A DNA stretch of 37,599 bases from the NCBI GenBank assembly GCA_964452635.1, contig CAYVMP010000006.1:1-37599 (forward strand), written 5' to 3'. This document shows positions 1 through 37,599 of the stretch, in pieces. The stretch is from an uncultured Candidatus Saccharibacteria bacterium (lineage in GTDB: Bacteria; Patescibacteriota; Minisyncoccia; Phycocordibacterales; DATDWN01). The notes below the pieces were generated by a model. That model was given only the letters and a program-made list of their open reading frames with translations. It did not search any database and had not been told where the DNA came from. The number at the start of each line of letters is the position of its first letter. The first letter of the stretch is position 1. The translations under genes and the position numbers were made by a program.

Positions 1-2
1 TG

Positions 3-1118
3 ATTACAGAGATTACCGGAGGACGTGTTGGTGGGGGCGTTGATGTGTATACTAAACGAGAACTAGAAATTAAAGTCAAAACATCTGCGAAAAAGATTTC
101 CATGATTCTCGGTGTCGATATTTCTTCACAGAAAATAATTGAGTTGCTTGGCCGGCAACTTATACATGCAGAGGAGAGCGGGGATAGTATCGTGGTTTCT
201 GTTCCACGGGAGCGACTGGATATTCGTTTGGAGGAAGATATTGCTGAGGAAGTTGGAAGACTATACGGATATGAAAATATTGCACCGCAAGAGCTTGCCC
301 TCTCAGGTGGGTATGAAGTCAATCCACTACAATACGTCGAACAGTCAATACGTCGAGCACTCTGTCGAATAGGCTTCTCTGAGATATATACATATGGGTT
401 TGCACAGATGGGTGAGGTTTTGGTTGAAAATCCGCTTGCAGGGGATAAAAAGTTTTTACGATCAAGTTTGCTACCTGCAGTGAGTGCGTCACTTGAGCAT
501 AATTTTAAATTTACTGATCTTCTCGGCATGAGAGAGGTTTTGGTGTATGAAATGGGAACTGTGTTTCGAGAGAGTGGTGAGTTCGTGCATCTTGCACTTG
601 GTGTAAAGTTACCAAAGGGCAAAAAGTCAGATGTTGCTGATGAACGTATTGCGCATGCGATACACACCATTGAAGACGAGCTTGGTGTCTCTGTTGGAGA
701 TGTCTCGATAGTTGGTGGGGTAGCAGAGATAAACATCGAGCGTATCATCTCTGAGGTCAAAGTTCCAGAAAAATATCCGGATGATTTCTGGGTTACACCA
801 CTACATGCACAGGGGAACTACATGCCGATTTCTCCGTACCCATTTGCAGTGCGTGATGTGGCTGTCTTTGTACTAAGTACAGTATCGGCAGAGAGTGTGG
901 AGGGGATTATTCGTACATATCTCACGCCGATTGTCGTACGTTTCTCACTTTTTGATACGTTTACTAAGAATTTTCCTGATGGTACTTCTAAAACTTCGTA
1001 TGCATTTCGTCTCGTTTTCCAGTCTCTCGAGAAAACTCTCACAGATGATGAAATCAACGCAGTCATGAACCCAATCTACGACTCACTCAAGGCACAGGAG
1101 GGGTTTGAGGTGCGATAA
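3..1118 (+). CDS. pheT: Phenylalanine--tRNA ligase beta subunit (PheT), C-terminal part; 5' end lies outside the window
   Basis: The reading frame is open from the window edge. The B5-like segment (RERLDIRLEEDIAEEVGRLYGYENI) and the C-terminal anticodon-binding fold are typical of PheT, and the gene ends at TAA 1116-1118. Confidence 0.8.
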   Translation: MTEITGGRVGGGVDVYTKRELEIKVKTSAKKISMILGVDISSQKIIELLGRQLIHAEESGDSIVVSVPRERLDIRLEEDIAEEVGRLYGYENIAPQELALSGGYEVNPLQYVEQSIRRALCRIGFSEIYTYGFAQMGEVLVENPLAGDKKFLRSSLLPAVSASLEHNFKFTDLLGMREVLVYEMGTVFRESGEFVHLALGVKLPKGKKSDVADERIAHAIHTIEDELGVSVGDVSIVGGVAEINIERIISEVKVPEKYPDDFWVTPLHAQGNYMPISPYPFAVRDVAVFVLSTVSAESVEGIIRTYLTPIVVRFSLFDTFTKNFPDGTSKTSYAFRLVFQSLEKTLTDDEINAVMNPIYDSLKAQEGFEVR

Positions 1119-1180
1119 TTTTCTCACTTTCTATTTTACGCCTATAAATATAGATGTTTTTTAATTAAGAAACATATTAT

Positions 1181-1234
1181 TTATTTGTCAAAAATTTTAT
1201 TGACAAATAATGTATTTTATGGATAATAATCAAC
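1181..1234 (+). promoter_or_regulatory. Promoter (−35 TTGACA 1200-1205, 17-nt spacer, −10 ATAATA 1223-1228) overlapped by a perfect 11-bp inverted repeat, ttatttgtcaa-N8-ttgacaaataa (1181-1210). A hairpin plus T-run (1246-1266) lies in the leader before the RBS AAAGGAGGG
   Basis: Read directly from the sequence. The palindrome is perfect and contains the −35 hexamer. Confidence 0.5.
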
Positions 1235-1284
1235 CAGAACACGACGGGGCACTAGCCCCTTTTATCGTGTGAAAGGAGGGAAAA

Positions 1285-3105
1285 ATGGAAACATTTTTCC
1301 AGACATTGTTGGGTTATTGGTGGGTTCTAGCCATCGTGTTAGTTCTCGCCTGTTACAAACTTGTTTTCCGACTGTTCGGCGCGGTTATCATTCCGCAGGA
1401 CAGTATCGGCATCGTCAACAAGAAGTTCGTTCTGTTCGGCAAGAATCGCACGCTTCCCGACGGGTGCATCATCGCACTCAACGGCGAGGCTGGTATTCAA
1501 GCCGACACGTTGGCGCCCGGGATTCATTTCGGGTTCTGGCCTTGGCAGTACGAGGTTAGGATCGAAGGATTCACTCAGATTGAGGAGGGGATGATCGGTG
1601 TTGTTGAATCTGCCGATGGCAGATCTCTCAGTGCGGGACGTGTCCTTGCAGAACGAGTAGATTGCGACTCCTTTCAGGATGCTCGCAAGTTCCTCACGGG
1701 TGGTGGTGAACGTGGACCGCAAATCACGGTGATTCCTCCAGGAACTTACCGTGTTAACATAGGTCTGTTCACGGTCGTTCAAGAGGAGGCTCTCGAGATC
1801 GAAGATAACATGGTCGGTGTTGTCACGACGCGTGAAGGCAAAGCTCTTCCGACTGGCGACATTGCGGGCGGGGAAATCCGAGGACATAAAATGTTCCAGG
1901 ATGCTCAAGCTTTCATCGATAACGGTGGATTCAAGGGTCTGCAGGAACAGGTCATGCTGGCTGGTAGATACTTCATCAATCCGCGGTTCGCAACGGTGGA
2001 AACCAAACCAATGACCGAGGTCCCGATTGCCAATGCTGGCGTCGTCATCGCTTTCGTTGGTGATGCTGGCGTCGATGTGACAGGAGAGTCATTCAAACAC
2101 GGCAACTTGGTGAAGAGGGGTCAAAAGGGTGTCTGGGTCGAGCCTCTCGATCCGGGCAAGTACCCAATCAACCCTTACACTCACAAGGTGGAATGCGTGC
2201 CAACGGCAAACGTTGTTCTCAACTGGGCAACAGGTAAAACCGAGTCTCACATGCTCGACAAAAACCTGTCCACCATCACTGTTCGTTCGTCCGACGGCTT
2301 CACGTTCAATCTCGACGTTAGTCAGATCATTCACATTCCACGCACCGATGCTCCCAAAGTCATCGCTCGCTTCGGCAGTGTGGCCAATCTGGTCACTCAG
2401 GTTCTCGAACCGACAATCGGAAACTACTTCCGCAACGCTGCGCAAGGGTCCGATGTTATCGAGTTCTTGAAGCAACGGCAACAACGCCAGAATGATGCCA
2501 AAGAGCAGATCTCTGAGGCACTCGAAGATTACAATGTCGGTGCGGTGGACACCCTCATCGGTGACATTACTCCGCCAGCATCGCTCATGACAACTCTCAC
2601 CAACCGAAAGTTGGCTGAGCAGGAGAAGATTACGTACGATACGCAACGTCTGGCCGAGGATACCCGTAAGGAGCTTCAGCAAGCGAAAGCGCTAGCAGAT
2701 ACGCAGGCGCGAGTGGTAGACGCGGAACGGAGTGTTCAAATCGCCGAGTTCAATGCGAAAGCCACAGTCAAGAAGGCTGAGGGTGACGCACTTTCGAAGA
2801 CAATTAACGCCAAAGCTGATGCTGAGGTTCTCACGACCGTTGGCTCGGCTGAAGGTACGAAGATCACGGCAGTCGGTGAGGCAGAGGCGAAGGTTATCCA
2901 GTTAAAGACCAACGCGGTTGGTCCGGGTAACTATGCGATGATTGAAGTCGGCAGAGCACTGGCTGGCAGCGGCTTCAAGTTAGTGCCGGACGTGATCGCC
3001 GGTGGAGGGACTGACGGTGGAAGTTCTGGGATCATCAACGTACTTATGGCAGGAATACTAAAGGACTCGTTGAACGGTCATCGTCAGGAAGTTCCGAAGC
3101 AATAA
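1285..3105 (+). CDS. Flotillin-like SPFH/band-7 membrane protein (YqiK/FloA type). The gene is GC-rich (~58-60%) with C/G-ending codons, unlike the rest of the window
   Basis: The protein has an N-terminal TM segment, an SPFH domain and a C-terminal Ala/Glu-rich coiled coil (AEGDALSKTINAKADAEV...GEAEAKV). An RBS (AAAGGAGGG) sits 5 nt upstream. Codon usage is dominated by ATC, AAC, TTC, GTC, GGC and GAC. Confidence 0.75.
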   Translation: METFFQTLLGYWWVLAIVLVLACYKLVFRLFGAVIIPQDSIGIVNKKFVLFGKNRTLPDGCIIALNGEAGIQADTLAPGIHFGFWPWQYEVRIEGFTQIEEGMIGVVESADGRSLSAGRVLAERVDCDSFQDARKFLTGGGERGPQITVIPPGTYRVNIGLFTVVQEEALEIEDNMVGVVTTREGKALPTGDIAGGEIRGHKMFQDAQAFIDNGGFKGLQEQVMLAGRYFINPRFATVETKPMTEVPIANAGVVIAFVGDAGVDVTGESFKHGNLVKRGQKGVWVEPLDPGKYPINPYTHKVECVPTANVVLNWATGKTESHMLDKNLSTITVRSSDGFTFNLDVSQIIHIPRTDAPKVIARFGSVANLVTQVLEPTIGNYFRNAAQGSDVIEFLKQRQQRQNDAKEQISEALEDYNVGAVDTLIGDITPPASLMTTLTNRKLAEQEKITYDTQRLAEDTRKELQQAKALADTQARVVDAERSVQIAEFNAKATVKKAEGDALSKTINAKADAEVLTTVGSAEGTKITAVGEAEAKVIQLKTNAVGPGNYAMIEVGRALAGSGFKLVPDVIAGGGTDGGSSGIINVLMAGILKDSLNGHRQEVPKQ

Positions 3106-3121
3106 ACAGAAGTTCTTTAAC

Positions 3122-3156
3122 CCCGGCGGTGCGCCTCAAGCGCCCGCCGGATTTTC
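3122..3156 (+). terminator. Rho-independent terminator of the flotillin gene (ccggcgg tgcgcctcaagcgc ccgccgg + ATTTT)
   Basis: GC-rich perfect stem followed by a T-tract. Confidence 0.7.
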
Positions 3157-3196
3157 GTATATAAAATTTTAGTAATATGTGTGATACAATTTATTT

Positions 3197-3727
3197 ATGG
3201 ATTTCATATCACATGGACTATACGGAGGGGTGGCGTTTGGGAGAGAGAACAGAAAGATGTTTTGGTGGGCTTTTTTCTTTGGGATGATGCCAGATATTTT
3301 GGTATTCGGACCGTTTTTCGTACAGCGAATTGTTTCTGCTCTATTTGGACGAGGAGGAGGAAGTTTCCTCGGGAGACCAGAGATGATGTCTATTCCACAG
3401 TATGTGTATGAGGGGTACAACATCACTCATTCTCTCATTGTGTTTCTTTTAGTATTTGGTTTGCTCTGGCTTGTGTTTCGTCGACCAGTGTACGTGGTGC
3501 TCGGATGGCCACTCCACATTCTCACGGATTTATTTACACATTCTACTGAGTTTTTCCCCACACCTATTTTCTGGCCACTGTCGAATTTTCATATAAATGG
3601 TATTCCATGGTCACATCCTATTATTTTCATACCAAATGTGATTTTGCTTATCATTCTGTACACGTATTTTTTCGTCATACGCCCACGTCAGAGAAAGCGA
3701 ATTGAATGGAAAGGGGAGGAAAAGTAA
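3197..3727 (+). CDS. Putative membrane-bound metal-dependent hydrolase (YdjM/DUF457-like), multi-pass membrane protein
   Basis: The protein is 176 aa and hydrophobic, with His-rich motifs (HGLYGG, HSLIV, HILTDLFTHS). An extended −10-like sequence, TGaTACAAT, lies upstream at 3181-3189. Confidence 0.5.
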   Translation: MDFISHGLYGGVAFGRENRKMFWWAFFFGMMPDILVFGPFFVQRIVSALFGRGGGSFLGRPEMMSIPQYVYEGYNITHSLIVFLLVFGLLWLVFRRPVYVVLGWPLHILTDLFTHSTEFFPTPIFWPLSNFHINGIPWSHPIIFIPNVILLIILYTYFFVIRPRQRKRIEWKGEEK

Positions 3728-3788
3728 TACACAGTGAGAGATTGATTTTCTCTGAAGAAAGGAATATTGTTTTGGAGGAGGATCGAGC

Positions 3789-3923
3789 ATGACTTTTTCT
3801 GTTTTTTTGATGAGTGTTGTACCGATGTCTCTGAGGATTTTTTGTGGACTTTGTAAAAGGGCCTACCATCCAGAGCATCGCGCCTGCCCCTTTTGTGGGG
3901 CAAAAAAACCGGCAACACGATAA
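3789..3923 (+). CDS. Small (44 aa) zinc-ribbon protein with a C-x2-C-x10-C-x2-C motif and a hydrophobic N-terminus; not in the ORF track because it is under the length cut-off
   Basis: The start codon is preceded by GGAGGAGG at a 6-nt spacing, and an intrinsic terminator follows immediately (3932-3968). The sequence is MTFSVFLMSVVPMSLRIFCGLCKRAYHPEHRACPFCGAKKPATR. Confidence 0.4.
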   Translation: MTFSVFLMSVVPMSLRIFCGLCKRAYHPEHRACPFCGAKKPATR

Positions 3924-3931
3924 TCATTCTA

Positions 3932-3968
3932 AGCCCAGGGGAAATTCTCTCCTGGGCGTTTGGTTTTG
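3932..3968 (+). terminator. Intrinsic terminator (cccagggg aaattctct cctggg + GTTTGGTTTT)
   Basis: Stem-loop followed by a T-run. Confidence 0.65.
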
Positions 3969-3982
3969 TGTGCTTTTTGTCT

Positions 3983-4011
3983 TTGTTTCCTACAACCAAA
4001 TATGCTATAAT
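3983..4011 (+). promoter_or_regulatory. gyrB promoter: −35 TTGTTT (3983-3988), 17-nt spacer, −10 TATAAT (4006-4011)
   Basis: Consensus −10 element at the correct distance upstream of gyrB. Confidence 0.55.
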
Positions 4012-4035
4012 ACATAGATAAAAAACTATAGTTAT

Positions 4036-6177
4036 ATGTCTAAAGAATCTGAAAAAAAAGTGAAAAAGGACACGCCCACCAACGCTAAAGCTAAGGTGGA
4101 CACGTACGGAGCGGATGCAATCCAGATTTTGGAGGGTCTTGAACCCGTACGAAAGCGTCCTGGAATGTACATTGGTACGACTGGTCCAGACGGTCTTCAT
4201 CACCTTATTTGGGAAATTTTCGATAACTCACGTGACGAAGCCATGGGTGGTCATGCAAATGACATTGAGGTTACACTTTTGCCCAACAACCGTATCCGTG
4301 TTACGGACAATGGTCGTGGTATTCCAGTAGATATTCATAAACAGACCAAGGTGTCTGCGCTTGAAACCATTATGACAACACTCCACGCAGGAGGAAAGTT
4401 TGGTGGTGAAGACGGTGGCTACAAAGTGTCTGGAGGTCTGCACGGCGTGGGAGCATCGGTAGTTAACGCACTCTCTATTTATTGTAAAGTAACTGTTCAT
4501 AAGGACGGAGGTGTGTACATGCAGGAGTACTCTCAAGGCAAGAAAAAAGCACTTGTAAAGAAGATTGGAAGTACTAAAGAACAGGGAACGATTGTTCTCT
4601 TTGAACCTGATACAGCAATCTTTCAATCAGTTGAGTTTGATTTTGACCGAGTGGTCAACCATTTGCGCCAGCAGGCGTATCTCGTGAAGGGCTTGCGGAT
4701 TACAGTCAACGATGCACGTGAATATGCAGGAAAAATAAAAGAGGACGATACATTTAAAATATCTGAGCTTGGGTTGGAAATCCCATCAATGTCATTCTAT
4801 TTCGAAGGAGGTTTACTCTCTCTCGTCAAATTCTACAATAGTACTCAAAAACCGATTCATAAAAATATTTTCTATATTGAGAAAAATACAAACGAGTATG
4901 AGTCTGTTGAGGTATCCCTTCAGTACGTTGACGATATCTCATGTCGAATACTTCCATTTGCAAACAATATTTATAACCCCGAAGGAGGTACGCATGTAAC
5001 GGGATTTAAAACCGCACTGACACGTATTTTGAATGCGTACGCTCGTAAAAATAATTTGATAAAAGAAAGTGAAGATAACTTCACTGGTGACGATGTTCTC
5101 GAGGGTTTGACCGCAGTAATCTCCGTGAAGCTACGAGAGATTCAGTTCGAAGGTCAGACTAAAGCAAAACTCGGTACTGTCGAGGCACAGAGTTCAGTCA
5201 ACACAGTATTCTCTGAAGGATTCACATACTTCCTCGAGGAGAACCCAGATGATGCTCGATCAATCATTTCTAAAGTAGTTCTCGCACTCAAAGCTCGAAA
5301 GGCTGCAAAGGCTGCAAAGGATTCCGTGCTCCGTAAGGGTGTGCTTGAAGGTATGACACTCCCTGGTAAACTTGCCGACTGTCAGTCAAAGAGTTCTGAG
5401 GATTCTGAGCTCTTCATTGTGGAGGGAGATTCTGCAGGTGGTACTGCAAAGACTGGTCGTGATCGACGCACACAGGCGATACTTCCACTTCGAGGAAAGA
5501 TTCTTAACATTGAACGTGCACGTCTCGACCGAATGCTTGAGTCAGAACAGATCAAAAATCTCGTGCTTGCACTTGGAACTGCTATTGGTGATACGTTTGA
5601 TATTGCAAAACTTCGATATCACAAAGTGATTATTGCTACCGATGCAGACGTGGACGGTGCGCATATTCGAACATTGATTCTCACACTTTTTTATAGATTT
5701 TTCCGACCGCTTATTGATGGGGGATTCATATATATTGCTCAACCACCACTCTATAAAATAAAGAAAGGCAAGGAGGTCCACTACGCATATTCAGATGAGG
5801 AGAAGGCGGGTATTGTCGGAAAAGCTGAAGTCGCTGAGATTGGAGAAATCAGCGAGGAAGACCTTGCCCTGCGTAGCTCAAGTGAAGCGCAGAGCGAAGC
5901 AGGGGAAGATGCTGACACTCCTGCTTCGCCAAAGGCTTCGCAGGATAAAGCTAAAGCTTTGAAGATCTCTATTCAACGATACAAAGGTCTCGGAGAGATG
6001 AATGCTGAGGAACTCTGGGAGACAACGATGGACCCTGCTCGTCGAATACTCAAACAAGTTACTGTTGAGGATGGTGTGTCTGCTGACAAGGTATTCGATA
6101 TTCTCATGGGAAGTGACGTTCCATCTCGAAAGTCGTTCATTCAATCAAACGCAACTAAGGCAAATCTTGATATATAA
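4036..6177 (+). CDS. gyrB: DNA gyrase subunit B, with a ~35-40 aa low-complexity insertion in the C-terminal linker that contains a repeated palindromic element
   Basis: The ATPase (GHKL), transducer and Toprim domains are recognisable, including EGDSAGG, PLRGKILN and IQRYKGLGEMN motifs. The linker between YAYSDEE and IQRYKGLGEM is ~60 aa, versus ~20 aa in typical GyrB. Confidence 0.95.
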   Translation: MSKESEKKVKKDTPTNAKAKVDTYGADAIQILEGLEPVRKRPGMYIGTTGPDGLHHLIWEIFDNSRDEAMGGHANDIEVTLLPNNRIRVTDNGRGIPVDIHKQTKVSALETIMTTLHAGGKFGGEDGGYKVSGGLHGVGASVVNALSIYCKVTVHKDGGVYMQEYSQGKKKALVKKIGSTKEQGTIVLFEPDTAIFQSVEFDFDRVVNHLRQQAYLVKGLRITVNDAREYAGKIKEDDTFKISELGLEIPSMSFYFEGGLLSLVKFYNSTQKPIHKNIFYIEKNTNEYESVEVSLQYVDDISCRILPFANNIYNPEGGTHVTGFKTALTRILNAYARKNNLIKESEDNFTGDDVLEGLTAVISVKLREIQFEGQTKAKLGTVEAQSSVNTVFSEGFTYFLEENPDDARSIISKVVLALKARKAAKAAKDSVLRKGVLEGMTLPGKLADCQSKSSEDSELFIVEGDSAGGTAKTGRDRRTQAILPLRGKILNIERARLDRMLESEQIKNLVLALGTAIGDTFDIAKLRYHKVIIATDADVDGAHIRTLILTLFYRFFRPLIDGGFIYIAQPPLYKIKKGKEVHYAYSDEEKAGIVGKAEVAEIGEISEEDLALRSSSEAQSEAGEDADTPASPKASQDKAKALKISIQRYKGLGEMNAEELWETTMDPARRILKQVTVEDGVSADKVFDILMGSDVPSRKSFIQSNATKANLDI
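5865..5904. repeat. 40-nt palindrome-ended element, tgccctgcgtagctcaagtgaagcgcagagcgaagcaggg, inserted in-frame in gyrB and encoding ALRSSSEAQSEAG. An identical copy sits at 17574-17613 in smc. Further GCGAAGC/GCTTCGC palindromes follow in gyrB up to ~5942
   Basis: The 40 nt are identical at both loci. The ends are inverted repeats (ccctgc / gcaggg), and the 10-bp inverted repeat gcgaagcagg / cctgcttcgc lies at 5893-5926. Confidence 0.8.
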
Positions 6178-6186
6178 AAATAAATA

Positions 6187-6216
6187 CCTCACTCACGACG
6201 AGTGGGGTATTTTTTC
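6187..6216 (+). terminator. gyrB intrinsic terminator (cctcactc acgacg agtgggg + TATTTTTT)
   Basis: Stem-loop followed by a T-run directly after the gyrB stop. Confidence 0.65.
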
Positions 6217-6483
6217 AAAACTTTCAACAGTCATGACTTTGCGTTCTGACGCATTAAGCCATATTTCCACTTGGTCGGTATACTCCGACCTTAGTAACGG
6301 ATTTCGTTCATCCGCATGATCAATCTTTACCCAACTATCTTCGAATGTTGGGTAGGTACTGGTTATAGACTTGATATGGGTAGTAATGCTTGGTGTCACC
6401 CAAAATAAACTAACTCTGTACAACGTACACCTCCTTTCCAAGGTTACTGTGGTACAGGTCGTCTGTCAAATTTTTGCAACTAA

Positions 6484-8235
6484 CTATTTCTTCTCTTTTA
6501 TTTCCGTAACAAGTTTTTGCACGAGATCATCGAGTGACATCTGTCCAAGTTGTCCATGATCTCGGGATTCAAGAGTGACTTTATTCGCCTCAATTTCTTT
6601 ATCACCAATGACAATCCAATATGGAATTTTATTATTTTTTGCATCGCGGACTTTTTTGCCGAGATTTTCATCTGCATCATCTAGCTCGACACGAACATCT
6701 GAGTTTCTGAGTGTTTCAAATACCTGACGAGCATAGTCAGTATGATTTACCCTTACAGGGATGACTTTGACCTGTCGCGGTGAGAGCCACAGAGGGAAAT
6801 TTCCTGCAAAGTGTTCGATCATTACTCCCATGAATCGCTCGAGGGATCCAGATATTGCACGATGAATAACCACAGGTCGTTCCTGCTCACCCTTCTCGTT
6901 TGTAAACGAGAGATTAAATCGTTCAGGTAGGTTAAAGTCACACTGGATTGTGGCAAGTTGCCATTCACGACCAATGGCGTCTTTGAACATGACATCGAGC
7001 GTTGGTCCGTAGAATGCTGCTTCCCCCGGTCCGAGTTTGTAGTTGAGTTGGTTTGACTGAGCAACGTCCTCAAGTATTTTCTCCGCTGTTGCCCAGTTTT
7101 CTTCTGTTCCAATGTATTGGCTTTTATCCTCACCGCGAGTAGAGAGTCGTACCCAATAACCCTCTAGCATTCCCATTGTTGTGTAGAATTCTCTAATGAT
7201 TCCCGCAATCGTTCCGGCCTCATCTTTGATCTGAGACATTCTGCAGAACAAATGACCATCATCCTGTGTAATCGCGCGTACTCGAGTGAGTCCTGAAAGC
7301 TGACCCTTTTTCTCATCACGGTAGATAGTTGCAGGTTCAAAATATCGAACAGGCATATCGCGATATGAAAATTGATTGTCAGCAAAGATTTGCATGTGAT
7401 GCGGACAGTTCATCGGCTTCATGAAGAATTTTTCTTCTTTGCCCTGTACTCTAAAAAGCTCATCACCAAACTTTGATGCATGTCCAGATGTTTCGTAGAG
7501 TGCCTCCTTTGCAATGTGTGGTGTCCATACACGAGAGTATCCTTTATTTCTATGAAGACTCCATAGGTAATCCTCGATTTCCTTGCGAATAATCATACCG
7601 TTTGGTTGCATGAGTGGGAGTCCAGAACCAATGAGGTCGGAAACAGTAAAGAGTTTCATTTCTTTTCCGATAATTCGATGATCTCGTTTTTTAGCTTCTT
7701 CAACTTGCCATTCATATTTTTCTAAATCCGCTTTGGATTCAAACGCAAGTCCGTATATACGAGTGAGCATTTTGTTTTCTTCATTACCTCTCCAGTATGC
7801 ACCGGCAATACGTTCGAGTTTCCATGAGTCAGAAGGAATACTACTTACATCATCACTGTGTCCACCACGACATAGGTCAGTAAATGAATTTTTTCCTTCG
7901 CCAGAAGTGTATGTAGTGATAGTCTCTCCCTTGGCATTGATTTCCTCTACGAGTTCTAGTTTGTATGGGTTGTGTGAGAAGTATTCCCGTGCCTCTGCCA
8001 ATGACAGTTCTTTTTTGGAAAAACCTTTCCATGTTTTTCCAATCTGACGCATTTTTTGTTCGATTTTTTCAAAATCTTTGTCTGAAATAGGGGACATGAA
8101 TTCAAAGTCGTAGTAGAACCCAGTGTCGGTCGCGGGTCCTATCGTTGGGAGTGTTTGTGGATACAAATCGAGAATGGCGCAGGCCAATAGATGAGCAAGA
8201 GAATGTCGTATGTGAGGCAATTTTTCGTGTTCCAT
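6484..8235 (-). CDS. thrS: Threonine--tRNA ligase lacking the N-terminal TGS domain; the start is probably the ATG giving MEHEKLPHIRHS..., not the upstream TTG at 8265
   Basis: The N2 editing-domain motif HIRHSLAHLLACAI is present, followed by a class II catalytic core and a C-terminal anticodon-binding domain. ATG lies at 8233-8235 on the − strand. Confidence 0.9.
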   Translation of the reverse strand: MEHEKLPHIRHSLAHLLACAILDLYPQTLPTIGPATDTGFYYDFEFMSPISDKDFEKIEQKMRQIGKTWKGFSKKELSLAEAREYFSHNPYKLELVEEINAKGETITTYTSGEGKNSFTDLCRGGHSDDVSSIPSDSWKLERIAGAYWRGNEENKMLTRIYGLAFESKADLEKYEWQVEEAKKRDHRIIGKEMKLFTVSDLIGSGLPLMQPNGMIIRKEIEDYLWSLHRNKGYSRVWTPHIAKEALYETSGHASKFGDELFRVQGKEEKFFMKPMNCPHHMQIFADNQFSYRDMPVRYFEPATIYRDEKKGQLSGLTRVRAITQDDGHLFCRMSQIKDEAGTIAGIIREFYTTMGMLEGYWVRLSTRGEDKSQYIGTEENWATAEKILEDVAQSNQLNYKLGPGEAAFYGPTLDVMFKDAIGREWQLATIQCDFNLPERFNLSFTNEKGEQERPVVIHRAISGSLERFMGVMIEHFAGNFPLWLSPRQVKVIPVRVNHTDYARQVFETLRNSDVRVELDDADENLGKKVRDAKNNKIPYWIVIGDKEIEANKVTLESRDHGQLGQMSLDDLVQKLVTEIKEKK

Positions 8236-8279
8236 AATGTATACACAATACCAGAAAGCTACCAAAAAATCTAATATGA

Positions 8280-11200
8280 CTACTCGAGTACTTTCACTTT
8301 ATCAACGAGAATACTTTTGCCATCATTACGGGTGGAAAAGGTACCTTTAATGACCACACATCCTTCTGGCACGAGAATATCTTGAAACTCCTCGAATATT
8401 TTAGGAAAGGCGACTGCTTCGATTGAGTCCGTCATATCTGCTATTTTCATGAATATCATTTTATCGCCCTTTTTGGTGACAACTGGTTTTATTTCCTCGA
8501 TGATACCACCGACAACGATTGGTTGTTTTTCTTTTGCTGTCTCTTTGATTTTTCTAATTGTCATTTCTCTTTTATCGAGTTTTTCTTTGAAACTATCAAG
8601 AGGATGTCCAGAAATGTAGAGTCCGAGAAGTTCCTTTTCCCACATGAGGTTGTTTGCAGATGTTCCAGTTGGCGCAGGTACAAGTGTGATCTCTGTCACC
8701 ACATCTCCTCCAGACATGAGAGAGAAAAGTGAGTCCTGAGCAGTTTCTCGAACACGTTCTTCTTTATTGAACATGAGAAGTGTTTCTAGGTTATGGAGAA
8801 GTGTTGCGCGATATTCCGATGCGGGAATGTGAGGAGTGGATAGTGCAAATGAATCAAGAGCCCCAGCTTTGATGAGAGATTCTAGACTTTTTTTGTTGAG
8901 ATTTTTGTCTGTGATGCGTCGAAGGAAATCCGAGAGTGAGACGAATCTTCCATTTTTCTTACGCTCGGAAATGATAAACGTTCCGATACCTTCACCGAAG
9001 TTTTTGATAGTTGTCAGTCCGAATCGTATTGAATCCTTCTCGTCACCCTTAACAACAGTAAATCCTTCGAATGATTCGTTGACATCTGGAGGAAGTACGG
9101 GGATTCCCATACGTTTACACTCACTGACGATTTCAGAAATCATATCAACGTCGCCCGACTCAGCGGTGAGTACGGCTGACATGTATATAGCAGGGAAGTT
9201 TGCTTTCATGTATGCAGTTTGGTATGCAACTTTTCCGTAACTTGCTGCGTGCGCTTTGTTGAAACCATATCCTTGGAATGGTTCAAACAGATCCCATATT
9301 TGTTCTGCTTTTTCGGCTGTCATTCCGCCATGTGTTTGGCAACCCTCCACGAATTTAATGTGTTGTTTTGCCATTTCTTCTCGGATTTTCTTACCGACTG
9401 CTTTTCGGAATTTGTCTACTTCGCCCCATGTGTATCCAGCCACTTCGATAGCGGTCATGAGAAGGTCGTCTTGGTACACGAGCACACCAAATGTACGATC
9501 GAGAAAGTTTTTCATCTTTGGATGCATGTATGTGATTGGTTTTTTGCCGTGTTTTCGAGCAACATATTCATTGATGTTGTCCATCGGTCCCGGACGATAC
9601 AGAGCAACCATCACGTTGATATCGTGGATTGTGGTTGGGCGAAGTTCTTTGAGCCATCGTGTCATGCCATCGCCATTGAGTTGGAAGAGACCAATAGTTT
9701 CTCCACGAGCGAGCATCTCAAAAGTTTTTTTATCATCGACGGGTACATTTTCAATATCAATGTGCGTGTGTTCGATTTTCTCTACAATCTTCACAGCATC
9801 TGCAAGGATCGCGAGGTTTCGAATTCCAAGAAAATCGAATTTGAGGAGGCCAACACCGTCTTCACCGACTGAGTGCATATCGTACTGGGTGATAACTTTC
9901 TGATCACCTTTTGTATCGTACTGGAGTGGCGTGAAATCCGTAAGTGGTGTTGGAGAGATAACGACACCTGCTGCGTGCACAGAAATGTGTCGAGCGGAAC
10001 CTTCGATTTTCTGTGCCATATCGATGATGGTCTTTGTGTCCGGTTCGGTTGTGTACATTTGTTTGAGTTCCGGCACCTCTTTGAGTGCTCGTTCAATGGT
10101 CATTGGGAATCCCTGTGCACCCATTGGTATGAGTTTGGCAATCGTATCTCCGACACCATATGGGAATCCAAGTGCTCGCGTAACGTCGCGTACAGCACCA
10201 CGAGCAGCCATGGTACCGAATGTACCGATCTGAGCAACTTTATCAATTCCATATTTCTGTCGAGCGTATTCGATAACTTCGTCTCGACGATTATCGGCGT
10301 AGTCCATGTCGATATCCGGTGCAGATGGTCGTGATGGGTTTAGGAATCGTTCGAAGGGGAGGTTGTACTCAAGTGGGTTTACGTTTGTAATATGTGAGAG
10401 ATATGTTACAAGTGATCCTGCCACTGATCCTCGAATAGTAGTGAGAATTCCGTTTTCGTGTGCGAAGTTCAGTAGGTCTGATACGACGAGAAAGTATGGC
10501 GCATATCCTTTGTCTTTGATAATAGAGAGTTCATATTCCATACGTTCAAGGAGCTCGGGTGTTCTTTCGAGTCCTCGTGTGGCGATACCATTTTCTGTAA
10601 TAAACCTAAGCTCGTCGTCATATGAGCGTCCACTCGGCACGATGTAGTTCGGAAGTGACCATTTGCCGATTGAAATCTCTAAGTTGCATCGATCTGCGAT
10701 TTTGACTGTGTTTTCGAGTGCATCTGGAATGTTCTTAAAGTATTTCTCTGCTTGTTTTTCAGTAATGAATGAAAAATCCTCATCTGTCACTTCTATTTTC
10801 TCATCTGTTTGTGATTGGATGGACATGAGTGTCTGTCGAGCAACTCTGTCCTCGGGTTCAAGATAGTAGACGTCGTGTGATGCAACGATTGGGGTTTGTG
10901 TTTCTCGTGCAAACGTGATGAGTTTTTGCATCGTTTCCTCGTGACCTTTAATTTCTGGGTGATGAGTAATTTCAATGTAGAAGTTTGGTTCACCATTTGC
11001 ATCTACACCGAATACTTTTTTGTACCATGCCACTCGTTCGAGTGCTTGTTCTGTGTGAGAGAGTTTGACCGATTGTACAATGTCTCCCGTAAATGATGGT
11101 GAAATCGCGATAAGTCCTTCGTGGTATGTTTCGAGAAGTTCACGGTCAATGCGAGGTTTGTAGTAGAACCCCTCCATGTGGGCAAGCGTAACAAGTTTGA

Positions 11201-11507
11201 TGAGGTTTTTGTATCCAGTGTCGTTGACTGCAAGGAGCACAAGACGATACCGCTCTTTGTCGATTTGCTGTTTGTCGTGTCGGCTTCTGTATGCAACGTA
11301 CGCATCAATACCGATGATTGGTTTAATTTCTTTTTTCTTGCATGCTTGGTAGAACTCGATTGCTCCGTATAGGTTACAGTTGTCTGTCAGTGCAATAGCA
11401 GACATGTCATTTTTCTTTGCTTCTGCGACGAGGTCGGGAATTTTAGGTAGTGCGTTAAGCAGGGAGTAGTGGGAGTGGGTATGAAGATGGATAAATTTGG
11501 ATGACAT
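8280..11507 (-). CDS. dnaE: DNA polymerase III alpha subunit
   Basis: The 1075-aa protein has an N-terminal PHP domain (HLHTHSHYSLLNA), a polymerase core and a C-terminal OB domain. Confidence 0.95.
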   Translation of the reverse strand: MSSKFIHLHTHSHYSLLNALPKIPDLVAEAKKNDMSAIALTDNCNLYGAIEFYQACKKKEIKPIIGIDAYVAYRSRHDKQQIDKERYRLVLLAVNDTGYKNLIKLVTLAHMEGFYYKPRIDRELLETYHEGLIAISPSFTGDIVQSVKLSHTEQALERVAWYKKVFGVDANGEPNFYIEITHHPEIKGHEETMQKLITFARETQTPIVASHDVYYLEPEDRVARQTLMSIQSQTDEKIEVTDEDFSFITEKQAEKYFKNIPDALENTVKIADRCNLEISIGKWSLPNYIVPSGRSYDDELRFITENGIATRGLERTPELLERMEYELSIIKDKGYAPYFLVVSDLLNFAHENGILTTIRGSVAGSLVTYLSHITNVNPLEYNLPFERFLNPSRPSAPDIDMDYADNRRDEVIEYARQKYGIDKVAQIGTFGTMAARGAVRDVTRALGFPYGVGDTIAKLIPMGAQGFPMTIERALKEVPELKQMYTTEPDTKTIIDMAQKIEGSARHISVHAAGVVISPTPLTDFTPLQYDTKGDQKVITQYDMHSVGEDGVGLLKFDFLGIRNLAILADAVKIVEKIEHTHIDIENVPVDDKKTFEMLARGETIGLFQLNGDGMTRWLKELRPTTIHDINVMVALYRPGPMDNINEYVARKHGKKPITYMHPKMKNFLDRTFGVLVYQDDLLMTAIEVAGYTWGEVDKFRKAVGKKIREEMAKQHIKFVEGCQTHGGMTAEKAEQIWDLFEPFQGYGFNKAHAASYGKVAYQTAYMKANFPAIYMSAVLTAESGDVDMISEIVSECKRMGIPVLPPDVNESFEGFTVVKGDEKDSIRFGLTTIKNFGEGIGTFIISERKKNGRFVSLSDFLRRITDKNLNKKSLESLIKAGALDSFALSTPHIPASEYRATLLHNLETLLMFNKEERVRETAQDSLFSLMSGGDVVTEITLVPAPTGTSANNLMWEKELLGLYISGHPLDSFKEKLDKREMTIRKIKETAKEKQPIVVGGIIEEIKPVVTKKGDKMIFMKIADMTDSIEAVAFPKIFEEFQDILVPEGCVVIKGTFSTRNDGKSILVDKVKVLE

Positions 11508-11517
11508 GGTGGTTGGA

Positions 11518-11710
11518 TTTTAAAAAATAATTTCTTTCTCACCACTTCATTTTGAGAGACCCCGTCTCGGCGTGCTCGCCGATCGGTTGCCTCGAAAATC
11601 TAAGAAAACAATGTCCTCGACCGTGTACCATTCACGGTCTCGTCCTTGTTTTCTAAATTTTATGCGAAGTCTCTCAAAATGAAGTGATTCAACGAAATTA
11701 TTTTTTAAAA
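11518..11710. repeat. Structured intergenic element, copy A (~190 nt). Arms of ~35 bp form an imperfect inverted repeat (11526-11560 versus 11669-11702) enclosing a ~105-nt core with two local hairpins. Related to the copy at 24755-24925 and to a miniature copy at 1115-1170
   Basis: The left arm, aataatttctttctcaccacttcattttgagagac, pairs with the right arm, gtctctcaaaatgaagtgattcaacgaaattatt, with an internal 8x7 loop. The core hairpins are cggcg-tgct-cgccg and ccgtg-taccatt-cacgg. Confidence 0.6.
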
Positions 11711-11761
11711 CTATCATATTGTACCATGTCATCCAAAGTTGTGGTGAGGGGGGTGTTTTAT

Positions 11762-11794
11762 AAAAAAAAGAAACCCGGTGCTAGACAGGTTTCT
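11762..11794 (-). terminator. Intrinsic terminator after the RHH gene on the − strand (gaaacc ... ggtttc + T8)
   Basis: The reverse complement shows a hairpin followed by TTTTTTTT. Confidence 0.6.
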
Positions 11795-11810
11795 GATTAT
11801 TGATGTTGAT

Positions 11811-12056
11811 TTAGACAGGGATATCTTCAAAGATATCTATTTCTTCGTATCGCCCATCTTTTTTGATTGCGAACTCATGTCCTTGCCGATGCAGTTCCCA
11901 GAGCAAAATGAGTATCTGGCACCCATTTCGCACCGATGCTCCTAGACTCGGAGCATCCATTTCTTTTTTGATTGATTCCAAATCGGCAAAAAGTTTAGTC
12001 GGAAAATCAATCGTTAGTCTCTTGTTTGCCTTTTTTGTTTCGAGTTTAATAATCAT
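11811..12056 (-). CDS. Small ribbon-helix-helix (CopG/Arc-like) DNA-binding protein
   Basis: The N-terminal KRLTIDFPTKLFADLESIKKE matches the RHH beta-strand/helix pattern, and its own terminator lies downstream. Confidence 0.5.
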   Translation of the reverse strand: MIIKLETKKANKRLTIDFPTKLFADLESIKKEMDAPSLGASVRNGCQILILLWELHRQGHEFAIKKDGRYEEIDIFEDIPV

Positions 12057-12124
12057 TCTGATGAGTTTTATAACGTATTATTTAATTTTAGTCAAAAAAT
12101 TATTGAGTGTGTTAAAATTAATTC

Positions 12125-12739
12125 ATGAAATACATTATCGGTATAGATGAGGTGGGGCGGGGGCCTTTGGCAGGGCCGGTGACTGTTGGGGTCGTGGCGT
12201 GTAAAGCGAATGTGTATACGAAACTCAAGAAACTCAGGCAATTGCCCTTGGTGGGCAAAGACAGCAAGAAACTATCAGTGGCTGATCGAGAAAAATATTC
12301 AAAAATATTACAGTTACTTGCCGAGGAGGAAGCGATTTATTTCTCAATCATTCATATTTCGAATACTGTAGTAGACAGCAGAGGAATTTCCTTTGCTATT
12401 AGAAAGGCAATGGCTGATGGTTTGAAGAAAATACAGAAAAGGGTTGGCTTCAATCCACGGGAGTGCGACCTACGACTTGATGGGGGACTTCGAGCACCAC
12501 GTGAATTCACACACCAGAAAACAATCATAAAAGGTGATGAAAAAGAAAAAATTATTGCGTGGGCGTCAATTCTCGCAAAGGTTTCTCGGGACAGGGTGAT
12601 GGTGCAAGCAGGGAAAAAGTTTCCTCAATACGGATTTGAGATTCATAAAGGATACGGCACTTCTAAACACAGGGAGGCAATCCGTACTCATGGTTTAAGT
12701 CACATTCACCGCAAAACTTTTTGCAGGAGTTTGGTATGA
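12125..12739 (+). CDS. rnhB: Ribonuclease HII
   Basis: The MKYIIGIDEVGRGPLAGPV motif and a DE..D catalytic core are present. Confidence 0.9.
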   Translation: MKYIIGIDEVGRGPLAGPVTVGVVACKANVYTKLKKLRQLPLVGKDSKKLSVADREKYSKILQLLAEEEAIYFSIIHISNTVVDSRGISFAIRKAMADGLKKIQKRVGFNPRECDLRLDGGLRAPREFTHQKTIIKGDEKEKIIAWASILAKVSRDRVMVQAGKKFPQYGFEIHKGYGTSKHREAIRTHGLSHIHRKTFCRSLV

Positions 12740-12780
12740 AAGGGTGGGACGTGTGGTTCCACAATAACCCCTTGTTTTTT
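12740..12780 (+). terminator. Probable rnhB terminator: an imperfect hairpin followed by TTGTTTTTT. An extended −10 (TGaTAGTAT, ~12793-12801) for rpmF follows
   Basis: T-run directly after a GC-containing hairpin. Confidence 0.45.
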
Positions 12781-12820
12781 ATACGAGGTGTGATAGTATA
12801 GTCACATTATGGTAGTACGA

Positions 12821-13036
12821 ATGCGACATACACGAAGTCAGAGAGGAAATACGCGTTCACACCACGCGCTCTTTAATCCTGCAGTTACAGTTGATGCACA
12901 GACACAGGTTCCTCACTTGCGACACCGAGCATCTCTCCAGACTGGTCAATACAAAGGCAGAACAGTGATTGATGTTCAAGCAAAACTCGACCGCAAAGCA
13001 AAGAAGGCACAGGAGGCAAAGAAAGAGGGAAGATAA
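12821..13036 (+). CDS. rpmF: 50S ribosomal protein L32 with a Lys-rich C-terminal tail
   Basis: MRHTRSQRGNTRSHHAL...HLRHRAS...YKGRTV matches the L32 signature. Confidence 0.8.
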   Translation: MRHTRSQRGNTRSHHALFNPAVTVDAQTQVPHLRHRASLQTGQYKGRTVIDVQAKLDRKAKKAQEAKKEGR

Positions 13037-13110
13037 TTATCCACTTTTTATTTATATTTTCTTTTGTTTTATTTTAAATATGATTGTATACTGGTATTAA
13101 ATACAGTTGT

Positions 13111-14007
13111 ATGGCAAACAGGCACCTTTCAAGATCAATAGTTCTCCAATCCCTATTTGAATGGGATTTCAATCATACGTCTGCCGAAAAGGCAAAGGAA
13201 ATTTTCGTCCGTAATGCAGAGGAGTTTGCTCCTGGGCAGGGCGATTTTTCTTTTATGGAAAATCTATTCACTGGTGTGCTCGATAAACAAAAAGACATCG
13301 ATGTAATTATCGAGAAAGCAGCTCCAGACTGGCCAATTGATAAAATCAGCGTGATGGATAGAAACATTATTCGTATCGGTCTCTTTGAACTCCTTTTTGC
13401 TGATCGTTCTCAGGTACCACCAAAGGTTGCTATTAATGAAGCAATCGAGCTTTCTAAGACATTCGGAGGTGAGACATCCGGCAAATTCGTAAACGGTGTA
13501 CTCGGTGCTGTATATAAAGAACTTGGTGAACCGGGCAAGGAAGAAACATCTCGCGATAAGAAAAACGGCAATCCTGCAAACGTTGTCGCTCCTACGGAGT
13601 ACCTCGGTGGCGCAGTGGTATATGCACGTGACGGTGAGGATGTATATCTCGCACTTGTTCATGATGTATTCGGACGATGGACTCTTTCAAAAGGTCATAT
13701 TGACGGTGAAAAGGATCCAATCGAAGAAATCAAACGCATTATAAAAGATGAGATTTCTTTGGACGTTACTGTGCAGGATAAACTTGGAAGTAATGAATAT
13801 GTCACGTACCATCCAGAAAAAGGCAAAATAAAAAAGAACGTAACATATTATCTCGTTGAATCTCCCTATGTTGATGTGAAGCTTGTAAACTCTGGTGGGC
13901 TTGACGATGCTCGATGGTTCAAGATGGGTGATATACTTGACCTTAATTTTTATAATGATATTCTACCGCTAGTTACTAAGGCGATTAATATACTGTTAAA
14001 GAAATAA
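13111..14007 (+). CDS. nusB: NusB antitermination factor fused to a C-terminal ~150-aa Nudix-fold-like domain with a degenerate Nudix box
   Basis: The N-terminal 140 aa form a typical NusB (SRSIVLQSLFEWDF...DRNIIRIGLFELLF). The C-terminal GEKDPIEEIKRIIKDEISLDV resembles GX5EX7REUXEEXGU, but with RE replaced by DE and EE by LD. Confidence 0.7.
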   Translation: MANRHLSRSIVLQSLFEWDFNHTSAEKAKEIFVRNAEEFAPGQGDFSFMENLFTGVLDKQKDIDVIIEKAAPDWPIDKISVMDRNIIRIGLFELLFADRSQVPPKVAINEAIELSKTFGGETSGKFVNGVLGAVYKELGEPGKEETSRDKKNGNPANVVAPTEYLGGAVVYARDGEDVYLALVHDVFGRWTLSKGHIDGEKDPIEEIKRIIKDEISLDVTVQDKLGSNEYVTYHPEKGKIKKNVTYYLVESPYVDVKLVNSGGLDDARWFKMGDILDLNFYNDILPLVTKAINILLKK

Positions 14008-14037
14008 TAACAGTCGACAATACTAACTACTCTGTCT

Positions 14038-14730
14038 ATGCATGACTTCTCTGAGTTCGAAAAAAATACAGGTTTGGATTTTAAAGACAAGGGGTTGCTC
14101 AAACAAGCCTTTGTTCATCGTTCATATATAAATGAAAATAAGGGTTCAAAACTTGAACACAATGAACGACTTGAATTTCTCGGTGATGCGGTGCTTGAGC
14201 TCGTGATCACAGATTTCCTCTATAGAGAATATCCAGCGAAGCCTGAGGGTGAATTGACGGCATTTCGATCTGCTCTTGTAAATGCGGATACATGTGCAGG
14301 TATCGCAACATCACTTGCTGTTAATGATTTTCTCCTTCTCTCAAAAGGTGAGAGCAAGGATATGGGTCGTGCTCGACAGTACATACTCGCAAACGCACTC
14401 GAAGCTATCATTGGTGCAATCTATTTGGATCGTGGGTATGATAGCGCAAAGGTTTTCATTGAGGCGCATTTCGTACCACGAATTGATTCTATTATTTCTG
14501 CACGAAGTTTTATTGATGCAAAATCACTCTTTCAGGAAAAGGCACAAGAGTTTGAGAGTGTAACTCCATCGTACCGAACAATCAAAGAAGTTGGTCCGGA
14601 TCATGGTAAGCAATTTACTGTCGGTGTCTATATTGGAAAGGAATTAGTGGCAACTGGTGATGGTCTCTCTAAGCAGGATGCGGAACAATCCGCAGCTCGT
14701 AAGGCACTTGAGGTTCGTGGATGGGAATAA
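14038..14730 (+). CDS. rnc: Ribonuclease III
   Basis: The ERLEFLGDAVLELVITDFLY signature is followed by a C-terminal dsRBD. Confidence 0.95.
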   Translation: MHDFSEFEKNTGLDFKDKGLLKQAFVHRSYINENKGSKLEHNERLEFLGDAVLELVITDFLYREYPAKPEGELTAFRSALVNADTCAGIATSLAVNDFLLLSKGESKDMGRARQYILANALEAIIGAIYLDRGYDSAKVFIEAHFVPRIDSIISARSFIDAKSLFQEKAQEFESVTPSYRTIKEVGPDHGKQFTVGVYIGKELVATGDGLSKQDAEQSAARKALEVRGWE

Positions 14731-14742
14731 TTTTTAAAAATT

Positions 14743-15060
14743 TTGCAAAATAAAAGCTCCCTGTCTTGGTTCAGGGAGCACGGTCACACGTTTATCCAGG
14801 ATGAGGGGTTCAAATCCCCCGAGCACCCAATTTCAAAGGAGAATTGCGGGCCCACAATTTCTCCTGTCACCCCACCCAAAAGATGGTTTTGGATTTTTCC
14901 CTTTAAGAGACCGATCGTGATGATCAGTCCAGAAGCTTTAGTAGTGTTCTGCCAAAACACTACTTCTTCGACCCAAGTGTCTTGTTTGGATAGGCTAGAG
15001 CATGACTCTAAAACCTAACTTCATTCAAGGGAATCACCGCCCGAAGGCTTTTTGTTTTAT
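14743..15060 (+). ncRNA. Structured ~300-nt noncoding region ending in an intrinsic terminator (15037-15060). It contains a tRNA/tmRNA-like T-arm plus acceptor 3' strand (GAGGGGTTCAAATCCCCCGAGCACCCA, 14803-14830). Its identity is unresolved; the 91-aa ORF called here is probably spurious
   Basis: A canonical T-loop, TTCAAAT, lies between 5-bp G/C stems. Several local hairpins are visible (14756-14780, 14838-14864, 14941-14962). No complementary 5' acceptor strand was found. Confidence 0.35.
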
Positions 15061-15142
15061 TCGTGTCTAGGAGTAACACTATTTTATTTTTCATTTCCTG
15101 TCAACATGTTGGTGTGGTACACTTATATCTAGGAGGTGTGCT

Positions 15143-15478
15143 ATGGGAGCTTTTAGAAATTTTCCTGAAGAAGAAATTCCAGATTTTTTCCCCGATATTA
15201 ATTGGCAACATTGCCAAGGTAAAGGGGATATAGTAGAAGCCTCTCAACCATCTGAAGAGCTTCAGGATGTTCCTGAGCGAAATGAATTGTCGTTAATGGA
15301 TGATATCAGTCGCATTGCTCGCTTTAGAAGTATAGCGAGGGAATGCGAAAGAATATTTTCGTCACTTCTGAGAAATGGAGTTGATGAAAGGTATTTATCG
15401 AGTGCGGAGGATACACTTCGTACACTCGAAGATGAGCTGAATAGATGTCAACAGGAGATTGAAGAGGGTGCGCCATAG
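15143..15478 (+). CDS. Hypothetical acidic protein (111 aa)
   Basis: A strong RBS (TAGGAGGTG) is present, and a terminator hairpin overlaps the stop codon. Confidence 0.55.
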   Translation: MGAFRNFPEEEIPDFFPDINWQHCQGKGDIVEASQPSEELQDVPERNELSLMDDISRIARFRSIARECERIFSSLLRNGVDERYLSSAEDTLRTLEDELNRCQQEIEEGAP

Positions 15479-15496
15479 GGCCACCCTTTTGTTTTA
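15465..15496 (+). terminator. Intrinsic terminator (agggtg cgccatagggc caccct + TTTGTTTT)
   Basis: Stem-loop followed by a T-run. Confidence 0.6.
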
Positions 15497-15543
15497 TGTT
15501 CCCAAAATGTATAATGAAGTTTGTTAAAAATAAATTTGTTGAA

Positions 15544-15636
15544 CCAATATGTTTTTGGCATATGCCGCAACGCGTGAAGACGTGAGGTTAAGGAAAAATC
15601 GTAGCAACGATTTATTCCGGTGCCAAAAACATATTG
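15544..15636 (+). promoter_or_regulatory. Perfect 17-bp inverted repeat, ccaatatgtttttggca / tgccaaaaacatattgg, enclosing 58 nt in the smc leader
   Basis: Read directly from the sequence. It ends 34 nt upstream of the smc ATG. Confidence 0.5.
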
Positions 15637-15669
15637 GTGAGAAAAAATTTATTTTACACACTGAAAACT

Positions 15670-17961
15670 ATGTATCTCAAATCAATCGAACTTTCTGGAT
15701 TCAAATCATTCGCAAAGAAAAGCGAGTTGCTTTTCAACTCGTCAATTTCTGCTATCGTTGGACCAAACGGATCGGGAAAGTCGAACATTGCGGAGGCATT
15801 CCGGTTTGTACTCGGTGAACAGTCCATCAAATCACTCCGTGGGAAAAAGGGTGAGGACCTCATATTCAACGGTGCAGGGGATTTGCCACGATCAAACCGT
15901 GCATCAGTGAAAGTCGTGTTCGACAATAGTAGTAAATTTCTACCAGTTGATTTTCAAGAGGTGACTATCGAGCGAGTCGTCCATCGAGACTCAGTCAATG
16001 AATACCTCATAAATGGCTCACAGGTTCGTCTCAAGGATGTGATTGAACTTCTCGCTGCTGCACACATCGGAGCATCTGGACACCATATCATTTCGCAGGG
16101 AGAGGCTGATCGTATTTTAAATGCAAGTGTCAAAGAACGTAAATCAATGATTGAAGATGCTCTCGGTCTCAAGATGTATCAATATAAAAAACAAGAAAGC
16201 GAACGTAAACTCGAAAAGACCCGAGAAAATATTGTACAGGTAGAATCCCTCCGGCGAGAGATTCTTCCGCATATTAAATTTCTCAAGAAACAGGTTGAGA
16301 AAGTCGAGAAGGGAATTGAGCTGAAAGGTGAATTACGAGAACGTGCGATTGAGTATTGTAATCGTGAACAGGAATACATCACACGAACTACAGCCCACTT
16401 ACATGAGACGCGTTTACCACTTGAGTCGACACTTCGTGCGCTCGAAGAAGAGTTGCAGGAAGCTAAATCGATTCTTAATGCCCGCGAACACAAGGATCAA
16501 AAATCCGAAGACCTCATTCAACTTGAAAAAAGTTTACATGCAATTCGAGATGAGAAAGACAACCTCTATCGTGAGTTTGGACGCATCGATGGTGAAATGA
16601 CATCGCTCGTGCGTATGGTAAAAAAACAGGAGGAGGTTGCGCAATCATACGAACATAAAACTGTACCACTTGTATCTGTCGAATCATTGTCACAAAATAT
16701 TGAGTCAAAAGTCCACACAGTACGGGGGTGTGTGACGGATGGCGACATCACTCTTGCTCTACAGACGTGTGACGAGATTGTACGACTTGTTACTGAATTT
16801 GTTGATGACAATAAAGATAAAGTGGATATGTCACTCCTCTCTGATGCTCAAAGAGATATTGAACATTTGAAACAGTCCAAAAATGATATTGAAAGCAGAC
16901 TTCAAGATATAAAGCAAAAGGAAATACGCGTGAGTGAACAGTATACTGTGCTCAAGGAAAACATTGAAAGGGAAAAAGATTCTAATCGTGATGCAGAAAA
17001 GGCAGTATTTCGTATTATGGCAGAACAGCAGGAAGTACGATCAAAACTGCACTCCCTCGAGAGTGATGAGAATCTTTTGAAAGTAGTCTCTGAAGATTTC
17101 AAGCGAGAAATCACAGAACTTGCGGTACTACTTGGGCGTGATGTATTGCAGTTTTCGGCGTATACGTTTGACTATACCGAACCTCGTACTGCTCAGGAAG
17201 AGAGGAGAAGAATGGTTGAGAAAATCAAGATTCGTTTGGAAGAAATGGGTGCGTCGGGTAGTGATGATGTGCTAAAGGAATACACAGAGGCTACTGAGCG
17301 AGACACGTTTCTCACGAAGGAGCTTTCTGATTTGGAGGCCTCAGCCTTGTCACTGACTGGACTCATTGCGGATTTGGATACGAGACTTTCAACAGAGTTT
17401 AAAACAGGAGTAGAGAAAATCAATCGACAATTTAAGGAATACTTTGCTCTCATGTTTGGTGGAGGGGAGGCGTCTCTTTCGGTTATTGTGGAACAAAAAC
17501 GCAGGAAAAGTGATACTGGTGCAGATGATTTGTTTGGGGGTGATTCTCATGATTTGTTAGACGATGGAGGGCATGCCCTGCGTAGCTCAAGTGAAGCGCA
17601 GAGCGAAGCAGGGATTGATATCGAGGTGAGTCTTCCAAAGAAAAAGGTGAAGGGACTCATGATGCTCTCAGGTGGTGAGAGGGCACTGACATCCATCGCA
17701 CTCCTCTTTGCTATTTCTCAGGTTAATCCTCCACCGTTTATTATTCTCGATGAGACTGACGCAGCACTCGATGAAGCCAATTCAAAGAAATATGCGGACA
17801 TGATTGAAAACTTATCAAAATACTCTCAACTCATTGTGATTACACACAATAGAGAGACCATGTCCCGCGCAGGAATCCTCTACGGAGTAACGATGGGTAT
17901 GGGTGGGGGATCGAAGTTGCTGTCCGTTGCCTTTGACGAAGCTGTTTCGGTTGCAAAATAG
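15670..17961 (+). CDS. smc: SMC-family chromosome segregation ATPase, short form (~764 aa). An in-frame insertion before the LSGGE signature carries the same 40-nt element found in gyrB
   Basis: Walker A GPNGSGKSN, a long coiled coil, the LSGGERALTSIALLFAI signature and the Walker B motif ILDETDAALD are all present. The start is chosen at MYLKSIELSGFKSF. Confidence 0.85.
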   Translation: MYLKSIELSGFKSFAKKSELLFNSSISAIVGPNGSGKSNIAEAFRFVLGEQSIKSLRGKKGEDLIFNGAGDLPRSNRASVKVVFDNSSKFLPVDFQEVTIERVVHRDSVNEYLINGSQVRLKDVIELLAAAHIGASGHHIISQGEADRILNASVKERKSMIEDALGLKMYQYKKQESERKLEKTRENIVQVESLRREILPHIKFLKKQVEKVEKGIELKGELRERAIEYCNREQEYITRTTAHLHETRLPLESTLRALEEELQEAKSILNAREHKDQKSEDLIQLEKSLHAIRDEKDNLYREFGRIDGEMTSLVRMVKKQEEVAQSYEHKTVPLVSVESLSQNIESKVHTVRGCVTDGDITLALQTCDEIVRLVTEFVDDNKDKVDMSLLSDAQRDIEHLKQSKNDIESRLQDIKQKEIRVSEQYTVLKENIEREKDSNRDAEKAVFRIMAEQQEVRSKLHSLESDENLLKVVSEDFKREITELAVLLGRDVLQFSAYTFDYTEPRTAQEERRRMVEKIKIRLEEMGASGSDDVLKEYTEATERDTFLTKELSDLEASALSLTGLIADLDTRLSTEFKTGVEKINRQFKEYFALMFGGGEASLSVIVEQKRRKSDTGADDLFGGDSHDLLDDGGHALRSSSEAQSEAGIDIEVSLPKKKVKGLMMLSGGERALTSIALLFAISQVNPPPFIILDETDAALDEANSKKYADMIENLSKYSQLIVITHNRETMSRAGILYGVTMGMGGGSKLLSVAFDEAVSVAK
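17574..17613. repeat. Second copy of the 40-nt palindrome-ended in-frame element (identical to 5865-5904). A perfect 10-bp palindrome, gggcatgccc, is created at its 5' junction
   Basis: Exact 40/40 identity with the gyrB copy, translated in the same frame (ALRSSSEAQSEAG). Confidence 0.8.
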
Positions 17962-18014
17962 CTCCTTGATTATTTTGTAAAAAAGTGTAGAAATATGTGT
18001 GGAGGTAAGCGAAA

Positions 18015-18638
18015 ATGTCCAATAAGTTTCTGGGGGTGCCTAAACCCTTTAAACTCCCACTGTTGGAGGAAAGATTGTGTGAACATAAAATCCCTACATT
18101 ATGGGATGATTCGATGTCTATCGGGTTATATATGGTGTACGCCACTGACGATGATGGACAAGAGAATTTGGAGGAGTTTTGTAAAAAACATCCTTCTAAA
18201 AAATACTTGGTTAGCATGAGTGAATTTGTGCTGACCTGTATTCAAGGAGTTCTGTTTGTGCTTTTTTTGGTAATACCCGCGTCTACAATAGGGAAACCCA
18301 GTATTCCTCAGAATGTCGCTTTGTCCATTATCGAGATGATTATATTAGCTGTGTTCATTTTCTCCCCTAGTTACATAAAGAAGTTGCAGTATACTTTGCG
18401 TGGGAGAGGATGGTCGGAATCTAACCCAGCACTGTTTGCCCATGAGCATCCAATGGATGTTATCAAGCAAATCTGCGGGTGTTCTACAGATGACTGTACT
18501 CACTCACCATTTAATTTCTTGGTGTCGCACCACCCAAGAAATCCTACTCGATTCCTGTCTGTTAAGGGACCAGATACTGGTCCTGCGAGAGTGTACTTCC
18601 TCGCTTCGTGGGAAAAACCATCAGAAAAATCAGAGTAG
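18015..18638 (+). CDS. Small membrane protein, paralog 1 (207 aa), with two predicted TM helices and a Cys/His-rich C-terminal region (ICGC...C.H...HHPRNPTRFLSV...YFLASWEKPSEKSE)
   Basis: RBS GGAGGT; promoter TTGATT-N16-TAGAAA; its own terminator at 18648-18676. Confidence 0.7.
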   Translation: MSNKFLGVPKPFKLPLLEERLCEHKIPTLWDDSMSIGLYMVYATDDDGQENLEEFCKKHPSKKYLVSMSEFVLTCIQGVLFVLFLVIPASTIGKPSIPQNVALSIIEMIILAVFIFSPSYIKKLQYTLRGRGWSESNPALFAHEHPMDVIKQICGCSTDDCTHSPFNFLVSHHPRNPTRFLSVKGPDTGPARVYFLASWEKPSEKSE

Positions 18639-18647
18639 AGTAGATAT

Positions 18648-18676
18648 CCTCCGGTACACGCCGGGGGATTTGTTTT
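18648..18676 (+). terminator. Intrinsic terminator of paralog 1 (cctccgg tacacg ccggggg + ATTTGTTTT)
   Basis: Stem-loop plus T-run; an identical copy lies at 19415-19446. Confidence 0.6.
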
Positions 18677-18766
18677 ATATCAATCCGTAGCGAGAATTTC
18701 ATCAAAAATCTTTCTACCTTGATTATTTTGTAAAAAAGTGTAGAAATATGGGTGGAGGTACGTGAA

Positions 18767-19405
18767 ATGTCAGATAAGTTTACGGGTACGTTTAAGCCCT
18801 TCGAGTACCCAGCGTTGGAGTTGGAACACCGTCTCCATAGTCGTAGCGTAGTGGTATCTGAAGAGCCATCTCAAGTGGTTCTGTATATGGTGTACGGTAA
18901 GGATTATGATGCACTTGCAAACCGAGAGGAGTTTTGTGAAAAACATCCTTTCCAGAAGTATTTTGTTGGAATGAGTGAGTTCGCGTATGCTTCCTTTATC
19001 CTTCTTGTTGGCTTATTGTTTCTGTTTACAACTGTCATAGCCTTTACTGGAGAACGAGGATTCACTACCCAGAACATACTAAAAAGCATTTTTATGATAG
19101 TTGTGATTTATCTCTGTATTTTTTCCCCCAGATACATAGAAAGACTAAACCATTCTTTGGAGGGTAGGGAATGGACGACTTCCCCTCCATCACATTTTAC
19201 CAATGAGAATTCGATGGATAGCATGAAAATAATCTGTGGTTGTCTCGATGCGGTTTCAAAATGTGCTCACCCAGGGTTTATTTTTAAGGTGTGGCACCAC
19301 CCACGCAATCCTACTCGGTTTCTGTCGGTTGAAAGTGTTCGTTCTGAAGGCAGAAGAAGATATTTCCTCGCCTCGTGGGAAAAACCATCAGAAAAATCAG
19401 AGTAG
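18767..19405 (+). CDS. Small membrane protein, paralog 2 (212 aa) of the same family. The start is the ATG after GGAGGT, not the upstream GTG
   Basis: It shares the N-terminal MS.KF.G..KPF, LYMVY, EEFC.KHP, FSP.YI, ICGC and HHPRNPTRFLSV...YFLASWEKPSEKSE motifs with paralog 1. Confidence 0.7.
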   Translation: MSDKFTGTFKPFEYPALELEHRLHSRSVVVSEEPSQVVLYMVYGKDYDALANREEFCEKHPFQKYFVGMSEFAYASFILLVGLLFLFTTVIAFTGERGFTTQNILKSIFMIVVIYLCIFSPRYIERLNHSLEGREWTTSPPSHFTNENSMDSMKIICGCLDAVSKCAHPGFIFKVWHHPRNPTRFLSVESVRSEGRRRYFLASWEKPSEKSE

Positions 19406-19414
19406 AGTAGATAT

Positions 19415-19446
19415 CCTCCGGTACACGCCGGGGGATTTGTTTTTTT
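19415..19446 (+). terminator. Intrinsic terminator of paralog 2, convergent with the rnr 3' end
   Basis: Identical hairpin plus T-run. Confidence 0.6.
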
Positions 19447-21385
19447 ACACCAATCCGTAGTCGAGAACACGACGTTCCATATCTGCAGAGATAACCTTGA
19501 ATCTGAGTGTGTCACCGAGTGTGAATTTCTTGCCACTTTTTTCACCTTTGAGAGTGTAGTTTTTTTCATCGAGTGTGAAGAAATCATCTCCAAGATCACG
19601 GAGCTTTATCATTCCCTCACATTTAGTTTCTTTCTCTTCGATGTAGATGCCCCATTCAGTTACACCCGTGATAGTTCCATCAAATGTTTCTCCGACATGT
19701 TCCTGCATGTACTCAACTTGTTTGTATTTAATAGACGAGCGTTCTGCATCCGATGCTCGTTTTTCATTTTCACTTGATTCGAGACAGATTCGTTCGTATT
19801 TTTCAAATTCATTTGGTTCGATTTTGCCACCCTTGAGTTCTCGTTCGAGGAAACGGTGTACGAGAAGATCGGGGTATCGACGAATTGGAGATGTAAAGTG
19901 TGTGTAGTATGTGAACGCAAGCCCGAAGTGTCCGATATTTTTCGTTGAGTAGACGGCCTTTGCCATACTCCGGATCGTTGCCGTTTTGATAAGTTCTTCG
20001 TTGCTACTTCCTTCGACATCCTTGAGTAGTTCGTTGATATCTCGAGAGGTAACTTTGCCCTCTTTATTGTGCAAATCAAACCCAAGTGCTTTGAGAAATA
20101 CCGCAAGGTTTTCGATGCGTTCTGTATCGGGAGTATTATGTATTCGGTACACTGACTGTGCACCCTTTTTAGAAATATTTTCCTTTTGAGATTTGAATAC
20201 AAACTCAGCAACAGCACGGTTGGCAAGGAGCATGTATTCCTCAACAAGTTTATGAGTATCAAGTCTCTGTTTTCGATACACACGTATTGGTTTGCCTTTC
20301 TCATCGAGGACGAACTTCACTTCATCTGTTTCGAAATTGATCGCACCATTTTCGAATTTTTTCTTTTCAAATATTTTTGCAATTCGATGGAGTGTTCGGA
20401 GTTCTGTTTGGAATGGTCCGTCGAGCTCACCATCAATCACTTTCTGTGCATCTTCGTATGTAAATCTGCGATCACTGTGGATGATTGTTCGCCCAAACCA
20501 TTGATCGATAATTGTGCCGTGTGTATCTATTTTAAATACTGCAGAGAATGTGTATTTGTCTTCGTTTGGGTTGAGTGAACAGAGGTCGTTTGAGAGAACT
20601 TCTGGGAGCATTGGGATGGTGCGGTCGACGAGATATACGGAGAGCCCGCGTTTTTCTGCCTCACGATCAAGCTCGGTACCGGGGGTAACGAAATATGACA
20701 CATCTGCAATGTGCACGCCGATTTCGTACGTGTCATCACCAAGGTCAACAAATGAAATCGCATCATCAAAATCCTTGGCATCTGCTGGGTCAATGGTCAT
20801 TGTGGTAGTAGAGCGCATGTCACGGCGGTTTTTGATTTCAGTTTCAAATGTAGTCGGGTATTTCTGTTTGAGGAGTTCAGCTTCTGCTTCGACGGTGAGA
20901 GGGAATTCAACTCGAAAACCCTTTTCGAGAACAATCGCTTCCATTTCTGTATTGTTTTCTCCGGATGCGCCAATGATTTTGGCGACGGTACCCATGAGTC
21001 GAGTTGTACTTGCCTCCCAATCTATTTCGACGAGAACTTTTGTGCCTTCTGGGATCTTTGCTTCCTCGTCGGTAGGTAGGAAAATATCTGCATACATGCG
21101 TTTGTCATCTGGGACTACATACGTTCCAGCATCACCGTGTACTACAGTGCCGACATACTCATTTTTAGTACGAGTGACTACACGCACCACCTTTCCTTGG
21201 TCTCGGTTTTTGATTTTCTCTCCTGTTGCCTCGATTTCAACAATGTCTCCGTGAAATGCACGGTTTACATACTCGGGTTGAATCTCGATACTATCAGTTT
21301 TCTTTTTATTTTCTGGATCGAGATCAAAAAAACCAACTCCTTTGGAATTGATACTAATCGCTCCAGTGAATCGTTTGCCTTTCAT
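19445..21385 (-). CDS. rnr: Ribonuclease R (RNase II family 3'-5' exoribonuclease)
   Basis: The RNB catalytic domain sits between N-terminal cold-shock/OB folds and a C-terminal S1 domain. An extended −10, TGtTATACT, lies upstream (~21400-21415 on the − strand). Confidence 0.9.
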   Translation of the reverse strand: MKGKRFTGAISINSKGVGFFDLDPENKKKTDSIEIQPEYVNRAFHGDIVEIEATGEKIKNRDQGKVVRVVTRTKNEYVGTVVHGDAGTYVVPDDKRMYADIFLPTDEEAKIPEGTKVLVEIDWEASTTRLMGTVAKIIGASGENNTEMEAIVLEKGFRVEFPLTVEAEAELLKQKYPTTFETEIKNRRDMRSTTTMTIDPADAKDFDDAISFVDLGDDTYEIGVHIADVSYFVTPGTELDREAEKRGLSVYLVDRTIPMLPEVLSNDLCSLNPNEDKYTFSAVFKIDTHGTIIDQWFGRTIIHSDRRFTYEDAQKVIDGELDGPFQTELRTLHRIAKIFEKKKFENGAINFETDEVKFVLDEKGKPIRVYRKQRLDTHKLVEEYMLLANRAVAEFVFKSQKENISKKGAQSVYRIHNTPDTERIENLAVFLKALGFDLHNKEGKVTSRDINELLKDVEGSSNEELIKTATIRSMAKAVYSTKNIGHFGLAFTYYTHFTSPIRRYPDLLVHRFLERELKGGKIEPNEFEKYERICLESSENEKRASDAERSSIKYKQVEYMQEHVGETFDGTITGVTEWGIYIEEKETKCEGMIKLRDLGDDFFTLDEKNYTLKGEKSGKKFTLGDTLRFKVISADMERRVLDYGLV

Positions 21386-21497
21386 GTGAGATTAGTATAA
21401 CAGATTGGACACATTTTACCTACTGTCTTGTAAAAGAGCTATACTGAGCCATATTATATAATTCTAAAAAAGTATTTTGATTTTCATATAAATTTGC

Positions 21498-21526
21498 TTG
21501 ACAAAAAATTGAAAGGGTGCTACTAT
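21498..21526 (+). promoter_or_regulatory. Strong sigma70-type promoter: −35 TTGACA (21498-21503), 17-nt spacer, −10 TACTAT (21521-21526)
   Basis: Consensus −35 with ideal spacing; it drives the GC-rich noncoding segment downstream. Confidence 0.6.
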
Positions 21527-21534
21527 ATACCCAT

Positions 21535-21740
21535 AATGATCTTTCAAAATTTTTCGTTCGGCGTACGAACTACGCCACGCACAGGCTTACCCGGTCACCT
21601 GACCGGGGCCCACTAGGGGCTTAAACTAGCAACTTGTCTCGCGCAAGCTCGAGATCGCCAACATGGCCCGAATCGCCATGCTGGCAGCGGATCCCGAGTC
21701 TTGTAGAGACAAAGAGGGCAGGAGAAATCCTGCCCTTTTC
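21535..21740 (+). ncRNA. Unidentified ~200-nt GC-rich structured ncRNA with its own promoter and intrinsic terminator (gggcagg agaaat cctgccc TTTT, 21714-21740). The ORFs called here on both strands are probably spurious
   Basis: Multiple stable hairpins are visible: cccggtc-acct-gaccggg at 21590-21607, catggc-ccgaatc-gccatg at 21662-21680, and ggcgta/tacgcc. It is 57% GC in a 42% GC genome, with no credible coding potential. Confidence 0.5.
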
Positions 21741-21785
21741 CATATATAAATTTACAATTTTTTCCTTTTACAAAAAGGGTATCTG

Positions 21786-21794
21786 TGGTATCAT
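21786..21794 (+). promoter_or_regulatory. Extended −10 promoter (TGgTATCAT) upstream of the uvrA leader
   Basis: A TGn + TATCAT element; the same TATCAT hexamer is used at 26755 and 27044. Confidence 0.4.
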
Positions 21795-21860
21795 AATGCT
21801 CACTATATATGCAGTACGCCCGTCCGCGGGTCTGTTTGTGTATGTGTACGTTATGTAGAC

Positions 21861-22051
21861 AGTTTTCAAAATTCGTCGAGTGCACTTACTGTTCTGGCAC
21901 ATTGCGCAGTCAATTAGAAAACAACTGTGGGCGAGTGATGGGAACACGAGATCCGCATCTTGTTTTCTTGATTGGCGAGCGTGAGGAAAATTTCTAGCAA
22001 GAAATTATTCCGGTGACAGAACAGTAAGTGTCGAGACAAATTTTGAAAACT
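21861..22051 (+). promoter_or_regulatory. Long-range inverted repeat in the uvrA 5' leader. The arms agttttcaaaatt...cacttactgttctg (21861-21896) and cagaacagtaagtg...aattttgaaaact (22017-22051) enclose ~120 nt and end 12 nt before the uvrA ATG
   Basis: The 13-bp and 14-bp perfectly complementary segments are separated by a 9-nt mismatch loop in each arm. Confidence 0.5.
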
Positions 22052-22062
22052 ATCCAATTTTT

Positions 22063-24693
22063 ATGAAACCCAACCCAAAACAAAACGAACTCATTATCGT
22101 CAAAGGAGCACGAACACACAACCTTAAAAACATTACGGTTGAAATGCCTCGCAATAAAATGATTGTCTTTACTGGTCTCTCGGGTTCCGGCAAATCATCA
22201 CTTGCATTCGATACGATATTTGCAGAAGGTCAGCGTCGATACGTGGAGTCACTTTCGTCCTATGCGCGACAATTTCTCCGACAGATGCAAAAGCCGGATG
22301 TAGATGAAATCGTCGGACTCTCACCAGCTATCTCTATTGATCAGAAATCTCGTTCGAACAACCCACGTTCGACTGTGGCGACGATTACAGAAATCTACGA
22401 CTACCTCCGTATTCTCTACGCACGTATCGGTCATCCACACTGTCTCGTGTGTGGGAGAGAAATCACTAAACTTTCAAACGAAGAAATTAAAAACTTTATT
22501 CTCGGGAAAATCAGTGAGCAGACCAAGCTCATGAAGAAATCAGAAAAGAAAATCCCATTTCCAATGTATGTTGAACTGTTTGCTCCTGTTGTCCGTGGTC
22601 GCAAGGGTGAGTACTATCAACTCCTCTATGATTTACTCGGCAAGGGATACACACATGTTCTCATTGATGGTGAGCGAAAATCTCTTCGAGAGAGAGTTGA
22701 ACTTTCAAAGACGAAACGACACACAATAGATGTGCTCGTGGACAGTCTCTCGCTTTCTGATTTTACAACTGATATGAAAAGTGCTGAGGAGCGTTTGGCG
22801 GAAAGTCTCGAAAAAGCACTCAATGAGTCAGATGGTCAGGTGAAAATACTATTTCGAGATATTGGACGTGAATCTGAAAAAGAATACAAACCAGAAGAAT
22901 TTTTCATGTCTTCAAAACTTTCATGTCCGCACGATGGGTACTCATATCCAGAGGTTGAGCCACGGTTATTTTCATTTAACTCTCCATACGGAGCGTGTTC
23001 AGAGTGTAATGGTTTAGGAACACGGCATTTCTTTGGCAATGAAGTCTGTCCTAAATGTAAGGGTGCACGACTTCGTGAGGAGGCCCTCCATGTGCTCATC
23101 GGGGGGAAGAATATCGTTGATCTTACTGCATCATCTATCAAGGATGCACATACATTTTTCGATACACTCAAACTAACAGACCGTGAGAAAAATATTTCCA
23201 AAGTTGTCATGCGAGAAATTGAATCTCGACTTCTCTTTATGATAAATGTCGGTATTGAGTACCTCTCACTCTCGCGACGTGCACACACGCTCTCTGGTGG
23301 TGAGGCACAGCGTATTCGACTTGCAAGCCAGCTCGGATCAGGACTGGTTGGTGCACTCTATGTACTCGATGAACCGACGATTGGACTGCACTCACGAGAC
23401 AATGATCGTCTCATTCAGACACTCATTGATTTGAAAAATCTTGGTAACACTATTATCGTTGTCGAACACGATGAGGATACTATTTTTGCATCTGACTATA
23501 TTGTTGATATTGGTCCGGGTGCTGGTCGGCACGGTGGGGATGTTGTCGTGTCTGGATACCTCGATGAACTTTTGACTGCAAAGAAAAACACATCGGGTTC
23601 GCTGACACTCGACTATTTGCGAGGGGATAAAATAGTAGAACTTCCTGAGAAAAGACGTGATACACCAAAAGGTGAGTTGCAGATTCGTGGTGGAAATATT
23701 TTTAATATTAAAAATATGAACGTTGATATTCCACTTGGACGACTCATTGTGGTGACGGGAGTGTCCGGTTCAGGCAAATCATCCTTTGTGTATGAGATTT
23801 TAAATAAAAATTTGCAGGCTCGGTTTGAGCGCAAGTATCGGAGTGCAGAAATATACAACTGCAAAAGCTTTACTGGTACGGAATATCTTGGTCGCTCTAT
23901 TTTGATTGATCAGAGTCCTATTGGACGTACTCCACGAAGTAACCCTGCGACATACACTGGTAGTTGGTCGTTCATACGGGATCTCTTTGCAGAGACATCA
24001 GAAGCACGTGCTCGCGGATGGAAGGCAAATAGATTTTCTTTCAATGTGAAGGGGGGACGATGCGAGACGTGTCAAGGTAACGGCATGATTGAGGTGGAAA
24101 TGCATTTCCTTCCGACAGTATATGTACCGTGTGATGTGTGTAAGGGCAAGCGGTTTATGAAAGAGACACTCGAAGTACAGTACAAAAAGAAAAATATCTA
24201 CGATATTTTGAAAATGACTGTTGAGGAGGCACTTACATTTTTCAATGATATTCCTACAATCTACGACAGACTCAAAACACTTGATGAGGTTGGGCTTGGC
24301 TACCTCGAACTCGGACAGTCTGCAACGACGCTCTCCGGTGGTGAGGCACAGCGTGTAAAGATTTCATCCGAGTTGTACCGACCACATTTACAGAAAACAA
24401 TGTATCTGCTCGACGAACCGACAATCGGTTTGCACTACGAAGATGTGAAGAAACTAATTGAGATTGTTCAGAAATTAGTAGACAAGGGAAACACAGTGCT
24501 CATTATTGAACACAACATGGATGTCATTAAATCTGCTGACTATCTACTCGACATTGGTCCAGAAGGTGGTGAGGGCGGGGGACAGCTTGTAGCAAAGGGA
24601 ACTCCGGAGGAGGTTGCAAATAGTGAGAAGAGTCACACAGGGAAGTATTTGAAGAAGGCGTTGAAGCAGTATAGGGCGTATAGGAAATCCTAG
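22063..24693 (+). CDS. uvrA: Excinuclease ABC subunit A
   Basis: Two ABC ATPase modules are present ([18 protein letters not shown], twice LSGGEAQR), with zinc-finger Cys clusters. Confidence 0.95.
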
Positions 24694-24754
24694 ATTCTGA
24701 TACGGTACATTTCCGAGCACGTATAAGGGAACACTTAGCTCTTCCTCGGTAGTA

Positions 24755-24925
24755 AAAAAATTACAGTAATTTCTTTCTCACCATCTATTTTCTCCAGACC
24801 GCGTCCTCGCCCGGGAGCGAGTCGCTTGCCTCGTCATTCATAAGAAAATGTAAAGTGGAATACCACTAACATTTTCTAAAATGACTGCGAAGTCTTGCAA
24901 AAATAGATGGTTCGACGAAATTATA
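24755..24925. repeat. Structured intergenic element, copy B. The left arm is taatttctttctcaccatctattttctccagac (24767-24799) and the right arm is gtcttgcaaaaatagatggttcgacgaaatta (24892-24923). It has the same architecture as copy A, and the conserved motifs are shared
   Basis: It shares AATTTCTTTCTCACCA, TTGCCTCG, TTTTCTAAA and TTCRACGAAATTA with copy A. The stem positions differ from copy A but remain complementary within copy B. Confidence 0.6.
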
Positions 24926-24943
24926 AAATTACTTGAGTTTGTA

Positions 24944-24976
24944 AAATAAAAAGGTGCCGGTTTCTCGGACACCTTT
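24944..24976 (-). terminator. Intrinsic terminator for the − strand gene 24998-25264 (caaaggtg tccgagaaaccgg cacctt + TTTTT)
   Basis: Hairpin plus T-run on the − strand. Confidence 0.6.
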
Positions 24977-24997
24977 GGAATTCCTAATCTAATATTC

Positions 24998-25264
24998 TTA
25001 AGCAAGTAGTTCTAAAAATTTGTTAACATCAGATATTTTTTGAAATAAAAGTTTTGGTGATGATGGGATATCTGTTCTGTCAATAGTATCCAACCATTTG
25101 TTTAATAGTATTACTGCTTCCGGATGAATTTCTTGGGTTGATCTCTGTGCGCCATCTGTCCGGCTATGGTGATTTTTGGACATATAGATTTTTTCTCCAT
25201 CCCAAGCATTCAAGACTGCGCCAGTGTACGCAGCCATTTCCTCAACCTTTTCTTTGTGTGTCAT
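24998..25264 (-). CDS. Hypothetical protein (88 aa)
   Basis: A good RBS (GGAAGGAG) lies 8 nt upstream of the ATG, and a terminator follows downstream. Confidence 0.5.
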   Translation of the reverse strand: MTHKEKVEEMAAYTGAVLNAWDGEKIYMSKNHHSRTDGAQRSTQEIHPEAVILLNKWLDTIDRTDIPSSPKLLFQKISDVNKFLELLA

Positions 25265-25299
25265 TGTTTTTCTCCTTCCAATTTGATATCATATTTGGG

Positions 25300-26619
25300 A
25301 TGAAACGTCAAGATGTTCTACAACTCATTAAGAAATTTCCAGATGCACCGGGGGTGTATTTCTTTAAACGTGGGGAGGGCTCGGGTAGTGAGATTTTGTA
25401 TATTGGAAAGGCTACATCTCTCCGTGATCGGGTGCGCAGTTATTTCTCCAAAGACATTGGTGAGGTTCGTGGTCCACTCATTACCAAAATGCTCAGTGAG
25501 TTTGGTAGAATCGAGTATACAGAGACAGACTCCGTGCTCGAAGCTCTTATTCTCGAAGCTCATCTCATCAAAAAACACCAACCTCCTGCAAATGTGATGG
25601 AGAAGGATGACAAAAGTTTCAACTTCGTTGTCATTACGAAGGAGGAATTTCCGCGGGTGCTCATTGTGCGTGGACGTGAACTCCTAGTCTCACACCTCTC
25701 ACAGAAACAGGAGGATAAACTTGGCTACGAGATTGCGTATTCATTTGGACCATTTCCAAATGGTATACAACTCAAGGAAGCACTCAAAATAGTGCGAAAG
25801 GTTTTTCCATATCGGGATGAAAAGTGTGTTCCTGCAAGAGAGCAGAAGATAAAGAAAGATCAAAAACCAAAAGCCTGTTTCAATCGTCAGATTGGACTCT
25901 GTCCGGGTGTGTGCACAGGCGAAATATCTGCACAGGAGTACGCACAGCAAATCAAAAATATCGTACTCTTTTTTGAGGGGAATAAAAAACAACTCGTGAG
26001 AGATTTGGAAAAAGAGATGAAGCGTTTTGCGAGTGATCGTCAGTTTGAACGCGCAGGTGAAATTAAACGACAGATATTTGCACTTGGGCACATACAGGAT
26101 GTGTCGCTTATCAAGGAAAATAAAAATCATCTCGCTGGTCGAGGTATTTCGGGCAGGGTAATGCGTATTGAGAGCTATGACATCGCTCACATGTCCGGGC
26201 AGAATGTGGTCGGAGTGATGACTGTAGTTGAGGATGGTGAGGTCAAAAGGAGTGACTACCGAAAATTCAAAATCAAAGATAACCCGGGGGTCAACGATAC
26301 ACGGGCACTTCGAGAAGTGCTCACACGACGGCTCGGGCATACTGAATGGCCACTGCCGACACTCATTGTCGTTGATGGAAGTACGGCACAGCGTAATGCA
26401 GTGAATAAAGTACTGCGAGAACATTTTGCCGACACTCCGGATGGAAAGGGGACGAGTATTCCCGTAGTTTCTGTGGTCAAGGATGAGCGACATCGGGCAC
26501 GAGAGATTCAGGGTGATACTGTGTGGCTCGCATATGAGAAAGACATCCTCCTTTCAAATGCAGAGGCGCATCGGTTTGCGATTGGTTTCCATTCTCGTCT
26601 TCGAGGTAAGATAAAGTAG
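25300..26619 (+). CDS. uvrC: Excinuclease ABC subunit C, short form lacking the C-terminal HhH domain. It starts at MKRQDVLQ and is divergent from the upstream − strand gene
   Basis: The GIY-YIG motif (GVYFFKRGEG...LYIGKATSLRDRV), the UvrBC-interaction region and the RNase H-like endonuclease domain (ESYDIAHMSG) are all present. Confidence 0.9.
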   Translation: MKRQDVLQLIKKFPDAPGVYFFKRGEGSGSEILYIGKATSLRDRVRSYFSKDIGEVRGPLITKMLSEFGRIEYTETDSVLEALILEAHLIKKHQPPANVMEKDDKSFNFVVITKEEFPRVLIVRGRELLVSHLSQKQEDKLGYEIAYSFGPFPNGIQLKEALKIVRKVFPYRDEKCVPAREQKIKKDQKPKACFNRQIGLCPGVCTGEISAQEYAQQIKNIVLFFEGNKKQLVRDLEKEMKRFASDRQFERAGEIKRQIFALGHIQDVSLIKENKNHLAGRGISGRVMRIESYDIAHMSGQNVVGVMTVVEDGEVKRSDYRKFKIKDNPGVNDTRALREVLTRRLGHTEWPLPTLIVVDGSTAQRNAVNKVLREHFADTPDGKGTSIPVVSVVKDERHRAREIQGDTVWLAYEKDILLSNAEAHRFAIGFHSRLRGKIK

Positions 26620-26731
26620 ATTTTTCAAATACTCATAAACAACTCATTTTTTTGAGAATTCTAAAAAATGTTGAAAAATAAAGGCTTTTTGAAATTCATT
26701 CTGATGATTTTGATTTTTCCCTGAAAATTAG

Positions 26732-26760
26732 TTGACAGAAAATACTGGGTGTGCTATCAT
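26732..26760 (+). promoter_or_regulatory. Promoter: −35 TTGACA (26732-26737), 17-nt spacer, −10 TATCAT (26755-26760)
   Basis: Consensus −35 with ideal spacing. Confidence 0.6.
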
Positions 26761-26766
26761 TATTTC

Positions 26767-27010
26767 CAGTGAGCCTCTGCAGGGGACGGTACCAATGTCC
26801 TGCCATTGGTACTGAAGAACAAACAAAAGCAGGTTTGCCGGCTGATCCTGAAGGAATTCCAAGTCTTCTTTTGGGGCATATAAATGTCGGTAATAATAAT
26901 GAGCTTGGGACAAGTGGGTTGCGTCCAAAACGGGGCGCCCAAATGGCGTCAGTGACCCACGGGGTCGGGTAAGTATCGAGTAAATCTCGAAAACTGCCCG
27001 GCCCTTTTTC
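26767..27010 (+). ncRNA. Unidentified ~240-nt structured ncRNA bounded by its own promoter and an intrinsic terminator (ggggtcggg ... cccggccc TTTTT, 26961-27010). It is separate from proS, which has its own promoter after the terminator
   Basis: A 9-bp hairpin, gtaccaatg-tcctgc-cattggtac, lies at 26790-26813. The GGAATTCC palindrome and a GC-rich 3' domain are also present. Overlapping ORFs have no RBS. Confidence 0.45.
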
Positions 27011-27020
27011 ATATCAATTT

Positions 27021-27049
27021 TTGACCGACCATCATTTTTCCTATATCAT
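27021..27049 (+). promoter_or_regulatory. proS promoter: −35 TTGACC, 17-nt spacer, −10 TATCAT (27044-27049). The ATG at 27056 lies ~7 nt downstream, so the mRNA is leaderless or nearly so
   Basis: Based on the spacing of the −10 element to the start codon; no Shine-Dalgarno sequence is present. Confidence 0.5.
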
Positions 27050-27055
27050 GTGGGT

Positions 27056-28309
27056 ATGCGACAATCCCATCTATTTACAAAAACACGCAAGGAAGTGCCT
27101 GCAGATGAGTCAAGTAAAAATGCTCAACTTCTCATCAAGGCAGGCTTTATACATAAAGAAATGGCAGGAGTGTATTCTCTTCTACCACTTGGGTTCACAG
27201 TAGTCCAAAAAATTAAAAAAATCATTGCTGATGAAATGGAAGCACTCGGCTCTCAGGAGATTATCATGTCTACACTTCAGAGTAAGGAAGTGTGGGAGAA
27301 AACCGATCGATGGAGTGATGATAAAGTGGATGTGTGGTTTAAATCGAAATTGAAAAATGACACCGAAGTTGGTTTCGGATGGTCGCATGAGGAGCCGATT
27401 ACCTCGATGATGACATCACACATTGCAAGCTACCACGACCTTCCACGTGTCGTGCATCAATTCCAAAACAAACTTCGCAACGAAACACGTGCGAAGAGTG
27501 GCATCATGCGATGTCGAGAGTTTGTCATGAAGGATATGTACTCCTACTCACAGGATGAAGCACAGCACATGGATTTCTATACAAAAGCCACTCAGGCATA
27601 TCTCACGGTGTTCAAACGTGTCGGTCTTGGAGATATTACATTTGTAACATCTGCATCGGGTGGAGTGTTTACTGATAAATTTAGTCACGAATTTCAGACG
27701 CTCTGCGAGGCTGGTGAAGACAATATATATGTACACACAGACGGTGTGATTGCTCTTAACGAGGAAATTTTTAATGATGAAACTCTCTCAAAAATGGGAA
27801 TGCAGAAATCTGATTTTGAAATGAAGAAAGCGGCTGAAGTTGGAAATATTTTTACATTTGGAACGAAAAAGTGTCAGGAGCTTGATCTCTACTATACAAA
27901 TGAGGCGGGTGAGAAAACCCCAGTATTTCTGGGCTCCTATGGTATTGGTGTCACTCGTCTCATGGGAGTGATTGCAGAAGTGTGTTCGGATGAAAAGGGG
28001 TTGATGTGGCCAACAGAGGTCGCTCCATTCGCTGTGCATCTTGTTCGTCTTGGAAATTCACCGGAGACACTCGCTGAGGCGGATGCACTGTATGCGAGTC
28101 TCCGTAAACAATCAATTGAAGTGCTCTATGACGATCGTGATATGCGACCAGGGGAAAAGTTTGCTGACGCGGATCTCATCGGTATCCCGATTCGTCTCGT
28201 TGTGTCTGACAAAACAGTCGCACAGAATAAAGTCGAGATGAAATACCGATCGAGTACCGAGTCCGAGTTGGTGAGTGTAGAGGAGGTGATGAAGGTGGTA
28301 ATAAATTAA
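27056..28309 (+). CDS. proS: Proline--tRNA ligase, bacterial type lacking the INS editing domain
   Basis: MRQSHLF...EVPADE...GVYSLLPLGF is the conserved N-terminus. The class II motifs are present and the length of 417 aa means no insertion domain. Confidence 0.9.
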   Translation: MRQSHLFTKTRKEVPADESSKNAQLLIKAGFIHKEMAGVYSLLPLGFTVVQKIKKIIADEMEALGSQEIIMSTLQSKEVWEKTDRWSDDKVDVWFKSKLKNDTEVGFGWSHEEPITSMMTSHIASYHDLPRVVHQFQNKLRNETRAKSGIMRCREFVMKDMYSYSQDEAQHMDFYTKATQAYLTVFKRVGLGDITFVTSASGGVFTDKFSHEFQTLCEAGEDNIYVHTDGVIALNEEIFNDETLSKMGMQKSDFEMKKAAEVGNIFTFGTKKCQELDLYYTNEAGEKTPVFLGSYGIGVTRLMGVIAEVCSDEKGLMWPTEVAPFAVHLVRLGNSPETLAEADALYASLRKQSIEVLYDDRDMRPGEKFADADLIGIPIRLVVSDKTVAQNKVEMKYRSSTESELVSVEEVMKVVIN

Positions 28310-28575
28310 TTTCTAAAATCCTCCACCACAGTGGAATTTTCAGAGACCCCGGAGGTAATTAGGAAACAACGACGAACGAGAAGAAGCGCGAAGCACTGTT
28401 TGACGAAGTCGTACTCGACGAGGAGTTTGCGAAAGCGCTCTGGAGTGAGGACGATTGTTTCCTTGATTACCGAGGAAGAGCAATTCGTGACCACACGAAT
28501 ATGCGTGCTCTGAAAATAACACTGTGATGGAGGATCTGTAATACGGTTTTGTAGTGTGTGTTAATATATCAAATA

Positions 28576-29637
28576 ATGATAAAATCTTTTGAACAATTCA
28601 AACGCCTTCTCTCTCACGATATCGGTATCGATCTTGGTACTGCAAACACACTCGTGTATGTTGCTGGACGCGGTATTGTGCTCAACGAACCATCTGTGGT
28701 TGCGGTTAATCAGAAAACAGGTCAAGTGGTCGCGGTTGGCAATGATGCAAAACAAATGCTCGGTCGCACTCCGTCACACATCGTTGCGATACGTCCTCTT
28801 GTGGATGGTGTTATTTCTGACTTCGAAGTGACCGAAGAGATGATCACGTATCTTCTCAATAAGGCTCAAAAAGATAATAAAAAGCTACTTGGTCCACGAG
28901 TTGTGGTTGGTGTACCATCTGGTATTACTAATGTAGAAACACGTGCGGTACGAGATGCAACTCGAAATGCTGGAGCGAGTGAAGTTCACATTGTCGAAGA
29001 GCCCATCGCTGCGGCAATCGGGATTCGTCTGCCGATTATGGATCCTGTGGGAAGTATGGTGATTGATATTGGTGGAGGGACGACTGACATTGCGGTAATT
29101 TCTCTTGGTGGTGTGGTACGGTCAAAAAATCTTCATATTGCGGGTGATAAACTGAACAATGACATCATTGCGTACATGCGAAGTGAATTCAAAATTCTCA
29201 TTGGTGAAAAAACAGCAGAACGTATTAAAATATCCATAGGGTCTCTGCATCTCGATCAGGAACCTCTTGAGGAGAGAGTTAAGGGACGAGATTTAATATC
29301 GGGCTTGCCTCGTGAGGTTGTGGTTACAGACTCTGATATTAGAGAAGCTATTTCTCAATCAATACACACACTCGTCGAGTCAGTCAAAGAGGTTTTGGAA
29401 ACGACTCCACCAGAAGTACTCGCCGATGTTATGAATCGAGGAATATATTTAGTTGGCGGTGGAGCACTCATTCGTGGTCTCTCAGAGATTATTGCGGATT
29501 ATACAAAAATCGCTGTACACATAGCACTTGAACCACTTACTGCTGTCTGTCGAGGTACAGGTATTATTTTGGAACATATGGATGTATATCGTGATGTTTT
29601 AATTGCACATGAAAATGAACTTCCCCCAAAAAAATAA
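28576..29637 (+). CDS. mreB: Rod shape-determining protein MreB
   Basis: The actin-like ATPase motifs are present (IGIDLGTANTLVYV, DIGGGTTDIAVIS). Confidence 0.95.
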   Translation: MIKSFEQFKRLLSHDIGIDLGTANTLVYVAGRGIVLNEPSVVAVNQKTGQVVAVGNDAKQMLGRTPSHIVAIRPLVDGVISDFEVTEEMITYLLNKAQKDNKKLLGPRVVVGVPSGITNVETRAVRDATRNAGASEVHIVEEPIAAAIGIRLPIMDPVGSMVIDIGGGTTDIAVISLGGVVRSKNLHIAGDKLNNDIIAYMRSEFKILIGEKTAERIKISIGSLHLDQEPLEERVKGRDLISGLPREVVVTDSDIREAISQSIHTLVESVKEVLETTPPEVLADVMNRGIYLVGGGALIRGLSEIIADYTKIAVHIALEPLTAVCRGTGIILEHMDVYRDVLIAHENELPPKK

Positions 29638-30415
29638 ACGCACATCAGACACAACAAAGAAAATGCTTCTCGTTGGAGTGTTTTTTGTATGTTTGAGTGT
29701 TGTTGTTTTCTTTTTCTCTTCATCAATGCAGAGTGTGATAAGAGGAGTTGCTCGTCCACTGTGGTATGTGCGTGATTCAGTTGTCTCACATGTCATTTCT
29801 GTCGGTAATTATTTTGTATTTAAAGGTACACTGATTAAGAAAAATACTGAATTGACTGATACAATAACAGCACTCGAACTTAAGGTTCAGGATTACGATA
29901 CTTTAGCCAAGGAAAACCAAGAATTAAAATCATTGTATGGTGGCGGTGCAACATCGACACTATCATCGCACAGAATCAGTGCGCGAGTTATTTCAAAACC
30001 TCCGTACTCTCCGTTCGATACCTTTGTGCTTGATGCTGGATCCGGTGAAGGACTTGTTGTCGGTGCGCGAGTGTATGTATCCGACACTGTACTTATCGGT
30101 CTCGTTACAGATGTGACATCGCACACATCACTTGTTACTCTATTTTCTTCTAACAGTCAAAAAGTTCGTACCGAATTGTCACGAACAGGAATGATGTACG
30201 AGCTGTCTGGTTCTGGTGGTGCAAATATGACACTTACTGTTCCTAAGGATACTGATATCGTATGGGGAGATGTCTTCATGTATTCAGGGAAATATGCGAG
30301 TACTATCGGAAGTGTTTTCTATATTGATGAGACATCGCAAGGATCATTTAAAACTGTCTACATACGAATGCCACAGAATGTGTTCTCTTCAAAGTGGGTT
30401 ATGATTGAAAAATAG
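29609..30415 (+). CDS. mreC: Rod shape-determining protein MreC
   Basis: It has an N-terminal TM segment, a coiled coil and a beta-rich C-terminal domain, sits immediately after mreB, and overlaps the mreB stop. Confidence 0.75.
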   Translation: MKMNFPQKNKRTSDTTKKMLLVGVFFVCLSVVVFFFSSSMQSVIRGVARPLWYVRDSVVSHVISVGNYFVFKGTLIKKNTELTDTITALELKVQDYDTLAKENQELKSLYGGGATSTLSSHRISARVISKPPYSPFDTFVLDAGSGEGLVVGARVYVSDTVLIGLVTDVTSHTSLVTLFSSNSQKVRTELSRTGMMYELSGSGGANMTLTVPKDTDIVWGDVFMYSGKYASTIGSVFYIDETSQGSFKTVYIRMPQNVFSSKWVMIEK

Positions 30416-30461
30416 AGAAATGAAATAAGTCACACAGAGTTTGTGATACTATTGTACCAAT

Positions 30462-30716
30462 ATGGGAAAACCTCTTTTTCGTTTTATATATAGTATATGC
30501 GTGTTCCTTTCGGTCTGTGTATTACCGTGGTGGATTTCTGTTCTTATTGTAGGTGTCTCTATATTCATATTTCCTGTGTATATCGAAGCTATTGTATGTG
30601 CACTTCTCTACGACGCACTCTATTCACCATATTTTTCTCTGTACAGTAGAAACGGTATACTTGTAACAGTATTTTTGATACTCACGATATACGCAAAAAC
30701 ATTTATTCGAAGATAA
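30462..30716 (+). CDS. MreD-like small polytopic membrane protein, by its position between mreC and mrdA; much shorter than typical MreD
   Basis: The 84-aa protein is hydrophobic with 3 predicted TM segments; the call rests on conserved gene order. Confidence 0.5.
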   Translation: MGKPLFRFIYSICVFLSVCVLPWWISVLIVGVSIFIFPVYIEAIVCALLYDALYSPYFSLYSRNGILVTVFLILTIYAKTFIRR

Positions 30717-30718
30717 CT

Positions 30719-32422
30719 ATGTTGCAAAAAATCACTCAATTTTTCAGAAGAAGTACTCGGCAAAAATACTCTCCGATTGATCCGGATGAGATTTTTCTCG
30801 ATTCAAAAAATCTACCAGATTTTAATGTACATCAATTTGAAGGAAGATTGGAAAAACCAATATCCTCTCAGGTATTTGGGGGGGTTGCTCTCTGCATGTT
30901 GTTAATCGCATCTATATTTACGTGGAAAATATGGCATCTGCAGATTGTTGATGGAGAGACATACACACAGAGAAGTCAGAATAATAGTCTCCATATGACA
31001 AGAATATTTGCAGATCGAGGATTGATTGTAGATAGAAATAATATTCCACTCGCATGGAATGAATTAAATACAGGAACGACTACTGACTTTTCTCTTCGTG
31101 CGTATGCGACATCGACAGGATTTTCTACAACTCTCGGATACATTAAGTATCCATCCAAAGACTCCTCTGGATTTTATTATCAAGATACATTTGATCCCAA
31201 AGATGGGCTGGAAAAAATATATAATGATGTATTGCATGGATCCACAGGCAGAAAAATCGAAGAAGTTGATGTGAAAGGAAATATTATTTCTGAAAGTGTG
31301 ATTGAACCACCACAGTCTGGAGAAAATGTGGTACTGAGTATAGATAGTAGAGTTCAAAAAAGACTCTATGAGTCAATGCTTGATATTGCCGGACGTGCGG
31401 GGTACAAAGGTGGAGCGGGAGTAATCATGGATGTCACTACAGGTGAAATACTTGCGAGTGCGAATTTTCCTGAATATGAATCCGGTGTTCTCACTGATGG
31501 TACTGATAGGGATAAAATAAATACGTGGATTAAAAGTAAAAATAATCCGTTTATGAATCGGGTGGTTGATGGACTCTATACGCCGGGTTCCATTGTTAAG
31601 CCGTTTGTCGCAATGGGTGTACTTGATCAGGGAGTGATTGATCCACGAACTCAGATCCTTTCGACGGGTTCTATATCTGTACCAAACCCATATGCTCCAG
31701 ATAAACCATCTATTTTTATGGATTGGAAAGCACATGGTCTTGTGGATTTGCGACGAGCATTGGCTGTATCATCAAACGTGTATTTCTATGAGGTTACTGG
31801 CGGGTACAAAGGCCAAAAGGGTATTGGGATTTATAATATAGAAAAATACGTGCGTATGTTTGGGTTCGGGACGACCACGGGAATTAATTTCCCCGGAGAG
31901 AAGAAGGGAATCATTCCTGATCCAGAATGGAAATCAGCAACGTTTGATGGTGAACCGTGGCGACTGGGAGATACGTATAACACCGCAATCGGTCAGTATG
32001 GTTTTCAAGTGACACCAATTCAAGTTGTGCGTTCGGTTAGTGCGATTGCAAATGGGGGAACGCTTCTCGTACCGACTTTTATCAAAGGATCACCCACTAC
32101 AGTTTCAGGGAAAGTGTCACTGAGTCCGTCCTACTACACAATCGTGAAAGAGGGAATGCGACTTGGTGTGACCGAGGGAACATCTCAACCACTTCATGTG
32201 CCATTTGTTGAGGTTGCAGCGAAGACTGGTACTGCACAGCTTGGTGTTACTAAAGATGAAGTGAACTCGTGGGTTGTGGGATTTTGGCCGTATGAACATC
32301 CACGATATGCCTTTGCAATCGTGATGGAGCGTGGTTCAAAAAACAATCAGTTTAGCTCGACCTTAGTAATGAAAGGACTTTTGGATTGGATGGGGGTGTA
32401 TGCCCCAGAGTACTTGAAATAA
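30719..32422 (+). CDS. mrdA: Penicillin-binding protein 2 (elongasome transpeptidase)
   Basis: SxxK (GSIVKPF), SxN (SSN) and KTG (KTGTA) motifs are present, with an N-terminal TM segment, directly downstream of mreBCD. Confidence 0.9.
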   Translation: MLQKITQFFRRSTRQKYSPIDPDEIFLDSKNLPDFNVHQFEGRLEKPISSQVFGGVALCMLLIASIFTWKIWHLQIVDGETYTQRSQNNSLHMTRIFADRGLIVDRNNIPLAWNELNTGTTTDFSLRAYATSTGFSTTLGYIKYPSKDSSGFYYQDTFDPKDGLEKIYNDVLHGSTGRKIEEVDVKGNIISESVIEPPQSGENVVLSIDSRVQKRLYESMLDIAGRAGYKGGAGVIMDVTTGEILASANFPEYESGVLTDGTDRDKINTWIKSKNNPFMNRVVDGLYTPGSIVKPFVAMGVLDQGVIDPRTQILSTGSISVPNPYAPDKPSIFMDWKAHGLVDLRRALAVSSNVYFYEVTGGYKGQKGIGIYNIEKYVRMFGFGTTTGINFPGEKKGIIPDPEWKSATFDGEPWRLGDTYNTAIGQYGFQVTPIQVVRSVSAIANGGTLLVPTFIKGSPTTVSGKVSLSPSYYTIVKEGMRLGVTEGTSQPLHVPFVEVAAKTGTAQLGVTKDEVNSWVVGFWPYEHPRYAFAIVMERGSKNNQFSSTLVMKGLLDWMGVYAPEYLK

Positions 32423-32460
32423 TATATTTTTGTGGTAGTGTGGGTAACGGAGGTGCGTGC

Positions 32461-32889
32461 ATGAAAAGGATAGAAGGTCGTCTCAGTAGAGAGTGTGAGA
32501 TGGCACTACAAATCGCTGAAAGTGTTGCGAAATCAAATGCCTCGGAAATTGATCCTGAGCATATTATGTGGGGATTGGTGTATCTTTTAGAAGATTATTT
32601 TCGTCGGGAACTTGAATTGTTCGATAAGTTCGATATTCTCAAGGAACGCATGAGGAGTGTAATGACTTCCGGGGACGTTTTACCGGAAGACATGAGATTT
32701 TCTAATACCTCAATGATAGTTATTGGTGAGACAAGAAAATTCTTACCAGAGAGTCTACCGGTGATGAACTGTGTAAATTTGTTATATGGCTTGATGGTGA
32801 CGCTTGAGGATTATAAGAATCTTTTGGCCGAATTTGATGTCACACCGGAAAAGGTCAAGATGACTCGGCCACTTTTTTTTAACACATAA
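32461..32889 (+). CDS. Clp N-terminal-domain-like protein (standalone double Clp_N repeat)
   Basis: An RBS (GGAGG) lies 7 nt upstream. LSRECEMALQIAESVAKSNASEIDPEHIMWGLV resembles the Clp_N repeat. Confidence 0.5.
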   Translation: MKRIEGRLSRECEMALQIAESVAKSNASEIDPEHIMWGLVYLLEDYFRRELELFDKFDILKERMRSVMTSGDVLPEDMRFSNTSMIVIGETRKFLPESLPVMNCVNLLYGLMVTLEDYKNLLAEFDVTPEKVKMTRPLFFNT

Positions 32890-32900
32890 GTTTCTGTCGA

Positions 32901-32936
32901 AGGTCTTGCGATGTAACGCCAGACCTTTTGTTTTTA
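32901..32936 (+). terminator. Intrinsic terminator (aggtct tgcgatgtaacgcc agacct + TTTTGTTTTT)
   Basis: Stem-loop plus T-run. Confidence 0.65.
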
Positions 32937-33021
32937 TTGCAAAACTTCAATCCATTGACCTGCTGGTATTTTTGGGATATGATAGCAATACTCATTTTAC
33001 AATTATTTTAACTGAAAACCT

Positions 33022-33483
33022 ATGGATCAAAAGGAATATTTGACTCAAGAAAAGTTTGATGAATTTAAAGCAGAACTGGCAGAACTCAAGGGTACACGCC
33101 GAAAGGAGGTTGCAGAAAACCTCGAGTATGCAAAAGCACTCGGAGATTTGTCAGAAAACGCTGAGTACCATGAAGCACGAGATTTGCAGGCAACTGTCGA
33201 GGATCGTATCGCATATCTAGAGTCTCTACTCAAAACAGCATCAATCGTATCTTCTCAGCACACTGGATCATCAGCAAACATCGGATCGGTTGTTACTGTA
33301 AAAAAGGATGACAAAACATTTGTTTACACAATCGTTGGCTCAGAGGAATCAGATGTGTTGAATAATAAAATCTCAATCCGATCTCCTTTTGGTCAGGCTA
33401 TTCTCGGTAAGAAAAAAGGTGATACATTTTCCTACAAAGCTCCAAACGGTGAGCTGACATATCAAGTAATGGATATTAAATAA
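33022..33483 (+). CDS. greA: Transcription elongation factor GreA
   Basis: An N-terminal coiled coil (LGDLSENAEYHEARD) and a C-terminal FKBP-like domain. Confidence 0.9.
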   Translation: MDQKEYLTQEKFDEFKAELAELKGTRRKEVAENLEYAKALGDLSENAEYHEARDLQATVEDRIAYLESLLKTASIVSSQHTGSSANIGSVVTVKKDDKTFVYTIVGSEESDVLNNKISIRSPFGQAILGKKKGDTFSYKAPNGELTYQVMDIK

Positions 33484-33490
33484 AAAACAA

Positions 33491-33520
33491 AAAATACCTT
33501 GAAAAAGGTATTTTTTGTTT
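33491..33520 (+). terminator. greA terminator (aaaatacctt gaaa aaggtatttt + TTGTTT)
   Basis: A perfect 10-bp stem followed by a T-run. Confidence 0.7.
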
Positions 33521-33553
33521 ACTTGTTTGTGTAAAAATGTTACTATTCATCTC

Positions 33554-35011
33554 ATGGCTTCACTCGAAGAGATAAAATCCGCACGTTTGGCGAAGTTGGA
33601 ACTACTTAAATCAAAAGGAATTAATCCGTATCCTGCTCGTGTACCAAGAGATTTTCCTATCACAGAGCTTAAATCTAATTTTGAAACATATTCACAGAAG
33701 GCACAGCCTATCTCGGTTGCTGGACGAATCATGGTTATTCGTGGACAGGGCGCGATTCTCTTCGCAGTCCTCTTTGATGGTACAGAAAAAATCCAAGCAA
33801 TTATAAAAAAAGATGTATTATTGGAAGAAGTTTTTTCTCTGTTTACAGATACAGTAGATATGGGAGATTTTATTTCGGTGACGGGTGTGCCGATGACCTC
33901 TGATCGTGGTGAGCCAAGTGTACTCGTATCACAGTGGATAATGGCAGGAAAATCACTTCTACCGCTTCCAGAAAAATGGCATGGGTTGCAGGATATTGAT
34001 GAGAGATATCGAAAACGATATTTGGATTTTCTGATGAACGCCGAGTTGAGAGAATTAGTAGTGAAAAAGTCAAAGTTTTGGGATGCTACTCGAATGTTTC
34101 TAAAAGAGAATCATTTTATTGAAGTCGAGACACCAACCCTTGAAGTAACTACAGGTGGTGCAGAAGCAGAGCCATTTAAAACACATCACAATGACTACGA
34201 TCTAGATGTGTATTTGCGTATTTCGGTTGGAGAGCTTTGGCAGAAACGTCTCATGGCTGGAGGGTTTTCTCGTACATTTGAAATAGGACGTGTGTACCGA
34301 AATGAAGGTTCAAGTCCAGATCATACACAGGAATTTACCAATCTTGAATTCTATGCATCGTTTATGGATTATATCGAAGGGATTGATTTCACTGAGCGAC
34401 TCATTAAATACGTTGCACAGGAGACGTTTGGTACTCTCTCGTTCGAGAGTCGGGGAGAGAAATTTACACTTGAAGGACAGTGGCCTAAAATTTCGTACAC
34501 AGAGGTGATTAAAGAGAAAACAGGTATTGATATTCTCACAGCAACTCCTCTCGAGATGGAACACAAACTTACAGAGCTTGGTGTGAAATACGAGGGGACA
34601 AACGCAGAACGTCTTACAGATACACTCTGGAAGTATTGTCGCAAACAAATAGTTGGTCCAGCGTGGCTCATTGATGTTCCTAAAATAGTATCACCACTCT
34701 CTAAATCAAAAGTGGAAAATCCAAATATCACAGAAAGAGTTCAGCTCATTCTTCTCGGTGCTGAATGTTCAAATGGTTTTTCTGAACTCAACGACCCGAT
34801 TGATCAAAAGGAAAGATTTGAAGGTCAGCAGAAACTGATTGATGCTGGTGACAAGGAAGCAATGATGCCTGATATGGAGTTTGTTGAGATGCTTGAGTAC
34901 GGAATGCCACCGACATTTGGGTTTGCATACGGTGATCGACTGTTTGCATTTCTTGCCGATAAACCACTTCGAGAATTACAGCTGTTTCCTCTGATGAGAC
35001 CGAAGAATTAA
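33554..35011 (+). CDS. lysS: Lysine--tRNA ligase (class II)
   Basis: An OB anticodon-binding domain and class II motifs 1-3 are present. The start is chosen at MASLEEIKSARL. Confidence 0.9.
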   Translation: MASLEEIKSARLAKLELLKSKGINPYPARVPRDFPITELKSNFETYSQKAQPISVAGRIMVIRGQGAILFAVLFDGTEKIQAIIKKDVLLEEVFSLFTDTVDMGDFISVTGVPMTSDRGEPSVLVSQWIMAGKSLLPLPEKWHGLQDIDERYRKRYLDFLMNAELRELVVKKSKFWDATRMFLKENHFIEVETPTLEVTTGGAEAEPFKTHHNDYDLDVYLRISVGELWQKRLMAGGFSRTFEIGRVYRNEGSSPDHTQEFTNLEFYASFMDYIEGIDFTERLIKYVAQETFGTLSFESRGEKFTLEGQWPKISYTEVIKEKTGIDILTATPLEMEHKLTELGVKYEGTNAERLTDTLWKYCRKQIVGPAWLIDVPKIVSPLSKSKVENPNITERVQLILLGAECSNGFSELNDPIDQKERFEGQQKLIDAGDKEAMMPDMEFVEMLEYGMPPTFGFAYGDRLFAFLADKPLRELQLFPLMRPKN

Positions 35012-35054
35012 CTTTTAATTTTCCGTAAAAAATGTATAATACCGAACGACTATC

Positions 35055-35972
35055 ATGAACCGAGACTATACTATTATTTTGTTTTATAAATACATTCATA
35101 TCGAAAATCCAGAACAGTTAAAAGCTGAACAGGTTCAACTTGCGTCATCTCTCGGACTCACGGGCAGAGTGATTGTTGCACATGAGGGTATCAACGCAAC
35201 ATATGAAGGTACCAATGAAAACATTGAAAAATATCTAAACGTATACCTTGCTGATCCTCGGTTTTCCGACACACATATAAAAAGGAGTGTGGGTACAGGT
35301 GATGCATTTCCAAAGTTATCTGTGAAAGTAAGAAAGGAAATCGTTTCTCTGCACCTCGGTGATGAGGATTTTAGTCCAACGGAGGTGACAGGTAAACGAC
35401 TCTCTCCTCAAGAACTCAAAGAATGGTTTAAAAATAAAAAAGTGGGTGAGGATTTTTACATCATTGATATGCGCAATGATTATGAACATGCAGTTGGACA
35501 TTTTGAAGGTTCAATACTTCCTCCACTCTCAAATTTCCGAGATATACCTCAGGTGATGAGTGATCTTGAACAATATAAAGATAAACCAGTGGTTCCTGTG
35601 TGTACTGGTGGTGTGCGATGTGAGAAAGCATCTGGATATTTAATCAAGAAAGGTTTTCAAGATGTATATCAGCTTGATGGCGGAATAGTGAGTTATATGG
35701 AACAATTTCCGGCACAAGAGTTTAAAGGCACACTGTACGTGTTTGACCGACGAGTGACGATGGACTTTGACCCTAAAGACAAACATGTTGTCGTTGGAGT
35801 GTGTGCACTTTGTGGAATTCCATCAGAGAGGTATGTGAACTGTAGGAATCCGCGATGTAATAAACATTTCATATCGTGTGAACAGTGCACTGAAAATACT
35901 CGTTTCTGTAATCCTGAATGTGAGGCACAGGTTGTACTCAAGACATCAGATACTACCCCGATTCATGCGTAA
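35055..35972 (+). CDS. trhO: Rhodanese-domain tRNA uridine(34) hydroxylase (TrhO/YceA family) with a Cys-rich C-terminal extension
   Basis: The IILFYKY N-terminus, a rhodanese domain with active-site CTGGVRC, and a C-terminal Cys cluster. Confidence 0.75.
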   Translation: MNRDYTIILFYKYIHIENPEQLKAEQVQLASSLGLTGRVIVAHEGINATYEGTNENIEKYLNVYLADPRFSDTHIKRSVGTGDAFPKLSVKVRKEIVSLHLGDEDFSPTEVTGKRLSPQELKEWFKNKKVGEDFYIIDMRNDYEHAVGHFEGSILPPLSNFRDIPQVMSDLEQYKDKPVVPVCTGGVRCEKASGYLIKKGFQDVYQLDGGIVSYMEQFPAQEFKGTLYVFDRRVTMDFDPKDKHVVVGVCALCGIPSERYVNCRNPRCNKHFISCEQCTENTRFCNPECEAQVVLKTSDTTPIHA

Positions 35973-36657
35973 ATTTTATTACTATACTCCCATATTGTTA
36001 CAAAAAATCGGTTATATTATTTTTTATTTTGTATACCGTGTGTTTGTTCGGATTGAGGTGGTTGGACGGGAACATATTATGCATGTGACTGGTCCCATTA
36101 TTATCGCAACAAATCATACAAGTGAACTAGATGTGACGGCAATACCTCTCGTGTTGCCGTTTTTTTCTACTTTTTTCCCAATATACTTTGTATCAAATAA
36201 AACTGAGAAGTATAAAACATTTGGCTGGAGAAGCTATATCTACGGTGGAGTTTTCTTTAACATGCTTGGTGGATATGCATCACATTCTGGGTATACTGAC
36301 TACGGGATTGCACTTACTGATCATATTGAACTGTTGAGACAGGGACACACAGTGTGTATTTTTCCTGAGGGGAAACGTACTCGGGATGGTAATATAAATC
36401 CAGCCCGTGGTGGGTTGGCATATTTGGTGCATGCAACACGGGCACATGTTGTTCCTGTTGCCATCGACACCTTCTTCCACCTATCACTGTGGGATTTTCT
36501 TACATTTCAGAGGAAGGTAGTGATACGCATTGGTCAACCACTTTCCCCAGAGGAGATTATTTCGATTAACACACCAATTACTGACATTACTGTTGATGAG
36601 TTTCGCCACGGTGGGGAAGTTGTGTTGGAGAAAATTGGTGAAATGTTGGAAATGTAG
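35965..36657 (+). CDS. plsC: 1-acyl-sn-glycerol-3-phosphate acyltransferase (PlsC/LPLAT family); translationally coupled to trhO (ATGCGTAA overlap)
   Basis: NHTSELD (the HX4D motif) and FPEGKRTRDG (the FPEG motif). Confidence 0.8.
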   Translation: MRKFYYYTPILLQKIGYIIFYFVYRVFVRIEVVGREHIMHVTGPIIIATNHTSELDVTAIPLVLPFFSTFFPIYFVSNKTEKYKTFGWRSYIYGGVFFNMLGGYASHSGYTDYGIALTDHIELLRQGHTVCIFPEGKRTRDGNINPARGGLAYLVHATRAHVVPVAIDTFFHLSLWDFLTFQRKVVIRIGQPLSPEEIISINTPITDITVDEFRHGGEVVLEKIGEMLEM

Positions 36658-36671
36658 TAGTGTAGACTGAT

Positions 36672-37599
36672 ATGAAAAATAAAAAAACAAATACATACAA
36701 ATGGAATTTGAGTTTGTTGTATAAAAATGATGCAGATCCACAGATTGAGAAAGATTTGAAAAATATTGAATCAGTGTGTATTCAGTTTGAGAAAAAATAT
36801 AAAAACAAAAATTTTATTGATACTCCGCAATCGCTACACAAAGGACTTACGGACTACGAATCTCTGAGCGAAACAATAAATGGCAGTAAACCATGGTGGT
36901 ACTTCGCCCTACTTCAGAAACTGGATTCTCGTAGTAACCGTGCAAATGCTACATCGACAATATACGAACAGCGGATTACTCATGCGACAAATAGAATAAC
37001 TTTTTTCGAGCTTGCGATAGCACATATACCTAAGAAAGATCATGCAAAATTTTTGTCATATCCGAAACTTATTCCATTTCGATACATGCTCGAAAAGATT
37101 TTTAGACACGCTCAGCACAACCTATCAGAAGGAGAGGAACAATTAGCAGGTCTGCTCTCTCAGACAAGCTATACGATGTGGGAGGAAGGTCAGAGTCGAA
37201 TTCTCAACCAGAAAATAATTTTCCACAATGGGGAGGAGTTGCCAATCGCAAAGGCAGTGTCACTCTTTTCGGATTTGCCAACATCGGAGAGACGAGAAGT
37301 GTATAAAAAAATTATTGATACTTTCAAAACATGCGCTGATTTTGCGGACTCTGAAATTAATGCCATATATACGTATAAGAAAATAATGGATGAGCGTCGG
37401 GGATATGCACAACCATATAGTGCCACAATACTGGGTTATGAAAACAAAGAGAAAACCGTCGGCACTCTTGTCTCTCTTGTCACTAAAAATTTTTCAATTA
37501 GTCATCGATTTTATCGTCTTCACGCAAAGATACTTGGAGATACGGTGACATATGCAGATAAAAATGTAAAAGCAGGGGAGATTAAGAGAAAATTTAGTT
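36672..37599 (+). CDS. pepF: M3-family oligoendopeptidase F, N-terminal part; 3' end lies outside the window. Not in the ORF track because no stop codon falls within the window
   Basis: The frame is open from the ATG at 36672 to the window edge. The N-terminal region (WNLSLLYKNDADPQIEKDLKNIE...) resembles the PepF N-terminal helical domain. Confidence 0.55.
   Translation, partial: MKNKKTNTYKWNLSLLYKNDADPQIEKDLKNIESVCIQFEKKYKNKNFIDTPQSLHKGLTDYESLSETINGSKPWWYFALLQKLDSRSNRANATSTIYEQRITHATNRITFFELAIAHIPKKDHAKFLSYPKLIPFRYMLEKIFRHAQHNLSEGEEQLAGLLSQTSYTMWEEGQSRILNQKIIFHNGEELPIAKAVSLFSDLPTSERREVYKKIIDTFKTCADFADSEINAIYTYKKIMDERRGYAQPYSATILGYENKEKTVGTLVSLVTKNFSISHRFYRLHAKILGDTVTYADKNVKAGEIKRKFS

Follow-up and report, generated by a model that had tools for sequence, protein, structure and literature searches.

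T-box leaders (RF00230) are tRNA-sensing attenuators of aminoacyl-tRNA synthetase genes, and they are one point of reference for a folded RNA with a terminator directly upstream of such a gene. Other described RNAs provide further points of reference. 6S RNA is rod-like, its ends paired and its centre open in a bubble; the raiA motif and OLE RNA are orphan structured non-coding RNA classes that emerged from comparative genomics, with hundreds of sequences each; SreA and SreB of Listeria and EutX of Enterococcus are small RNAs derived from riboswitches, which undergo constitutive termination and act in trans. For Patescibacteria (CPR), our reading of the literature turned up no description of a small regulatory or structured RNA, and nothing relevant on T-box regulation or leaderless translation.

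The locus considered here occupies the 437-nt spacer between uvrC and proS in a stretch of 37,599 nucleotides, all of which was analysed and which is called the window below. An earlier, sequence-only reading had proposed a promoter-to-terminator RNA of ~240 nt at 26767-27010, and the sequence features belonging to that proposal are all present at those positions. The predicted RNA falls into no described family, but its kind appears familiar: that of a lineage-restricted bacterial small-RNA gene. We hold it to be rather probable that the gene is independent and selectively maintained, and that its product acts in trans as a folded particle; transcription, efficient termination, action in trans and action as a particle are what we infer from promoter, fold and conservation. 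So far the RNA is a lead rather than a discovery, with two sequences known. It is nonetheless a candidate of well-defined extent, in which a strong promoter goes with a conserved fold and clear purifying selection, and it comes from an uncultivated phylum of reduced genomes.

Position and promoter of the RNA gene

The genes around the spacer, assigned from the list of open reading frames and from Pfam, all lie on the plus strand: uvrA (22063-24693), uvrC (25138-26619), then proS (27056-28309), with mreB, mreC and PBP2 3' of it. The RNA gene has the same orientation. Its predicted promoter, TTGACA-17-TATCAT, is found at 26732-26760 (-35 at 26732-26737; -10 at 26755-26760) as the sequence-only reading had described it, and an extended -10 TG at 26752-26753 can be added to that description. 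Eleven of the 12 positions match the sigma-70 consensus, and our own scan ranks this promoter as the top sigma-70 match of the entire 37.6-kb window. It is kept, as TTGACA-17-TATTAT, in the only homologous locus found (L081, introduced below). Judged from the position of the -10, transcription would start at about 26767-26769 and yield a non-coding RNA of ~240 nt (26767-27010, plus strand), for which fold, pairing kept in L081 and lack of a conserved ORF are the evidence.

Immediately 5' of the promoter is an AT-rich block of 109 nt (26623-26731, plus strand), which is 93% identical to its counterpart in L081 and so is more conserved than the 5' domain of the RNA itself. A similar motif (AATTCTAAAAAA..T.TTGA) is found also 5' of another promoter of the window, at 21498, and in two related loci (L087 and L090). 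The block may be an UP element, or a site for a regulator shared by promoters of non-coding RNAs.

Fold of the RNA

The 244-nt plus-strand sequence folds with -91 kcal/mol (z = -3.7; one of 200 shuffled sequences was as stable). For the reverse complement the z-score is -1.3; the fold includes 13 G-U pairs, which on the opposite strand become A-C mismatches. Five hairpins, P0 to P4, are common to the window RNA and L081, all given here on the plus strand. P0 (26774-26785) is a 4-bp hairpin, CCUC/GGGG, with a UGCA loop, in which one U-G pair has become U-A in L081. P1 (26788-26813) is a 10-bp hairpin with the loop UCCUGC (UCCUGY across both copies), extended to 11 bp (26787-26814) in the single-sequence fold; it is the gtaccaatg/cattggtac hairpin that had been noticed before, at 9 bp a little shorter than the 10-11 bp found here. 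P2 (26835-26893) is long, has a 7-nt bulge and ends in the tip GGAAUUCC with the loop UUCCAAGUC; the palindrome reported earlier, GGAATTCC, is at 26853-26860, within this tip. P3 (26914-26960) consists of a 9-bp stem around a 6-bp hairpin with a CAAAU loop, and belongs to a 3' domain that is 95% identical between the two copies. P4 (26961-27009) is an intrinsic terminator: an 11-bp GC-rich base encloses an inner hairpin (5 bp, loop UAAAU), and the U-tract follows. The GC-rich 3' terminator of the earlier description is thus borne out, with the hairpin at 26961-27005 and the UUUUU at 27005-27009.

Two further pairings between loops and linkers can be drawn. Candidate pseudoknot PK1 (26799-26833, plus strand) would join CCUGC of the P1 loop (26799-26803) to GCAGG (26829-26833), 25 nt further 3', which forms a conserved island in an otherwise variable linker; the pairing is kept in L081 as CCUGU/GCAGG, and the geometry would be compatible with an H-type pseudoknot. 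Candidate PK2 (26858-26909, plus strand) would join UCCAAG of the P2 loop (26858-26863) to CUUGGG (26904-26909), which in L081 reads UCCAAG/CUUGGA and gives six Watson-Crick pairs. Complementarity of this extent has a chance probability of roughly 0.2 for each, hence their standing as candidates. Together the two would account for the conservation of the P1 and P2 loops.

Conservation and selection

The comparison rests on L081, a contig of 2.7 kb from the JGI metagenome 3300045256, with a ProRS that shares 96% identity with the window's; it carries the sole homologue of the RNA found. All 72 base pairs are kept there: 144 of 144 cells are paired, and sliding the partners by 1-3 columns lowers this to 37-49%. 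Paired columns contain 15 substitutions, which make up three double compensatory and nine one-sided compatible changes; none is disruptive. In P1 one G-C pair has become A-U, a double compensatory change, and two further changes are one-sided and compatible; P2 has one double compensatory change (C-G to U-A) and four one-sided compatible ones; P4, most of which is invariant, has one double compensatory change, again G-C to A-U. P3 does not differ between the two copies, so its pairing draws no support from covariation. With only two copies that support is thin throughout, as the shuffle control makes plain (61 of 500); by our own estimate, nine single changes out of nine that keep pairing have a probability of about 0.002 or less.

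Rates of change at the same locus give the scale. The RNA is 75% identical to L081 in its 5' domain and 95% in its 3' domain, while the four-fold degenerate sites of proS are 70% identical, the unconstrained spacer between proS and mreB is 48-54% identical, and the proS promoter is 98% identical. The highly conserved block (95-98%) stretches unbroken from P3 across the terminator and into the proS promoter. Given a 3' domain at 95% against neutral sites at about 70%, and stem substitutions that without exception keep pairing, the comparison points clearly to purifying selection on the RNA.

Coding potential

Could the transcript encode a small protein instead? Two reading frames might do so, and both exist: a 73-aa ORF on the plus strand, with GUG at 26769 as a possible leaderless start, and a 94-aa ORF on the minus strand (26728-27012), which spans the whole RNA and is on record as protein P0121 of the same contig. 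We find this hardly credible. The GUG is GCG in L081, and all six frames over the RNA are broken by stops or indels in the window copy or in L081; the ORFs over the RNA have no Pfam match; and a search of 5.8 billion proteins, aimed also at homologous loci miscalled as genes, returned nothing for the 94-aa ORF beyond the contig's own entry. Lacking homologues and being broken in L081, the 94-aa ORF is almost certainly a miscall.

A separate promoter for proS

The sequence-only reading had given proS a promoter of its own after the terminator and had called the gene probably leaderless; both statements gain from the comparison with relatives. The promoter, TTGACC-17-TATCAT (27021-27049, plus strand; -35 at 27021-27026, -10 at 27044-27049), begins 11 nt past the U-tract of the RNA, and like the structure and promoter of the RNA it is kept in L081. 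Its -10 is 6 nt from the ATG at 27056. From this ATG the gene (27056-28309, plus strand) reads as a compact ProRS of 417 aa with the canonical N-terminus MRQSHLF... and the Pfam domains tRNA-synt_2b and HGTP_anticodon; homologues measure 415-417 aa. The GTG at 27050, which the ORF finder had taken as the start, was rejected, since the ATG fits both the N-terminus and the length of the homologues. No Shine-Dalgarno sequence precedes proS. This is informative because genes led by one occur elsewhere in the window: GGAGG is found before 1285, 15143 and 18015. The leaderless layout, a -10 followed after about 6 nt by ATG, is seen in the window at 3197 and at proS.

Relatives show the same layout. 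Among L001-L092, 88 non-redundant proS loci of relatives were examined over the 45 nt that precede the ATG. In 48 of these 88 a TANNNT hexamer has its end 6-9 nt upstream of the ATG, against about 3 for each other offset, and the closest relatives have the -35 element TTTTGACC in common, often with the T-tract of a terminator directly 5' of it. Leaderless or near-leaderless proS is, on this evidence from sequence, apparently widespread in these Patescibacteria. In a smaller set of 13 loci, many of which carry the Saccharibacteria label, proS is preceded by a GGAG-type Shine-Dalgarno sequence instead. The spacer before proS is short in most relatives and holds no leader, so a leader is not a general feature of this gene.

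Comparison with T-box leaders and other RNA families

Rfam, which had been suggested earlier as a check (T-box, 6S, SRP and others), matched no family to the RNA. That holds for the entire window at the gathering threshold and for 26550-27150 at E<=10, where only snoRNA-type noise appears, with no T-box, 6S, SRP, RNase P, tmRNA or riboswitch. With ARAGORN, neither the window nor the close relatives yielded a tRNA or tmRNA. Housekeeping RNAs (6S, SRP, RNase P, tmRNA) were rejected on the strength of these searches and because the fold is unlike that of 6S: in place of a rod there is a string of separate hairpins with unpaired ends.

For the T-box, specific parts were sought. The core GGGUGGNACCGCG is absent from 26767-27010 even with up to 3 mismatches. 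P1, 10-11 bp long without interruption and closed by a terminal loop of 6 nt, has no specifier loop, K-turn or distal platform. Neither folds of successive prefixes of the growing transcript nor suboptimal folds of the 3' domain contain an antiterminator; P3 forms and then P4, and the sole competitor of the terminator that could be drawn by hand has 6 bp and a 3-nt loop. The P1 loop does contain the proline codon CCU. This is weak evidence for a T-box, because some proline codon will occur in any 6-nt loop about one time in four and because PK1 accounts for the same bases (5 of the 6 loop bases can pair with GCAGG). The RNA also shares 8 nt, GGGGUCGG, with E. coli tRNA-Pro; the identity was judged coincidental, the rest having no tRNA-like fold and ARAGORN being negative. 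With no Rfam match, T-box sequence, Stem I or antiterminator, and with a promoter placed before proS, a T-box leader was rejected. The resemblance had been called superficial from the outset, and with no family match, no antiterminator and a separate proS promoter it has proved so. An RNA that looks like a T-box in front of a synthetase gene need not be one, and a separately promoted, apparently leaderless proS recurs widely among the relatives that were compared.

RNAs in the same position in relatives

By its best ProRS relatives, MAGs named Parcubacteria or Paceibacteria, the window comes from a Patescibacteria contig of Parcubacteria- or Paceibacteria-like type. The lineage is thinly sampled: beyond L081, no ProRS comes closer than 80% identity. 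When the RNA was compared by nhmmer and blastn with the regions upstream of proS in 80-91 related loci, L081 alone was recovered. A covariance model, R1, built from the window RNA and L081, found nothing further, whether run over 523 kb with the default filters or, unfiltered, on 13 of the closest loci. No homologue came from viral, phage and plasmid collections, and a metagenome pattern scan with P3 anchors gave 0 matches. Several apparent hits were rejected: a 10-mer common to the RNA and L090 (CAAGTGGGTT) is at chance level; an R1 match in L090 (E = 0.004, a rough value) is on the minus strand, hence the wrong one, and spans the proS start; and the one match of a metagenome scan with the two loop sequences, L086, is GC-rich coding DNA and a chance match. 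Rfam found only distant tRNAs in 24 related loci, and ARAGORN found only tRNA-Thr genes ~2 kb upstream, in four more distant loci.

The position itself is often filled. Lineages with 75-80% identical ProRS often have spacers of 390-570 nt between rseP and the leaderless proS promoter, and in five loci the slot holds an RNA with a TTGACA-type promoter and a terminator: L083 (2672-2934, fold z -6.0), L087 (1146-1467, z -2.3), L088 (1011-1241, z -2.6, with a second promoter-to-terminator unit at 1280-1450), L090 (1038-1450, z -4.8) and L082 (2844-2954, z -4.2). These RNAs have no detectable homology to the window RNA or to each other, and no Rfam match; what they have in common with the window is limited to AT-rich stretches upstream of promoters and to the proS promoter. 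Two other loci, L092 and L005, have almost no spacer before proS. An RNA is kept beside proS both where rseP lies upstream and where uvrC does, and the slot looks like a hot spot for non-coding RNA genes or a site of very fast RNA turnover. Unrelated structured RNAs in one and the same slot make a small puzzle of non-coding RNA turnover. The short RNA of L082 carries, at about 2895-2905, AATTAGTTGAC, which is identical to the window sequence around the -35 of the small-RNA promoter (AATTAGTTGACA) and has no -10 after it; this may be the remnant of a lost promoter.

Other elements of the window

Three further features of the window deserve record. Another promoter-to-terminator RNA, presumably the first of the two counted by the sequence-only reading, lies at 21498-21745 (plus strand), with the promoter TTGACA-17-TACTAT and an extended -10 TG, a length of about 210 nt, the terminator GGGCAGGAGAAAUCCUGCCC-UUUU, a very strong fold z of -8.1 and no Rfam match. 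Close behind it, in 21767-22062 (plus strand), a third strong promoter, TTTACA-16-TATCAT with TG, stands about 270 nt 5' of the uvrA ATG (22063); the region is either a long structured uvrA leader or another small RNA. The spacer between proS and mreB (28309-28557) contains a long hairpin at ~28349-28476 (z = -3.7), whose arms UUAGGAAACAACGACGAA and GAGGACGAUUGUUUCCUUGA are conserved in L081, identity falling to ~50% in the spacer on either side; it is perhaps an mreB leader, perhaps a processing element.

Competing explanations

One way to understand the locus is to make the RNA a cis regulator of proS, either an atypical T-box or riboswitch-like attenuator or a source of read-through that occludes the leaderless promoter or interferes with it. 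We regard this as unlikely. The RNA does lie directly 5' of an aminoacyl-tRNA synthetase gene, with a proline codon in its P1 loop; the 95-98% block does continue from P3-P4 into the proS promoter; and structured RNAs do occupy the slot in related lineages behind either rseP or uvrC. Yet no T-box or riboswitch family appears at E<=10 and no T-box sequence within 3 mismatches; P1 is simply a hairpin, whose CCU finds a better explanation in PK1; no fold competes with the terminator; a read-through mRNA would come without a Shine-Dalgarno sequence, whereas the leaderless promoter is widely conserved; and most relatives have a short spacer and no leader at all. A related idea, more of a long shot, is that the slot holds a new kind of promoter-proximal RNA that tunes ProRS, for example by read-through that occludes the promoter in response to tRNA-Pro charging or to proline, the sensor being replaced across lineages and the architecture kept. 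Were this so, the slot would hold a fast-evolving, compactly folded RNA, here with five helices and two candidate pseudoknots, and its ultra-conserved 3' domain and terminator would be joined to the proS promoter.

A second perspective supposes that what matters is the boundary between transcription units: the module would close the uvrA-uvrC unit, insulate the proS promoter and give it a T-rich UP region, and the RNA would be functionless. It is true that uvrC itself, with its end at 26619, lacks a convincing terminator, and that in many relatives a terminator T-tract abuts the proS -35 TTTTGACC. For such a purpose P4 alone would suffice, however, and this perspective, which we find quite unlikely, leaves unexplained the dedicated near-consensus promoter kept in L081, the compensatory upkeep of P1 and P2 and the 95% identity of P3. 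The same facts weigh on the fallback offered by the sequence-only reading, a decoupled, relic leader, and with it on any account of the RNA as a decaying leader or gene or a functionless transcript. An identity of 75-95% (four-fold sites: 70%; free spacer: ~50%), 15 of 15 stem substitutions that keep pairing and the retention of both promoter elements run counter to decay; that only two sequences are known, and that slot RNAs turn over rapidly among relatives, speaks for it, and on balance we think it very unlikely.

We return to the reading that we prefer, an independent small RNA, which had also been the first choice of the sequence-only reading and which agrees with what was found: an own promoter and terminator, no T-box, no antiterminator and a conserved proS promoter. 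On this account, a sigma-70-type promoter with its extended -10 and the AT-rich block upstream would drive a non-coding transcript of ~240 nt; this would fold co-transcriptionally into P0-P4, possibly tied by the two loop-linker pseudoknots, and would end at its own intrinsic terminator (P4 and U5). The second promoter would then start proS at or next to the AUG, and ProRS expression would be independent of the RNA terminator because proS starts from a promoter of its own. The RNA itself may act as a protein-binding or scaffold particle, conceivably one that binds a ligand. A folded particle seems likelier than an antisense seed, because loops, pseudoknot partners and P3-P4 are conserved and the linker otherwise drifts; a crude duplex-energy scan for targets among the 5' regions of the window did no better than shuffled controls. 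The preferred reading cannot be the whole story if the unbroken 95-98% block and the recurrence of RNAs in the slot mean what they hint at, a functional tie to proS, for which a purely independent RNA acting in trans offers no explanation.

Relation to known systems

The window RNA is like a T-box leader in being a structured RNA of ~240 nt located 5' of an aminoacyl-tRNA synthetase gene, with a terminator and with the cognate CCU in a loop. It differs in giving no match to the covariance model and in having no T-box sequence, UGGN bulge, Stem I or antiterminator; moreover, a conserved promoter parts it from a gene that is, in all likelihood, leaderless. With the raiA motif and OLE RNA it has in common a fold of several helices, parts of which are strongly conserved, and the candidate pseudoknots may be added to this; it matches neither in sequence or structure (by Rfam), and its two sequences stand against hundreds. 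No known aptamer was recognised in it by Rfam, which sets it apart from SreA, SreB and EutX, but like them it would resemble a leader in being folded and in ending at a terminator, and expression of the downstream gene would not need it. Compared with typical small RNAs that pair through a seed, it is longer and more elaborately folded, and its first single-stranded linker, pseudoknot partners aside, is among its least conserved parts. In organization it resembles trans-encoded small-RNA genes: like these it is intergenic and non-coding, has its own promoter, ends in a terminator hairpin with a U-tract and has a narrow phylogenetic range.
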